64,000 bases of DNA, taken from NCBI GenBank assembly GCA_034530615.2, contig JAVRCV020000049.1:253459-317458 (forward strand), written 5' to 3'. The notes under the pieces were generated by a model. That model saw nothing but the letters and a program-made list of their open reading frames with translations, was not told where the DNA came from and made no database searches. The translations under genes and the position numbers were made by a program. Below are positions 1 to 64,000 of this stretch, piece after piece. Within the stretch, counting starts at the first letter, position 1, and the number at the start of each line of letters is the position of its first letter. Source of the stretch: Aulosira sp. ZfuVER01 (lineage in GTDB: Bacteria > Cyanobacteriota > Cyanobacteriia > Cyanobacteriales > Nostocaceae).

Positions 1-120
1 TGGTAAATGCAAGCTTTCTTCTACGGTAATTTGTAATAAATCCTTAATTAGCTCAGGAGAAGCCTCTTGTCCTCCTAATTCTAATTTAGGTTGGCTTAAA
101 TAAAGACTTTGGTCGGGCAT
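1..120 (-). CDS. VgrG/Afp8-like eCIS baseplate hub/spike protein, N-terminal 40 aa (runs off window)
   Basis: Hand translation from ATG at 120: MPDQSLYLSQPKLELGGQEASPELIKDLLQITVEESLHLP. Resembles the start of cyanobacterial VgrG-related proteins and lies directly downstream of an Afp7-like gene. Not in the ORF track. Confidence 0.75.
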   Translation of the reverse strand, partial: MPDQSLYLSQPKLELGGQEASPELIKDLLQITVEESLHLP

Positions 121-130
121 AATAAAATTA

Positions 131-178
131 ATTCGTAATACTTCGACTTCGCTCAGTACAAGTTCGTAATTCGTAATT
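131..178. repeat. TTCGTAA heptamer STRR interrupted by an SDR-like unit (CTTCGACTTCGCTCAGTACAAG)
   Basis: attcgtaat-acttcgacttcgctcagtacaag-ttcgtaattcgtaatt read directly. Confidence 0.6.
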
Positions 179-235
179 AGGAAAAAAAATCAGGGTAGAC
201 ATTGCCCATCATTTGTCAGTTTTAATTACAAATTT

Positions 236-784
236 TTAGGTTTTTCCAAGGCTGGGATGTGGCTGACGATTTTCGCCTGTAGAAGCCGATTGTCTGCCCC
301 CTGGAAGGTTATTTTTATCTACTTCTTGCAAAGCTATATCTACCATTGCTCTAACTGGTGTGCCATCAGTCAGAAACATATTTAAATTGTAGGTGAGACT
401 AGTAATTACACAATGAAAATATTCTGTTCCCCAAGTAAATATATAAACAGGTGGGCGCTTGTCTGGGTTACGTTCAATAGTTTCTACGCCTTTCTTGATA
501 ATGTCTATATATTTCATTACAGATTGTTTGGTTTCATATGTATCAAACAGTAGTTGTTTGAGGGTGAATTTGTAAGGCTCTACCCCAGAAAAATTTACTT
601 TAGGTAATAGAGTTGTTCCTCTATTACCTGGATCACTTTGCCAACTAACAGTCCGAGAAAAACTGATTTCTGTAGGATTAAACATCAATTCAATATCAGG
701 CGCTTCACTGTTATAAGCTACGAGTTTAGCTTTTACCAGTTGGGGATTTTTCTTTTGGGGAATTACAATTGTTTGATTCGCCAT
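236..784 (-). CDS. eCIS tube-initiator-like protein (Afp7/CIS_tube-like)
   Basis: MFNPTEISFSR...LLFDTYE...RPPVYIFTWG...FLTDGTPVRA motifs typical of the family. Start taken as the ATG at 784 (MANQTIV). Confidence 0.8.
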   Translation of the reverse strand: MANQTIVIPQKKNPQLVKAKLVAYNSEAPDIELMFNPTEISFSRTVSWQSDPGNRGTTLLPKVNFSGVEPYKFTLKQLLFDTYETKQSVMKYIDIIKKGVETIERNPDKRPPVYIFTWGTEYFHCVITSLTYNLNMFLTDGTPVRAMVDIALQEVDKNNLPGGRQSASTGENRQPHPSLGKT

Positions 785-826
785 TTGAATATTTCTTCTC
801 CTTTGCGGTTCGTTTTTATTAAACAA

Positions 827-3769
827 TTACCAAGGTAAGCGACCGAAATAGATACCTTGACGCTCTCGCTCAATTTCTATACGTTGTCGCAATCTGTTAT
901 ATATTTCATAGGCTAAAGCTTCCAAATTTCCAGATTCATCAGCTTCGGGAACAGCAGCAGATGGACTTTGTATGGTTTCAGTTATTGGCTGTATATCTCT
1001 AGCTATATCAGGTGCGATGACTTCTCCACCATTAGCAAAGCCTTTCGGAGAAGTTAAGGGTTTAGTAAAAATCTGTGGTGATGCTGATGATTGTAAAACT
1101 TGAGAATATTCTGGATTTTGCCAGTTAGATTCTCCACTATTAAAGTTAAAAGATGTAAATGGATCGTTGTTACCGTTGAGTAATTCTTCCACACTTGACC
1201 ATTGGGTAGGTGTTTCATAGCCTGCGTTAGTATTGGAACTCGGTTTGCGGAAAATTAATGTAGGTAATGAGTAATGAGGTGAAGGTTCCGTTTTTGCAGT
1301 GGCTTTGTTTTCTACAGTATTGAGTTGCAAAAAACTGGGTGAAGAAAGTCTATGTTTACTAATTTCTGTTCCCAACGAAGAAGGTATTAGCGAGTTAGAT
1401 TCCTCCGATGAGTGATTTTCAGAGTTTTGCCGCTGTAATGAAATGTCAGCAAAAGAATCGACTTTAGTCGGAGTCTCTGGAGTCGGTATTTCTAAACTCG
1501 GAAGAATAATATCCTCTGGTGTACCGCCAGTATTGATATGCCGAAGTATGGGAAGATTTTTTTGAGCATCATTAGCATTAACTACAAACTCCCCAGGTGT
1601 GAGCATTGCAGGTATAGTATCCGAAGAGGCTATCTGTGGATTTTCGACTGAGGACTGTGTTACTTGTCCGCCTGTTGCAAAACCTTGGGGTGCGGGTAAA
1701 TTGTTTAAGACTGTATTTTGTTCAACTTCTTTGGGAGTCTGGTCAATAAAGTTTGTCACCGCAGATGGTAAATTTGCTTCTACAGGTTGTTCGTGAGTAG
1801 CGACTTCCGGGAAAATACTTGATGCTGTTGTAAAATTTGGTGGGGTAACAAATGAAAGTGCGATCGCACTCTCATCTAGTTGAGTAACTTCTTTAGTTTC
1901 AGCTAATATAGGCGGCTTTACAACAGTCGGAATATCTGTGTTTGCTTGGCTATCATCTGGTGAGAAAACCATACTTTCCGACGCATCCCCCAAATTAACC
2001 GATTCCGCAGACTGTAATTCTGAAGGAACTATCAGGTTATCTGTAATTACAGGTGAGGTTGGCGCTAGCTGAACGGGTACATTGTTGGTGCTTTCAGTTT
2101 GTTGGGGAGTTAGATTTGCTGACGCATCCACAAAATTCACCGATTCATCAGACTGTGTTTCTGAAGAAACTATTAGTTTATCTGCAATTACAGGTGAGGT
2201 TGGCGCTAACTCAACAGGTACGTTACTGGTGCTGTCAGTTTGTCGGGAAGTCAGATTTGCTGACACATCTACAAAATTAACTGATTCCGCAGACTGTAAT
2301 TCTATCGGGTTATCTGCAATTACAGATGAAGTTGGCGCTAACTCAACAGGGATATTGCTGGTACTGTCAGTTTGTTGGGAAGCCAGATTTGCTGACGCTT
2401 CCACAAAATTCACTGATTCCGCAGACTCTAATTCTATCGGGTTATTTGCAATTACAGGTGGAGTTGGTGCTAGCTGAATGGGTACATTGCTGATAATCTC
2501 AGGTGTGGTTAGAGTTGGAATATCTTCTACGTCTAAAGCATTAATTATGGTTGAATATTCAGTGCTAAGTACAGCAGATTGTACTTCAGAGACATTTGCT
2601 AAAATATGGGATAAGTTAGGGGTTTCTTCAACACTAAGTAAAGTAGTTTTTGCTAAAGGATTGTTAGATTCTGGAAGAATATTTGAGATTAATTCAGTTG
2701 CAATTTCCCTACTTGTATGCGGTAAACCTTCTTGCTGTTGTAGAGTTAAGGCTTCTTCTTGTCTAAAAATATTTGGATTATTAGCTATCTCTTGTGGTTG
2801 TGAAGTTGGGTTAATTAGAATATTTGAGACATCAACAGCTTGTGGCGCTTCTTGTACTATAGGCTGTTCGCTATTATTTAAGTTATCAATATTAGTTATA
2901 TTAGTTTCTGCTGTTAAAATTTGAACTGAATCTTTGATAATATGTGGCGATCGCGTGATGATTTCAGGTATATTGACAGCATGAACTATTGTTGTTAACT
3001 CAGTACTAGTCACAGTAGAGCCTAAAGCATGAATCACTTGGTTTTCATCACTAGTGAAATTCTCGAACAAGACAGATCCATTGTCAACTATAGGCGGAAT
3101 TTCTAAGCTATTCAGGGGAGTAATACTAATAAAATCTCTATCATTGATACTGTTATTTACAACTGGATATGGTTGTATTTTATGCTCTTGGGTGTTTTCA
3201 GGATTAGCTAATAAAACAGCAGACTCATCTTGGCTTCCTAAGCCAATTTCATTAAAATTATTAACAACAGTAATCTCATCAAGTTGCCTATTAACTTGCT
3301 CTGTTGCAGAAATGTTAGGATTTTTTTGGGATTTATTTTTTGCTCGTGTACTACGAGATTTCTCTGTTTTTTTAGGTTTAGACTTAGCTTTAATATTTAA
3401 TTCTGGCGTAATATTATTTGGCTTACTGTTTTCTGGCTCAGATAATATATTTGGGATATCACCTTGGATATTTTCACTAACTGAATCAACTGTATCAAAT
3501 TGAATTAAGGGAAAATCAGCATTAATATACTCAGGTTCAGGAATATTAGCATCTATTAATGGATTGCTGAATGCTGGATTTTCATGAGATAGTAAAAATT
3601 GTGAGTAGGTGGCTAAAGGTACTTGATTTACTAAAGGCTTGATCGTACTGCCATGTCCATGTACAGAAATAGACTCTTTTCTTGATAAAAGTCTATGAGA
3701 ATAACCTAGAGGCTTTCTTACCCCAAGTGGTTGTAATCTAGTACCCAGTAGTGGTTGAATGATTTGCAT
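827..3769 (-). CDS. Large low-complexity eCIS-associated protein with internal 44-47 aa repeats (candidate tape-measure-like)
   Basis: 980-aa ORF between the tube and Afp7-like genes. Carries the FATGGQV...DTIPAMLTPGEFVVNA motif and a C-terminal helix EALAYEIYNRLRQRIEIERERQG. Confidence 0.65.
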   Translation of the reverse strand: MQIIQPLLGTRLQPLGVRKPLGYSHRLLSRKESISVHGHGSTIKPLVNQVPLATYSQFLLSHENPAFSNPLIDANIPEPEYINADFPLIQFDTVDSVSENIQGDIPNILSEPENSKPNNITPELNIKAKSKPKKTEKSRSTRAKNKSQKNPNISATEQVNRQLDEITVVNNFNEIGLGSQDESAVLLANPENTQEHKIQPYPVVNNSINDRDFISITPLNSLEIPPIVDNGSVLFENFTSDENQVIHALGSTVTSTELTTIVHAVNIPEIITRSPHIIKDSVQILTAETNITNIDNLNNSEQPIVQEAPQAVDVSNILINPTSQPQEIANNPNIFRQEEALTLQQQEGLPHTSREIATELISNILPESNNPLAKTTLLSVEETPNLSHILANVSEVQSAVLSTEYSTIINALDVEDIPTLTTPEIISNVPIQLAPTPPVIANNPIELESAESVNFVEASANLASQQTDSTSNIPVELAPTSSVIADNPIELQSAESVNFVDVSANLTSRQTDSTSNVPVELAPTSPVIADKLIVSSETQSDESVNFVDASANLTPQQTESTNNVPVQLAPTSPVITDNLIVPSELQSAESVNLGDASESMVFSPDDSQANTDIPTVVKPPILAETKEVTQLDESAIALSFVTPPNFTTASSIFPEVATHEQPVEANLPSAVTNFIDQTPKEVEQNTVLNNLPAPQGFATGGQVTQSSVENPQIASSDTIPAMLTPGEFVVNANDAQKNLPILRHINTGGTPEDIILPSLEIPTPETPTKVDSFADISLQRQNSENHSSEESNSLIPSSLGTEISKHRLSSPSFLQLNTVENKATAKTEPSPHYSLPTLIFRKPSSNTNAGYETPTQWSSVEELLNGNNDPFTSFNFNSGESNWQNPEYSQVLQSSASPQIFTKPLTSPKGFANGGEVIAPDIARDIQPITETIQSPSAAVPEADESGNLEALAYEIYNRLRQRIEIERERQGIYFGRLPW
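1978..2490 (-). repeat. About 3.8 tandem copies of a 132-141 bp coding repeat
   Basis: VP(I/V)(Q/E)LAPTxxVIxxxxI..ELxSAESVNFVxASANLxxxQTxSTxN repeated. The DNA copies are visibly similar. Confidence 0.9.
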
Positions 3770-3792
3770 ATCTATCGTCGGAAAATTGTAGA

Positions 3793-4317
3793 TTAATTAG
3801 ACAAGAAAAATCCCGACTTCATCTCTCGTGTTTGGGGATTACCTCCTCCTTTGGCTTTACCTAATTGCAAACCTTCATAAGCTAAAGTTAATTCTTCTAT
3901 AGCAACTGCATTACCATCTGCCTGCAAGGTTGGGGTTTTCCAAGATATAGGAATAGCCCCAATCAATGTCCAACTCATCATCGTTTCGCCACCTTGATTA
4001 AAAACAAGAATATTCACATTACGTCGAGGTGTGGCTTTGTTTTCATCAAAGACTGCATTAATCCAATTCCAAAAACCAGGGTGGTCAGTAACACCACGTT
4101 TCAGGGTGACATCGGCAAATTCTGTATGTCCTAAATAAATTCTTTGCTGGTCGTTGACACCTCCTTCAAAAAAAACATTTTTCTTCATTTGCAGACTTAA
4201 GCCCGAACATTCAGTAAAAGATGCAGCAATTGAACTATCTATTTCTACATAGAAATGATTGGTGGTGACATAATTTAACTCGTGAGAGACATTGCCGTTA
4301 TTATTGCTTCCAGCCAT
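3793..4317 (-). CDS. Phage tail tube protein (T4 gp19/Afp5-like)
   Basis: FYVEID..ASFTECSGL..EGGVN..VTLKRG..FWNW..SWTL.GA.PISW..P.L.A.GNAVAIEELTLAYEG. Confidence 0.9.
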   Translation of the reverse strand: MAGSNNNGNVSHELNYVTTNHFYVEIDSSIAASFTECSGLSLQMKKNVFFEGGVNDQQRIYLGHTEFADVTLKRGVTDHPGFWNWINAVFDENKATPRRNVNILVFNQGGETMMSWTLIGAIPISWKTPTLQADGNAVAIEELTLAYEGLQLGKAKGGGNPQTREMKSGFFLSN

Positions 4318-4556
4318 TACAACCACCTTTGATGACTATAATTATTGAACCTTTCGCGTTGATAACGTAGGTCTTCAAGTAACAGTTCATACACACGCTC
4401 AGTCAGCTTGTGCAAAAGCAATGAGTCTTTGAGGTACTTGTCGGCTGCTTTAGCCGCTTGGCTAGCGTTAGAGGTGATTGACAGCCCCGCGTAACCAACA
4501 CTACCCCCAACTTCGCCAACAGGTGTAAAAAAAGTTTGCTTGACTTCGGAGTCCAT
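4317..4556 (-). CDS. Small hypothetical protein, first gene of the eCIS segment
   Basis: 79-aa ORF whose stop overlaps the tube gene start. Its helix LTERVYELLLEDLRYQRER resembles the C-terminus of the 980-aa protein. Confidence 0.7.
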   Translation of the reverse strand: MDSEVKQTFFTPVGEVGGSVGYAGLSITSNASQAAKAADKYLKDSLLLHKLTERVYELLLEDLRYQRERFNNYSHQRWL

Positions 4557-4920
4557 AACTCAAAATAAAAAATTCATCCTAAAGTCAAGGCTAAAGGTAG
4601 TCCATCAGAATCAACACTAGCCAAAAGTCGAACTTAAATTTTGCCTGATTTAGACTTTGGCAGAATTGTTTGATAAATGCGATCGCAGTATCCTAGATAC
4701 CTCAATTGGTAAAAAATTTGCTTGCTGCTCGGGCTTGAGGAAAAAACATCAAAGAACGCATATTCGCCCAGCGCCAGAAGGCCGACACTACGCCCGTTTC
4801 CATACCTACTCTTAAGCAACCAAAACGTGGCTTCGGTTTACAACCGTCTGAAGCTTCGACCCAAAACCTTGACACGCTACTTCTTGGAAAGTGTAATTAC
4901 TAATTACGAATTAATTCCCA

Positions 4921-7900
4921 TTATTCCCAGTGATGAAATTCATCATTGGTATTGCGCAATAAAGAACTAATTTGCGCTCGGCGCGTTTCAAAGTTAGCAG
5001 CAATGGAAATTAAGACTATCCCTACGAATAAGCCCACAACCCATTTTAAGAATGGATAACGCAAACTGAAAATTACTAATTGGTAAATACTAGTAATTAA
5101 AAATGCGGCTGTACCAATGTAAAGAAATGCTCTGATTCGCAAACCCAATCCCGCAAAAATGGCGATGAGGCTGAAAATTCCCGGTATCAAGGCTGTATCT
5201 TGATTGAAAATAATTGCCCATCCGCAAATTAATCCACTAGCAAACATTCTTAAACTGTGACGAGCAGCTTTCGATTCTGGTAGCCTCAGTAGGGGATCTA
5301 TTTGGGCAATATATAAAAGCGATAAACCAATTACTGTGACATACCACAAACTATCAGTTAGGCGTAAGTCATAAAACCAGCGAAATAGTGCCCAATCAAT
5401 TAATACGACGCTGATATATGTAAACCGAATGTTATTGCCAACCTTGGCGAGGAATATATAGTAACAAGCTGCGATCGCTAAAGTAATCGGGTAAACTTTC
5501 AGGCTGGTTTCAGCTAAAATTATCAATGGAATAATATATGCTGCCGTTTGCCAAGGTCTTTTCGGCCAACCCCAATTCTCCCAAGGTAAGATGTAGAGAA
5601 AGTAGGCAACTACACAGGCGATCGCACCATTCCAAGGAATTAATGGCCCTGTTATCAAATGTCCTACTATTGTTTCGCGCCAATAAATTCTGATAGCTGC
5701 TACCTGTAATAAACCGAGATAAACCCACATCTCTGCTATGGTAATTCCTCCCAGAATACGGGAAGATGCAGAAGCACCTCTGCCTTGAAAAATCGCATAC
5801 TGAATCAAAACAACCCCTGTACCCAACCCTAACAGGCGATTTACTTGGATGGGAGCGCTAATCGCAGTGAGTAATAAAAAACTACTCCAAGCCCAGTGAA
5901 GATGGGCGATACTATTCAATTGTTGACGAGTCAGACCTAAGTAATCTAATAGCCAAGGCGATAAAATGCGATAGGCATACATAATACTAGTACCCAGAGC
6001 AGCCATAGCAATTAAGCCATCGCCATACGCGCCGCCTTTAGCTTGTGACATTTGGTAGAACAACAATTCATAGGCAGAAATTGATACGCCAATCAATCCC
6101 AAATACAACAAGGGTTTGAAGCTTTCTTGCCGTCTTCCGACACCAATGACAATCAAAGCTACACCTAAAGAACATAAACCTGTCCAGTCTTCAAATGTCT
6201 GCAAGCGTAGTAATACACTTAAGGCAGCATACATCAGTGGCAGAATGTGCAGGCTACTCTTGAGCCTTTGTGTTTGATAGCGTCGTCGCCACCATTCTCC
6301 CAAAATTTGGGTACTCAAACCTAGGGCAATATTTGCGATCGCCATATTCACAACTGAACGTCCCCAAAACCCTAGCAATTCGGCAATCAGCAATTCCAGG
6401 CACCAACCGATGCCATAAAATGCCCAATTGCTGGGTTGTCCCCAACTGCGGTAGGTGATGGCTACTAAATTTATGGCAATGGCGGTTAAATATAACCATC
6501 CCGGCGCAACAGTTCCCTGATAAACAACAAGGGAATGGATTGTCAGCAAGAATAACTCAACGCTACACAAAGCGATCGCCCATTTATCGCTGGCGGCTGC
6601 ATATATAGTTGTGAGTTCGCTACCTTGGCGAATTAAGGCTGTACGCCCTAACCATAAACTCAAAGTTGCGATCGCACCAACAATAAACCAACCTGCTAGG
6701 CTTAATTTTGCTAATCCCGGTATACCTTCCCACAGCAGCACACCAATAAAACTCAGCCCAAAGCCAATTGTAATTGCAGCTGATATTTGATATTGCAAAT
6801 AGCGTGTATTGGCAAACATCAAAACTGTAGCCACAGCCAAACCGATTAATCTAGTTCCTGGTAGCTGTAATGTTAGTAATTGGGCAACACCTACAGCCAA
6901 AATACTCAAGCTAGTACTGATAGTGCGACGCTGTGCAGTTGTGCGGCTAGCGATCCCTGTGAGTGTTAAAGGTGTAACTAGCCAAATAATTCCCCAGTGG
7001 TGGTAACTACGAACAACGCCAAACCAAGATGTTTCGGCATTTACCCAAAATAGAGCGAAACTGACAAAGGCTAGTGCTAAACCAATATGCCATGCACTAC
7101 GTCGCCATATTCCACTACTAAGGCTATATCCCCACTCCACCACCATCAAAACTAACAAAATGCTTGCCCAGATTTCTCTACCCAAACTTGGTAACAGCCA
7201 ATTAACGATTGAGCAAAGTGTCAGCACTGCCATGATATGAGTTAGGTAAAGCAAAGGAGAAGATTCTCTTTGTCTTTCTTCTCTGTCAAAGCGGCGTTTG
7301 GTGACAACTGCAAGGGTAATGGTAGAAAATAACAAATTTAGCGATCGCAATGTGGGATTTACTAAGGCGATCGTTGTTAAGACAGTTCCCAGCATCAGCG
7401 CTAACATCTCGCCAAATTCACCCAAGTCTCTTTTTTGGGCACGATAAAAGCGATCCGTCAGCGCCACTATGAAAATGATGTAAGGAAATAAAGCAACACT
7501 CAGCAAAGCCCAAGGTTCATTTTGCGACTTCGTAAGTTGCGTACCAAAAGCGATCGCTCCTTCCTGAACGCTTGCAGGTACTAACCGCCAACCTAACCAA
7601 ATAGTCTGTAAGCCAATCGCAAAAACTGCTGCTAAGTCAGTCTGTAAACTATACCTCTGCAAGCGACTGCCCACAAACTGCAAACTCAACCCACTTACAG
7701 CTATGGCTTGCCAAGGGTAGTTTGTCACTGCAACCAACCAACCCAGGAATAGTAATACACTACCAAGCCTTTCCCAGATGAGGAAGGATGAGGAGGACGA
7801 GGGGGACAAGGGAGAAGAAGAAACTGCTTCCCCGGCTCCCTGCTCTTTCACCTCCCGCTGTGCTAACCAAGTCATCAACCAGCCGCAAATCCCAATTGCT

Positions 7901-8868
7901 AACCCTAGCTGAGTGACTTCTACCTTGGCAATAAAAATTGCCCGTACTAATAGCACTACTAGAGCATAAATAATTACTGCTGCTGGTAAGTTGATGCCTA
8001 CACTAATTCGGCTACTACTTTCACTTGGTGAAGCTTCTGGAGCTTTTTGCCGATGGTAGCGATGGTGATAAATAGTAATGATAGTTGTGCCGATTGTTGC
8101 CAAATACACGGCAATTAAGGGAAAGCCTGGTAATTTCCAACCCCAATTGAGGAAAGATAGCCCCAGAATATTTACTAGTAATAATTTATCAGTGCGTAAA
8201 TTAGTAGAAAATAGGCGATTACTGAAGAGTAAAACAGTTATAGCTGTTAGTACAGGAGCTGCGATCGCAACTGCAATCCAATCCAAAGGATTCTGCCACA
8301 ACTTGAAGCTATCCATTGCCCAGAAGTTTACTGGTACTAACAACAGCGTCACCAGCAGCAATGTTTGCGCCGTTAATCTCAAGTTGTTTTGTTTAGCAGC
8401 CCAAAAGCCAAAACCCCAAAAACTTAAGGTATAAGCAAATAAAACCCCATACTGTCCAGAGGCGGGAAACTTCTCCCACTGGCTTGCGGCTAGTACCCCA
8501 GAAGATACCACCACCAGAAATACCCCTAAAAACAGCAGCCAGCGGACACTCAATTCCGCCCCCAACGACTGCAACATTGTAGTGACAAAGTTGGGTTTTG
8601 CTGGTTCTGCGGGTGGGAGTTTGCGGCTACGGGATTTTAGAGGTGCTTCCTGTAACATTTCTACAGGTAATTGTTTTACCGGATCGGAAGTTGCTTTAGC
8701 TACCTGTGGTTGCAGTACCACCGGACACACCAAAAATTCTTGGCAAATCTGCCTAACTTGGGCATCCGAGATCAAACCTAAACGCAACCATAGATCTAGC
8801 CCTTCTAATAGCTGAGGATGGGAAGATGGCAACCTGATTTCAAATTTTAGCGGGCGATCGGGTAACAT
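4921..8868 (-). CDS. Large polytopic membrane protein (DUF2157-like)
   Basis: 1315 aa with many hydrophobic helices. N-terminal WLRLGLIS..Q and WLLFLGVFLVVVSS motifs. Confidence 0.75.
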   Translation of the reverse strand: MLPDRPLKFEIRLPSSHPQLLEGLDLWLRLGLISDAQVRQICQEFLVCPVVLQPQVAKATSDPVKQLPVEMLQEAPLKSRSRKLPPAEPAKPNFVTTMLQSLGAELSVRWLLFLGVFLVVVSSGVLAASQWEKFPASGQYGVLFAYTLSFWGFGFWAAKQNNLRLTAQTLLLVTLLLVPVNFWAMDSFKLWQNPLDWIAVAIAAPVLTAITVLLFSNRLFSTNLRTDKLLLVNILGLSFLNWGWKLPGFPLIAVYLATIGTTIITIYHHRYHRQKAPEASPSESSSRISVGINLPAAVIIYALVVLLVRAIFIAKVEVTQLGLAIGICGWLMTWLAQREVKEQGAGEAVSSSPLSPSSSSSFLIWERLGSVLLFLGWLVAVTNYPWQAIAVSGLSLQFVGSRLQRYSLQTDLAAVFAIGLQTIWLGWRLVPASVQEGAIAFGTQLTKSQNEPWALLSVALFPYIIFIVALTDRFYRAQKRDLGEFGEMLALMLGTVLTTIALVNPTLRSLNLLFSTITLAVVTKRRFDREERQRESSPLLYLTHIMAVLTLCSIVNWLLPSLGREIWASILLVLMVVEWGYSLSSGIWRRSAWHIGLALAFVSFALFWVNAETSWFGVVRSYHHWGIIWLVTPLTLTGIASRTTAQRRTISTSLSILAVGVAQLLTLQLPGTRLIGLAVATVLMFANTRYLQYQISAAITIGFGLSFIGVLLWEGIPGLAKLSLAGWFIVGAIATLSLWLGRTALIRQGSELTTIYAAASDKWAIALCSVELFLLTIHSLVVYQGTVAPGWLYLTAIAINLVAITYRSWGQPSNWAFYGIGWCLELLIAELLGFWGRSVVNMAIANIALGLSTQILGEWWRRRYQTQRLKSSLHILPLMYAALSVLLRLQTFEDWTGLCSLGVALIVIGVGRRQESFKPLLYLGLIGVSISAYELLFYQMSQAKGGAYGDGLIAMAALGTSIMYAYRILSPWLLDYLGLTRQQLNSIAHLHWAWSSFLLLTAISAPIQVNRLLGLGTGVVLIQYAIFQGRGASASSRILGGITIAEMWVYLGLLQVAAIRIYWRETIVGHLITGPLIPWNGAIACVVAYFLYILPWENWGWPKRPWQTAAYIIPLIILAETSLKVYPITLAIAACYYIFLAKVGNNIRFTYISVVLIDWALFRWFYDLRLTDSLWYVTVIGLSLLYIAQIDPLLRLPESKAARHSLRMFASGLICGWAIIFNQDTALIPGIFSLIAIFAGLGLRIRAFLYIGTAAFLITSIYQLVIFSLRYPFLKWVVGLFVGIVLISIAANFETRRAQISSLLRNTNDEFHHWE

Positions 8869-9274
8869 AAGCCGCAGCCGTATAAGTATATACTTTCATC
8901 AAATATTGCTTCAAGTATATTGTGGCCTTATCTGTGCCACTTATCTAGCTGACCAATCTAAAAGTTTAAGTTCTTAATAATTAAGCAGCATTACATGAAT
9001 ATTACAAAAGTTTTTTGACGCTAAAAATCCTAATTTTATTGTTAAGCAGTTACTTGAGGATTATCCAAATGCGCTACTACAGCCTGAGTAAAATCCTTAC
9101 TCAATAATACTTTTAAGCTTGCCTCGGCTTTCTTTGCCAAAAATTATCATAGTCCTAGTTGTGATGTGTTCAGTTTTTCGAGTTATAGCACTTCTAAATG
9201 AGCTACAAACATTAATCCCCTCTTCTTCCCCTTGTCCTTTTTGTTTGGATATTAAATAGGATTGCTATATTTCT

Positions 9275-9487
9275 TTAGTATCTCTCTGGGTCTTCCTCAT
9301 CGATAAATTTGATTAATGCTATTACTTCTAGCAAACTTTTCCAAAAACCTAATCTTGGCTGTTTCTGATTAAGTTGATCTATATCAACTGTTTCTATTTC
9401 GGTATTTTCAATTGGTTGAGTACGATTTTTTTTATCTACAAAATTTTTTGTTATCTCTGTTTTAGAAATTTTATCGTTAACGTTCAC
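9275..9487 (-). CDS. Small hypothetical protein
   Basis: 70-aa ORF (GTG start) with a plausible protein composition. Confidence 0.45.
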   Translation of the reverse strand: MNVNDKISKTEITKNFVDKKNRTQPIENTEIETVDIDQLNQKQPRLGFWKSLLEVIALIKFIDEEDPERY

Positions 9488-10079
9488 GAGCTTTTGCCTC
9501 TAGCTTTCTATTTTTGGAGATGTGATTACCATTAGCTATTGAACAAACAATAGCTTCTATAACCTTAGAAGCACTCAGCATAATAGTTATCTTTATAGAA
9601 AATTTAATTATTTAATAATAGAAAATTCAACTAGCATAATAGAGTATAAATTACATAAAATTTAAGTAAACTTACTGAGATATTGCCAATATCACTCAGA
9701 TGCAAAACATGAGCGTAAATTGGTGTGCGCTCTCGCACCGTCTCAAACAGTTCTGCCTGGAACTGTTATGCTGATTCTTTTCAGCATAACCGGAATTGAT
9801 CTGTCTGAGCCAACATATAATCTTTTTTGCCCAGCAATTGGATGCTCTTTGACAGGCATCTCCACTCTTTTTTGAGGAGTAGGCAGAGGGCAGGAGGCAG
9901 AAGGCAGAAGGGAATTCTGGTTCCTGTCCTCTGCTCGTGACCCTACGGTGTACACACAAGTAGAAGCATCAACACACAAAATGTTAGGAAACGTTGCTGA
10001 GTGCAATACCCATACCCTCTTGGAACCTGATATAGATATACTACGATTAGTTTATCAAGAAATAGTATTATCTAAAGTG

Positions 10080-10667
10080 ATGGCTTTATACCCAGTTGTT
10101 ACCAATCAAGTAAGTAAAAATACTCGGCAGATTTTTACACGCAGGTCATTTTTACCAGAGCATCAAAGCCTGCTTTGGAAGATTGAAACAGGCTTTGTGC
10201 GGACTTTTACATATTTAGAAGATGGGACGACAGTGGCTTTAGGATTGTGGGGGCCAGGAGATATCATTGGTAAACATTTATCTAGGTTAGAACCATATCA
10301 AATGGAGTGCTTAACGAAAGTCGAGGCAAAAATCTTACTGATAGAAGAATGGGAACGACCTACAGAGACTTTGCTGAGTCACATTAAACAAGCTGAAGAA
10401 TTGATGGTCATTCGTAGCTATAAAAAGGTAGACACCATGCTAATCAAATTACTGGCATGGTTATCCAAAAAGTTCGGTTTAGAAGTTGAGAAAGGACGTT
10501 TGATAGATATGCGTCTAACTCATGAAGACCTTGCGGAAATATTAGGTTCTACTCGCGTTACTATTACTCGTGTTTTGGGACAATTTGAGCAGGAAGGCTT
10601 GATAGACCGTCTTTCTTTGCATCGCATTGTGCTGCGAGAAGAAGAAATTTGGTATTACGAGATTTAA
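10080..10667 (+). CDS. Crp/Fnr-family transcriptional regulator (CysR-like)
   Basis: LWKIETGFVRT..LGLWGPGDIIG and HTH RLTHEDLAEILGSTRVTITRVL. Start taken as the ATG at 10080. Confidence 0.85.
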   Translation: MALYPVVTNQVSKNTRQIFTRRSFLPEHQSLLWKIETGFVRTFTYLEDGTTVALGLWGPGDIIGKHLSRLEPYQMECLTKVEAKILLIEEWERPTETLLSHIKQAEELMVIRSYKKVDTMLIKLLAWLSKKFGLEVEKGRLIDMRLTHEDLAEILGSTRVTITRVLGQFEQEGLIDRLSLHRIVLREEEIWYYEI

Positions 10668-10856
10668 GTCCATGAGTTTTGGCGTCTTTCTTTCATCCTG
10701 AAAGTACGCCCAGCCAGGATATAGACTGCTGACGACAAGCCTCTGGCGCATCTACGCACTCAGAGAAATCTCAGCCTGGGCGCGATCGCAGTATTTGAGA
10801 GAAATCATGAAAAGATAGAATAGGCTGTTTGTCTAAGACAAATAAACTAGATATCT

Positions 10857-11456
10857 ATGAGTTCGACCATTCCCTCTAAAATTCGGAAGTTACCAACTCA
10901 AGCAATCGGAGCTAAGATTTTCCACACTGGTAATATCATTAGTTTGTTTCTCATGCTTACCAGTGGACTGCAAATTTATAATGCCAATCCAGTGTTTGGT
11001 GGGCGTGCAGGTTTACATATTTTCCCTCTATTTACATTAGGAGGTTGGCTAGCTGGGGGTAGACACTGGCATTTTTTCGCCATGTGGTTATTTTCGCTCA
11101 ATCTCTTGTGGTACGGAGTTTACATTTTAATTACCCGACGTTGGCGGCATAGATTTGTCGGTGCCAATGACATCAAAGCATTACAAAAAAGCCACAATTC
11201 CCAGCGACGGATTTATGCTTGGCATCGCATTGTTTATACAGCGATTATTCCTATCTTGCTCTTAGCATTATTTACTGGCATAGGGATGTATAAACCTGCA
11301 CAATTTCCCTGGATTGTCAATATATTTGGCAGTTGGCAAGCATTGCGGATTGTTCACTTTGCCTCAGTCCCTATAGTGATTATATTTGCGATCGCTCATT
11401 CTCTACTAGGACGTAAAGCTGGGGGTGAGCAACTTACAGAATCTATGTTTTGGTAA
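10857..11456 (+). CDS. Cytochrome b/b6-domain membrane protein (YdhU/thiosulfate-reductase cyt b-like)
   Basis: Four TM segments with heme His ligands: FH, MLTSGLQIYNA, GWLAGGRHWHF, RIVHF..H. Confidence 0.85.
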   Translation: MSSTIPSKIRKLPTQAIGAKIFHTGNIISLFLMLTSGLQIYNANPVFGGRAGLHIFPLFTLGGWLAGGRHWHFFAMWLFSLNLLWYGVYILITRRWRHRFVGANDIKALQKSHNSQRRIYAWHRIVYTAIIPILLLALFTGIGMYKPAQFPWIVNIFGSWQALRIVHFASVPIVIIFAIAHSLLGRKAGGEQLTESMFW

Positions 11457-11497
11457 CCTCACGGCTTTTGCTACTAAGGAATTTGAGATTTTTAAAT

Positions 11498-12220
11498 ATG
11501 GGTTTAATTCGCATTCATAAACTTCAATTAACACGCCGTCAATTTTTCCAAATTTCTGGATTATCTGGTATTGGGTTTCTGCTTGGTGGCTGTGGAACAA
11601 TGGGTTTTGAAGATTTAGTGGGTAAACTTTCCGAACCGCTAAATCAAAAGGTAGAAGCATTGATATTTAATCCCCAAAAGCCAGTACCAGAATTTTCAGC
11701 TAGTGAAATTCAACCAGAAGCGTTAATCGTTAATACCTTTAGAGATACCCCAATTATTGACCAAGAAAAATATCGACTAATTGTAGATGGAGAGGTGAAT
11801 AATCCCTTAAGTCTGAGTATGACAGAAATTCAGGCTTTACCTTTAACTTCCACGATCATTCGCCATGTTTGTGTAGAAGGTTGGGCTGCAATTGTCCAGT
11901 GGGGTGGTATCCGTTTAAAGGAAATTATTAATCTTGCCCAACCAAAACCTAATATCAAGTATGCTTATTTTAAATCAGCCGATGGCTACTATGAAAGTTG
12001 GGATATAGCATCAGTATTGCATCCCCAAACTTTATTAGCTTATCAAAAGAACGGTGAACCTTTACCAATTGATAATGGCGCACCTCTGCGTTTGGCTTCA
12101 CCTATCAAACTGGGTTATAAACAGAGTAAATGGGTAACTCAAATTACACTAACGAGTTATTTATCACCTTTTAAAGGCTACTGGGAAGACCAAGGTTACG
12201 AATGGTTCGCCGGACTGTAA
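11498..12220 (+). CDS. Molybdopterin-dependent oxidoreductase (sulfite-oxidase/MsrP family) with Tat lipoprotein signal
   Basis: TRRQFF twin-Arg, LGGC lipobox, HVCVEGW, NGAPLRL..PIKLGYKQSKWV, GYWEDQGY. Confidence 0.9.
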   Translation: MGLIRIHKLQLTRRQFFQISGLSGIGFLLGGCGTMGFEDLVGKLSEPLNQKVEALIFNPQKPVPEFSASEIQPEALIVNTFRDTPIIDQEKYRLIVDGEVNNPLSLSMTEIQALPLTSTIIRHVCVEGWAAIVQWGGIRLKEIINLAQPKPNIKYAYFKSADGYYESWDIASVLHPQTLLAYQKNGEPLPIDNGAPLRLASPIKLGYKQSKWVTQITLTSYLSPFKGYWEDQGYEWFAGL

Positions 12221-12277
12221 AAATCAAGAATGAACCTCAACAAATACAGCTAATAAATTTAGCAAACTTAATTAATT

Positions 12278-13711
12278 ATGAATTTTTTTGATAAACTACA
12301 CGATAATATTGCCCGCAATCAAAGCTTACTATTTGTAGGACTCGATCCAAATCCCGAAATGATGCCTGCTTGCTATGAATCTCAAGATATCATGGCTGGC
12401 TTATGGAATTGGTTGCAATTTATTATTGCTGAAACTGCTGATTTTGTCTGTGCTTATAAGCCAACACTTGGCTTTTATGAAGCATTAGGTATCCCAGGTT
12501 TAGAACTACTGCACAAAACTTTAACAGCTATTCCAGACCAAATTCCAATTATTTTAGATGCTAAACATAGTGACTTAAATACCAGTACTATTTTCGCTCG
12601 CACTGTGTTTACACAATGGCGAGTAGATGCTATTACCCTCAGCCCTTACACCGGACAAGATCATGTAGCACCATTTTTGGTTTATCCTGATAAGGCTGTA
12701 TTTATTTTGTGTTGTACATCTAATCCAGGGGCGGAAAGTTTACAGCAATATCCTACAAACGAATCACCTTTATATTTGCAAGTAGTAAAAGAATCAAAAA
12801 ATTGGGGTACTCCAGAACAATTAGGACTAGAAGTGGGAACTAAAAATCCCGATGTTTTGGCATTGATTCGAGCAGTTGCACCAGAAAGAATTATCATGGC
12901 TCGTAGTATCTGGGCAGAGGGTAGCAATCTCAATCAAATTTTAGCAGCAGGCTTGAATAAGAATGGTGATGGATTGCTGATTCCTGTACCTCAAGATATG
13001 TTAGGAAACTCACAATTAGCTCAAGAAATCCAGTCTCTACAGACAGAAATTAATCAAGCTAAAAATAACATTATCCAGGATAATTCTACCTGCTCTTTAT
13101 GGGTACCAGATGTCTGCTTTTTAAATCAACACCCACAGCAAGATTTAATTTTACAACTGTATGATATTGGCTGCATCATGTTTGGTAACTTTGTGCAAGC
13201 ATCTGGAGCAATATTTCCATATTACATTGACTTACGTAAAATTATTTCTAATCCTCAAGTTTTTAATCAAGTTCTGAGTGCTTATGAGCAGATTTTGCAA
13301 AACCTGAATTTTGATAGGATAGCAGGTATTCCCTACGGTTCTTTACCCACCGCCACCGGTTTAGCTTTACGCCTTAATTATCCAATGATATTTCCACGTA
13401 AGGAAGTAAAAGCACACGGAACTCGCAAGGTAATTGAAGGTAACTTCCATCCTGGGGAAACTGTTGTGGTTGTTGATGATATTCTTATCAGTGGCAAAAG
13501 TGTGATGGAAGGTGCAGAAAAATTACAGTCTGCCGGACTAAACGTTAATGATATTGTGGTATTTATCGACCATGAACAAGGAGTAAAAAATAGGTTAAAA
13601 GAAAATGGTTACAACAGTTATGCAGTTTTAACGATTTCCGAAATTACAGAAACGCTGTATCAAGCAGGACGTATAAGTGAAGAGCAATTTTTAGCTTTTA
13701 AAGAAAGTTAG
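12278..13711 (+). CDS. pyrFE: Bifunctional orotidine-5'-phosphate decarboxylase / orotate phosphoribosyltransferase
   Basis: N-terminal VGLDP, AYKPTLGFYEA, ILDAKHSD. C-terminal YYIDLR, RKEVKAHGT and PRPP motif VVVVDDILISG. Confidence 0.9.
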   Translation: MNFFDKLHDNIARNQSLLFVGLDPNPEMMPACYESQDIMAGLWNWLQFIIAETADFVCAYKPTLGFYEALGIPGLELLHKTLTAIPDQIPIILDAKHSDLNTSTIFARTVFTQWRVDAITLSPYTGQDHVAPFLVYPDKAVFILCCTSNPGAESLQQYPTNESPLYLQVVKESKNWGTPEQLGLEVGTKNPDVLALIRAVAPERIIMARSIWAEGSNLNQILAAGLNKNGDGLLIPVPQDMLGNSQLAQEIQSLQTEINQAKNNIIQDNSTCSLWVPDVCFLNQHPQQDLILQLYDIGCIMFGNFVQASGAIFPYYIDLRKIISNPQVFNQVLSAYEQILQNLNFDRIAGIPYGSLPTATGLALRLNYPMIFPRKEVKAHGTRKVIEGNFHPGETVVVVDDILISGKSVMEGAEKLQSAGLNVNDIVVFIDHEQGVKNRLKENGYNSYAVLTISEITETLYQAGRISEEQFLAFKES

Positions 13712-13857
13712 GACTGCTATACAGAATAGAAAAATCAAAAGTTATGTATTCTAAGTTTCTGGATAATTTGTCAAGGATTAAGCATCTCATCCTAGAATCA
13801 ATATCGATGAATAATCAACAAATTTAAGGAATATTTATTCCGCTATATTGCAAATTG

Positions 13858-14961
13858 ATGATGAACATTTCTCTAAATCAACTGATTAAAATATTAATTT
13901 TTACACTGCTGTTTCCCTTAGTATTCCTTAATGGTTGGCTAGCATTTCAATTTTTCAAATACTTTCAACCTATAGTGACAATTTTAGTGCTAGCAAGTTT
14001 ACTTGCTTTTATTTTAAACTATCCTGTTTCAATTCTTCAAAAACGTGGTATTGCACGCAATTATGCTGTAGGATTAGTTTTCATATCAGCTTTAATAGTA
14101 TTTATCGGTTTAGGGATTATTTTATTACCCATTGTATTAGAACAATTTAATGAAATGGTTAAATTGCTACCACAATGGATTGATGCAAATGAAGCAAAAC
14201 TCCAAAGTTTAAATAATTCAGATTTAAATCAAAAATTGAAAGTTAATATAGGTCAAATATTAACTCAAGTTACCGATCGCGTCCCTGATGAATTAGAATA
14301 TTTATTTAATCACTTGCTAACTATTGTCAAAGATACTATTGATAGCCTTTCGGAAGTAATAGTAACAGTCGTATTAACTTTTTATTTATTAATAGATGGA
14401 AAACGAATCTGGGAGGGTATCTTTAACAAGATACCTTGGGGCTTTGCACAGAAAATAAGAGAATCTCTGCAACTAAATTTTCAAAATTACTTGATTGGTC
14501 AAGTAAGTTTAGCTTTAATCATGGGAGTTGCCGAAACTTTATTATTTTTAGTTTTTCAAGTCCAGTTTGCTTTACTTTTTGGTTTAGGAGTGGGGCTTTT
14601 AAGCTTAATTCCCTTTGGTGATGTTATCAGCTTAATTATAATTATTTTAATTATCGCCTCTCATAATCTTTGGCTAGCAGTGAAGATTTTTGCAGTAGCT
14701 ATTATTATAGACCAGTTAATTGACCAAGCGATCGCACCTCGTCTTTTAGGGCGTTTTACAGGCCTTAGACCGATATGGGTGATAATTTCCTTACTAGTAG
14801 GAACTTATATAGGGGGCTTATTGGGTTTGCTAATTGGTGTACCTGTGGCTGGGTTTATTAAAGATGCAGCAGATGGTTTTGTGTCTATATCTGATGATGC
14901 TAATAATGTAATTGAGGGTAAAGAAATATCGGAAATATTAACAGAAGAATCAACTTCTTAA
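13858..14961 (+). CDS. AI-2E family transporter
   Basis: Hydrophobic pattern, LLAFILNYPV, IAPRLLG..TGLRP.WV..SLLVG..IGGLLG. Confidence 0.9.
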   Translation: MMNISLNQLIKILIFTLLFPLVFLNGWLAFQFFKYFQPIVTILVLASLLAFILNYPVSILQKRGIARNYAVGLVFISALIVFIGLGIILLPIVLEQFNEMVKLLPQWIDANEAKLQSLNNSDLNQKLKVNIGQILTQVTDRVPDELEYLFNHLLTIVKDTIDSLSEVIVTVVLTFYLLIDGKRIWEGIFNKIPWGFAQKIRESLQLNFQNYLIGQVSLALIMGVAETLLFLVFQVQFALLFGLGVGLLSLIPFGDVISLIIIILIIASHNLWLAVKIFAVAIIIDQLIDQAIAPRLLGRFTGLRPIWVIISLLVGTYIGGLLGLLIGVPVAGFIKDAADGFVSISDDANNVIEGKEISEILTEESTS

Positions 14962-14973
14962 CTACCTCACGAA

Positions 14974-15663
14974 TTACGAAGCAATTCTTAACATTTGATT
15001 TCCACCAATCTGTAGTTCATATTCGACTTTTTCAATCTCTACATTGTAACCTTTGGCAGTGTAATGCTTGATTATTGCATCTAAATGTGGAGAAGGTTTC
15101 AACATTAAAGTTATTAAAGGAAATATCCTAATTTCCTTAGCGATACGTAGCATCTCCTCAATTGAATTGAGGTGAAAATTATAAGTGTAATGATCTGAAT
15201 ATAAAAATAAAAAGTGCGAACAAAGCGCTAGATCAAATGCTTGGTTTGGATATGCTAATTTTGGCAATTCACCAACTTGGTATCTATGATTTTTCTTACC
15301 AGCATCATAATCAGCAATAAATTTTTGGATAACTTTTACTCGATTAGAACGTAAATCATCTGGAGATTTGTGATAGCTCCATACCCAATCATTAGGTGTA
15401 GCTTTAACTTGGTTAATGATGTTATCAACAACTTGATTAAAGCGTTGCAAAATTTCATCACCAGAAAATTGGTAAAGCGGATCAACTGAAACCACACTTT
15501 TCCCTTTATCTGTCATTTCAGTATTAAAACTAGCTGGCCCATCCCCAATACCAATCATCTTTTTATTTAAATCTGTTTCTGTTAAATTGAAAATTTTGAT
15601 ATATTCATCCATTGACCTCCCAAAAGGAACGACTTGATCGAGAACCATTGCCATATCATTCAC
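14974..15663 (-). CDS. SAM-dependent methyltransferase-like protein
   Basis: GIGDGPASF, SVDPLY, FDLALCSHFLFLYS. Confidence 0.8.
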   Translation of the reverse strand: MNDMAMVLDQVVPFGRSMDEYIKIFNLTETDLNKKMIGIGDGPASFNTEMTDKGKSVVSVDPLYQFSGDEILQRFNQVVDNIINQVKATPNDWVWSYHKSPDDLRSNRVKVIQKFIADYDAGKKNHRYQVGELPKLAYPNQAFDLALCSHFLFLYSDHYTYNFHLNSIEEMLRIAKEIRIFPLITLMLKPSPHLDAIIKHYTAKGYNVEIEKVEYELQIGGNQMLRIAS

Positions 15664-15909
15664 CTCATGAGTTTATCCGCACAGGATAATCACAATATTC
15701 AGAATATTTTTCCTAATTTTATACCAATTTCAAAAAATAAGGTGATAAATGGGTAGGGAATAATGTTGTATTCTCCAGAAGAATTTATATATCGCAAACA
15801 TTATCAGAATTGGCATTACGTTAAGAATTAGACTTTACAAAACGCTAATTATATGGATTTATCGGTTTGAATACAACAGCGATCGCAGGCTAGCATTTCT
15901 GCCAGATAT

Positions 15910-16470
15910 CTAAAATTGTTTATCCTCATCTGCACCTATTGTGATACGGCAATTATTCAACAGTGAATCCAGTTCTTTGACAACTTTAAAAGGATTTCTC
16001 CCAGTAAACACAGATGCGATCGCAGCTTCAGAAGGATTTCTGCCTGTACGCTTTACGGCTTTTATGGCAGCTTTATTCGATAATCCCCGAACGCTGACTA
16101 ACCATGCAGCTAGTACATGTCCAGTACGTCCAATACCACCAGAACAATGGACAACAACCTTCTCGCCTTGTTTGTCGGCTGCTATTAAAAAAGGAAGTAT
16201 TTTCGTTGTCAGTGTTTTTAGATCGCATAGATGGAAGTCTTCAATTGGTGCCCAACAAACTTGCAGATTACCAAATTCTTGTTCATATCTGTTGATAAGA
16301 TTAACAGAATAATTAACTAATTGTTTTTCAGGAAGTAGGCAACAAACTCGCTTGACATCTTGCTGCTTCATGAACTCAATCCAATTATCTACTTTCTGAG
16401 TTAAATACCCAGGTCGCGCTGCACCAAATACTATTGGTTCATTCTCACCAGCCGGAGCAAATTTATACAT
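15910..16470 (-). CDS. Dual-specificity/tyrosine protein phosphatase
   Basis: HCSGGIGRTG CX5R signature and PIEDF loop. Confidence 0.9.
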   Translation of the reverse strand: MYKFAPAGENEPIVFGAARPGYLTQKVDNWIEFMKQQDVKRVCCLLPEKQLVNYSVNLINRYEQEFGNLQVCWAPIEDFHLCDLKTLTTKILPFLIAADKQGEKVVVHCSGGIGRTGHVLAAWLVSVRGLSNKAAIKAVKRTGRNPSEAAIASVFTGRNPFKVVKELDSLLNNCRITIGADEDKQF

Positions 16471-16517
16471 TTCTAGATATCTAACATCTGCATTCTCTGA
16501 TTTTAACTTTTAGCCAG

Positions 16518-16626
16518 TAGTGGTGTGGCAAGACTAAAATGTTGCAATAAAAAATGTTCGTAGTTGCGCTTTAGCGCCCTATCAATTATAAATTTAATGC
16601 ACAACTTTAGCCTTGAAACGCTACTA
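16518..16626. mobile_element. Degenerate MITE-like element
   Basis: Imperfect TIRs tagtggtgtggcaagactaaa / tttagccttgaaacgctacta. Confidence 0.5.
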
Positions 16627-16645
16627 CTTAATTTGGACAGACAAC

Positions 16646-16721
16646 TAGTACAGCACGGCGTAAAGAAAGCTACTGTTTCAAACAGTCACATTTGACTTTT
16701 GACTTACGCCTTGCGGTACTA
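16646..16721. mobile_element. MITE-like element abutting the stop codon of the EAL gene
   Basis: TIRs tagtacagcacggcgtaa / ttacgccttgcggtacta, with CTAG at both ends. Confidence 0.65.
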
Positions 16722-19358
16722 GGGCTTTAATTGTTCTTTTTGCAGTATTTCTGTAATTTTCTGGGCGCAAAGCGGTCGGTAGAACAAATAACCCTGTACA
16801 TCCTCACAATTAATAGATTTCAAAAATTCTAGTTCTTCTGGCTTTTCTACGCCTTCAGCAGTAAGCCGTAACCCTAAACTTTGCCCTAGTACTACGATCG
16901 CCTTAACAATATGAGCAACTTTTTGATCCGTTGTCAACTCTTGAATAAAAGACTTATCAATTTTCAGATGATGTAGTGGCAAAAGCTGTAGGCGCGATAG
17001 AGAAGAATGACCTGTCCCAAAGTCATCGATAGAAAGGTAAATACCCATCTGCTTTAAATTTTCCAGCACATTTCTGGTGAACTCTAAATCTTCAATAGCG
17101 GTTGATTCTGTAATTTCTAACTCCAAAAACTTCGGATTTAGACCTGTCTCTTGTAAGATGCTAGCCAATGTGTCCACCAGATTCGGTTGGCGGAACTGTT
17201 TTAGAGAGAGATTGACGGCGACAGTAAGCTGAGGCAAACCTGCTTCTTGCCAAGCTTTATTTTGCCTACAAGCTGTTCTGATTACCCATTCTCCAATGGG
17301 GACAATCAATCCACTTTCTTCGGCAAGGGGAATAAAAATATTAGGCGCTACTAGTCCCATCTCCGGATGCTGCCAGCGTAATAGAGCCTCCATGCCAGTA
17401 ATGTCTCCCGTGGCAATATTTACCCGAGGCTGGTAGTACAGCATGAATTCATCCCGTTCTAGTGCATAGCGCAAACTCTTCTCTAATGTCAAGAGTTCAG
17501 GCGTCTTAGTACTTAGAGAAGTGTTGTATAACTGGTAATTATTTCTCCCGGCATCCTTTGCATAATACAAAGCTGCATCCGAATGTTGGATTAGGGTTTC
17601 AGCATCAGGGCTATGTTCGTTGAACAGAGCAATGCCTAGACTGGCGCTCACATAGAGTTCGTGCCCTTCTATTTCAAAGGGATTCTCTAAAGCTTGGAGA
17701 ATTCTCTGGGCTACCTGTTTTACCTCTTCAAGATAATTAACTTGGGGCAGTAGGATAGTAAATTCATCACCTCCCCAACGGGCAACAGTGTCCCCAATTC
17801 TGAGGCAGTCTTTCAATCTTTGAGCTACGGATTTTAACAGAATGTCTCCTAATGTATGCCCCAAAGTGTCATTGATCACCTTGAAACGATCTAGATCGAG
17901 AAACATTACAGCTAGACTTTCTTTACTGCAAGCTGCATTAGGTAAAGCTTTATCCAACAGTTCATTAAAGAGTAGGCGGTTGGGTAAACCTGTGAGCAAA
18001 TCATGAAGAGCTTGGTAACGAATTCTTTCTTCTACTTGCTGACGCTGCCAAGCACCGCTGATACTAGCTGCCATAGTCAATAGAGTTGACTCTTCGTGTC
18101 TTGACCAGTGACGTTCTTGTGAACAGTCTGCCAAGCCCAAGTAACCCCAAAACTTATCCTCCAGACACAGAGGTACTAAGAAGATAGATTGAATCTTATC
18201 TCTAGTAAGAATCTTTTGTTCAGCAATAGGAAAGTCACGGGTAAGTCCAATGATGGATTGTCCCTGTGAGAGTGCAGTGTACCAACGGGCTAGTCCAGAA
18301 GAATCATAGGGCTGATTCTGCCAGTGATGGCGTGAAGGCTCAATATGCGATCGCGTCCATTCAAATCTGAGACTGACTGCCATCTCTTTGGTAGTTGGGT
18401 GGATATGGTTTTTGAAGAGATAGGCACGATCTACTTCAGCAGCTTCACCCAACATAGCCAAAGCTTTCTCAACACCGCTTTCGTAGTTCATTTCCACCAG
18501 CAAATAATTGGCAGCTTCCGCGACTGCTTGTAGTAGACGGTCTCGCTGGCGAAGTTCGGCGGTTGCTCGTTTTTGCTCTGTAATATCCCTAATAATAAAA
18601 GTTCTAATTAAATCACTCTCAGGAAGGTAATGAATCGATTGTTCAAAAACTTCTGTACCAACTTCTACCTCACGAACAAAAGAATTGACCTCTCGATTCT
18701 CAATTGCACTCAGCAGTCCTGCCAAAACTGGATGATGCTCCCCGGCTTCCCTTAATCTGGGAAACTTCAAAGATGCGGCGGGATTGAGATAGATGACTGT
18801 TCCCTCTGTATCCATTTCGATAATTGGATTAGGGATAAGCTCTGGGAAGGATGCTAGGCGGGCTAGCACTGTTTCACTAGCTCCTTCAAAGTTAGAATCA
18901 GGAGCAACTAAGGTTTCAAAAGGATTGGCAGGATTGGCTTGCTCCGACAGGAAGCTAGATATATCTTCAACTGTAAAAGATTCAGTAAAAGCTTTTTCGG
19001 ACAGATTGGAAATAGCATAGTATTTCGCACTAACTTGGTTGTTACCAAATGCAATGACATCTCCATGCTGAAGGTTATGAGAAAAGCATTTAGTAGCATT
19101 AACAAATACACCATTCGTACTTTTTTTTCCTTTAAAGTCGCCATCGATAATCCGAAAACCATATTGATCGGTTTCGGGAATAGTTACCCTTAATAAAATG
19201 GCGTGCTGTCTCGACACGGAGCGCGAACGGAGGACAATAGCGTTTCTCGAATCCCGTCCGAGAGAATAAGTAGCCTCCTGAAGGGGAATAGTTCGTTGCC
19301 CTTGCAAATCTTTGACAACCAAAATGTGACGTATTTTTTCCCGTTCATTTGCTGCCAT
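16719..19358 (-). CDS. FHA-PAS-GAF-GGDEF-EAL c-di-GMP signalling protein
   Basis: FHA (GR..VSRQHA..STNGVFVN), intact RWGGDEF, MEALLRW and DDFGTGHSSL. Confidence 0.92.
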   Translation of the reverse strand: MAANEREKIRHILVVKDLQGQRTIPLQEATYSLGRDSRNAIVLRSRSVSRQHAILLRVTIPETDQYGFRIIDGDFKGKKSTNGVFVNATKCFSHNLQHGDVIAFGNNQVSAKYYAISNLSEKAFTESFTVEDISSFLSEQANPANPFETLVAPDSNFEGASETVLARLASFPELIPNPIIEMDTEGTVIYLNPAASLKFPRLREAGEHHPVLAGLLSAIENREVNSFVREVEVGTEVFEQSIHYLPESDLIRTFIIRDITEQKRATAELRQRDRLLQAVAEAANYLLVEMNYESGVEKALAMLGEAAEVDRAYLFKNHIHPTTKEMAVSLRFEWTRSHIEPSRHHWQNQPYDSSGLARWYTALSQGQSIIGLTRDFPIAEQKILTRDKIQSIFLVPLCLEDKFWGYLGLADCSQERHWSRHEESTLLTMAASISGAWQRQQVEERIRYQALHDLLTGLPNRLLFNELLDKALPNAACSKESLAVMFLDLDRFKVINDTLGHTLGDILLKSVAQRLKDCLRIGDTVARWGGDEFTILLPQVNYLEEVKQVAQRILQALENPFEIEGHELYVSASLGIALFNEHSPDAETLIQHSDAALYYAKDAGRNNYQLYNTSLSTKTPELLTLEKSLRYALERDEFMLYYQPRVNIATGDITGMEALLRWQHPEMGLVAPNIFIPLAEESGLIVPIGEWVIRTACRQNKAWQEAGLPQLTVAVNLSLKQFRQPNLVDTLASILQETGLNPKFLELEITESTAIEDLEFTRNVLENLKQMGIYLSIDDFGTGHSSLSRLQLLPLHHLKIDKSFIQELTTDQKVAHIVKAIVVLGQSLGLRLTAEGVEKPEELEFLKSINCEDVQGYLFYRPLCAQKITEILQKEQLKP

Positions 19359-19737
19359 GCCTTTTCCTCACATTCTCATATCTTGGGGGTCTTCGTTGGA
19401 AAAAATTACTCCAATAAGTCCTAACTTTGAGCTTCTACTTCTTGGATAAAGCTACTCAATCAATCCGATCGCTATTTATGAGAGGATTGCCTGGTCATGA
19501 TTCCAGAATTTGGCTATCTAGAACGATATGCCTAATTATCTAGCCAGTTTTTCCCAGAGGAATCCTAGGCGTTTTCTCAACTCACTAGAATGATTGGAAA
19601 ATTTGGCCTTATGGTCACATCTCTCGACTTTTTTTGTGTATTCACTCCCCAGAATAAATTCAAATACCTCTAAAGATGTATGGTATATTTGCGGATTTTT
19701 TGCATATTGACCAACTGTGTGGGTAGGCAGTCTTGAT

Positions 19738-19858
19738 GAAAACTCTACCCACAAGGGGATGGAGTTTTTGGGCATGGGGAAGATGTACCGCCACAATGCC
19801 CCAAGCGACGGGCGAAACAACCTCTTGCACCCACAAGGGAATGAAGTTTACCGTCGCT
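19738..19858. repeat. Two hairpin units with a CCCACAAGGG core (REP/SDR-like)
   Basis: aaaactctacccacaaggggatggagtttt and gcgacgg...acccacaagggaatgaagtttaccgtcgc. Confidence 0.55.
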
Positions 19859-20499
19859 TTCAATGAAAAGGTTTCATCGCGCCTTCAGACAAGGGAGCAG
19901 GGGAATGAGGGAGATGAGGAAGCAAGGAGAGCAGCTAAAGCGATCGCACTTTGTCTCTAAAATTTGAAATTGCTCACAGCTGAGGAGTTATATCGCTACA
20001 ACATTACTAGGAAAAGTAAAGTTTAATTGCAATAAGAATTCGCCCCAAGATAAGAGTGATAACTTATTAACAAGAGCTAATCAGCTTCCCTGGCAGATCC
20101 AACAGCCAAGTCCCATAGTTAAATTAAGTAAAGAGGTAAAAACGCTGTTTCAATATCTGTCTCGTCAACTAACAGCAACACCCAAATCGAACACTTACGT
20201 TTCCTCAAAGTAGTACTTAACAGGGGGCGATGTAACTGATTTTTTAATGGCATTTCCACAGTCATGTAATCAGTACAACCCCAGATAGTAGTGAAGAAAA
20301 GAGAGGAAAAACTAAGCTAGTGAAAGTTTGGGTGTTGTTGTTTTAAGTATACAAATTTCTCAAGCAATATTTCGGCGATGTCTATCGACAAGAAGCAGAG
20401 CTTCTACGCACCTTTTTAAATACGTACAAATAAACACCGATAAATTATCTATATTTATCGGTGTAAATGTGTGTTGATTTGTTCTTGAAAGAGGTTGTA

Positions 20500-20617
20500 A
20501 TATGATGTCCGGCAAATTACCATCAATATGTGATTGCGAGTGAAACGACGCAATTGCAAGGTTTTTGGGATTGCTTCCCTACGGTCGCAATGACGGTTAT
20601 TTAAACGGACATGATAT
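20500..20617. mobile_element. MITE-like element carrying a GTCATTGCGA...TCGCAATGAC-type palindromic core
   Basis: TIRs atatgatgtccg / cggacatgatat. The inner stem resembles that of the element at 63580. Confidence 0.65.
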
Positions 20618-20628
20618 AGCTTGAAACT

Positions 20629-20970
20629 TTAATTCTCATCACGCCCATGCACTTGAGCAGGCGGACTAGTGGCCTCAACGGCGGTAAACGGTTCTAAAAT
20701 CTTATATGTGTGGTTTGACCCTTGAGGAACTACCCAAGAATCCCCAGGCTCTAACAAAATTTTTTGTCCTTCAATATGTAACTCAGCACGACCATTAATT
20801 ACATAACCGACTGTTTCATAGTCGCGGGAGGTTGGCTGTTTATCTTCGGTTGGTTGTTCATTATCCCAAAGACGCATTGCCACAGACTTGCCAGATGCAA
20901 GATACTTCTGACCGAGTTTACCTTTCGGAGAATGGCTAGAGTCTACTTTCTTGACGCTGGTGTCACTCAT
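20629..20970 (-). CDS. Cupin domain protein
   Basis: YETVGYVINGRAEL..EG..LEPGDSWVVP.G..HTY. Confidence 0.88.
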   Translation of the reverse strand: MSDTSVKKVDSSHSPKGKLGQKYLASGKSVAMRLWDNEQPTEDKQPTSRDYETVGYVINGRAELHIEGQKILLEPGDSWVVPQGSNHTYKILEPFTAVEATSPPAQVHGRDEN

Positions 20971-20985
20971 ATTTCATGAATTTCC

Positions 20986-22155
20986 TTACGGTTTGAGTAC
21001 AACTTTGATGCAGTTATCTTGCTTGTTCTTGAAAATTTCGTAGGCGTGGGGTGCTTTTTCAAGAGGTAGGCGGTGGGTGATAATAAATGATGGATCGATG
21101 TCACCCTTTTGAATGTGTTCCAGCAAGGGTTTTACATACCTGTGGACGTGAGTCTGTCCCATTTTCAAAGTCAAACCCTTGTTCATAGCAGCACCCATAG
21201 GTACTTTGTCTATAAAGCCACCGTAGACTCCGGGAATAGATACGTGACCTGCTTTTCTACAAGATACAATTACTTGCCTTAATGCTGTGGGGCGGTCTGT
21301 TTCTAGGCGTACTGCTTGCTTTACTTTGTCGTACACCGCCATCGCATCTGTACCGTGTGCTTCCATCCCCACTGCATCAATACAGGAGTCAGGGCCACGG
21401 CCTCCGGTCATTTCTTTGAGTGCTTCGCCAACATCCATTTCTTCGTAGTTGAGAACTTCAGCTTTAGCGTAGTCTTTAGCCATTTGTAAGCGTTCGGGGA
21501 TGCGGTCAATGGCAATAACCCGTTCTGCACCTAACAAGTATGCGCTTTTAATCGCGAATTGTCCGACTGGGCCACAACCCCATACAGCAACGACATCACC
21601 GGGTTTGATGTTGCAGTTCTCAGCTGCCATGTAGCCTGTGGGGAAGATATCGGTTAAAAATAGTACTTGCTCATCCGTTAAGCCATCAGGAATTTTGAAC
21701 AAGCCGACATCGGCAAAAGGGACTCTGGCGTATTCTGCTTGTCCGCCAGCATAACCACCCAATAAATGTGAGTAGCCAAATAGACCTGATGGGGAATAGC
21801 CCATTTGCTTTTCTGCTAACCAAGCATTGGGGTTAGAGTTATCGCATAAAGACCAGAGATCGCGCTGGCAGAAGAAACAAGAACCACAGGAAATAGTGAA
21901 GGGAACAACTACGCGATCGCCTACTTTCACATGATTCACCGCACTCCCCAATTCAACGACTTCCCCCATAAATTCATGCCCAAGGATATCGCCTTTTTGC
22001 ATTGTGGGGATGTAGCCATTGTAAAGATGCAAATCAGAACCACAAATTGCTGTGGAGGTAATTTTGATAATGGCATCACGGGGGTTAATCAGTTTAGGGT
22101 CAGGAACTGTGTCCACCCGCACATCGTTGACTCCATGCCAGCAAACTGCTTTCAT
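20986..22155 (-). CDS. Zn-dependent alcohol/formaldehyde dehydrogenase (MDR family)
   Basis: ICGSDLH, GHEFMG, CGSCFFC..C, GCGPVG. Confidence 0.93.
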
Positions 22156-22351
22156 AATTATTAATCCTTAGGCTGCAAAATTTTTTGGATTTCAGAAGTA
22201 ATATCTTGATTCAGTTTTATTTAGAGACGCGATGATTTGCGCCTCTACAAATCAAGAAATTGCTGACAATATCTTGTGGGATGGGTATTTATTCACCCTA
22301 ACTATGCAATCTGTATGCTCATACCCACCCTAGAATCGTTCTGACTTATTC

Positions 22352-22801
22352 TTAATCCAAATTGAGCTTTTCGCGAATATTATCAGCACCTTCTCTGAGT
22401 TTATTTTTGCTACTCTCAATCAAGTTATTCTCAGGGGTGCCTTTGTAATAAATACCTTCTGGTGTTCTTACTGTCTCACCAATCTTGCCTTGATTGGCAG
22501 TATTGTCATAATATTCTCGATCGTCATTAAAATTTCGTCTGAGATTATTGTCAGCATTTGGATTGAGTTTATCTAGAGCTTTGTCCAATAGGTTCTTGTC
22601 ATTGCTGACATTACCACTGTTATCGGGTGTTCCTTTATAATAGATACCCTCTGGTGTTTTCACAGTCTCAGCTTGTGCCTGCATTCCATTACTGTAGGCG
22701 AAAGTCTGCATTCCCAAAAACGCCAAACCTAGGAGAAAAACTATCATAATCCGGCGCAAAATTACATTCTGTATCCAAGAAAATATACGTGTCATAGACA
22801 T
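22352..22801 (-). CDS. Exported hypothetical protein with a duplicated ETVxTPEGIYYKGTPxN motif
   Basis: N-terminal signal/TM segment. The motif occurs twice. Confidence 0.75.
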   Translation of the reverse strand: MSMTRIFSWIQNVILRRIMIVFLLGLAFLGMQTFAYSNGMQAQAETVKTPEGIYYKGTPDNSGNVSNDKNLLDKALDKLNPNADNNLRRNFNDDREYYDNTANQGKIGETVRTPEGIYYKGTPENNLIESSKNKLREGADNIREKLNLD

Positions 22802-22848
22802 CCTCTGTTGTATTACAATCTGTTTTTTGTTAATAGCTATCAGCTATT

Positions 22849-23000
22849 TCATGTTTTAAGAACAACTTTGATAAAGTTGTCTTATTTTGGTTGAAAAATA
22901 TGGTAGTCGTGGTGCAAGTATCGATGCCAAAACCACCAGTTATTTGTTTCAACGCTTCGCCAGCATCAAATACTAAGAAGTTAATTGTTTTGAGGCTGAT
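22849..23000 (-). pseudogene. Remnant of a second Zn-dependent dehydrogenase paralog
   Basis: Minus-strand fragments TINFLVFDAGEALKQITGGFGIDTC and HDYHIFQPK*DNFIKVVLKT* match [26 protein letters not shown] and [20 protein letters not shown] of 20986..22155. Confidence 0.75.
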
Positions 23001-23165
23001 AAATTTTTTCGTAGTTTCTAGATTCTTCGTCTCTAGATATTGCTTATTGATTAAAAAGACGAAAGACTAAAGAATAGTGCAGCACTACGGATATAAATAT
23101 CCAGTTGAAAAAAGTTAAAAAGCCTATGAAAAAAGCTTTCTTTCCTTTTGCCTACTGCCCTTGTA

Positions 23166-23864
23166 CTAATTGCGTCCTGTCGGTTGACCTTCTGTAGTAG
23201 CGATTTCTCCAGCTTCCATGAGCATTTTGAAGCGGCGCAAATCATCGCCAATTTGCTGTTCTGGTTCTTCACCAAAAAGTTTGGCGATCGCCGCACTCAA
23301 CTGCCCACCAAGAACGTTATACTCCAAAACAACCTTGACTTCCGTACCGCGATCGCCTGGTGCTTTTTGAAAGCGTATAAAACCAGAGTTATCCACATCT
23401 GCATTCGCTACTGAAGCCCAAGAGATAAATTGATTTTCTCGGTCTTCTAAAATGTCTGCATCCCATTCCACGCTGTTACCCAAAGGTGCATTGGCAATCC
23501 AATGCGAACGTGTCTCGTTGTACACCTTCACAGATTTGAGATGCTTCATAAATGTTGGCAAATTCTCAAAGTTGTGCCAAAAGCGGTACAGTTCCTCTGC
23601 GGGTTTATTAATTGTTACCGTCTTTTCAACTTTGATTGGTTTGTTCATGCCTATTGCTTCCTGTGCTTGCTGAATCGTGCTTTGTTTGGTTACACCTTGA
23701 TATATCAGGCCCCCGCCAGCCAAAGCCGTTAGCGCGCCTCGCAAAGAGCCTTGTTTTAAACCCATCAGCACCATAGCGCCGCCACCGATTAAAGAAGCCC
23801 AACGTTCAGCTTCACTGGCTTCACCCTGATTAATGTTTGTTCTATCTCCTGGTGTCGCAGTCAC
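23166..23864 (-). CDS. SRPBCC (cyclase/dehydrase) family protein with N-terminal DUF2892-like helices
   Basis: VEKTVTINKPAEELYRFW.NFENLP.FM.HL..V. GTG start at 23864 preceded by GGGAGG. Confidence 0.88.
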   Translation of the reverse strand: MTATPGDRTNINQGEASEAERWASLIGGGAMVLMGLKQGSLRGALTALAGGGLIYQGVTKQSTIQQAQEAIGMNKPIKVEKTVTINKPAEELYRFWHNFENLPTFMKHLKSVKVYNETRSHWIANAPLGNSVEWDADILEDRENQFISWASVANADVDNSGFIRFQKAPGDRGTEVKVVLEYNVLGGQLSAAIAKLFGEEPEQQIGDDLRRFKMLMEAGEIATTEGQPTGRN

Positions 23865-24005
23865 TTTTTTCCTCCCGATTACAGTAAAATGACCACTGAA
23901 GGCGCAAAGACTCTCTTCTCTCTCTGTGTTCTTTGCGCTACGGACACTTTCCACTTTGGAAAAAATCCTGTATGGAAGTGTCCTCTTCTGTGGTTCCCAA
24001 CCAAA

Positions 24006-25103
24006 TTACATAGCTGTAGCTGCCCCTGTGGTAGCCTTAGGAGGCTTAACCTCGGCTGACACAAGTCGGTGATACAGTGCGACTAATCGCTGTTCGCATG
24101 TCAATAAATCTTGGTAAATTTGTTTGAAAATAGCGGTTGCTACTGGATCTGTAAATTGGGCACATAAATTGCCAATATCGCCAATTCCGGTTTGTAAATC
24201 GCCCAAAGCGCAACGTAGTTGATATACGTCATCGCTACCAGTAAAGCTTGTTTTTACCTTGGCATATTGTTCGGCGATATTTGCAGCTAAGGAGGGTTTT
24301 TCTCCTAGCCTATCGAGGTAAGTTTCTAATTTTTGGATATGGTGCTGTTTAGTGGCAATTAGTTCTTGAAAGATTGATCTTGCGTCTGTATTTGATTCTT
24401 TTTCAAGATATTTCTCTAATGCTTCTAGAGAATAACGCTCACCAGCCAAAGCAGTATTTAAACCTTTAGCGATATCGCCTTTGGTTGAGCCACCCCAAGC
24501 ATCAGCAATTTTCCACCATTCAGCAGATGTATCGGTTTCCTTGGGTAAGGCTGCGTCTTTACCACCGTAACCCAGACGGCTCAAGATAGCTGTGGTGAAA
24601 ATCGCTAAATCCCCAGGTTCACGGGAAGTAATTAAATTGCCATCAACTACTAGCGGCTCATCTATATAGTTTGCGCCAGCATTGATGATGTCTTTGCGAA
24701 TAGCACTGAACCCAGTAATGCGTTTATCTTCGAGCAAATCGCCTTCAATCAAAAGTTGTGGGCCGTGACAAACAGCAGCCACCCATTTTCCTTGTTGTAC
24801 TGCTTCTTGTACGAAGCTTACTGTGTTGGGGTTGCGCCGCATGATGTCGGGAGCCATACCTCCGGGAATGACCACTGCATCATATTCAGATGCGATCACT
24901 TCTGTAGTAGTAGCATCGGGTTGGGTGTTAACTTTGCCATGCTTACCCTTATATTTCTCATTCATGCGAGAACCGAGGATAACTACCTCCATTCCCGCTT
25001 GTTTTAAGCCATTATAAGGAACAGTAAATTCTGAATCCTCTACTCCATTTTCAATGAGGATCGCAACTTTTTTCTTACTGGAATGACTGTTATGGTGTAC
25101 CAT
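24006..25103 (-). CDS. DJ-1/PfpI family protein fused to a ferritin-like C-terminal domain
   Basis: ENGVEDSE, IPGG, AAVCHGPQ, DGNLITSR. C-terminal LNTALAGE...KQHHI..LE..L.RLGE.P. Confidence 0.85.
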   Translation of the reverse strand: MVHHNSHSSKKKVAILIENGVEDSEFTVPYNGLKQAGMEVVILGSRMNEKYKGKHGKVNTQPDATTTEVIASEYDAVVIPGGMAPDIMRRNPNTVSFVQEAVQQGKWVAAVCHGPQLLIEGDLLEDKRITGFSAIRKDIINAGANYIDEPLVVDGNLITSREPGDLAIFTTAILSRLGYGGKDAALPKETDTSAEWWKIADAWGGSTKGDIAKGLNTALAGERYSLEALEKYLEKESNTDARSIFQELIATKQHHIQKLETYLDRLGEKPSLAANIAEQYAKVKTSFTGSDDVYQLRCALGDLQTGIGDIGNLCAQFTDPVATAIFKQIYQDLLTCEQRLVALYHRLVSAEVKPPKATTGAATAM

Positions 25104-25223
25104 CTGATTTTCCTATGTCACTATAGAATTCAATTAGCTAAAATAGTCAATTAATTTGGTAATTTGCCTCATCAAAAAGGCTGATTTCTTCCTCAAATCT
25201 CATAAATTTTGAATTGGCGATTA

Positions 25224-25622
25224 TCAGGAAACTTCCCTAGTCGGTGCGCTAGTAAACAGTTCTTCGTAATCGTGAGAGAAATGGGTGTGAAAAGCCGTAA
25301 ATTTTTCTGGTGTCACAGCATTTTCTAAGACTGTAAAAACAGCACGCACATGATTTACAGCAATTATTGGATCGATATTTTCTTTTTGACTTGTACGGGC
25401 AATAAATTCTTGTAATTTGAAGGATTGAGCAGATTCTTCCTGAATTGCTTCTAAATAGTTGCTCAGTTCATTAGGTAACTGGGCAGCTAATTCCTTGGCT
25501 GCATCAGATCCAATTCGTTCTTTAATCGTTTCCAATGTGGCACGGGTAGCCCTTTCTGCCTCTGCACGAGAATTGGATTGAGCTAGGCTTTGTACGTGGG
25601 TAATAAACTCGTTGTATTCCAC
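25224..25622 (-). CDS. DUF2267 family protein
   Basis: YNEFI..VQ..AERATRATLETIKERI..A.ELAAQLP. GTG start at 25622 with GGAGG SD. Confidence 0.82.
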   Translation of the reverse strand: MEYNEFITHVQSLAQSNSRAEAERATRATLETIKERIGSDAAKELAAQLPNELSNYLEAIQEESAQSFKLQEFIARTSQKENIDPIIAVNHVRAVFTVLENAVTPEKFTAFHTHFSHDYEELFTSAPTREVS

Positions 25623-25967
25623 TGTGTACCTCCGGTTCTCCCGATAAATGCTAAGATTTAGCATTCAAATAGCTGAAAGAAAAAATCAAATTCAAAAAAT
25701 ATTGATTAAACCAATACTTAAGGTTTTTAAATAAAAATTAGTTATAAGCAATAAGCGAGTAAGCAAAACTTTTATGTTTATTAACTTATTACTCATAACT
25801 AATAACTTCAACTACACGGGGTTTGACCATGAATTCATATTTACCAGAGTATGGTTCAAATACTAAATTATCGTCGTTCTCAGGGGATAGATTCTTTTAT
25901 TTCTAAAGTAATACATCCTTAGTTAGACAAGCTTCTGTTAGGAAAAGGTTATGGTGTAGATACAGAA

Positions 25968-26375
25968 ATGGCTAGAATTATGGCAGAAAAAAATCGTAAT
26001 GAAGAAATAAACTCTGATGATTTGCCTCAAGCAATTACCGAATCTTACGGCACTGGTGTAAAAGACCTGCCAGGATACAATATTGGTGGGCGCTCTATGC
26101 AAGCAGAACGACGCGAGTATACAGAAACTAGCCCCGAACTCACTGGTGGCGATGTTGACGCTTATTGGGAAGATGCAGATGCAGTTGGAGATGAAGCGGT
26201 TGGTGGTACTGCTCCCACTCCCGATCAAAATGTTACTGAGGAATTAGAAGCAGCAGTTGGGCTAGAAATGGACGATCGCAGTTTTCTCCGCACCAATGAT
26301 ATTTTAGAAGAGCGTGACGATCGCCGTTGGGAGTTAGATCCTCTGTCTTCTGAGGATTATCAAGAACGAAAATAG
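25968..26375 (+). CDS. Acidic conserved protein (DUF6335-like)
   Basis: SPELTGGDVDA.W..A..VGDEAVGG..PTPDQNV..EL..AVG...RWELDP.SSED. Confidence 0.8.
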   Translation: MARIMAEKNRNEEINSDDLPQAITESYGTGVKDLPGYNIGGRSMQAERREYTETSPELTGGDVDAYWEDADAVGDEAVGGTAPTPDQNVTEELEAAVGLEMDDRSFLRTNDILEERDDRRWELDPLSSEDYQERK

Positions 26376-26401
26376 GTGATAAATCTTACTTGCTAAACTC
26401 C

Positions 26402-26436
26402 TAGATCCCCGAATTCTTCAAGAATTCGGGGATCTA
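26402..26436 (+). terminator. Perfect long hairpin after the DUF6335-like gene
   Basis: tagatccccgaattctt-c-aagaattcggggatcta. Confidence 0.6.
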
Positions 26437-26476
26437 AATTGCTTTCACGCCTAGAGCGATCGCACATAAAATAGAT

Positions 26477-26740
26477 GAAACAGATCTGAGAAAAACTGAT
26501 TTAAATAGCGCAGATTTGAGCTATGCTAAACTCAGTTGAGCTTTTCTCTGGAGAGCGAATTCGAGTTTGGGAATCTGACGGGATAATTTGTTTACCAATC
26601 TCAGAGAAACTGGCTAATGTGAATCAAACCTCAGTTATGCCAAATGCGGCAGTGTAGTTCTCCTCAAGACTGACGAAGTGGGGCTGATTTCACAAAGATA
26701 AATTGCCAATCCTGACTTGAGAGGAGCAACTATATCCCAT
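26477..26740 (+). pseudogene. Degraded pentapeptide-repeat protein gene
   Basis: Fragments ETDLRKTDLNSADLSYAKLS*AFLWRAN, SNLSYAK, GADFTK and DLRGATI, with stops and frameshifts. Confidence 0.7.
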
Positions 26741-26941
26741 TTTGTAGGTAAAAAATAGGCTGACTCCTGTTTTTGACTGTCAATTATCCTCTGCCTATCT
26801 TGCGTAATCCTTACTCCTACTAAACTCTGAGCAGGCTTTGGAAACTTTGCCAACCTCAGGTTAATTTTTGAAAAGTTTAGTTTCCTTGGTTATCTATATA
26901 GCCATAGAGTTATATAGAAATTAAAAAATTAGGAATCAAGT

Positions 26942-27694
26942 ATGAGTAGCGATCTAGCAACTAAGTTACGGGAAGGAACGAGACAATCCCATACAATGGC
27001 GGAAAATACGGCGTTTATGAAATGTTTCCTTAAAGGGATTGTCGAAAAAGAGCCGTTCCGCAAACTGATAGCCAACTTGTATTTAGTCTATAGTGCCTTG
27101 GAAGAACAGCTTCAACGTTATAGCACTCATCCTGTAGTTAGTTTAATTTATTTTCCGGTGTTGAACCGGAAGACAAATTTAGAGAAAGACCTCGCTTTTT
27201 ACTACGGTGAGGACTGGCACGAGCAAATAGTGGCGCTGGAAGCAGGTAAAGTTTATGTGGCGCGAATCAACGAAGTAGCCAACACCGAACCTGCATTACT
27301 AGTTGCTCATGCTTATGTGCGCTATATGGGAGATTTGTCTGGGGGACAAAGTTTGAAAAAAATTGTCCGTTCAGCACTGGAATTACCAGCAGATAAAGGA
27401 ACCGGACTCCATGAATTTGAGCAACTACCTACGATTGAAGCCATCAGAGCATTTAAAGCGCAGTATCGTGATGCATTGAATGCATTACCAGTAGATGATG
27501 CTTTAGCGGAAAAAATTGTTGCAGAAGCAAATTATGCTTTTGAACTCAATCGTAATGTTGTGCATGAGTTAGAAGCTGATGTGAAAGCTGCAATTGGCGA
27601 TCGCATTTTTGATCTAATTACGCGCCAAGATCTACCCGGTAGCACAGAACATTCACATGGTAATACTTCAGTAAAACTCGTTGCAGCTGAATAA
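26942..27694 (+). CDS. ho2: Heme oxygenase (biliverdin-producing), low-oxygen Ho2-type by context
   Basis: LREGT..SHTMAENT.FMKCFLKG, AHAYVRYMGDLSGGQ, EANYAF.LN. Confidence 0.88.
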   Translation: MSSDLATKLREGTRQSHTMAENTAFMKCFLKGIVEKEPFRKLIANLYLVYSALEEQLQRYSTHPVVSLIYFPVLNRKTNLEKDLAFYYGEDWHEQIVALEAGKVYVARINEVANTEPALLVAHAYVRYMGDLSGGQSLKKIVRSALELPADKGTGLHEFEQLPTIEAIRAFKAQYRDALNALPVDDALAEKIVAEANYAFELNRNVVHELEADVKAAIGDRIFDLITRQDLPGSTEHSHGNTSVKLVAAE

Positions 27695-27965
27695 GCATCA
27701 ACATCAACAGTGAAATTTAAGGACGAGTGTAGGTATCTTTTCTCTACAAACTGGATACCTGCACTGATGAAAGATTGTACCACTTTAGATTTTGGATTTT
27801 GGATTAAAAAAGAGTTAGTAAAAAACCTTTATTCCTCCATCTTTCATCATCATTTTTTCCAATTGGTATTAATGAGCTTTTAGTGGGGTGATACCTACAA
27901 GAGTAATTTTGACATTCCCATATAGCCACTATCACCAGATTAAAACATTCAAGGTTATTAGCATC

Positions 27966-29363
27966 ATGAAACTTGCAACGCAAACTGTCCAATTCAACTC
28001 GGAGCTACTCAAAAAATACGACCAAGCTTTGCCTCGATACACAAGTTATCCCCCAGCAACGGAGTTAAAAGAAAATTTTGGCGAGTTGGATTTGCGATCG
28101 GCTATTGCAGTAGGCAATTATAAAAATACTCCTCTCTCTCTCTACTTTCATATTCCTTTTTGTGAGACTGCCTGCTATTTTTGCGGTTGTAATACAATTA
28201 TTACCAAAAAGAAAGAAATAGTCGCTCCATATTTAAATTATGTGGTGCGTAATATCCGGCAATTTTCTGAGCTAATTTCCTCAAGACGCCAAGTACATCA
28301 ACTACATTTTGGAGGTGGGACGCCTAATTATTTAAGTAAAGAACAAATGTATTTTCTCTGGAATACGATTAATAGCCAATTTAATTTAGACACACAAGCA
28401 GAAGTTTCCATTGAAATCAATCCTAGATATGTTGATAAAAACTATATCTTTTTCTTGAAAAACTTAGGCTTTAACCGCATTAGCTTTGGCATTCAAGATT
28501 TTAACTATCAAGTGCAAGCAGCTATTAACCGCGTCCAACCGGAAGCTATGCTTTTTGATGTAATGGAATGGATTCGGGATGCTGGATTTGAGAGCGTTAA
28601 TGTTGATTTAATTTATGGCTTACCTTATCAAAGCCTTGCTAGCTTTAAAAACACAATTGCCAAAACCATAAAACTCGATCCCGATCGAATTGCTGTTTTT
28701 AACTTTGCTTATGTACCTTGGATGAAGCCTGTACAAAAAAAGATTCCGCAGTCAGCATTACCTCAAGCTTCAGAAAAATTAGATATTCTTCAGATGACTA
28801 TCGAAGAATTAACAGCAAATGGTTATTGGTTTATTGGTATGGATCACTTTGCCAAACCCAATGATGAACTTACCATTGCCCAACAAAAAGGACAACTCCA
28901 CAGAAATTTCCAAGGATACACAACAAAACCAGAATCGGATTTATTTGGCTTTGGGATTACTTCTATTAGTATGCTGCATGATGTTTACGTACAAAATATT
29001 AAGCAGCTAAAAAGTTACTATCAAGCAATTAATACTGGCATTATGCCAATTGAAAAAGGAGTAAGTCTTAATCGAGACGATATTCTCCGACGGAATGTAA
29101 TTATGGAATTGATGTGTCAGTTTCAACTCTCGGTTAATGATGTAGAAGAAAAATATCATATAGCTTTTGATACGGATTTTAATGAGTATTTTGCTAGAGA
29201 ATTATCTGAGTTGAAATTGCTAGAATCTGATGGATTGATTCGGATGTTACCAAATGGCATTGAGGTGACACCGAGTGGCAGATTACTGATTAGAAATATT
29301 GCCTCCGTCTTCGATGCTCATACCAGACAGAGAAAAAATGCAGCTTTTTCTAAAGCGATTTGA
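27966..29363 (+). CDS. hemN: Oxygen-independent coproporphyrinogen III oxidase
   Basis: PRYTSYP, YFHIPFCETACYFCGC, HFGGGTP, GMDHFA, LHRNFQGY. Confidence 0.95.
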   Translation: MKLATQTVQFNSELLKKYDQALPRYTSYPPATELKENFGELDLRSAIAVGNYKNTPLSLYFHIPFCETACYFCGCNTIITKKKEIVAPYLNYVVRNIRQFSELISSRRQVHQLHFGGGTPNYLSKEQMYFLWNTINSQFNLDTQAEVSIEINPRYVDKNYIFFLKNLGFNRISFGIQDFNYQVQAAINRVQPEAMLFDVMEWIRDAGFESVNVDLIYGLPYQSLASFKNTIAKTIKLDPDRIAVFNFAYVPWMKPVQKKIPQSALPQASEKLDILQMTIEELTANGYWFIGMDHFAKPNDELTIAQQKGQLHRNFQGYTTKPESDLFGFGITSISMLHDVYVQNIKQLKSYYQAINTGIMPIEKGVSLNRDDILRRNVIMELMCQFQLSVNDVEEKYHIAFDTDFNEYFARELSELKLLESDGLIRMLPNGIEVTPSGRLLIRNIASVFDAHTRQRKNAAFSKAI

Positions 29364-29591
29364 AGAAGGCAGGAGGCAGAAGGCAGAAGGTAATTAAAGA
29401 TGATGTAGTTTTCTTCTAATTGTAGACCACTAAAATTGTGATTTGGTAATGGTCTGAAAACTAGTTTGGATAAAGTAAAAGAGCATTAATATCCTTTACA
29501 ACATCTTACCTTCTGCCATCTGCCATTTGCCTTCTGCCTTCAAATAATTTCATCCTTTCTCACCCCTCTTTTTAGCAGCAGGAAGAAAATT

Positions 29592-31214
29592 ATGCGTATC
29601 ATGATGATTCAACCCAACTATCATTCTGGTGGTGCGGAAATTGCTGGTAATTGGCCGCCTAGTTGGGTTCCTTATGTTGGTGGAGCATTAAAGCAGGCTG
29701 GCTTTACCGATATCCGCTTTGTTGATGCGATGACAGACTATATTCCTGATGATGTCTTAGCAGAAATTATCGCTAAATATCAACCGGATGTAGTACTAGC
29801 AACGGCGATTACGCCGATGATTTATCAATCGCAAATAACTCTGAAAATTGTTAAAGAAGTTTGCCCGCAAGCAACGACAATTATGGGCGGGGTTCACCCT
29901 ACCTATATGTACAATGAAGTTCTTAACGAAGCACCTTGGGTAGATTACATTATCCGAGGCGAAGGCGAAGAGATTACAGTTAATTTACTCCGGGCGATCG
30001 CCAATGGTACAGATGAGAGCGATCGCCGTAATATTTTAGGTATTGCTTTCCTCGAAGATGGTAAGGTGATAGCGACACCAGCCCATCCCCCAATTGCTGA
30101 TTTAGATACCCTCACCCCAGATTGGGATCTCTTAGATTGGAAGAAATATATTTACACTCCTCTCAACGTCCGGGTAGCTGTACCCAACTATGCTAGAGGA
30201 TGTCCATTTACCTGCCGTTTTTGCTCTCAGTGGAAATTCTGGCGCAAATATCGTTCCGGTTCTCCCAAGCGCTTTGTCGATGAAATTGAAATCTTGGTGA
30301 AAAAACACAAGGTAGGCTTTTTCATTCTGGCTGACGAAGAACCGACAATCAACAAACCCAAATTTATCGCCTTATGTAACGAATTAATCGAACGTAATTT
30401 GGGTGTGCATTGGGGTATTAATACTCGAGTTACAGATATTTTGCGGGATGAACAAGAATTACCTCTTTACCGCAAAGCTGGACTAGTTCACGTTTCTTTA
30501 GGTACAGAAGCCGCAGCCCAATTAAAGCTGAACTTGTTCCGCAAAGAAACCACAATTGAACAAAACAAGCGGGCAATCCAACTGTTAAAACAAAATGGGA
30601 TGGTTGCCGAAGCGCAATTCATTATGGGTTTAGAGAACGAAACTCCAGAGACAATTGAACAAACTTATAAAATGGCTTTGGATTGGAAACCAGACATGGT
30701 GAACTGGAATATGTTTACCCCTTGGCCATTTTCAGAATTATTTCAAGAATTAGGCGATCGCGTCGAAGTGCGAGATTATTCTCAATATAACTTTGTCACG
30801 CCAATCATGAAGCCAAACGCAATGGAACGGGAGGAAGTTCTCAAAGGAGTGCTGCGGAACTATGCTCGTTTCTATCTGCGCAAAACGATTGAGTATTGGT
30901 TTGTCAAAGATCCCTTTAAGCGAAAATATCTTTTAGGCTGCTTGAAGGCTTTTGCTCAAACTACCCTCAACAAACGCTTCTACAACCTGAAGCGGGTGAA
31001 ATATAAAGGACTACATACCGAAATTGAGTTAGGTTTTGATGAGTCCAAAATTCTCACTCGCGAACAAATCGCCCAACGCAAAGAACAACATCCAGAATTG
31101 TCAGCAGATGTAAATTTTACTGGCAATACCGGCGATATTTCCGCTTGTGGCGCACCCAACGATCTACCGGAATATCATGGTGACGAACAGGATGTGCCGA
31201 GTATGAAGATATAA
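29592..31214 (+). CDS. bchE: Anaerobic Mg-protoporphyrin IX monomethyl ester cyclase (B12-binding radical SAM)
   Basis: PNYHSGGAEIAGNWPP N-terminus, RGCPFTCRFCSQWKFWR, LADEEPTIN, SLGTEAAAQ. Confidence 0.93.
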   Translation: MRIMMIQPNYHSGGAEIAGNWPPSWVPYVGGALKQAGFTDIRFVDAMTDYIPDDVLAEIIAKYQPDVVLATAITPMIYQSQITLKIVKEVCPQATTIMGGVHPTYMYNEVLNEAPWVDYIIRGEGEEITVNLLRAIANGTDESDRRNILGIAFLEDGKVIATPAHPPIADLDTLTPDWDLLDWKKYIYTPLNVRVAVPNYARGCPFTCRFCSQWKFWRKYRSGSPKRFVDEIEILVKKHKVGFFILADEEPTINKPKFIALCNELIERNLGVHWGINTRVTDILRDEQELPLYRKAGLVHVSLGTEAAAQLKLNLFRKETTIEQNKRAIQLLKQNGMVAEAQFIMGLENETPETIEQTYKMALDWKPDMVNWNMFTPWPFSELFQELGDRVEVRDYSQYNFVTPIMKPNAMEREEVLKGVLRNYARFYLRKTIEYWFVKDPFKRKYLLGCLKAFAQTTLNKRFYNLKRVKYKGLHTEIELGFDESKILTREQIAQRKEQHPELSADVNFTGNTGDISACGAPNDLPEYHGDEQDVPSMKI

Positions 31215-31244
31215 GGAATGAGAAAATAGAACTCTTCTAGACTC

Positions 31245-31272
31245 TCCCACACCCATAACTAAAGGTGTGGGA
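31245..31272 (+). terminator. Hairpin after bchE
   Basis: tcccacacc...ggtgtggga. Confidence 0.5.
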
Positions 31273-31503
31273 TTCTTGCTGGAAAAGGCTTTTCGTTGTA
31301 CTTTGTAAAAATTCTTCGTGCCTTTGTATTTTTAGGGAAACACACTGTTGCGATAATTTAAGCTGACATTCAGTATTTACAAAATCTGGGACGCTTTATA
31401 CAAAGACTATTAGAAGCTGCAACGAAATTTTGTAGTCCCACATCAATGTAATAAAACTACTCTAAGTAGCATTATTTGCGGCCACACTTAGGAGTTTTCT
31501 GCC

Positions 31504-31764
31504 TTAAAACTTTAAAACAACATTTGACCCTAAAGGCATGATAGCAGTCGCAAAATGAGTGTTTTGGGTATCAGGGTTAACCCATTCTTTAATCAATACA
31601 AACTCAGTTTCTGGGTCATAAAATAAAACTGCTAAGGATATTTGACCTTCCCAGGAATAATGCACATTACCATCTTTAGAGAAGTACACAGCACCTCTGC
31701 CATGTGCATAAAAACCACTTAAGGCAGTTCTAGCAAGAGTATTCCAAGAAACAAATTTCATCAT
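31504..31764 (-). CDS. Hypothetical protein
   Basis: 86-aa ORF with a GAGGTG SD-like sequence. GRGAV...YDPETEFV motif. Confidence 0.65.
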   Translation of the reverse strand: MMKFVSWNTLARTALSGFYAHGRGAVYFSKDGNVHYSWEGQISLAVLFYDPETEFVLIKEWVNPDTQNTHFATAIMPLGSNVVLKF

Positions 31765-32089
31765 GCCACCTCGTAGACTCAGATTTCATATCGCTTCATC
31801 CCAGATATACTTGCAAAAACATTACCCATCCGTATAAAAACTGAGATTTGTCAAAATTTTTTGTCGAGTCTACTTTGGATTTAAGCCATAAACAGGCTGA
31901 TATTAAGCTGATTACTTCACTAAGCAAACAGCCCTAGGAATTTACTAGCCAATTTATATAGGTTTATTTTTTACCAAACCAAAGCCCGGAAATGTAGGCG
32001 TCAGCCTTCCCGTAGGGGATGAAGTGAAGCAATGCCAAATCCTGGCGATCGCTTCATTTCATCCCAACGAGAACCACTAGATGACAATC

Positions 32090-32803
32090 TTAGGCTGCGA
32101 GTTTTTCCTCAAGTGGTTTAAAAGTCTTTTTGGTAGCACCGCAGATTGGACACTTCCAGTCATCAGGAATTTCTTCAAATGGCGTTCCCGGTGCAATACC
32201 AGAATCTGGATCGCCAGTAACGGGATCGTAAATCATACTACATTGTCTGCAAATCCATTTACGAGTTTTGGGATCTTCACCTGCAACTCTAGTTGCTGCT
32301 TGTCCGCCGTTCAGGACTTCTAAAGCTTCAGCGTAGCGATCGGCGTGGTAATTTTCGATAAATTTTAGCAAGCCAAAACGATGTGCTGCTTCTCGAAATG
32401 TGTTGGCATGATCGGTAGATTCTTTAGCTTGCTTGAGGAATTCTTCCGCAGCAGAACTATCGCGATCTTGTTGAGCAGCAGCGGCAAACTCTGGATACAT
32501 TGTAGTGTATTCATAAGTTTCACCTTCAATTGCCAATGATAAACAACGAGATACAATTTCTCGCTTTTGTTCATCAGTTAAAGCTGATGGATCTTTGACA
32601 ACTAATTCTGGATGGAGCAAAACAAAATGTGCAAAAGCGTGTTCTGTTTCTTGATCTGCTGTTTCTTTAAAAAGTTTCGCTAAGTCTGTAAACCCAAGTT
32701 TACGCGCCACTTCAGCAAAAAACAGATACTTCCGATTTGCCATCGATTCACCACCGAAGGCAGCTTCTAAGTTTTGGAGTGTAGCAAAGTTAGACAAATC
32801 CAT
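32090..32803 (-). CDS. Rubrerythrin with C-terminal rubredoxin domain
   Basis: AFGGESMANRKY, QETEHA, EGETYEYTTMYP. Rubredoxin WICRQC..YDP..GDPDSGI.PGT.FE.IPDDW.CPICGA. Confidence 0.92.
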   Translation of the reverse strand: MDLSNFATLQNLEAAFGGESMANRKYLFFAEVARKLGFTDLAKLFKETADQETEHAFAHFVLLHPELVVKDPSALTDEQKREIVSRCLSLAIEGETYEYTTMYPEFAAAAQQDRDSSAAEEFLKQAKESTDHANTFREAAHRFGLLKFIENYHADRYAEALEVLNGGQAATRVAGEDPKTRKWICRQCSMIYDPVTGDPDSGIAPGTPFEEIPDDWKCPICGATKKTFKPLEEKLAA

Positions 32804-33068
32804 AATTGTTGGAGGCTGGAAACGTTATTTTTTGTTGGGAAATACAGACTTTAAAACTGGGTAAAAGAGAATATACTCTAATGATTCAGAAACGTTTTAT
32901 ACAACGTTATTTATGCTACTTGAGCTACCCGTTTTGTTAGCCGTTCCAGGACAATTATAAAACTTAAAAGTTTTGTATTCGGCAAATTCTAGTTTTAATT
33001 TATTAGTGCTGATGTATTTGCCGATAATTAGGGATTCTCAGCAATATTTATGTAGTGATTAATAAAAA

Positions 33069-34136
33069 CTAATTGCGTTTTGGGGGAATTCCCCAAATCT
33101 TAATTTGTTTATCAAATCCACCACTAGCTAGCATTTGCCCATTAGGGCTAAAAGCGATCGCGCTTACCCAATCTGTATGACTGTTGAGTGTAGCGATCAA
33201 CTCACCTGTAGTCAAATTCCACAATTTAATCCCATCTTTCCCCGCACTAGCTAGGGTTTTGCCATCGGGGTTAACAGAAATCGCATTTACCCAGTTGTTA
33301 TGTCCTGTGAGAGTGCGGACTAGTTCGCCAGTGTGAATATTCCAAATTTTAATTGTGCGATCGTGGCTAGCTGTAATGATGGTCTGTCCATCTGGGGTAA
33401 AAGCTACAGTACTAACTAGATCGTAATGTCCTACATATCCGCGAATTAATTTCCCTGTACTCAAGTTCCACAGTTTAACTACACCTTTATAGTCTCCACT
33501 AACTAGCGTTTGACCATCAGGACTAACTGCTAGGCTATAAATCAAGTTATCAAAGCTGGCTAGAGTACCCAAAGGGCGCTGCTGTGGTAAATCCCATAAA
33601 CGGATTCCATCTATAGCACCACTGATGAGCACCTTACTATCAGGGGATACAGCTAAAGATAGAACATTAGTACTATGACCGACAAAAGAGCGTTTAAATT
33701 TCTGATTTTTTAGGTTCCACAGATTAATTGTGTAATCGCTACTACAGCTAGCGAGGGTTTCTCCATCTGGCGAAATCACCAAAGATGCTACAGCTGTTTT
33801 GTGTGCTTTACGAATAGTCCCCACCCGTTCGCCTTTTACCAGATTCCACAAGCGAATTACACCCTCATTTTCCGCACCACCACTGGCAAGAATTTTGCTG
33901 TCTGGACTGAAAGCTAGGGATTTTACGGTTCCCCCATGTCCCTTAAGGGTGTAAATTAACTGAGGATTCGCAAAGTTGGTTCTAGCTTGTAAGTTTAGTG
34001 CTTCTTGAGCCGCATCAGCATTTTTAATCGAAAACCCTTCCCAGATTGTAACTGGAAGGGTAATAAAAGCCATAAATGCCAGGACAATATACGGGCGAAG
34101 CACAGAATAATTCCTAACCTTTTCCTCGCTCCTCAC
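33069..34136 (-). CDS. WD40 repeat protein
   Basis: Seven GH...SPDG...D.TI.LW repeats after an N-terminal TM/signal segment. Confidence 0.92.
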   Translation of the reverse strand: MRSEEKVRNYSVLRPYIVLAFMAFITLPVTIWEGFSIKNADAAQEALNLQARTNFANPQLIYTLKGHGGTVKSLAFSPDSKILASGGAENEGVIRLWNLVKGERVGTIRKAHKTAVASLVISPDGETLASCSSDYTINLWNLKNQKFKRSFVGHSTNVLSLAVSPDSKVLISGAIDGIRLWDLPQQRPLGTLASFDNLIYSLAVSPDGQTLVSGDYKGVVKLWNLSTGKLIRGYVGHYDLVSTVAFTPDGQTIITASHDRTIKIWNIHTGELVRTLTGHNNWVNAISVNPDGKTLASAGKDGIKLWNLTTGELIATLNSHTDWVSAIAFSPNGQMLASGGFDKQIKIWGIPPKRN

Positions 34137-34338
34137 TGTTTTTTCTCATTTTGTAACGCCTGTTGCTACCCTACTCTACGTTCCGAGCAGCTGTCCTCAG
34201 GGCGTATACGGTTCTCTTGTGGGGTATGGCAGGTTTAGGCTGAGTTATAGAACCAACACAAAATACTTCACTTGGTAAAACTCCCAGTGAAGAACATCTA
34301 ATCTGGCTCTAACTTCTGTAGTACTCAGTACTATGTTA

Positions 34339-34436
34339 GGGACTTCCAGAAAACAAATTATCCATTTACTCAGATAATATTTTTCTTTCTCCCCCTGCCT
34401 ACACCGCGATGGGATATTTTTTTAGTTGGAAGTCCC
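34339..34436. mobile_element. MITE-like element
   Basis: TIRs gggacttcca / tggaagtccc flanked by TTA on both sides. The right TTA is the stop codon of 34437..34736. Confidence 0.7.
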
Positions 34437-34736
34437 TTAGTGGGGTGGTTTTTTCTTGGTCACAGTTAGCATCGGTAAAGTTGGACTCGAAGAACGCGAT
34501 GGTAAGTAATGTTGTACCACAGGCTCCTCTTCTGGTAAGGGACGGCGTTGCTGAATGCGCCACAGTTTCACACCGAGGCTAATTCCTGCTGTCACTAAAC
34601 CAAAAGTAAATAACGACCAGCTATCATCTAACCCACCAATCAGCGCGTCTACTACGCCCATAGTAATTAATAAACTAATTAGTGGCTCTTTCCGGTAGGA
34701 TGACTTTAAAAAACGAGGAAATATAACATTCATCAC
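34437..34736 (-). CDS. Small membrane hypothetical protein
   Basis: YRKEP..S..ITMG.VDA.IGG followed by a TM helix. Confidence 0.75.
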   Translation of the reverse strand: MMNVIFPRFLKSSYRKEPLISLLITMGVVDALIGGLDDSWSLFTFGLVTAGISLGVKLWRIQQRRPLPEEEPVVQHYLPSRSSSPTLPMLTVTKKKPPH

Positions 34737-35072
34737 AGTTTGGTTTGATCCCGATTGGCTTTTATGTCAGTTTACTGAGAATACCTCACCCGCAATTAGA
34801 CCGTTTTTGGACTTTCTGATGTCAAGGCATTTTCACGTATTATAATTATCTTAAGTAGGAGAGGAAGTGTAGTAATTAACCCTCTTGCACATACGAATTG
34901 CAAGTTTCGGATAAAACTGTCACTTTTGCTGTGCCTCTTAGCCATAGACGGTAAGTCGTGGGAGGTAGTTTCGCTATCTGTTACTTAAGTTAAAACCAGC
35001 CAGAATACCCAGCTGGTCAAAACTCTTCTAATTACTAGCTTACAACTTTAACGCCTGTGCTTTGTGGCAGCA

Positions 35073-35243
35073 CTACTTGAGACCGAGCCATGATAGCACG
35101 CCTTGATTGGTCAGGTATTCAATTACCACCATCAAGATGAAGCCAATCATCGCAGCTCGACCATTTAATCGTTCGGCATATTCATTAAAGCCAAATTTAG
35201 GCTCCTCTAGTTTGGGTGTAATCGTTGGCTTTGGTTGTGTCAT
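35073..35243 (-). CDS. hli: High light-inducible protein (Hlip/Scp), 56 aa
   Basis: Hand translation MTQPKPTITPKLEEPKFGFNEYAERLNGRAAMIGFILMVVIEYLTNQGVLSWLGLK contains the ExxNGRxAMxG motif. Below the ORF-track cutoff. Confidence 0.95.
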   Translation of the reverse strand: MTQPKPTITPKLEEPKFGFNEYAERLNGRAAMIGFILMVVIEYLTNQGVLSWLGLK

Positions 35244-35435
35244 CATTAACAATTCCTCTCTTCTTTATCGGCAAACGAAATGGATTGCGAGAAGTCTGTA
35301 AACGCTGCGGCGTTTCGCAGATTTGCTTCCGACCTTGGTGTCATAGCGACTGGTCTTCAGACATCAGAACTTCCGTAGGTGTTGAACTGAGTTGCCATGC
35401 TGGAAATCCAGCAACAACTTCTTGGAACAAAGACG

Positions 35436-35475
35436 TGTAAACAGTTGTTTACAATTTTTTATTATTCTTTATATA
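35436..35475. promoter_or_regulatory. HLR1-like (RpaB) repeats plus palindrome between hli and ald
   Basis: TTTACAAT/TTTATTAT/TTTATATA at a 10-nt period from 35448, overlapping TGTAAACA-gt-TGTTTACA. Confidence 0.5.
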
Positions 35476-35632
35476 TTTTAGAAAGACTAGGGCAATAGTC
35501 AAGGGTAAGAGTTGGTAGCACCTCTAAGGAAGTAGAAAAACTGAAAGCCATAAGTTAGCTATCCCTAATACGGAAGTAGCCAGTCTGGTACTGGCAGGCT
35601 AAAGTGAAACCAAAATTTATCAGAGGCTATAA

Positions 35633-36724
35633 ATGGAAATCGGCGTTCCCAAGGAAACTAAGGATCAAGAGTTTCGTGTAGGTTTGAGTCCTTCAAGTGT
35701 GCGGGTGTTGAGTGAAAATGGTCATGCTGTTTTCGTCCAGACACAAGCAGGTATTGGTGGTGGATTTACTGATGATGACTACATCGTTGCTGGGGCGGAG
35801 ATTGTTCCCACACCAGACGCGGCCTGGAATCGAGACCTCGTTGTCAAAGTTAAAGAACCCCAAGGAACTGAGTATAAATTTTTGCAGAAAGGACAGATAC
35901 TATTTACTTATCTGCATTTAGCAGCCGATCGCAAATTGACAGAACATTTAATTGATTGTGGCACTTGTGCGATCGCTTATGAAACCGTAGAACAACCTGG
36001 TTTAAACAAACTGCCTTTGCTCACACCGATGAGCATTATTGCTGGTCGGTTATCCGTACAATTTGGCGCAACCTATTTAGAACGTCACCAAGGTGGTAGA
36101 GGTGTTCTTTTAGGTGGGGTTCCGGGAGTGAAACCGGGCAAAGTCGTAATTTTAGGCGGCGGCGTCGTTGGTACAGAAGCAGCTAGAATTGCCGTAGGTA
36201 TGGGCGCGATCGTGCAAATATTGGACGTAAATGTCGATCGCTTATCTTACCTAGAAACTCTGTTTGGCTCTCGAGTTGAATTGCTGTATAGCAACTCTGC
36301 CCATATCGAAGCCGCCGTTAAAGAAGCTGATTTGCTGGTTGGTGCGGTTTTGCTGCCAGGACGCAGAGCACCAATATTAGTATCCCGCGAATTGGTACAA
36401 CAAATGCGTTCTGGTTCTGTAATTGTGGATGTTGCAGTTGACCAAGGCGGTTGTGTAGAAACTTTACGCACTACCACTCACACCAATCCAGTTTATGTGG
36501 AAGAAGGTGTAGTGCATTATGGCGTTCCCAATATGCCAGGTGCAGTACCTTGGACAGCTACCCAAGCACTGAACAACAGTACATTACCGTATGTTGTCCA
36601 GTTAGCAAACTTGGGTATTAAAGCGCTGGATGTTAACCCTGCACTTGCCAAAGGTGTGAATGTCCATAATCATCACTTAGTGCATCCTGGCGTACAGCAG
36701 GTATTCCCCGATTTAGTCAGCTAA
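35633..36724 (+). CDS. ald: Alanine dehydrogenase
   Basis: [43 protein letters not shown]. Confidence 0.95.
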
Positions 36725-36937
36725 TACCACAACAAACTCGATATTTACAAAAGGTTTGTATTTATCTAGGGATTACAGTTGTAGTATTTATACTTAATTA
36801 ATCAGAAGACTTTACCAGATACGAAATTTCGTGTCTGGTAAATTTTCACGGATAAATGCGATCGCTCTTCATTCAAATAGTCAAATTAGCTACCCTTGCT
36901 CATTAATATTAATAAAGTTAGTTAGCAGCGATCGCCC

Positions 36938-37822
36938 TTGAGTTACGACAACACCTGCAAATACCTCGCAGAAAACTACCCCGCAGATTTTGCTCGATGG
37001 TTACTTGCATCTGAAACTTCAAATATCCAAGTACTTAAAACCGAACTGAATCTAGAACCAATTCGCGCTGATTCAGTGACTTTTCTGCAAATCTCTAGCC
37101 AAATTTTGCATTTAGAGTTTCAGACTTCACCAGCATCCACACCCCCACTTGACTTTCGGATGCTTGATTACTACACCAGATTGAAACGGCAATACTGGTG
37201 CGATATTGAGCAGGCATTGATTTTTCTCCAACCTACATCCTCGGAAGTTGTTTTTAATACTCAATATATAGACAAGAAAACCAGACACGAATATCGAGTG
37301 ATTCGCTTATGGGAAGAAGATCCAACACCATTACTAGCTAACCCCGCACTCCTACCCTTGGCGACATTGGCTAGAACCGACTCACCCGTAAACTTACTCG
37401 AACAAGTCGCTGCTGCTGTCGATATGATTGAGGTAACAGACGAAAAACAGAATATATCAGCTTGCGTACAGGTTCTAGCTGGTTTGCGGTTTGACAAGAA
37501 TTTGATTAGACAGCTATTTAGAGAGGAAATTATGCAAGAATCTGTGATTTACCAAGATATTTTGCAAAAGGGATTGCAACAAGGATTACAACAGGGATTA
37601 CAACAAGGTGAAGAACTAGGCAAGAAACAGGAGGCGTTAGAACTGATTCTCCGTCTTTTGACACGTCGCTTTGGTGCAATTGAGCCGGAGACAGAACAGC
37701 AGATTCGCAGTTTATCAATCACTCAGCTAGAGGATTTAGCTGAGGCGCTGTTAGATTTCACTAGCCAAAGCGATGTAGTGAATTATCTGGCGAGTATTTC
37801 CCCACCTCAAACCAATCAATAA
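36938..37822 (+). CDS. Rpn/YhgA-like PD-(D/E)XK protein with C-terminal DUF4351-like domain
   Basis: YDN.CKYL, IRADS, LHLEFQT, RMLDY, MQES.IYQ, (GLQQ)3, LE.LAEALLDF. Confidence 0.85.
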   Translation: MSYDNTCKYLAENYPADFARWLLASETSNIQVLKTELNLEPIRADSVTFLQISSQILHLEFQTSPASTPPLDFRMLDYYTRLKRQYWCDIEQALIFLQPTSSEVVFNTQYIDKKTRHEYRVIRLWEEDPTPLLANPALLPLATLARTDSPVNLLEQVAAAVDMIEVTDEKQNISACVQVLAGLRFDKNLIRQLFREEIMQESVIYQDILQKGLQQGLQQGLQQGEELGKKQEALELILRLLTRRFGAIEPETEQQIRSLSITQLEDLAEALLDFTSQSDVVNYLASISPPQTNQ

Positions 37823-37921
37823 GATTAAGGAGCTGTATCGACGCGATCGCCTCACCTAACACTACTCATCTACAATATAGATAGACTTTGTTGAGATTTG
37901 TATCGTTGGGGATTAGCTGTC

Positions 37922-38941
37922 ATGGCTCCCGCTGTTTTAATTCAAAATCTGCAAAAGCGCTATGGCACGGTTGAAGCCGTCAAAGATGTCTCCTTTGCGG
38001 TAGAACCGGGAGAAATCTTTGGTTTACTCGGCCCCAATGGCGCTGGCAAAACTACTACTCTGCGTGCTTTATGTACACTCACTACGCCGGATGCTGGCAA
38101 AATCGAAGTATCTGGAATCTCGGTGTTAGATACTCCCAGAGTGGCAAGACAAAAGCTTGGTTATGTGGCTCAAGAAGTCGCTTTAGATAAGGTGCTGACT
38201 GGTAGAGAACTGCTGCAACTGCAAGCGGCGCTTTATCACCTCCCCGGCGCGGTAGGGAAACAGCGAATTGAAGCCGTGTTAAATTTACTTGGTTTGCAAG
38301 AATACGCTGATAAAAAAACCGGAACTTATTCTGGCGGTTTACGCAAGCGCCTAGATTTGGCGGCGGGATTGCTTCACGCACCAGATGTTTTGGTGTTGGA
38401 TGAGCCGACGGTGGGACTTGATATAGAAAGCCGTTTTATCGTGTGGGAATTCCTGAGGAAGTTACGCGCCTCTGGAACGACGGTAGTAATTACCAGCCAT
38501 TATTTAGAAGAAATTGACGCCTTAGCCGATCGCGTGGCAATTATCGATCGCGGCGTTGTCATTGCATCTGGGACACCTTCGCAATTGAAGGAGCAAGTCG
38601 GAGGCGATCGCATTACTTTGCGAATCCGCGAGTTTACCCCCATTGAGGAAGCTGAAAAAGCCAAACACCTCTTGCAAGCTTTGCCATTAGTACAGGAAGC
38701 GATCGTTAACAGCGCTCAAGGTAATTCCCTCAACTTGGTGGTGACACCACAAAATGACGCGCTGATTACGATCCAACAAACCTTGAATACCGCTGGCTTG
38801 CCCATTTTTGGCATCGCCCAATCTCGTCCCAGCTTAGATGACGTTTACCTCGCCGCCACAGGACGCACTTTGATGGATGCAGAACTCGCAGCTGTTGCCA
38901 ATCGCGATCCAAAGGCTGAGAAAAAGCAAAATATGAGATAA
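37922..38941 (+). CDS. ABC transporter ATP-binding protein (DrrA/NodI-like)
   Basis: GPNGAGKTT, YSGGLR, LVLDEPT, TSHY. Confidence 0.92.
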   Translation: MAPAVLIQNLQKRYGTVEAVKDVSFAVEPGEIFGLLGPNGAGKTTTLRALCTLTTPDAGKIEVSGISVLDTPRVARQKLGYVAQEVALDKVLTGRELLQLQAALYHLPGAVGKQRIEAVLNLLGLQEYADKKTGTYSGGLRKRLDLAAGLLHAPDVLVLDEPTVGLDIESRFIVWEFLRKLRASGTTVVITSHYLEEIDALADRVAIIDRGVVIASGTPSQLKEQVGGDRITLRIREFTPIEEAEKAKHLLQALPLVQEAIVNSAQGNSLNLVVTPQNDALITIQQTLNTAGLPIFGIAQSRPSLDDVYLAATGRTLMDAELAAVANRDPKAEKKQNMR

Positions 38942-38980
38942 AGGGCATGGCAAATGGGGCATAGAGCATAGAAATAATTA

Positions 38981-39080
38981 CAATGCCCAATGACGCCAGT
39001 TGCCTCAAGTCGGGAAACCCGCCCACAGCACTGGCTCCCCAATGCCCAATGCCCAATGCTCAATGCCCAATGCCCAATCC
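38981..39080. repeat. CAATGCC heptamer STRR array with an embedded ~48-bp hairpin element
   Basis: caatgcc repeats flanking acgccagttgcctcaagtcgggaaacccgcccacagcactggctcccc. Confidence 0.8.
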
Positions 39081-39089
39081 TTAATCGTT

Positions 39090-39977
39090 ATGAGCGTTAC
39101 TCCTAAACCTGATATAAATTGGCAGCCAGCAACATCACCGCAAGGTTACGCTGATGCTACTCCTAATTTTTTTGGTGAATTAGTACAAGAGACTTTGGCG
39201 TTAACTCGTCGTTTGTTTATTCAGCTGCAACGCCGTCCTTCAACTCTATTGGCGGGGATTGTTCAGCCTGTGATGTGGCTAGTACTATTTGGTGCATTGT
39301 TCCAAAATGCTCCCAAGGGCATTTTTGGCAGTACAACAAATTACGGGCAATTCTTGTCTGCTGGTGTAATTGTTTTTACAGCTTTTGCAGGAGCGCTAAA
39401 TGCTGGTTTGCCAGTGATGTTTGACCGTGAGTTTGGTTTTTTAAATCGGTTACTGGTAGCGCCTTTAGCATCAAGATTTTCAATTGTCTTTGCTTCGGCA
39501 ATCTTTATTATTAGTCAAAGTTTACTGCAAGCAGCTGTAATTGTTGCCGCGGCAGCATTTTTAGGCGCAGGTCTACCCGATGTAGCTGGGTTGGGTGCGA
39601 TCGCTTTAATTGTCTTTCTCCTGGCTTTGGGTGTAACAGCTATTTCCCTTGGCTTGGCTTTTGCTCTCCCCGGACACATTGAACTGATTGCGGTAATTTT
39701 TGTGACTAACCTACCGCTATTATTTGCTAGTACTGCTTTGGCACCTTTATCTTTTATGCCTAAGTGGTTGCAGGTTGTCGCTACTCTCAATCCTTTGAGT
39801 TACGCTATTGAACCGATTCGCTATCTTTATCTCCACGGCAATTGGAGCTTAGGTAGCGTCGTCATGCAAGCTCCTTGGGGTGCTGTTACTTTTGGCGAAG
39901 CATTACTAATATTACTTGGCTTTGCTGTAGTCGCCTTGTTAAGTATTCAACCCCAACTTAGACGAACTCTTGCTTAA
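39090..39977 (+). CDS. ABC-2 type transporter permease
   Basis: QPVMWLVLFG, FDREFGFLNRLLVAP, NPLSYAIEPIR. Start taken as the ATG at 39090. Confidence 0.9.
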   Translation: MSVTPKPDINWQPATSPQGYADATPNFFGELVQETLALTRRLFIQLQRRPSTLLAGIVQPVMWLVLFGALFQNAPKGIFGSTTNYGQFLSAGVIVFTAFAGALNAGLPVMFDREFGFLNRLLVAPLASRFSIVFASAIFIISQSLLQAAVIVAAAAFLGAGLPDVAGLGAIALIVFLLALGVTAISLGLAFALPGHIELIAVIFVTNLPLLFASTALAPLSFMPKWLQVVATLNPLSYAIEPIRYLYLHGNWSLGSVVMQAPWGAVTFGEALLILLGFAVVALLSIQPQLRRTLA

Positions 39978-40021
39978 GATATAAGCATGATCTCCTTGTA
40001 AAAAATTTAGGGGAAAAACCC

Positions 40022-40426
40022 ATGAAGAAACCACTGCTACCCCTTGCCAAACTTGTATTTACTACCGTAGCGGGAATGGGCTGCGCTTCCTTGCTGATGG
40101 CTCAACCTAGTTTGGCTCAACTCAGTAACGTAGATTCATTTCCTGGTGCAGATTCTAACCAGAATAATAATACCGATCCATTATCTAGTGGCGGCAACTC
40201 AGATTTCAATATGTTCAATCTGATTCATCGAGCTAATTTTGGGGGTTTTAACTGGAATACTGAACAGCAAAACCAACAATTAGACGAAGCAACTCTTGAG
40301 TTTAAAAAAAGGCAACAACAGGCAATTCAAAATGGTGGCCAGCTTGGAACTACACCTCAAGCTTTGCCAATCATTAGACTCCCAGAAAATACCCCTGCAC
40401 AGCAGACAATACCAGCAAAAAACTAG
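40022..40426 (+). CDS. Exported hypothetical protein
   Basis: Signal peptide ending in PSLAQ. FNLIHRAN motif. Confidence 0.75.
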   Translation: MKKPLLPLAKLVFTTVAGMGCASLLMAQPSLAQLSNVDSFPGADSNQNNNTDPLSSGGNSDFNMFNLIHRANFGGFNWNTEQQNQQLDEATLEFKKRQQQAIQNGGQLGTTPQALPIIRLPENTPAQQTIPAKN

Positions 40427-40453
40427 AGATATCGCAAACTGAATCTAAATACA

Positions 40454-40485
40454 CCTTGCTTCCACTACAAACGGTGGAAGCAAGG
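40454..40485. terminator. Likely bidirectional terminator hairpin
   Basis: ccttgcttccac...gtggaagcaagg between convergent genes. Confidence 0.6.
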
Positions 40486-40521
40486 GTAAAAAAGAATTAT
40501 TTAGCGATCGCGTGAAATCAA

Positions 40522-40959
40522 CTATAGACCCAAAGCCGCTAGAACATCACTAGCGTGGCTGGCAGTGTTGACAGCAGAATCAACATGGATAATTTTGCCA
40601 TTGGGATCAATTACGTAGGTGACACGCTTGGCATAACCGCCACCATCTACATCGAAGGCTTGGATCAGGCTTTTGTCAGTATCAGCCAGTAAAGGAAAAT
40701 TCAGATTATATTTAGCGGTGAATGCTTGATGGGAAGCTTCATCATCTGCACTCACTCCTAGTACTACAACATCTTTACCTTGGTAATCGGATTGAGCATC
40801 CCGGAAACTACAGGCTTGTTTGGTACAGCCTGGGGTATCATCTTTAGGGTAAAAGTATAAAACCACTGTCTTACCAGCAAAATCAGATAACGAGACAGTG
40901 TTGCCGTTAGTATCTTTGGCGGTAAATTTAGGTGCATCCGTACCGACTGCTAGAGGCAT
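40522..40959 (-). CDS. bcp: Peroxiredoxin Q/BCP
   Basis: YFYPKDDTPGCTKQACSFRD. Confidence 0.93.
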   Translation of the reverse strand: MPLAVGTDAPKFTAKDTNGNTVSLSDFAGKTVVLYFYPKDDTPGCTKQACSFRDAQSDYQGKDVVVLGVSADDEASHQAFTAKYNLNFPLLADTDKSLIQAFDVDGGGYAKRVTYVIDPNGKIIHVDSAVNTASHASDVLAALGL

Positions 40960-41000
40960 AATGAACCCTTCCTGTATAAGATTGTTGGGGCATTTGAAAT

Positions 41001-41018
41001 TTTACAATAATTTACAAT
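41001..41018. promoter_or_regulatory. Perfect HLR1 (RpaB-binding) direct repeat upstream of bcp
   Basis: TTTACAAT-AA-TTTACAAT matches (G/T)TTACA(T/A)(T/A)-N2 repeat. Confidence 0.65.
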
Positions 41019-41130
41019 AATTAAATGAATTACTTAAGAAACGCAACAAACTACTCAAGAGTCCATAGTCAAATAACTAAATAACTCTTGACCCTTGAAC
41101 GCCACTTGACCCTTGACCCAACCCTTGACA

Positions 41131-41535
41131 ATGCCTGCTACTGATTCCCAAAACCCAAAAACCTTTTCTTATCCTCAAAGTACTGTAGAACGAGCTGAGC
41201 GATCGCTTGTCTGTTCGCCCTTCAATCCAGCTTTATTAACAGCGATGCATCACCAAAGTGTGCCATTGAGTGCGATCGCGCAAGATAGTGGTATCAAGCA
41301 TGGCTACACTAAACGTTCTGTATCAGAATTAACTTGTGATAACGCCTTGGATTGGCTGATTCAAGTAGGTGTACTGCGACGCGAAGTTGATGGCCAGGGA
41401 ATTACCGATAGTTTTCGCCTCACTCCCCTAGGTCAACAGTTAGCAGAAAAATACCAAAGTCAAAATTGGCGTCAGCCCTCATGGCGCGATCGCTTACAAA
41501 ATGCTATGACTCGTTGGTTGAGATTGCCTTTCTAG
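41131..41535 (+). CDS. Conserved cyanobacterial protein (Npun_F0494-like)
   Basis: RAERSL.CSPF...WLIQVGVLRREVDGQGITDSFRLTPLG. Confidence 0.8.
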   Translation: MPATDSQNPKTFSYPQSTVERAERSLVCSPFNPALLTAMHHQSVPLSAIAQDSGIKHGYTKRSVSELTCDNALDWLIQVGVLRREVDGQGITDSFRLTPLGQQLAEKYQSQNWRQPSWRDRLQNAMTRWLRLPF

Positions 41536-41827
41536 GCTCTCAAACCAATAAAGTTAGGATGATGAACTATCAGGGAACAATATATACGCAAGCATCGACC
41601 CCCTTTATAAGGCCTTTATCATCAGCCTCTGACTGAGTTTGTCCGGTGATTGTACGGTGTATATAGGATATAGGAAGCACTAAAGCATCCTCTAGGATTA
41701 GTGGTTGAATGCCCTACCTTCAATGCTTCTATCAGCTTCCTAGCTTGTTAAATACTAACAAGCGGATTGCTAAATTACCGTTCACCCCTGAAATTCCGCC
41801 CCTTATATAGAAAAACTGATAGTCATT

Positions 41828-43303
41828 ATGAAATCAATTATGGTTGTGGGTACAACATCCCACGCAGGGAAATCACTGATAACTACAGCTATTTGTCGCA
41901 TTCTATCGCGGCGTGGCTGGCGAGTGGCTCCCTTTAAAGGTCAAAATATGGCTTTAAATGCTTATGTAACCGCTAGTGGTGGAGAAATTGGCTACGCCCA
42001 AGCGGTACAAGCCTGGGCGGCGGGAGTTGTACCTTGGGTAGAAATGAACCCAATTTTACTGAAGCCCCAAGGAGATATGACCTCCCAAGTCATTCTCAAA
42101 GGCAGACCTGTCGGTAAAGTTAGCGCGGTAGATTACTACGAGCAATATTTTGAACTGGGTTGGCGGACAATTGAAGAATCCCTACAGCATTTAGGCACAG
42201 AATTTGACCTGTTGGTTTGTGAAGGTGCCGGTAGCCCTGCGGAAATTAACCTCAAGCACCGCGATTTAACCAATATGCGGGTAGCAAAATATTTGAATGC
42301 ACCAACTATACTCGTAGTTGATATTGACCGGGGTGGTGCATTTGCCCATGTAATTGGCACTCTAGAGTTATTAGACCAGGAAGAACGGGACTTAATTAAA
42401 GGTGTTGTAATCAACAAGTTCCGCGGACAGCGATCCATCTTAGAACCGGGAATAAAATGGTTAGAAGCCCGGACTGGTATCCCTGTAATTGGTGTGATCC
42501 CTTACTTGGAACATATGTTTCCGGCTGAAGATTCTCTCGATTTGTTGGAGAGAAAATCCCATAAAAGCCAAGCTGACCTTGATATTGCAGTCCTCCGCTT
42601 ACCGAGAATTGCCAACTTTACTGACTTCGATCCACTGGAATCAGAACCTACGGTATCAGTAAGATACTTAAGCCCTAAGCAAGAATTAGGTCATCCAGAT
42701 GCAGTAATTATCCCAGGCACAAAGACGACAATTGCTGATTTGATACTGCTACAAAAAAGCGGTATGGCAGAAGCGATCCAAAACTATGCTGCTTCTGGTG
42801 GGACAGTTTTAGGCATCTGCGGCGGCTACCAAATGCTAGGTCAGATGATAGCCGATCCAGAGGGGATAGAGGGACAAGCTGGCAGATATCAGGGGCTAAA
42901 TTTATTACCTATTAGAACTGTAATTACCGGACAGAAAATCGCCCGTCAGCGCCAAGTTAGCTCAAACTTCCCACAAATGGGTTTACCAGTCTATGGCTTT
43001 GAAATCCATCAAGGGCGATCGCGTATTGAACAGCAAGCAGATAGCCAAGCCTTCCAACCGCTGTTTGATGATGTTAATTTAGGGTTGGTGGATAGTTGTC
43101 AATCAGTTTGGGGTACTTATCTCCACGGAATCTTTGACAATGGCCCTTGGAGACGTGCTTGGTTAAATCGCCTACGTCAACAACGGGGTTTAAAATCTCT
43201 ACCTACGGGTGTCGCTAATTACCGAGAACAGCGAGAGCATACTTTAGATTCCCTCGCCACTGAAATTGAAAACCATTTAGACTTAACGCCCTTTTTGTCC
43301 TAG
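41828..43303 (+). CDS. cobQ: Cobyric acid synthase
   Basis: GTTSHAGKS, PFKGQNMALN, EGAGSPAEINL, GICGGYQMLG, GTYLHGIF. Confidence 0.95.
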   Translation: MKSIMVVGTTSHAGKSLITTAICRILSRRGWRVAPFKGQNMALNAYVTASGGEIGYAQAVQAWAAGVVPWVEMNPILLKPQGDMTSQVILKGRPVGKVSAVDYYEQYFELGWRTIEESLQHLGTEFDLLVCEGAGSPAEINLKHRDLTNMRVAKYLNAPTILVVDIDRGGAFAHVIGTLELLDQEERDLIKGVVINKFRGQRSILEPGIKWLEARTGIPVIGVIPYLEHMFPAEDSLDLLERKSHKSQADLDIAVLRLPRIANFTDFDPLESEPTVSVRYLSPKQELGHPDAVIIPGTKTTIADLILLQKSGMAEAIQNYAASGGTVLGICGGYQMLGQMIADPEGIEGQAGRYQGLNLLPIRTVITGQKIARQRQVSSNFPQMGLPVYGFEIHQGRSRIEQQADSQAFQPLFDDVNLGLVDSCQSVWGTYLHGIFDNGPWRRAWLNRLRQQRGLKSLPTGVANYREQREHTLDSLATEIENHLDLTPFLS

Positions 43304-43318
43304 GGAGGTTGCTATTTC

Positions 43319-43558
43319 ATGAGTGTTCGCGTCCAGTTTTTACCAGATGATGTCACAGTTAATGCGGAAGTCGGAGAAGCCCTTTTAGAAGTCGCAGATC
43401 GGGCGGGGATATTTATCCCCACTGGCTGTCTTATGGGGACTTGTCACGCTTGTACTGTGGAATTAGAGGATGGAGATACTATCCGTGCTTGTATCACAGC
43501 CGTCCCACCTGGACGCGAACAATTAACGATTAATCTGTTTAGCGATCCAACTTGGTAA
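43319..43558 (+). CDS. 2Fe-2S ferredoxin-like protein
   Basis: CLMGTCHAC...RAC. Confidence 0.88.
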   Translation: MSVRVQFLPDDVTVNAEVGEALLEVADRAGIFIPTGCLMGTCHACTVELEDGDTIRACITAVPPGREQLTINLFSDPTW

Positions 43559-43726
43559 TGGTCATCCTAATTTGACATTTGACAAACCCAAAAAATCCTT
43601 AAATTGTCACACATCCTGTAACAGTTGACTGAGTGTAGCAGTTACGGTGTCGATCGCTAAATTTCTTTACTCAGATGCTCTTGATGTCTGCATTGGGAAT
43701 TAAGTAACCCCGCAAAATTAATTACA

Positions 43727-44008
43727 GTCATTGCGAGCGAAGCGTTCCCGAAAGGTAAGCTAGGGTAGGTAGCCGCTCCGCGTTTACAACATAGTGCAAA
43801 AGTCCGGAGTACAATTCTTTTGACCTTTGAACGCCAGTTGCTACCCTGCGGGAAGCCCTTACGGGTTCGCCAGTTCCTTTATGCCGGCGGCAGTCCGCAC
43901 AACGGGGGGAACCCCCGCAAGCGGCTGCCTTGGGAACCCGTCCACCGGACTGGCTCACCGCCTCCGGCGTCTACAAGTCGGGGAACCCGTCTAACGCAGT
44001 GGCTCCCC
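43727..44008. repeat. Nested GC-rich small dispersed repeat (SDR/REP-like) complex
   Basis: The hairpin element seen intact at ~38993 is split here by successive internal hairpin inserts. Confidence 0.75.
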
Positions 44009-44338
44009 AACACACTAGCTCCTTTTGACTTTTGCTCAGGGGTACTAGTACCTCATCATTTTGTTATTTAAATAGCAAATTTGCCGATAGATTATGTTTA
44101 TTCTCTTTATAATCAGATTAAAATTTTGATTTCTACATCATAACATCACAGTATTTTCTATTTTTTGATAAAAATTGATACGCTCTTAGACTCCAGGCAA
44201 TTTATTAGTTATGTTACTAAATTTCTAAACGTTATCTACCTAATTTTCCAGTATTTCTGATAAAAGTTGCTGACCCTGAACTGTTAACTCAAACTAATTA
44301 ATATATAAATATATAATCCTCTCAGTTCAGGATATACT

Positions 44339-44842
44339 ATGCCAAAACGAATTATTGTAGAGCTAAATAATTGGTTACAGAGAGATAGAATTGTACGTAA
44401 TTTAGAGATTTTTCAAGACTTTATTATTATTTCTCTGTGCCTTGGCTTATTCTGTGTGATGCTCATCCGCTTAACAGATATGTTTTTTTCGTTTTTGCAT
44501 CCCTTAGATTTACGGGAAGTAACATCTGATATCTTGTTTATTTTGATTCTGGTAGAGTTATTTCGCTTGTTAATTGATTATCTACAAGCACAGCAAATAT
44601 CTGTAGGAGCAGCAGTCGAAATTACTATTGTTTCTGCTTTACGAGAAGTAATTTTACGTGGTGTACTTGAAATTCCTCGCGATCAAATTATGGGGATTTC
44701 AGTATTTTTAGTAGTTTTAGCAGGAATTCTTGTTGCTTTACCTTGGATGTCTCGCTTTTTTGAGCATATTAGGGTTACAAAATCAGAAACAACAGAGGCA
44801 ATAACACAATTATTAGCAGATCAACCTCTTCCTTCTGATTAG
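44339..44842 (+). CDS. PsiE (phosphate-starvation-inducible E)-like membrane protein
   Basis: DILFILILVELFRLL..YL...VEITIVSALREVI. Confidence 0.82.
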   Translation: MPKRIIVELNNWLQRDRIVRNLEIFQDFIIISLCLGLFCVMLIRLTDMFFSFLHPLDLREVTSDILFILILVELFRLLIDYLQAQQISVGAAVEITIVSALREVILRGVLEIPRDQIMGISVFLVVLAGILVALPWMSRFFEHIRVTKSETTEAITQLLADQPLPSD

Positions 44843-45327
44843 TTTAATCACAACAACTGCTGTAATACTATTTTTCTAAAATCTGGCGATAAATCAATCT
44901 CTACGTCCTTTTTCAGAAAGCTTAGTCGCCAGATTTAGGAAACCCTATCAAATATAAATCCTATATTTTTTATATAATTTCTAAATATTTCAATGTTAAG
45001 CTAGAATGTTTTGTCGTATACAAAGTTAATTAATATTTATCATGCTCTGCAAGTTAGGTGCTAACTTTGCACCTGGTTGATTAATCTTTACATTTCTTGC
45101 AAGATAGCCTTTGAAATTACTAGAGAAATCAATGAAGTATGGATATTCTCAAAATGTTACTTGAGTACAATTTTTGGGAACCATTGAATATGAGGCGTAG
45201 CTGAATTAGCGTTATTTCACATCTGGGGTGTGAAAATACTTCTGAGCTAACGCCTAGTTAGTTATGGCAGATCGTGATGTCTGCTGATTTTTACTAATTA
45301 AGTAGGTTAGCTACTTGAATAAAATTT

Positions 45328-47703
45328 ATGCAACAAAATTCTATTCAAAAGATATTTAAATTTATCCCCGATCGCACGGTATTAATAGCCTTAATTATTC
45401 TTCCTATTGTTCACTTTTGTCTTGGTAAGTTATCAGCAACAATCGCTTTTCAAGATGGAACAGCGCCAATTTGGCCAACAACAGGTGTTTATTTAGGTAC
45501 TATCCTAGTGCTGGGATACCGTATTTGGCCCGCTATTCTTCTGAGTGAATTAATTGCTAATTTTTTAATTTTTTATCAAAATAACGTTATCAGCAGTATT
45601 CTCATCTCCTTGATCGACCTGAGCGATCCGTTAATGATGGCTTTGTTGATCAATCGCTTTATCGGTCGTCGCAATTTGTTGGAGAGGGCGCAGGATGTTT
45701 TCAAATTTGTAGTGCTGATTGTGCCTTATCCTGTAATTAGCTCTACTGTTGCCATTACTGGACTCTGTTTAAGTGGTAGTACCCCTTGGACAGAATATGG
45801 AAATGTCTGGCGGGCTTGGTTAACAGCAGTTCTTGCTGGTACATTGATCGTTACACCAGTAGTCCTAGCATGGTTACTAGAGCCAAAACAACAGCAAAGA
45901 TTTCAAAAACAACAAATTTTAGAGTTTGTACTGTTACTTTTATCGTTGATTGTCATCAGTCGGATAGCCTTTTGGGGCGGGTATCCAGTGGAATATATGA
46001 TGATTCCATTGTTGCTCTGGTCAGCTTTTAGGTTTGGACAACGGGAATCAACTTTGCTGGTGATTATTATCTCAGCGATCGCAGTTTTTGGAACAGCTCG
46101 TGGTTTTGGCTCCTTTGCGAAAGAATCAGTATACCAATCTCTTTTGTTACTGCAATCTTTTATTTGTGTTGTTGCCTTAATGACATTTGTAATCTCCGCT
46201 TTACTCAACGAAAATAGGAAAGCACAAGCAAAACTCAAACAAGCAAAAGATGAATTAGAACAACGGGTAGAAGAGCGCACTGCTGAACTTAAAGCAGCTA
46301 AAATTGTGGCTGACAGTGCAAGCCAAGCCAAAAGCGAATTCTTGGCAAACATGAGCCATGAACTGCGTACTCCTCTCAACGGTATCCTTGGCTATGCACA
46401 AATCTTTCAACGCTCCCAAACTTTAACAGAGAAGGAACACAAAGGTATTGATATCATTCATCAGTGTGCTTCTCACCTACTGACACTGATTAACGATATC
46501 CTTGACCTCTCAAAAATTGAAGCGAGGAAGATGGAACTTTATCCAAAAGATTTTCCCTTTCTCAACTTCCTGCAAGGTGTGGTGGAAATTTGCCGCATTC
46601 GAGCTGAACAAAAGGGAATTTACTTCATTTATCAGCCAAGTCAACAACTTCCTCGAAACATCTGTGCTGATGAAAAACGCCTACGACAAGTTTTGATTAA
46701 CATCTTGGGTAATGCAATTAAGTTTACCGATCGCGGTGGCGTTACTTTTAAAGTTGAGGTTGTAGGCGATCGCCTACAACACCTGCAAAAAATTCGCTTT
46801 CAAATTGCAGACACTGGCGTAGGTATGACTCCCCAACAACTAGAAAAAATCTTCCGTCCCTTTGAGCAAGTTGGTAGCGTTGAACAGCAAGCAGAAGGTA
46901 CAGGGTTAGGGTTAGCTATTAGCCAAAAGGTTGTAGCTTTAATGGGCACCACAATTAATGTACAAAGCCAATATCAGGAAGGTAGCATTTTCTGGTTTGA
47001 AGTAGAGCTAGCTGAAACTGATGAATGGACACAAGCACCTACGATTGCTCACAAAAGTACGATTGTCGGCTTTCAAGGCGAAACCAAGAAAATCTTGATT
47101 GTGGACGATCGTTGGGAAAATCGTTCGGTGGTAGTGAATTTACTCGAACCCATCGGCTTTGAAATTTTTGAAGCCAGCAACGGTAAAGAAGGTTTAGAGC
47201 AAGCTAGCAAACTTCTGCCAGACTTGATAATTACCGATTTAGCAATGCCTGTAATGGATGGGTTAACAATGACTCAACACCTACGCCAGTCAAAAGATAC
47301 ACAAAATGCGATCGTCATCAGTTCTTCGGCTAGTGTATTTGACATCGATCGCCAAAAAGCTTTAGACGCTGGATGCAATGATTTCCTGCCTAAACCCATA
47401 CAAGCCCAAGAGTTGCTGGATACATTAGAAAAGCATTTGCAATTGAAATGGATTTATGAACATGAAAATCAAAAAGTTTCAGCCTCGGCTACAGAAATGG
47501 TTATACCGCCCTCATCTGAACTCATGGTGCTTTATCAAGCTGTTCAACGCTGTGATGTTGCCAATATCCAATTAGAAGCTAACCGCATCAAGCAATTAGA
47601 TCCAAAGTATACGGCTTTTGCTGATAAGTTATTGGCACTTGCTGACGAGTTTGAAGTAGAAGCGATCGCTGCCTTAGTTGAAACATATATATCAAATAAC
47701 TAA
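45328..47703 (+). CDS. MASE1-sensor hybrid histidine kinase
   Basis: MASE1 (PIWPTTG), [26 protein letters not shown] and a receiver domain. Confidence 0.92.
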
Positions 47704-47919
47704 ATAGGCAAGAGTCAATAGTCAATGGTCAAGAATAATTTTGGATTCCTTATATCCCTTCTTTTTTATTGAGACTGCTATCTGTTTGAAATTAATGATA
47801 AATCATAAAAAAACAAACTATGTTGGTAAATGTAAATCCCATTAAAATCCTTACTAATGACAAATTGACAAATGACAACTTCCGTTAGTTATCTTTAATT
47901 AAGCCGACCTAGTTAAATT

Positions 47920-49242
47920 ATGAAAACTGTTAAAAAAAATTCTGTTTTAATTGTTGACGATACTCCAATGAATATCCGGTTGCTATTTGATATTTTACAC
48001 GCAGATGGCTTCGATATTTCAGTTGTTAAGAGCGGTGAAATGGCATTAGAAAAAGTGCCTATAATTCAGCCAGATCTGATTTTGTTAGATGTGATGATGA
48101 CTGGTATTGATGGATTTGAAACCTGCCGTTGCTTGAAAGCAGATGCAAGCCTCAAAGATATTCCCATAATGTTTATGACTGCACTATCTGATGTAGAGCA
48201 TAAAGTCAAAGGGTTACAAATGGGAGCAGTAGATTACATCACCAAACCCATTCAAGTGGAAGAAGTTCTAGCTCGTGTTCATGTTCACTTAGCATTGAGA
48301 AATGCCCAACAAGAATTACTTCAAGAAGTAACTGAACGCAGACAAGCAGAAACTAAACTACAGAAAACACTCCAAGAATTACAACAAGCCCAAACCCAGC
48401 TTGTACAGAGTGAGAAAATGTCTAGTCTGGGTGAATTGGTAGCAGGGGTAGCCCATGAAATTAACAACCCAGTTAATTTTATCTATGGCAACCTCAACTA
48501 TGCTCAAGAATATATTGATGACTTACTCAGAATAGTAAAAGTTTATCAACAATATTACCCAAATCCTGTTTCTGAAGTTCAGGAAGAAATAGAAGTAAAC
48601 GATCTAAATTACCTCATAGAGGACTTACCAAAATTACTTGAATCAATGAAAATCGGGGCAAAACGTATTCGAGATATTGTCCTTTCTTTGCGAATTTTCT
48701 CCCGCTTAGATGAAGCTGAAATAAAAGATGTTGATATCCATGAGGGTATTGATAGTACACTGATGATCCTGGGACATCGAATTAAAGGTAAGCCTGGTAA
48801 TTCTTTTGGTATTCAGATTATTAAAGAATATGGCAACCTGCCCCTGGTAGAGTGTTTTGCTGGGCAAATCAATCAGGTATTCATGAATATTATTAGTAAT
48901 GCTATTGATGCTTTGGAAGAATCATCAGTCAGTTGTCCATTGTTAACTGTCAATAGACAACTGAATGAAAATCCCACAATTCGGATTCACACTGAAGCAA
49001 CAGACAAACAAGTTTTAATCCGTATTGCTGATAATGGACAAGGAATACCAAAAGGTCTTGAGAAAAAGATATTTGACCCCTTTTTTACAACTAAACCTGT
49101 TGGTGTAGGCACTGGCATGGGATTGGCAATTAGTTATCAAATTATCAAAGAAAAGCATGGCGGTTCATTGGAATGTGTAGTGCTGCCAGAAGGTGGTACT
49201 GAGTTTGTGATTTCGATTCCCAAAACTTTAAATTTGTCATAA
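47920..49242 (+). CDS. Receiver-histidine kinase hybrid
   Basis: N-terminal REC (LIVDD, LLDVMM, TKP), AGVAHEINNP, DNGQG, FFTTKPVG.GTGMGL. Confidence 0.92.
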   Translation: MKTVKKNSVLIVDDTPMNIRLLFDILHADGFDISVVKSGEMALEKVPIIQPDLILLDVMMTGIDGFETCRCLKADASLKDIPIMFMTALSDVEHKVKGLQMGAVDYITKPIQVEEVLARVHVHLALRNAQQELLQEVTERRQAETKLQKTLQELQQAQTQLVQSEKMSSLGELVAGVAHEINNPVNFIYGNLNYAQEYIDDLLRIVKVYQQYYPNPVSEVQEEIEVNDLNYLIEDLPKLLESMKIGAKRIRDIVLSLRIFSRLDEAEIKDVDIHEGIDSTLMILGHRIKGKPGNSFGIQIIKEYGNLPLVECFAGQINQVFMNIISNAIDALEESSVSCPLLTVNRQLNENPTIRIHTEATDKQVLIRIADNGQGIPKGLEKKIFDPFFTTKPVGVGTGMGLAISYQIIKEKHGGSLECVVLPEGGTEFVISIPKTLNLS

Positions 49243-49364
49243 AATTCCAGTTTCTATATCAATTCAAATAATATTTGAGATACATAAAGTTTTCTTTAGG
49301 AAACAACAATATTGTTTCCCTATCTATCGGGCGCATTCTTTCTTTAAATTGGTATTATCTTGGT

Positions 49365-51218
49365 TTATTCCATTAACATCAAGCGTAGGGTATCTAAACG
49401 CACATACCAAGGAAAAGGCTGGTCTTTCATAGTTATCCATTTTTCTTTGAAAACTTCTGCTTGTAAATGGTAATCGTGAGGGTTAGTAGCAGGAGAATGC
49501 AGTTTTAAAAACAAAGTCATTCGATGGGGTGTTTCACTAGTTCTTACTAACCAGCAAGGAAATGTATTTTCTTGGTTGGAGTCTTTGGTAAATACGATCT
49601 GATGGGCACGAATACCAACGAAAGATAATTCATGAGGGATTGGTTCGGTCACTTGAAGGGTACAACCCCAATCAATTGCTTCTACTTGTGATGGTTGCAA
49701 AAGTACTGCACGGGAAAAGTTTTTGCAACCGGTGATTTGAGCAACACTTACAGTTAAAGGATGCTCAAAAATATCGTATTTGGAATCATGTTGAACTACT
49801 CTACCATGCTCTAATACCAACAAATTAGGACAAATGCGGTAAGCTTCTTCCATATTATGGGTAACAAACAAAGCTACACCTTGGTAGTTAGCTAGAGTTT
49901 CAGTCATTTGTTGTTCAAGTTGACTCCGTAGGTGAGTATCGAGTGCAGAGAAAGGTTCATCTAAAAGTAATACTTCCGGCTGACTAGCTAACGCCCTTGC
50001 TAAAGCTACTCTTTGCTGCTGTCCCCCAGAAAGTTGGTGTGGATAGCGATCGCTGAAGGTGTTGGCGAAGCGATCGCCTAATCCTTGTAGCTGCATAGCT
50101 AATAATTGCTCTTCTACTTGCACGCGGATACTGCCGTTAGATAGTCCTTTGGGTAAACCAAAAGCAATATTTTCTGCCACAGTCATGTGAGGAAACAGCG
50201 CATAATTCTGCACTAAAAAACCGATGCGGCGATCGCGGCTAGGCAGATTAATTCCTTTTTCTGAATCAAACAGGACTCTCCCATTTAAAACTATGCGTCC
50301 TTTAGTTGGTGTCTCTATCCCGGTAATACAACGCAGAATCATGCTTTTACCTGCACCAGATCCGCCCAACAATCCCAAAGGTTGCCGATCGGTATTGAAG
50401 CTAACTTTCAGATGAAAACTCGGCAGTCGTTTTTCAATATCCACAAATAGCCCCACTGAGGAGGATGGCGTGTACAACAGAGATGATTCACTCCCTTGTC
50501 CCCCCTGTCCCCCTTGTCTCCCTTGTCTTCCTTGCCTTCCTTGTCTCCCCTGTCCCCCAATCCCCCTAACTTCCTGCCAGAAATTGACTGCAATAATTCC
50601 CGATAGAGAAATTACCATAATTGCGATCGCCCAAAACCAGGCCTCTTCCATCGCACCTGCTTCGACAGCAAAGTAAATCGCCATTGGGATTGTCTGCGTT
50701 TGTCCAGGGATGTTACCAGCTAACATCAAAGTTGCACCGAATTCTCCCAAAGCACGGGCAAAAGTAAGAGTTGTGGCGGCGATAATTCCAGGTAGTGCTA
50801 AGGGTAAACTGATGCGCCAAAAAATAGTTCTTTCCGTAGCACCCAGAGTTTTCGCTACTCGCAGTAGATTTCTATCAATCTGTTCAAAGGCTCCTAGTGC
50901 AGTTTTATACATTAGCGGGAAAGATACAACTGTCGCTGCGATCGCTGCACCATACCAAGTAAAGACGATGGTGAAGTCAAACTGCTGCATGAGTTTCCCT
51001 ACAGGGCCATTTTTACCAAAAAATAGGAGTAACAAAAAGCCCACAACTGTAGGCGGTAAAATTAGAGGCGCAATAAATATACCCTCAATTAAAGATTTAC
51101 CTTTACCGCGATATTCCAACATCCAATATGCAGCGGCAATGCCTACAAAAAAAGTGATGAAGGTTGCTAATAAAGAAGTTTTCAGTGATATCCAAAGAGG
51201 GGATAAATCTTGAGGCAT
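49365..51218 (-). CDS. modBC: Fused molybdate ABC permease/ATPase
   Basis: PLILPPTVVG and FARALGEFGAT (ModB). GGSGAGKS, LSGGQQQR and LLLDEPF (ModC). Confidence 0.92.
   Translation of the reverse strand: MPQDLSPLWISLKTSLLATFITFFVGIAAAYWMLEYRGKGKSLIEGIFIAPLILPPTVVGFLLLLFFGKNGPVGKLMQQFDFTIVFTWYGAAIAATVVSFPLMYKTALGAFEQIDRNLLRVAKTLGATERTIFWRISLPLALPGIIAATTLTFARALGEFGATLMLAGNIPGQTQTIPMAIYFAVEAGAMEEAWFWAIAIMVISLSGIIAVNFWQEVRGIGGQGRQGRQGRQGRQGGQGGQGSESSLLYTPSSSVGLFVDIEKRLPSFHLKVSFNTDRQPLGLLGGSGAGKSMILRCITGIETPTKGRIVLNGRVLFDSEKGINLPSRDRRIGFLVQNYALFPHMTVAENIAFGLPKGLSNGSIRVQVEEQLLAMQLQGLGDRFANTFSDRYPHQLSGGQQQRVALARALASQPEVLLLDEPFSALDTHLRSQLEQQMTETLANYQGVALFVTHNMEEAYRICPNLLVLEHGRVVQHDSKYDIFEHPLTVSVAQITGCKNFSRAVLLQPSQVEAIDWGCTLQVTEPIPHELSFVGIRAHQIVFTKDSNQENTFPCWLVRTSETPHRMTLFLKLHSPATNPHDYHLQAEVFKEKWITMKDQPFPWYVRLDTLRLMLME
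50046..50077. repeat. 24-bp in-frame insertion bounded by duplicated HIP1
   Basis: GCGATCGC-tgaaggtgttggcgaa-GCGATCGC. Confidence 0.75.
50493..50566. repeat. 9-bp tandem repeat in the ModB-ModC linker
   Basis: Encodes GGQGRQGRQGRQGRQGGQGGQG. Confidence 0.85.
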
Positions 51219-51312
51219 AGCTGTTTGTGGAGAAATTTACTAGAGGGTAGAGTTGTAGATTGATATAAAGCGCTAAAGTGCTTCCTACATAAAGTTCACA
51301 ATTCCTCTTTGT

Positions 51313-52110
51313 TCAACTTCCAGCTAGACTGAAACCCTGTTTTTCAAATATACTTTTGGCTGCATTTCTCGATAAAAATTGCACAAAATTCTTGGCAGCA
51401 TCAATATGCTTACTGCTTTTAAGTACAGCGATGGGGTAGACAATTGGGGAATGACTATTTTCAGGTGCAGTTGCTACAACTTTTACTTTTTGAGTGCTTT
51501 TCGCATCTGAAAGGTAAACTATCCCAGCATCAGTATTGCCAGACTCTACATAATTAAGGGCTTGACGAACGTCTTTAGCATAGACTGCTTTATTTTTAAT
51601 TTGGTCAGCAATTTTTAATGAAGTGAGAACTTGTTGAGCATATTGTCCGGCTGGTACACTCTTGGGTTCTCCTAAAGCAATTTTCTTAATGCGTGGGGAA
51701 GCCAAATCTTGGAAATCTTTTATATCATTAGAACTTTGAGGCACAATTAAGACTAATTTATTTTTCAATAAGCCTTTGCGGGTGTCATCAACTAACAAAC
51801 CTTTTTGCTTTAAGGCATCCATCTGCTTATTTGCTGCGGAGATAAAAATGTCAACTCCTGCACCTTGTTCAATCTGTTGTTGCAAAGCACCTGATGAACC
51901 AAAGTTATAGGTGAGTTTAACTGTTGGCTGCTCTTTGCTGTAAAGAGGCTTGATTTCGTCCATTGCATCTTTTAAGCTAGCGGCAGCGGATATAGTCAAA
52001 CTTACCGCTTGGGCTGTAGAGTTAGGCGTACTCGTCTGATTGCAGGCGATGAATAGTACCAACGAAGCCAGCACCCAACTGACAAAAGCCAAGATACGTT
52101 TACTACGCAT
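51313..52110 (-). CDS. modA: Molybdate ABC transporter substrate-binding lipoprotein
   Basis: SAAASL, FGSSG.LQQQIEQGA..DIFISA, P.SVPAG.YA, DAGIVY.SD. Confidence 0.93.
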   Translation of the reverse strand: MRSKRILAFVSWVLASLVLFIACNQTSTPNSTAQAVSLTISAAASLKDAMDEIKPLYSKEQPTVKLTYNFGSSGALQQQIEQGAGVDIFISAANKQMDALKQKGLLVDDTRKGLLKNKLVLIVPQSSNDIKDFQDLASPRIKKIALGEPKSVPAGQYAQQVLTSLKIADQIKNKAVYAKDVRQALNYVESGNTDAGIVYLSDAKSTQKVKVVATAPENSHSPIVYPIAVLKSSKHIDAAKNFVQFLSRNAAKSIFEKQGFSLAGS

Positions 52111-52382
52111 TTACAGTATCTCTAGGTTTTTTGATTTATTAGTTCATAATTTACCAACTAATAGTCCCAAAAAGTTGGTACAAACCTGGGAATTACTGAA
52201 TAGTCAAGGAATCCTCACATTGGGAGATCGGGTCAAAACGATGATTACCTAATTTTAAAGTGCGATCGCTTGTGGATTTTTGAAACGCAATTAAAAAGCG
52301 ATCGCACTCTTATCCCAACCCTTGAATGAGTAGGTGTTTCCGCTGATTTTCTGTAAGTTCAGAAATCAAATAAATTACTATA

Positions 52383-52823
52383 TCAAAATTGAGTGACAGT
52401 CACACTAATACCAGAATCAAGTTTAGGCACTTTTAAATATTCAATTGGTTCGCTGCTTCGAGGAGGCGGAGTTTGATTATTATTTAGCTGCTGACATTTC
52501 TCAAACGCAGCCCCTGGATTTTCCAAGAAATCCAAAGGATTCATTTTTTGACATCCTTGCTCCTGCACTACTGTAATTTTGGTGTTCGTGGGGATGAGAT
52601 TATTATTTGGTTGGATGATGACATTTTTCCAATCACTATTAATCGTTACAGGTTCTGTGAGTAAATTAGCTGCTTGATTCAAATCATCGGTGGTAGGTAA
52701 TATAACAGCAGGCACATTGGGTTTTATCCTTGTGGGTAATAGATTTTCTTGTTGAGCATAAGCACTGTTGTTTCCGGCGATCGCACTGATGATAACTAAC
52801 AATAATAAGAGCGAATATTTCAT
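52383..52823 (-). CDS. Exported hypothetical protein
   Basis: Signal peptide (AYAQ), Cys pair and C-terminal IEYLKVPKLDSG...F. Confidence 0.7.
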   Translation of the reverse strand: MKYSLLLLLVIISAIAGNNSAYAQQENLLPTRIKPNVPAVILPTTDDLNQAANLLTEPVTINSDWKNVIIQPNNNLIPTNTKITVVQEQGCQKMNPLDFLENPGAAFEKCQQLNNNQTPPPRSSEPIEYLKVPKLDSGISVTVTQF

Positions 52824-53001
52824 ACTTTAAACTCTCAAAAATTAATGGGAATTTATCTTAGTCTCTTTGTGGTAAAAGAATAATTTTTGCAATACAAAGA
52901 CACAGAGACACAAAGAAGAAATGTATTTCAGTATAGTTATAGCAAAAATAGCTCATATTAAGTAGAATAAAATCTTTTTGTAAAAATACAATACGATTAC
53001 T

Positions 53002-53242
53002 AACTTCACATTCCGCTACAACACCACTATTTTTTTCCGTAATCGCGTAACCTGAAACAGTATTCATTAATTATTTTCATTTTTATAAGTGAATGCTGCT
53101 AACGATCGCCACCACACACTCCCCAGCAACGGAGTTAGGCTACTTACTACATAAACACCCAGACCGTTGTCAGTCGTTTTCTTTGACGTTTGGACAAGCG
53201 CAGGTTCACAGTCTAGGTGTTTTATGGTATGCAGGGATATAA
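53002..53242 (+). pseudogene. Truncated duplicate of the hen1 5' region (upstream ~90 bp + first 38 codons)
   Basis: ATG 53093 gives MLLTIATTHSPATELGYLLHKHPDRCQSFSLTFGQAQV, then unrelated sequence with stop at 53242. Matches 56177..56385. Confidence 0.92.
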
Positions 53243-53274
53243 ACTGCTTTGTGTGTATGATTCTAGGGTCTTGT

Positions 53275-56004
53275 TTAGCCTTGCATTAATGCTTTAAACC
53301 GTTCATCATTTCTGATGCTGTCAAAATCAGGATTAGTTTTTGCTTCACTACGACATCGGGAAGGATTGAGATTTATTGCTTGTTGCAAGTTTTCAATTGT
53401 TAGCTCAATGTTTCCTTGCAAAGCGTAACAGCAAGCTTTGCCATAATGACCACTCTCATCATTAGGTTGTAGTTCTAGCGCTTTGTCACAACTAGCTATT
53501 GCCTCTTGGTAGCGACCTGCGCGAGCTAGTACAATACCTTGATTAGCCCACCATAGAGCATATTTTGGTTGAATTTTCACGGCTTCATTGATATTTGCCA
53601 GCGCTTCATCATAATGCCCTAAAAAACTCAGGGTTAAACTCTTAGAACTCAAATAACCTGGTTCATTTGCTCTAATATTTAACGCTATATTATAGCTAGC
53701 TAATGCTTCCTCATAACGCTTTAAATCGTTCAGTACATTGCCTCGATTGGCCCATGTGTTAGGGTATTCATCTTTAATTGCCAAAGCTTTGTCAAAGTTA
53801 GCTAATGCTTCCTCATAACGCTCTAAATTCGCCAGTGCATAGCCTCGATTTGACCATGCTGCTGGGTAGTCATCTTTAATTGCTAAAGCTTTTTCAAAGC
53901 TAGCTAATGCTTCCTCATAACGCTGTAACTTTAATAGCACAGCACCCCGTTTATTCCAGATTTCAGGAAAGTCATCTTTGATTGCCAAAGCTTTTTCATG
54001 GTTAGCCAAAGCCTCTTCGTATTCTCCCAATTCATATAGCCAATCACTGACATCTAAAAATAGACTACTGCTGAATTCAGGATGAGTATCAGTAGAAATA
54101 AGTTCAGCTTGCTCAATTGCTCGAAGTAGCAAATCTTTTCTTTGGCTAGGGTGGCTTCTCAGGGATTTATATAAAAGCCCAGCGTACTTACCCAGCCCAT
54201 CTTTCAAAAAGTCAACTTGATTTAAACAAGGTCTTAATACTGCTTCTAACTCTTCCTTAGAGGGGCCAGTCCCATTTTCGTAGTTCATTTCATATTGAGA
54301 TGGTTCATTTTCTAACATTACCCAACTAAAAAGAAAACCCAATGTTGTGCTTTTCAAAAACTTTTCAGTCGCATCGGGTAAGAGCTGATAATTCTCTACT
54401 GTTGCTTCGGCGATCACTGCTACAAAAGGAATAAATACTACTTCAATTTGCTTGAGATAGCGAGAAGCAAACAAATGGAAAATAAATTGACGCTGACCCT
54501 CATCCCTTCTAGCAAAAAGAGCATGATAGAGAAATTCAGCAGTGTATTTTCTCCAATCAGAATTTTCGTATTTTTCTGGTTCAGGGCTATCAACAGCAAC
54601 TTCCTGGTTTGCCCTTCCCTCATAATATATGGCTAGTAACTCATGAGTTGCACGAAATTCCGTTTTATCATCTTGATAAAATGAAAGTCGAAAAACATTA
54701 CGAGCCACATCATCCAAGCGATACTGACCTTGAACAAACTCAACAAAATCGCACTTTGTTAGCCAATCAAAACAGTTGAGAGTCGCATAAGCACCCGTTT
54801 CAAAATCTATTCCTTGTTTTTGCATTAAATACTCAATCAACGACCTATCAAACCAACGACAACAAGCTGCTAATTGCACTATCTGCTTTTGCTTTATACT
54901 CAGTCCTTGCAGTAGTAGTTCAGTAATCGCTTGGTTCCCACGAGAAAAATCAATATTTCTATTTGCTTCTTTCTCTCGTTTAATCCAGTTGAGATAGTAA
55001 GGTAAACCTTTAGTTGCTTTATATATTTTATGAATTTCACCAGATTTAGTAATGCCGATATGCTGAAGATATTCTTTTGTCTGTTCTTTATTGAATTCAT
55101 CTAGTCGTTGTTCATAAATCAAATCCCGATCCTGCTGCAATTTCCGCCAACTTTCTTTCTCAAGTACAGAACGCCGTCCTGCTACCACAATGCGAACAGG
55201 ATAAGATTTTAAAGCCGTATCTTCTAATAAATACTGCCACAGCCAAGTGTCAATATCTGATGGTGCTTTTTCATAGGTATCTAGAATCAGCACAATTGAG
55301 TGCTTTTGCTTTTGAGCTTTCTGTATCAAACCTTGAGCAAAGGCATGAGTTAACTTAGGTATTGGTTCCAGCATTAACTCCTGAAGTTCTTTGTTATTCT
55401 TGGTTGCTGGATGCTGTTGCAATAGTTCTTGCATACGCTCTTTACTTGATTTAAGCGCTTGTGGTGCATCCGATAACATTCCTCCGGCCTTAACCGCAGC
55501 ATCCAGACCTAAACTTAATGCTGTTCCGGGATCTCCCAAGTATCCTGCACTTGTTGCTAGTAGCATTCCTGTGCCTAATTCAAGCCAATCTTTAACTGTA
55601 TTTTGTTGTTGTGTATCAACTGATTTACCTTGAACAGGTTCAGTTTTTAGCTTGTAAAAAGTATCGTGATATCGCTCATAAAGTGATGTAAACGGGTCTG
55701 GTTTAGGTAAGATATCCCTTCGTAAAAGTCCCGTAGGTTTAGGTAATAGCTCATAAAGCTTTTCCATTAACTTCAATGGCGTTTCGATACCTGGTGTAAG
55801 ACCAAAAGACACTACTGCAAAGTCAGCTTGCGACTCGTGCATCTCTTGTAGTTTGTTGGTAAGGGTAGTTTTGCCAACTCCTCCAAACCCATAAACCTGA
55901 AACAAAAGTGAGTTAGACTCTGGAGATTCCAACGCCTTAGCAAATTTAGTGAAAAAGTCCTTGGCTTGCTGGCGAGAGATGTAAGGAGGTTTCTGATTAC
56001 TCAT
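53275..56004 (-). CDS. STAND-like P-loop NTPase with C-terminal TPR array
   Basis: Walker A GFGGVGKTT, Walker B VLILDTYE, VVAGR, GLPYYL (GxP), then ~7 TPRs ending YGKACCYALQG...PDFDSIRNDERF. Confidence 0.85.
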   Translation of the reverse strand: MSNQKPPYISRQQAKDFFTKFAKALESPESNSLLFQVYGFGGVGKTTLTNKLQEMHESQADFAVVSFGLTPGIETPLKLMEKLYELLPKPTGLLRRDILPKPDPFTSLYERYHDTFYKLKTEPVQGKSVDTQQQNTVKDWLELGTGMLLATSAGYLGDPGTALSLGLDAAVKAGGMLSDAPQALKSSKERMQELLQQHPATKNNKELQELMLEPIPKLTHAFAQGLIQKAQKQKHSIVLILDTYEKAPSDIDTWLWQYLLEDTALKSYPVRIVVAGRRSVLEKESWRKLQQDRDLIYEQRLDEFNKEQTKEYLQHIGITKSGEIHKIYKATKGLPYYLNWIKREKEANRNIDFSRGNQAITELLLQGLSIKQKQIVQLAACCRWFDRSLIEYLMQKQGIDFETGAYATLNCFDWLTKCDFVEFVQGQYRLDDVARNVFRLSFYQDDKTEFRATHELLAIYYEGRANQEVAVDSPEPEKYENSDWRKYTAEFLYHALFARRDEGQRQFIFHLFASRYLKQIEVVFIPFVAVIAEATVENYQLLPDATEKFLKSTTLGFLFSWVMLENEPSQYEMNYENGTGPSKEELEAVLRPCLNQVDFLKDGLGKYAGLLYKSLRSHPSQRKDLLLRAIEQAELISTDTHPEFSSSLFLDVSDWLYELGEYEEALANHEKALAIKDDFPEIWNKRGAVLLKLQRYEEALASFEKALAIKDDYPAAWSNRGYALANLERYEEALANFDKALAIKDEYPNTWANRGNVLNDLKRYEEALASYNIALNIRANEPGYLSSKSLTLSFLGHYDEALANINEAVKIQPKYALWWANQGIVLARAGRYQEAIASCDKALELQPNDESGHYGKACCYALQGNIELTIENLQQAINLNPSRCRSEAKTNPDFDSIRNDERFKALMQG

Positions 56005-56271
56005 TTAGTCTTGGAAATACTGGAATGCTTGTATAAGATTTTAGCCAGTATTAATCTAATTCAGCATCTTTAAAATCATCTCTTTTAAGCAATTGTTTAA
56101 AAGCGAGATTGAATCGTCGTAATTTTTAATCTTACATTTGATACCAAACGATCACCCTTTCCCCTTTCCAAGCACAAACTTCATATTCCTCAACAACACC
56201 GTTATTTATTTCCGTAATCGCTTACGCTAAAGCGGTATTCATCAACTATTCGCATATCTCCATACCAGTGA

Positions 56272-57654
56272 ATGCTGCTTACCATCACCACCACACACTC
56301 TCCAGCAACGGAGTTAGGCTACCTGTTACATAAACACCCAGACCGTTGTCAGTCTTTTTCTTTGACGTTTGGACAGGCGCACGTTTTCTACCCGGAAGCG
56401 AAACCAGAAAGCTGTACGGCGGCGTTGCTGTTAGATGTCGATCCGGTGAAGTTAGTGCGGGGAAAGGGTGCTAGGCTAGAACAGTATGTAAGCGATCGCC
56501 CTTATGTTGCTTCTTCATTTTTGAGTGTTGCGATCGCGCAAGTATTTAGCACTGCATTGTCAGGTCGTTGCAAAGATAAACCAGAACTTGCGCAAACTCC
56601 CATTCCTTTAGTTGTAAAAATCTCTGTCTTACCTTGTCGTGGTGGTGAAAGTTTTCTGCGCCAACTATTTGAACCGTTGGGTTACACAGTAAATGCCCAA
56701 AGCCACACCTTAGATGAGGAATTTCCTGATTGGGGACAGAGCAAATATTTTACGGTAGAACTGCAACACACCATACCACTCAGCGATTTATTGAGTCATC
56801 TTTATGTGTTAATTCCGGTGTTGGATGACGATAAACATTACTGGGTCAACGAGGATGAAATAGAAAAGTTACTGCGTCATGGTGAAGGTTGGTTAAGTCA
56901 ACATCCAGCGCGATCGCAAATTACCAGGCGTTACCTCAAGCGCCAGCATCGCTTAACTCGTGAAGCTTTAGCCCAACTCGCAGAAGAAGACAATCCAGAC
57001 CCGGATAGCGCTGAAGAAAGTCATGCTGAGGAAGAAGCGGCGGTAGAAAAGCCCATTAGCTTGAATCAGCAGCGGATGAATGCTGTAATTGCTGCTTTGA
57101 AAAAAAGTAATGCCAAGCAAGTAATTGATTTAGGTTGCGGTCAAGGTAATCTCGTTAAAAGTTTACTCCAAGATACCTTTTTTGAAAAAATTACAGGCGT
57201 AGATGTTTCCTACAGGGCATTAGAAATTGCTCAAGAAAGATTAGACCGTCTACGCCTTCCCCGCAATCAATGGGAACGTTTGCAACTAATTCAAGGCGCG
57301 CTTACCTATCAAGATAAACGCCTCAAAGGGTATGATGCTGCTACAGTAATTGAAGTAATTGAGCATCTTGATTTACCGCGTTTGGGAGCATTTGAGCGAG
57401 TTTTATTTGAGTTTGCACGTCCAAAAACAGTAGTAGTAACAACACCAAATATTGAGTACAACGTTAAATTTGAAAACCTCCCCGCTGGCAAACTGCGACA
57501 TAAAGACCACCGCTTTGAATGGACACGGTTAGAGTTTCAAGATTGGGGAAATAAAGTAGCAGAAAGATTTGGCTATGCTGTGGAGTTTCAATCTGTAGGG
57601 ATGGAAGATGTAGAAGTTGGTTCACCTACACAGATGGCGGTGTTTAGTTGTTAG
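56272..57654 (+). CDS. hen1: 3'-terminal RNA ribose 2'-O-methyltransferase Hen1
   Basis: N-terminal ligase-activating domain (LGYLLHKHP, YVSDRPY, KHYWV). MTase VIDLGCGQG, EVIEH, RHKDHRFEWTR. Confidence 0.95.
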   Translation: MLLTITTTHSPATELGYLLHKHPDRCQSFSLTFGQAHVFYPEAKPESCTAALLLDVDPVKLVRGKGARLEQYVSDRPYVASSFLSVAIAQVFSTALSGRCKDKPELAQTPIPLVVKISVLPCRGGESFLRQLFEPLGYTVNAQSHTLDEEFPDWGQSKYFTVELQHTIPLSDLLSHLYVLIPVLDDDKHYWVNEDEIEKLLRHGEGWLSQHPARSQITRRYLKRQHRLTREALAQLAEEDNPDPDSAEESHAEEEAAVEKPISLNQQRMNAVIAALKKSNAKQVIDLGCGQGNLVKSLLQDTFFEKITGVDVSYRALEIAQERLDRLRLPRNQWERLQLIQGALTYQDKRLKGYDAATVIEVIEHLDLPRLGAFERVLFEFARPKTVVVTTPNIEYNVKFENLPAGKLRHKDHRFEWTRLEFQDWGNKVAERFGYAVEFQSVGMEDVEVGSPTQMAVFSC

Positions 57655-57678
57655 AAATTTTTTCGTAACCCCAGATGA

Positions 57679-58128
57679 ATGGAAGCAATTATATTTATAG
57701 GTATCCAAGGAGCAGGTAAGTCTACTTTTTATCGCGATCGCTTCTTTAATACTCACATCCGCATTAACCTAGATATGCTCAAAACTCGCCATCGCGAGCA
57801 AATTATTTTTCAGGCTTGTTTGGAAGCTAAACAGCCTTTTGTTATCGATAACACTAATCCAACTATCGAGGAGAGAAGACGTTACATTACACCCGCTAAA
57901 GAGAAATACTTTCGGGTTGTGGGTTACTACTTTCAAGCTGTATTAGAAGATTGTAAGCAACGCAACAAACAAAGACCGCCGGAACAAATTATTCCTTTAG
58001 TAGGGCTATTAGCAACTTATAAAAAATTAGTTGTGCCGAGTTGGGAAGAAGGATTTGATGCAATTTATGTAGTGAAACCTGATTTAAATTATTCATTTAT
58101 TGTTGAGGAATGGAAGCGTGAAATTTGA
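57679..58128 (+). CDS. Small P-loop kinase (AAA_33 / polynucleotide-kinase-like)
   Basis: IFIGIQGAGKSTF, INLD, VIDNTN...R, C..RN..R. Confidence 0.85.
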   Translation: MEAIIFIGIQGAGKSTFYRDRFFNTHIRINLDMLKTRHREQIIFQACLEAKQPFVIDNTNPTIEERRRYITPAKEKYFRVVGYYFQAVLEDCKQRNKQRPPEQIIPLVGLLATYKKLVVPSWEEGFDAIYVVKPDLNYSFIVEEWKREI

Positions 58129-58882
58129 TGAACTTGATAGCAGGATGCGAATATTTGAAACAGCACACGACCATTGTGTGTTACCTGGACTGTATATTGT
58201 TGCCAGATTAGATGGACGCGGCTTTACCCGACTAACAAAAGAAGTGCATCAATTTGAGGCTCCTTTTGATACCCGCTTTCGGGATTTGATGGTGGAAACA
58301 GTCGAACATTTGATGAATTGCGGCATCGATATAATTTATGGGTATACCCAAAGTGATGAAATCTCTCTACTTTTTGCTCACAACGAAAACACCTTCAGTC
58401 GTAAATTAAGAAAACTCGACTCAGTTTTAGCAGGTGAAGCCAGCGCCAAATTTTCAGTATTGTTAGGTTCTTTAGGCTGTTTTGATTGTCGAATTTCTCA
58501 GCTTCCTAATACAGAAGAAGTAGTAAATTATTTTCGTTGGCGAAATGAGGATGCTCATCGAAATGCACTGAATGCTCATTGCTATTGGTGTTTGCGTCGA
58601 GATGGGAAAAATACTACAACAGCAACCAGCATGATGAAAGGGTTATCTGTTGCTGATAAAAACGAATTGTTATTTCAACATGGGATTAATTTTAATCAGC
58701 TTCCCAACTGGCATAAACGCGGTGTAGGGCTTTATTGGGAAGAATACGAAAAGCAAGGATTTAACCCCATCAAAGGTGAAATTGTCCCAGCATTGCGACG
58801 ACGCATCAAACGAGATTTCGACTTACCAATGAAAGATGAATACAGCCAATTTATTGCCGAACTAGTCAGCGCAAAACCATAA
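58118..58882 (+). CDS. Thg1-like protein (tRNA-His guanylyltransferase family 3'-5' polymerase)
   Basis: ARLDGRGF, YTQSDEISL, FDCR, YFRWRNEDAHRNALN, GINFN.LP.W.KRG. GTG start overlaps the kinase end. Confidence 0.93.
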   Translation: MKFDELDSRMRIFETAHDHCVLPGLYIVARLDGRGFTRLTKEVHQFEAPFDTRFRDLMVETVEHLMNCGIDIIYGYTQSDEISLLFAHNENTFSRKLRKLDSVLAGEASAKFSVLLGSLGCFDCRISQLPNTEEVVNYFRWRNEDAHRNALNAHCYWCLRRDGKNTTTATSMMKGLSVADKNELLFQHGINFNQLPNWHKRGVGLYWEEYEKQGFNPIKGEIVPALRRRIKRDFDLPMKDEYSQFIAELVSAKP

Positions 58883-58948
58883 ATAAAACTCCGCGTACCT
58901 TTGCGCTTACTCTGCGCTCCTTTGCGTTAAAAAAACCAATTATCTAAT

Positions 58949-61597
58949 ATGAAAATTACTATCCCCGAACTTTCTCTCATTGTCCTTATCGGTGCTTCTG
59001 GTTCCGGTAAATCAACCTTTGCTCGCAAGCATTTTCAACCTTTTGAAGTTTTATCTTCAGACTTTTGTCGCGGCTTGGTTTCTAATGATGAAAATAATCA
59101 ATCTGTTTCTGGTGATGCTTTTGCAGTGCTGCACTTTATCACCGCCAAGCGACTAGCCGCAGGTAAATTAACTGTGGTTGATGCTACCAACGTGCAAATG
59201 GAAGACCGCAAACATTTGCTACAAATGGCACGAGATTATCATTGTTTTGCGATCGCAGTCGTTCTCGACCTACCAGAAGAATTATGTCACGAACGCAACC
59301 AACAAAGAAGCGATCGCAATTTTGGTTCCCATGTCGTGCGTCGTCATACCCAAATGTTGCGGCGTTCTCTACGCGGTTTAGAAAAGGAAGGCTTCCGCTA
59401 TGTCTACACTCTCAAATCTCTGGAGGAAATAGACTCAGTTGAAATCGAACGTCAACCGCTGTGGAACAACCTAAAACACGAACACGGCCCCTTTGATATC
59501 ATCGGTGACATTCACGGCTGTGGGGATGAACTCGAAGCATTGTTGCAACAGTTAGGGTATGTGAAAAGCAAAGGGGACAAGGGGGACAGGGGGGACAAGG
59601 AAGAATTTGCTACCTCATCTTCCCACACTCCCCACACTCCCCACACTCCCCCCTCTCCCCTCTGGAATGCACCCACCTACCACCATCCCCAAGGACGGAA
59701 AGCTGTGTTTCTTGGGGATCTGGTAGACCGAGGCCCCCGGATATTAGATACAGTCAAGTTAGTCCGGAATATGGTGATAGCGGGTACAGCTATCTGCGTT
59801 CCTGGTAATCATGAAAACAAGCTGTTGCGGAAACTACGCGGTAAGAATGTCCGAGTTAATCATGGGTTAGAGCAAACTTTGCAGGAGATTGAAGCGTTAC
59901 CTGATGCAGTGCGGGAACCCTTTACTCAAGAACTGCAAGAATTTTTAGATTCCCTAGTCAGTCATTACCTCCTTGATGGTGGGCGGTTAGTCGTAGCCCA
60001 CGCTGGGATGAAACAAGAAATGCAAGGGCGGGGTTCTGGTGCGGTGCGGGAGTTCGCGCTGTATGGCGAAAGTACAGGGGAAATTGATGAATTTGGCTTA
60101 CCCGTGCGCTACAACTGGGCGGGTGAGTACCGGGGTGAAGCAATGGTGGTATACGGACATACCCCTGTACCTGAGGCGGAATGGCTGAATAATACTATTG
60201 ATATTGATACAGGTTGCGTCTTTGGCGGTAAATTAACTGCGCTGCGCTATCCTGAAAGGGAATTGGTGAGTATACCTGCGGCGCGTACTTACTGCGAACC
60301 GATTAAACCTTTGGTGCAAAACACCTTTACCCGCACATCTCAGCAAGAACTGGATGATGTTTTGCACATTGAAGATGTATTAGGTAAGCGCATTATTAAC
60401 ACTCGACTGCAATCTAACATTACCATTCGCGAAGAAAATGCGATCGCAGCTTTAGAAGTAATGAGCCGGTTTGCAGCTAATCCCAAATGGTTGATTTACT
60501 TACCTCCTACCATGTCCCCGGTAGCGACATCCTCATTACCAGGATTGTTAGAACATCCTGCACAAGCTTTTAACTATTACCAAAGCCAAGAAATTACTGA
60601 GGTTGTATGCGAAGAAAAACACATGGGTTCGCGAGCAATAGTAATTGTTTGCCGAGATGTGGCTGCTGCACAGAAACGTTTTGGTGTGGTAGATGAAGGT
60701 ATCGGTATCTGCTACACCCGCACTGGAAGGCGATTTTTTGACGAGCCAGCACTGGAAACAGAACTCTTAGCGCGGGTAAATGCAGCCCTCTCTGCAAGCG
60801 GCTTTTGGGAAACATTTAATACCGACTGGGTATGTTTAGATTGTGAATTAATGCCTTGGTCAGCGAAAGCGCAGGGATTATTGCGATCGCAGTATGCACC
60901 TGTAGGAGTAGCATCACGCTTTGCTCTTAATGATGCCGTATCTTTGTTACAACAAGCAAGCGATCGCGGTGTAGACGTTACCAGCCAACTCAGCCACTAC
61001 CAACAACGCGCAGAGATGGCGCATCAATATGTTGCAGCTTATCGCCGTTACTGCTGGTCTGTCACCGATATTTCTCAGTTAAAGCTAGCTCCTTTCCACA
61101 TCCTAGCAACAGAGGGAGCCGTGCATATTGATAAAGACCACCGTTGGCACATGGAACAAGCCGCCAAAATTTGCCAAGCAGATCCATCTTTACTCCTAGC
61201 TACTGCTTACAAAGTCATCGATTTAACAGATCCTAGCAGCCAAGCTGAGGGAGTTCATTGGTGGGAAGAACTTACCAAAGCCGGGGGAGAAGGAATGGTA
61301 GTCAAACCTATGCAATACATTGTTCAAGGTAGCCGGGGGATTGTGCAACCTGCGGTGAAATGTCGCGGACAGGAATATCTGCGAATCATCTACGGCCCCG
61401 AATACTCCAGCCCAGAGAATCTGCAACGCCTGCGTCAAAGGGGGTTATCTCTCAAACGTTCTCTAGCCATGCGCGAATTTGCTCTAGGTGTGGAAGCCTT
61501 AGAGCGATTTGTCAACAATACCCCACTCCGCCGTGTCCATGAATGCGTTTTCGGCATTTTAGCGTTAGAGAGCGAACCAGTCGATCCGCGACTTTAA
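58949..61597 (+). CDS. pnkp: Polynucleotide kinase-phosphatase-ligase Pnkp
   Basis: Kinase GASGSGKS. Metallophosphatase GDIHG/GDLVDRG/GNHE/GHTP. Ligase EEKHMGSR, EGMVVKP, KCRG. Confidence 0.95.
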   Translation: MKITIPELSLIVLIGASGSGKSTFARKHFQPFEVLSSDFCRGLVSNDENNQSVSGDAFAVLHFITAKRLAAGKLTVVDATNVQMEDRKHLLQMARDYHCFAIAVVLDLPEELCHERNQQRSDRNFGSHVVRRHTQMLRRSLRGLEKEGFRYVYTLKSLEEIDSVEIERQPLWNNLKHEHGPFDIIGDIHGCGDELEALLQQLGYVKSKGDKGDRGDKEEFATSSSHTPHTPHTPPSPLWNAPTYHHPQGRKAVFLGDLVDRGPRILDTVKLVRNMVIAGTAICVPGNHENKLLRKLRGKNVRVNHGLEQTLQEIEALPDAVREPFTQELQEFLDSLVSHYLLDGGRLVVAHAGMKQEMQGRGSGAVREFALYGESTGEIDEFGLPVRYNWAGEYRGEAMVVYGHTPVPEAEWLNNTIDIDTGCVFGGKLTALRYPERELVSIPAARTYCEPIKPLVQNTFTRTSQQELDDVLHIEDVLGKRIINTRLQSNITIREENAIAALEVMSRFAANPKWLIYLPPTMSPVATSSLPGLLEHPAQAFNYYQSQEITEVVCEEKHMGSRAIVIVCRDVAAAQKRFGVVDEGIGICYTRTGRRFFDEPALETELLARVNAALSASGFWETFNTDWVCLDCELMPWSAKAQGLLRSQYAPVGVASRFALNDAVSLLQQASDRGVDVTSQLSHYQQRAEMAHQYVAAYRRYCWSVTDISQLKLAPFHILATEGAVHIDKDHRWHMEQAAKICQADPSLLLATAYKVIDLTDPSSQAEGVHWWEELTKAGGEGMVVKPMQYIVQGSRGIVQPAVKCRGQEYLRIIYGPEYSSPENLQRLRQRGLSLKRSLAMREFALGVEALERFVNNTPLRRVHECVFGILALESEPVDPRL
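59571..59661. repeat. In-frame STRR-derived insertion in pnkp
   Basis: (AGGGGGACA)n and (CCCCACACT)n encoding KGDKGDRGDK...HTPHTPHTP. Confidence 0.85.
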
Positions 61598-61848
61598 TGC
61601 ATCGGCCTGTAATGCGATCGGATTGTTTGACGGATATCTTCCCAATCTTGAACAGTCATTTCTGTTGCATCTCCAGAATTTAATCCTTCCAGAAGTATTG
61701 TTTCAGGATATTCTTTAGCTCTTTGTTTTTGGTCTTGTCGCACTAATGCACAAAAATACTCGCTAACACTGCTGTAACCACCTTGAGCTACCTGCTCTTC
61801 CACATAAGCTCGCATTGTGTCAGGTAAAAAAATATTTATTCTTTTCAC
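61594..61848 (-). CDS. Type II antitoxin, ParD-like RHH (no toxin adjacent)
   Basis: INIFLP..MRAYVEEQVAQGGYSSVSEY...LVRQDQ...LLEGLNSG...DWEDIR. Confidence 0.82.
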   Translation of the reverse strand: MKRINIFLPDTMRAYVEEQVAQGGYSSVSEYFCALVRQDQKQRAKEYPETILLEGLNSGDATEMTVQDWEDIRQTIRSHYRPMH

Positions 61849-61900
61849 AAGAGTTCATATCTTGAATATGTTTTTCTACATTCTGGCAGTTTTTGCCATT

Positions 61901-62452
61901 TTAGGTTATGGAAAAAGAAGATGGAATAAGCGATAATAAAAACTTAATAATTTCTTGTATTAATGGATGTTGTTGTAATATATTAATTTCTTTCTCATTT
62001 ATATTGCTAAATATTCTTGAATTTATTTGCTTATTATTGCCAAATACTGTCTCTAAAAAATTTTTAGGATTTCTTTGTGCTAACTGCCATTCTAAATCAT
62101 TGAATTGGCATTTTGCTAGTTGTTCAATGAATAATTTATCTTGTAAAAATACGGTTTCTAATTCAGGAATTGCTAGAAAAAGTTGATAAGGGATTCCAGA
62201 TGATGCCTGATTTAATACATAATTGATTAAATCATACCTTTCAAATATTTGAGATTCGTTATCTGTATCTGCATCTAAGACAAGAGCAACAGGTGTTTTA
62301 CGAGTAGCAAGAAGAGAACTAGCTAAAGAACGCGCTCTATAAGAACTTTCACCAGGTATAAATTGGATATCTTGACTCAGATTTTTTGGCAATAATCTCT
62401 GTAAAATTTCTATATCTCTATTATCTTCTGTAATTATATATGCTAGTGTCAT
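61901..62452 (-). CDS. Hypothetical protein with TOPRIM-like acidic motifs
   Basis: YIITEDNRD...LVLDADTD...PELE. Coupled by an ATGA overlap to the upstream REase. Confidence 0.6.
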   Translation of the reverse strand: MTLAYIITEDNRDIEILQRLLPKNLSQDIQFIPGESSYRARSLASSLLATRKTPVALVLDADTDNESQIFERYDLINYVLNQASSGIPYQLFLAIPELETVFLQDKLFIEQLAKCQFNDLEWQLAQRNPKNFLETVFGNNKQINSRIFSNINEKEINILQQHPLIQEIIKFLLSLIPSSFSIT

Positions 62453-63000
62453 GGAATAATCTCCGTTGTAATGTCGTAGTTAGGGATACAATTTTGAACA
62501 CAAAAACGATATTTTTTGACTAGAAATTTACATATACATTTATTTGTTAGTGAATATTCAATTTCTTGCCCTCCCCACAATAAAATAGTTTGAGGTGCTA
62601 CAAATCCAGTTAATGTTACTGCTGCTTCTGTAAATCCACTGCGACTAAAAACACTACCAATAGCTGTAGCTGGCCTTCGTAATAATTGATTTCGTAGCTT
62701 TGCTATGGGTTCAATATTAACTTCTTTAGTTTCATCCTTACATTCGATCAAACAGGCTAGGCTGTCTGTATATACCACTCCGTCAATTTGTTCTACTATT
62801 GTATCTTGAATTTTTACACTATAAGGCCAAGCCACTTCAGCGCCATCAAGTTGGAAGGTGCGTAAAACTAAATATTCTAATGCTTTACCTTTATCCCAAA
62901 AGTTTGAGGTGTCTTTTGCTTTAATTTCTGACCATAATATAATTAAGTCATCCCAGTCATAAGTGATAATTCTTGCTTGATATTCTGCATCTGTAGTCAT
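62449..63000 (-). CDS. Mrr-like PD-(D/E)XK restriction endonuclease-fold protein
   Basis: GKALE.L...F, EQIDG, LIECKD, V.IEPI.KL, SRSGFT.AA. Confidence 0.82.
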   Translation of the reverse strand: MTTDAEYQARIITYDWDDLIILWSEIKAKDTSNFWDKGKALEYLVLRTFQLDGAEVAWPYSVKIQDTIVEQIDGVVYTDSLACLIECKDETKEVNIEPIAKLRNQLLRRPATAIGSVFSRSGFTEAAVTLTGFVAPQTILLWGGQEIEYSLTNKCICKFLVKKYRFCVQNCIPNYDITTEIIP

Positions 63001-63297
63001 GATTGCAATTGAGGTATAGTAAGCTATTAAAGATTGAACTTATATTACATCCTTACCAGTTACGGCAAGTGAAAATACTTATAATAAAGTACTCCCTTGT
63101 AGATTGTGTGAAACGTAATTAAACCCAACAAATAACATCAATTTTCACAAAAAAGTTTTAAACTTGATTCATTGCTATCGTGAGGAGTTCGCATTAACAA
63201 TACGAACTAGAATTTCATGACATAGCTACTAAGTCATCTGATAATCTGTTAAACAGAATAGAAAATCATAATTAGTGGAAATAAAGGAGTTTTCTTT

Positions 63298-63985
63298 ATG
63301 GAAAAAAATTATAATCATCATTACGTACCTCAATCAATACTTAAAAATTTTGCGTATAAACAACAAACAGTTTATTCTCTGATTAAAGTAGAGGAGTTAC
63401 CTATATATCCAATCAATATCACGAATATATGTCAAGAAAGAAGTTTTTATGAAATAAACATAAAAACTAGTGATTCAGAAGAAATTGAAAAGATAAATTA
63501 TGATATAGAGGTTTTTGAAAAATTAGATAGTGAGATAGCTCCTATTATCAAAAATATTATTGCAAATGAAGAAATAAAAGGGTGCATCCCAGTTTTTATT
63601 TTGCTATGAAAAAATAACTGTCATTGCGTTCGCGTAGCGTCTCGTAGAGAGGAGGAACGACGAAGCAATCGCATGGATTCGCTATGAGTTGAAGACTTTG
63701 TGATTGCTTCGCTTCACTTCGTTTCGCTCGCAATGACATACAAAAAAGTGGGATGCTCCCGAAATAAAAAGCCTTACTTCGGAAGAATTAGATAAACTTA
63801 TTACATATACTATTTATCAATATTTTAGAGTTGCTTCAGTTAGAAACATTGGCAATCAATTTTGGAATAATGAAGAAGAAATAAGACTTGCTCATGCTGG
63901 AATATTGACAGATCCTAACTTAGTTAATTCCGTGGCAAATATTTTAAGTAATCCCTCTTTTGTTACTTCAGGGAAAGAAAAATAG
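63298..63985 (+). pseudogene. DUF4238-like gene interrupted by a MITE
   Basis: HHYVPQSILKNF...NICQERSFY. After removing the insert the frame continues SLTSEELDKLITYTIYQYFRV... to TAG at 63985. Confidence 0.8.
63580..63760. mobile_element. 181-bp MITE with 9-bp target site duplication
   Basis: TIRs gggtgcatccca / tgggatgctccc. GAAATAAAA at 63571-63579 and 63761-63769. Confidence 0.92.
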
Positions 63986-64000
63986 TCAGAAATTCAACTG

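Follow-up and report, generated by a model that had tools for sequence, protein, structure and literature searches.

A kinase–Thg1-like polymerase gene pair lies between hen1 and pnkp in a predicted RNA-repair operon of Aulosira sp. ZfuVER01 and its relatives

Within the window, a 64,000-nucleotide stretch of the Aulosira sp. ZfuVER01 genome, positions 56272-61597 of the + strand carry four genes that run in one direction and encode Hen1, a small P-loop kinase, a Thg1-like 3′-5′ polymerase (TLP) and a trifunctional Pnkp. All four proteins gave profile matches far beyond chance. According to the ORF list, the hen1/kinase, kinase/TLP and TLP/pnkp spacings are 24, −11 and 66 nt, exactly the coordinates and distances given in an earlier, sequence-only reading of this DNA, which had described four co-oriented, tightly spaced genes. 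The pnkp start lies 1294 nt past the end of hen1 on the same strand, with two genes between. A consensus scan detected no promoter-like site on the + strand within the cluster, and its terminator-like hits there were weak only and fell within coding sequence. From the spacing we infer that all four genes are co-transcribed.

Upstream of hen1, a conserved motif (ATTTCCGTAATCGCTTACGCTAAAGCGGTATTCAT; 56208..56242, + strand) is a candidate promoter or operator element. Its core, TTTCCGTAATCGCTT...GAAGCGGTATT, is common to most rows in an alignment of 21 hen1 upstream regions; the motif matched no Rfam family, and its predicted RNA fold was not significant (z −1.44). Further upstream, a remnant copy of ∼210 bp (53002..53212, + strand) comprises the hen1 upstream region and the first ∼118 nt of hen1. 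It includes a Hen1_L fragment (window 53093-53206, 54 bits), and its pairwise alignment with the hen1 region showed 83% identity over all columns and higher identity in the 210-bp core. It is similar to the sequence upstream of hen1 in L002 and L003, the closest relatives.

The outer genes encode the two partners of a known repair system. hen1 (56272..57654, +; 460 aa) is predicted to specify an RNA 3′-terminal ribose 2′-O-methyltransferase (TIGR04074, 750 bits against a cut-off of 340). It combines an N-terminal Pnkp-ligase-activating domain (Hen1_L, residues 1-237, 400 bits) with C-terminal methyltransferase domains (residues 266-425 in the profile search), as in Hen1 of the Pnkp-Hen1 system. 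pnkp (58949..61597, +; 882 aa) scored 1469 bits with TIGR04075 (cut-off 750; model positions 1-851 covered), and the predicted kinase, 2′,3′-phosphatase and ligase modules reside in one chain (AAA_33, 99.8 bits, residues 10-141; Metallophos, 43.6 bits, 181-408; PNKP_ligase, 625 bits, 500-877). The characterized Pnkp-Hen1 heterotetramer heals, methylates and seals cut RNA. The Aulosira locus resembles this system of Clostridium thermocellum and Anabaena variabilis in its full-length Hen1 and trifunctional Pnkp, both at about twice the equivalog cut-offs, and in the position of hen1 upstream of pnkp on one strand; it differs in the two extra genes between them. The available text of Wang et al. 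(2015; PMC4411300) states that pnkp and hen1 are always in one operon and mentions no intervening genes there. The Pnkp1-Rnl-Hen1 system treated in the same text is evidence that the Pnkp/Hen1 theme can be split and can take on further subunits; there, however, the ligase is split from Pnkp and no polymerase is present, whereas the Pnkp described here is of the classical fused form.

The first of the intervening genes (57679..58128, +; 149 aa; AAA_33, 53 bits) appears to be translationally coupled to the TLP gene. Its closest solved structure is the kinase domain of mouse PNKP (3u7g, 46.8 bits, E 3e-11); CthPnk (4gp7) scored 27.6 bits. The segments GIQGAGKST, INLD and VIDNTNP have aligned counterparts in mouse PNKP; among 75 relatives, G8, G13, K14, D32, T36, R37, D57, N58, T59, N60, R66 and R99 show no variation, and R95 is nearly invariant. 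We take these features to represent the Walker A loop, the catalytic Asp, a DNTN-type motif and RxxxR lid arginines. The small protein carries the full set of polynucleotide-kinase motifs. Against NCBIfam equivalog models it reached 44.6 bits, far below the cut-off of 502.8, so that membership in the kinase family is assigned from domain and motifs only, and the protein is a candidate for phosphorylating 5′-OH ends. Pnkp chemistry can do without the small kinase, since Pnkp has an intact kinase domain of its own.

The TLP gene is listed as 58100/58118-58882; the 11-nt overlap with the kinase gene applies to the GTG start at 58118, which is preceded by GAGGA 8 nt upstream. From this start (58118..58882, +) it encodes 254 aa, a candidate templated 3′-5′ RNA polymerase and the sole Thg1 match of the genome, with both Thg1 (PF04446, 117.5 bits) and Thg1C (PF14413, 62.2 bits) above their cut-offs. 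The closest solved relative is the Methanosarcina acetivorans TLP (5axk, 119.5 bits); human Thg1 scored 92 bits and the Bacillus thuringiensis TLP (4kgk) 77.9 bits. The protein shares the fold family and aligned catalytic carboxylates of the characterized TLPs 5axk and 4kgk, and its metal-binding carboxylates align with the same residues in 5axk and 3otb. In 75 relatives, D32, S79 and E81 do not vary and D80 hardly does; these residues belong to the RLDGR and SDE motifs. The HINNLYN stretch of human Thg1 aligns with HRNALNAH here. By these comparisons the protein belongs to the TLP type rather than the eukaryotic Thg1 type. In the kinase and the TLP, the catalytic motifs earlier called intact are readable in the sequence, where they either line up with those of solved enzymes or stay unchanged across 75 aligned rows.

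A survey of gene neighbourhoods, as the sequence-only reading had advised, covered the 80 closest TLP loci: 23 have kinase and TLP genes between hen1 and pnkp, and a further 5 are partial or interrupted by a contig end. Most four-gene loci belong to heterocystous cyanobacteria and one to an unclassified bacterium (L078), in which the order is Hen1-kinase-TLP-Pnkp-RtcA. The arrangement thus recurs widely and is no accident of one genome. The TLP tree shows the four-gene loci scattered through the heterocystous clade, the deep Rivulariaceae branch included, and interleaved with loci that retain kinase-TLP plus remnants of Hen1 or Pnkp (L004, L006, L011, L014 and L017). This distribution suggests that the arrangement is old and underwent repeated erosion; in the eroding clusters, kinase-TLP persists while Hen1 and Pnkp decay. 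In five Rivulariaceae loci (L046, L047, L048, L054 and L075), opposite-strand TPR or RTX genes separate TLP from pnkp, so these loci are not one operon. Since related genomes do not sample evolution independently, the numbers for Nostocales may trace back to a single ancestral event.

Kinase-TLP and Hen1-Pnkp are separable modules, and each is found without the other in many genomes. Of 58 kinase-TLP pairs from several phyla, 54 retain the 11-nt overlap. In an evenly drawn sample, the kinase gene lay directly upstream of TLP at 54 of 75 TLP places, but a repair neighbour (Hen1, Pnkp, RlaP or RNA ligase) was found at only 11 of the 75; kinase-TLP is far commoner alone than with Pnkp, and the neighbours of solitary pairs are unrelated (DUF1565 beta-helix protein, TspO, solute-binding proteins). 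TLP and Hen1 matches occurred together in 31 of 401 sampled genomes, adjacent in only 4 and unlinked in 27, with distances of 1.4-4.7 Mb in the complete genomes G052, G125, G169 and G278. In G125, Pnkp adjoins kinase-TLP and hen1 lies 2.5 Mb away. TLP genes have RNA-repair genes beside them in no fewer than six further configurations, which vary in order, partner genes or TLP clade. These include RlaP-kinase-TLP-RNA ligase-HD-Pnk (L070 and L077, the latter with a 456-aa ORF between RNA ligase and HD-Pnk), TLP-two ORFs-Pnkp (L063), RlaP-RlaP-X-kinase-TLP-RNA ligase (L136, L145), RlaP-TLP-RlaP (L114, L124, L150) and, in the other deep TLP clade, Pnkp-kinase-TLP (L090, L151).

We also examined the hen1-pnkp interval in the evenly drawn sample. 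There, hen1 was upstream of pnkp on one strand at all 38 cyanobacterial loci with both genes; the gap held kinase-TLP at 4 of 52 cyanobacterial hen1 loci and RlaP at 5 (3 intact, 2 remnants). RNA repair operons containing RlaP were reportedly described by Burroughs and Aravind in 2016, and they share with the present locus a nucleotide-adding accessory enzyme inserted in an RNA ligase operon. According to the available text of a 2025 preprint (Carruthers, Fatma, Huang; PMC12776372), RlaP, a Pol-beta-fold enzyme, adds 1-2 untemplated nucleotides to the 3′-OH ends of damaged RNA, acts before repair/ligation and is required to restore the function of over-damaged tRNA. In contrast, the TLP family adds templated nucleotides at 5′ ends and requires a 5′-phosphate. 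RlaP and kinase-TLP co-occur in L070, L077, L136 and L145. We propose that kinase-TLP is the 5′-side counterpart of RlaP, the 3′-end nucleotide adder found in the same slot.

We consider it reasonably likely that the locus is a modular RNA-damage-response operon, in which a self-contained kinase-TLP module has been inserted into the Hen1-Pnkp heal-methylate-seal pair, whose genes keep the sequence customary in this cyanobacterial order, hen1 first and pnkp downstream. In this reading, kinase-TLP probably rebuilds RNA 5′ ends bearing a 5′-OH. The small kinase would phosphorylate the 5′-OH end; TLP would activate the 5′-phosphate using ATP or GTP and refill missing 5′ nucleotides, with the paired strand of, for example, a tRNA acceptor stem or other stem as template. 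Pnkp would heal the 3′ end and seal nicks, and Hen1 would 2′-O-methylate the junction. That TLP is so strictly paired with a 5′-OH kinase suggests, from the established chemistry of Pnkp and Thg1, substrates with a 5′-OH, an end chemistry that Pnkp also handles. We propose that the two modules would be co-expressed here because both serve the same pool of damaged RNA. Several points count against this reading: repair neighbours at only 11 of the 75 TLP places, TLP-Hen1 adjacency in only 4 of the 31 genomes, the split Rivulariaceae loci, the separate kinase domain of Pnkp and the shared ancestry of the loci counted. In addition, TLPs depend on a template, and classic ribotoxin cuts fall in unpaired anticodon loops. 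In vitro, the TLP family has been shown to repair the 5′ ends of truncated tRNA in a templated manner (PMC4820378 and PMC3061083, available portions), and a kinase that supplies the 5′-phosphate for Thg1 was predicted by Anantharaman, Iyer and Aravind (2010; PMC2904730, available text). The neighbourhood described there, like the present locus, has a P-loop polynucleotide-kinase-family gene directly upstream of a Thg1-family gene on one strand; RNA ligase and MACRO genes are noted as occasional neighbours, along with a role in tRNA repair; in the available text it differs by lacking the Hen1/Pnkp-embedded form, and Nostoc, Anabaena and Hen1 each occur 0 times in the supplement. A Thg1-kinase-ligase link was thus predicted in 2010; we found no paper on its Hen1/Pnkp form.

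Tentatively, the hen1-pnkp gap could be a slot for interchangeable nucleotide-restoring add-ons, kinase-TLP on the 5′ side and RlaP on the 3′ side, such that with kinase-TLP the four proteins would perform true gap-filling RNA repair. A 5′-OH fragment would be phosphorylated and extended 3′-5′ to replace excised nucleotides, and Pnkp-Hen1 would then seal and 2′-O-methylate the refilled RNA.

The strong form of the idea in the sequence-only reading, an obligate four-protein assembly that repairs gapped RNA as a unit, with kinase and TLP docked on Pnkp-Hen1 and passing the refilled 5′ end directly to the Pnkp ligase, appears unlikely. The closely spaced module lies exactly between hen1 and pnkp at the 23 loci, the distant L078 has the same order, G125 keeps Pnkp beside kinase-TLP despite its remote hen1, and RlaP from the same slot reportedly acts before ligation (PMC12776372, available text). 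Against this, kinase-TLP occurs alone far more often than beside Pnkp, erosion spares kinase-TLP as Hen1 and Pnkp decay, the operon is split in Rivulariaceae, and a loop gap presents no TLP template. The expanded repair machine of the sequence-only reading is partly supported. The four intact genes, their wide recurrence, G-1 in both tRNA-His genes, the complete kinase motifs, the at least six other repair-gene configurations and RlaP in the same slot, which fits repair of gapped rather than nicked RNA (PMC12776372, available text), agree with it. A single four-component machine is unsupported; kinase-TLP usually stands without Pnkp or Hen1, opposite-strand genes split off pnkp in Rivulariaceae, and a gap in an anticodon loop leaves TLP no template.

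It is also improbable that the association is a historical accident, with kinase-TLP serving routine tRNA 5′-end quality control unrelated to Pnkp/Hen1 after landing once between hen1 and pnkp in a heterocystous ancestor and being inherited thereafter. In its favour, the TLP tree would allow the four-gene loci of Nostocales to descend from one insertion, 27 of the 31 genomes with both modules carry them unlinked, and solitary pairs have unrelated neighbours. However, RNA-repair adjacency appears in both deep TLP clades, with different gene orders and three ligase types, and coupling to a 5′-OH kinase would fit nuclease damage, as RNase P/exonuclease products carry a 5′-phosphate. Maturation of tRNA-His by G-1 addition, as by eukaryotic Thg1, can be dismissed almost entirely despite the Thg1 family match and the ability of TLPs to add G-1 opposite C73 in vitro (PMC6471195, available text): both tRNA-His genes among the 74 tRNA genes found, checked for this feature, already encode G-1 opposite C73, which makes TLP dispensable for this step, the closest solved relative is an archaeal TLP rather than eukaryotic Thg1, HRNALNAH stands in place of HINNLYN, and an RNase P product needs no kinase partner.

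In vitro work on bacterial Thg1-like reverse polymerases goes back to about 2010. Pnkp and Hen1 of Anabaena variabilis, from the same cyanobacterial lineage, are already a biochemical model. AvaHen1 is named in the available text of PMC4411300. The words kinase, operon and ligase are absent from the available text of a 2019 TLP review (PMC6471195), so studies of TLPs have apparently not included a partner kinase or ligase. In the Aulosira locus and its relatives, a TLP and its dedicated kinase are embedded in the bacterial RNA repair operon that is best understood, and the A. variabilis model permits a direct test of whether kinase and TLP widen the damage range of Pnkp-Hen1. If the gap-filling reading were true, bacterial TLPs would gain a long-sought physiological role, and a templated reverse-polymerase step would be added to RNA repair. 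More generally, the parallel between RlaP and kinase-TLP suggests a second layer of RNA repair in which lost nucleotides are restored and ends are not merely rejoined.

The ORF list exactly reproduced the coordinates, shared strand and spacings of the four-gene RNA-repair operon proposed by the sequence-only reading. On the plus strand, hen1 (56272–57654) is followed by a gene for a small P-loop kinase (57679–58128), the gene for a Thg1-like 3'-5' polymerase (TLP; 58100/58118–58882) and pnkp (58949–61597). Judged by profile matches, the identities of Hen1 (TIGR04074, 750 bits), the small AAA_33 protein (53 bits), TLP (Thg1, 117.5 bits; Thg1C, 62.2 bits) and Pnkp (TIGR04075, 1469 bits along the full model) are beyond doubt. 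The TLP reading frame first starts with TTG at 58100; an alternative GTG at 58118 has GAGGA 8 nt upstream, and the N-terminus read from it, MKFDELD, is common to all aligned TLP relatives. With this start, the intergenic spacings are 24, −11 and 66 nt. Among solved structures, the small kinase is closest to the mammalian PNKP kinase domain (46.8 bits) and next closest to that of Clostridium thermocellum Pnkp (27.6 bits); TLP is closest to the TLP of Methanosarcina acetivorans (119.5 bits). The catalytic motifs, previously described as intact, are indeed conserved: across 75 relatives, the kinase P-loop, catalytic Asp, VIDNTNP stretch and lid arginines show no or almost no variation, and the metal-binding residues of TLP are conserved as well. 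A complex prediction for kinase and TLP (75-row alignment each) scored 0.00 (mark 0.32) and weighs neither for nor against binding.

To place the locus among its relatives, one genome per prokaryote species was scanned, and the best 80 of 279 TLP relatives were kept; the four window proteins served as tblastn queries to determine the gene content of their loci. All four genes occurred in the same order at 23 of these 80 loci, so that a kinase and TLP gene pair (kinase-TLP) between hen1 and pnkp is recurrent. Five further loci had the same arrangement, partial or cut by a contig end; 25 carried kinase-TLP only, five had it beside Hen1 or Pnkp fragments, 17 had TLP alone, and five showed other contexts. 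The closest TLP loci within this set belong to Nostoc sp. 106C (97% identity) and Nostoc sp. T09 (94%). A full kinase gene was present at 58 loci, and at 54 of them it overlaps the TLP gene by 11 nt; Chloroflexota, Bacteroidota, Planctomycetota, Acidobacteriota, Verrucomicrobiota and Pseudomonadota are represented among these loci. On the TLP tree, four-gene loci were scattered across the clade of heterocystous cyanobacteria, with examples from the Rivulariaceae through to the Nostocaceae, and were interleaved with pair-only and remnant-bearing loci, which forces at least eight changes of state (starred branches). The simplest reading of this pattern would be an ancient four-gene arrangement from which Hen1 and Pnkp were lost repeatedly and kinase-TLP was retained; the Nostocales counts may reflect an origin in a single ancestral event. 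At five Rivulariaceae-type loci (L046, L047, L048, L054 and L075), opposite-strand TPR or RTX genes split TLP from pnkp. The insertions comprise an RTX-repeat gene in three of the five, and TPR-repeat genes; TPR genes also flank the four-gene cluster of the window. One four-gene locus, from a Heteroscytonema crispum MAG (L023, 8001–8770), has a single in-frame stop at TLP codon 90, which is either a pseudogene mutation or an assembly error.

An even sample of 401 genomes of the same order gave a Thg1 match in 76 and a Hen1_L match in 65. Both occurred in 31 genomes by hand count, where about 12 would be expected if they were independent, a comparison confounded by kinship and genome size. We examined 75 TLP places (74 plus the window locus, leaving out fragmentary matches in genomes G324 and G340) by tblastn with Hen1, Pnkp, kinase, TLP, RlaP (a 3'-end nucleotide adder), one RNA ligase, HD-Pnk and RtcA, and by Pfam on selected neighbours. 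The kinase gene lay directly upstream of TLP at 54 places. Four places showed Hen1-kinase-TLP-Pnkp, two Pnkp-kinase-TLP (in the complete genome G125, 2.5 Mb separate hen1 from this cluster), two RlaP-RlaP-unknown-kinase-TLP-RNA ligase and three RlaP-TLP-RlaP; 64 were without a recognised repair neighbour. Repair neighbours thus occur at at least 11 of the 75 places, a lower bound, as RtcB and divergent ligases lie outside the query set. The kinase-TLP module is mostly solitary, and its conserved partners, where present, are RNA repair genes. In most genomes of the sample that have both, the kinase-TLP and Hen1/Pnkp modules are unlinked.

Viewed from hen1, 52 of the 54 full-length loci in this sample were examined (G263:C313 and G361:C208 were left out). 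The order was hen1 then pnkp in all 38 loci with both genes. In 24 of the 52 loci, pnkp followed within 1 kb with nothing recognised between; kinase-TLP filled the slot between the two genes in four, RlaP in five (three intact, two remnants), and at least 1 kb of other DNA in five. Another 13 were without pnkp in the DNA examined, three of these being limited by contig or sequence extent, and in one a Pnkp fragment preceded hen1. In loci lacking the insert, the wider hen1-pnkp gaps yielded no kinase or TLP remnants; one of these gaps contained RlaP. Cyanobacterial Hen1-RlaP-Pnkp loci are L089 (7869–8624; Pfam, 181.8 bits), L181 and L196, with remnants in L186 and L189. RlaP, a protein of the Pol-beta fold, thus elsewhere occupies the slot that kinase-TLP holds in the window. 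A preprint of December 2025 (PMC12776372) reports that damaged RNA is extended by RlaP at its 3'-OH, by one or two nucleotides. The relevant passage of a 2021 review (PMC7824862) predicts that it restores an excised nucleotide ahead of ligation, gives RloC as an example of an anticodon nuclease excising a nucleotide, and names Thg1 as the 5'-end counterpart of RlaP. The presence of kinase-TLP in RlaP's slot is the strongest support in this analysis for the idea that the four-gene locus mends gapped, not merely nicked, RNA.

Links to RNA repair extend beyond cyanobacteria. An unclassified bacterium (L078) has Hen1-kinase-TLP-Pnkp-RtcA, a member of the Limisphaerales (L070) RlaP-kinase-TLP-RNA ligase-HD-Pnk, and another non-cyanobacterial locus (L077) the latter order with an extra 456-aa ORF between ligase and HD-Pnk; in a member of the Thermoguttaceae (L063), TLP is followed by two unknown ORFs and Pnkp. 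A second tree resolved two deep TLP clades, parted by a long, fully supported branch. Loci of one cyanobacterial genus (L090, 879–4909, and L151) have the order Pnkp-kinase-TLP with a TLP of the other deep clade; the L151 TLP carries an interruption of ~1.2 kb. Because repair contexts are present in both clades, the link between TLP and RNA ligase systems was assembled several times; gene order varies between these assemblies, and three ligase types are involved.

A conserved ~35-nt motif with the core TTTCCGTAATCGCTT...GAAGCGGTATT (56208–56242) lies ~30–65 nt upstream of the hen1 start and is common to most of 21 aligned hen1 leaders. It had no Rfam match, the leader folded no better than shuffles (z −1.44), and the motif possibly acts as a promoter or operator. 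A diverged duplicate of ~210 bp (53002–53212 versus 56184–56395), 3.2 kb upstream of the live copy, spans the hen1 upstream region and the first ~118 nt of hen1. The two copies flank a divergent STAND/KAP NTPase-TPR gene (53275–56004, minus strand). The hen1 leaders of L002 and L003, the closest relatives, are similar to the remnant, and those of L013/L106 to the live leader; the NTPase N-terminus, too, is similar to that of L013/L106 (80% aa identity), which suggests that a recombinational replacement brought in the NTPase-TPR gene. Downstream, where G+C falls to ~0.31–0.34, three minus-strand ORFs (61594–63000) are convergent with pnkp: an 84-aa ParD/RHH-like ORF with a 4-nt overlap of the pnkp stop, an unknown ORF of 183 aa and an Mrr_cat-like nuclease ORF of 183 aa. 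PADLOC recognised no defence system among these three ORFs, and its scan returned no known system, just a generic methyltransferase match (Hen1) and weak matches for two neighbours. Rfam gave no meaningful match in 52800–62300. Two sub-threshold miRNA-model matches inside pnkp (59572–59661) were taken as chance; they fall in a low-complexity insert, KGDKGDRGDKEE...HTPHTPHTPPSP (~59564–59668; Pnkp residues ~206–240), whose DNA is therefore hairpin-like. This insert sits in the phosphatase module, between the GDIHGC and GDLVDRGP motifs.

Maturation of tRNA-His was rejected as the role of TLP. ARAGORN found 74 tRNA genes in the Aulosira genome (8.03 Mb, 83 contigs), and both tRNA-His genes encode G at position −1 together with C73, so that the sole Thg1-family match of the genome, the window TLP, is not needed for this step.

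The neighbourhood of Thg1 and a polynucleotide kinase is already known: Anantharaman, Iyer and Aravind (2010; PMC2904730) describe it as the most persistent bacterial Thg1 neighbourhood, with RNA ligase and MACRO as occasional neighbours and a predicted role in tRNA repair. Nostoc, Anabaena and Hen1 entries are all absent from its supplement. The words kinase, operon and ligase are absent from a 2019 TLP review (PMC6471195). Wang et al. (2015; PMC4411300) state that pnkp and hen1 are always in one operon, in a passage that leaves inserts unmentioned. The form embedded between Hen1 and Pnkp was not found in the searched literature, which held no paper joining Thg1, Pnkp and Hen1; Burroughs and Aravind (2016; PMC5062991), beyond this search, may have the arrangement.

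How might the four proteins work together? TLPs use ATP or GTP to activate a 5'-phosphate and extend RNA in the 3'-5' direction with Watson–Crick-templated nucleotides (PMC4820378, PMC3061083). Hen1 methylates the 2'-OH at the repair junction. In the TLP lineage of the window, coupling to a 5'-OH kinase is near-universal, which suggests that the natural substrates of this lineage arrive with 5'-OH. Ends of this kind are characteristic of transesterifying nucleases rather than of RNase P or 5' exonucleases. Mammalian PNKP prefers 5' ends recessed in duplex; a similar preference in the small kinase would suit truncated stems and would account for a second kinase next to Pnkp's own. Mere historical adjacency of kinase-TLP and Hen1/Pnkp is improbable beside a reading as separable modules. 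An obligate four-protein machine is likewise unlikely: the step that lacks justification is the refill of a gap within an unpaired loop, where TLP would have no strand to copy. Most probably, kinase-TLP and Hen1/Pnkp would be co-expressed, separable modules, both acting on one pool of damaged RNA; because its parts are individually tractable, the system has clear experimental value.
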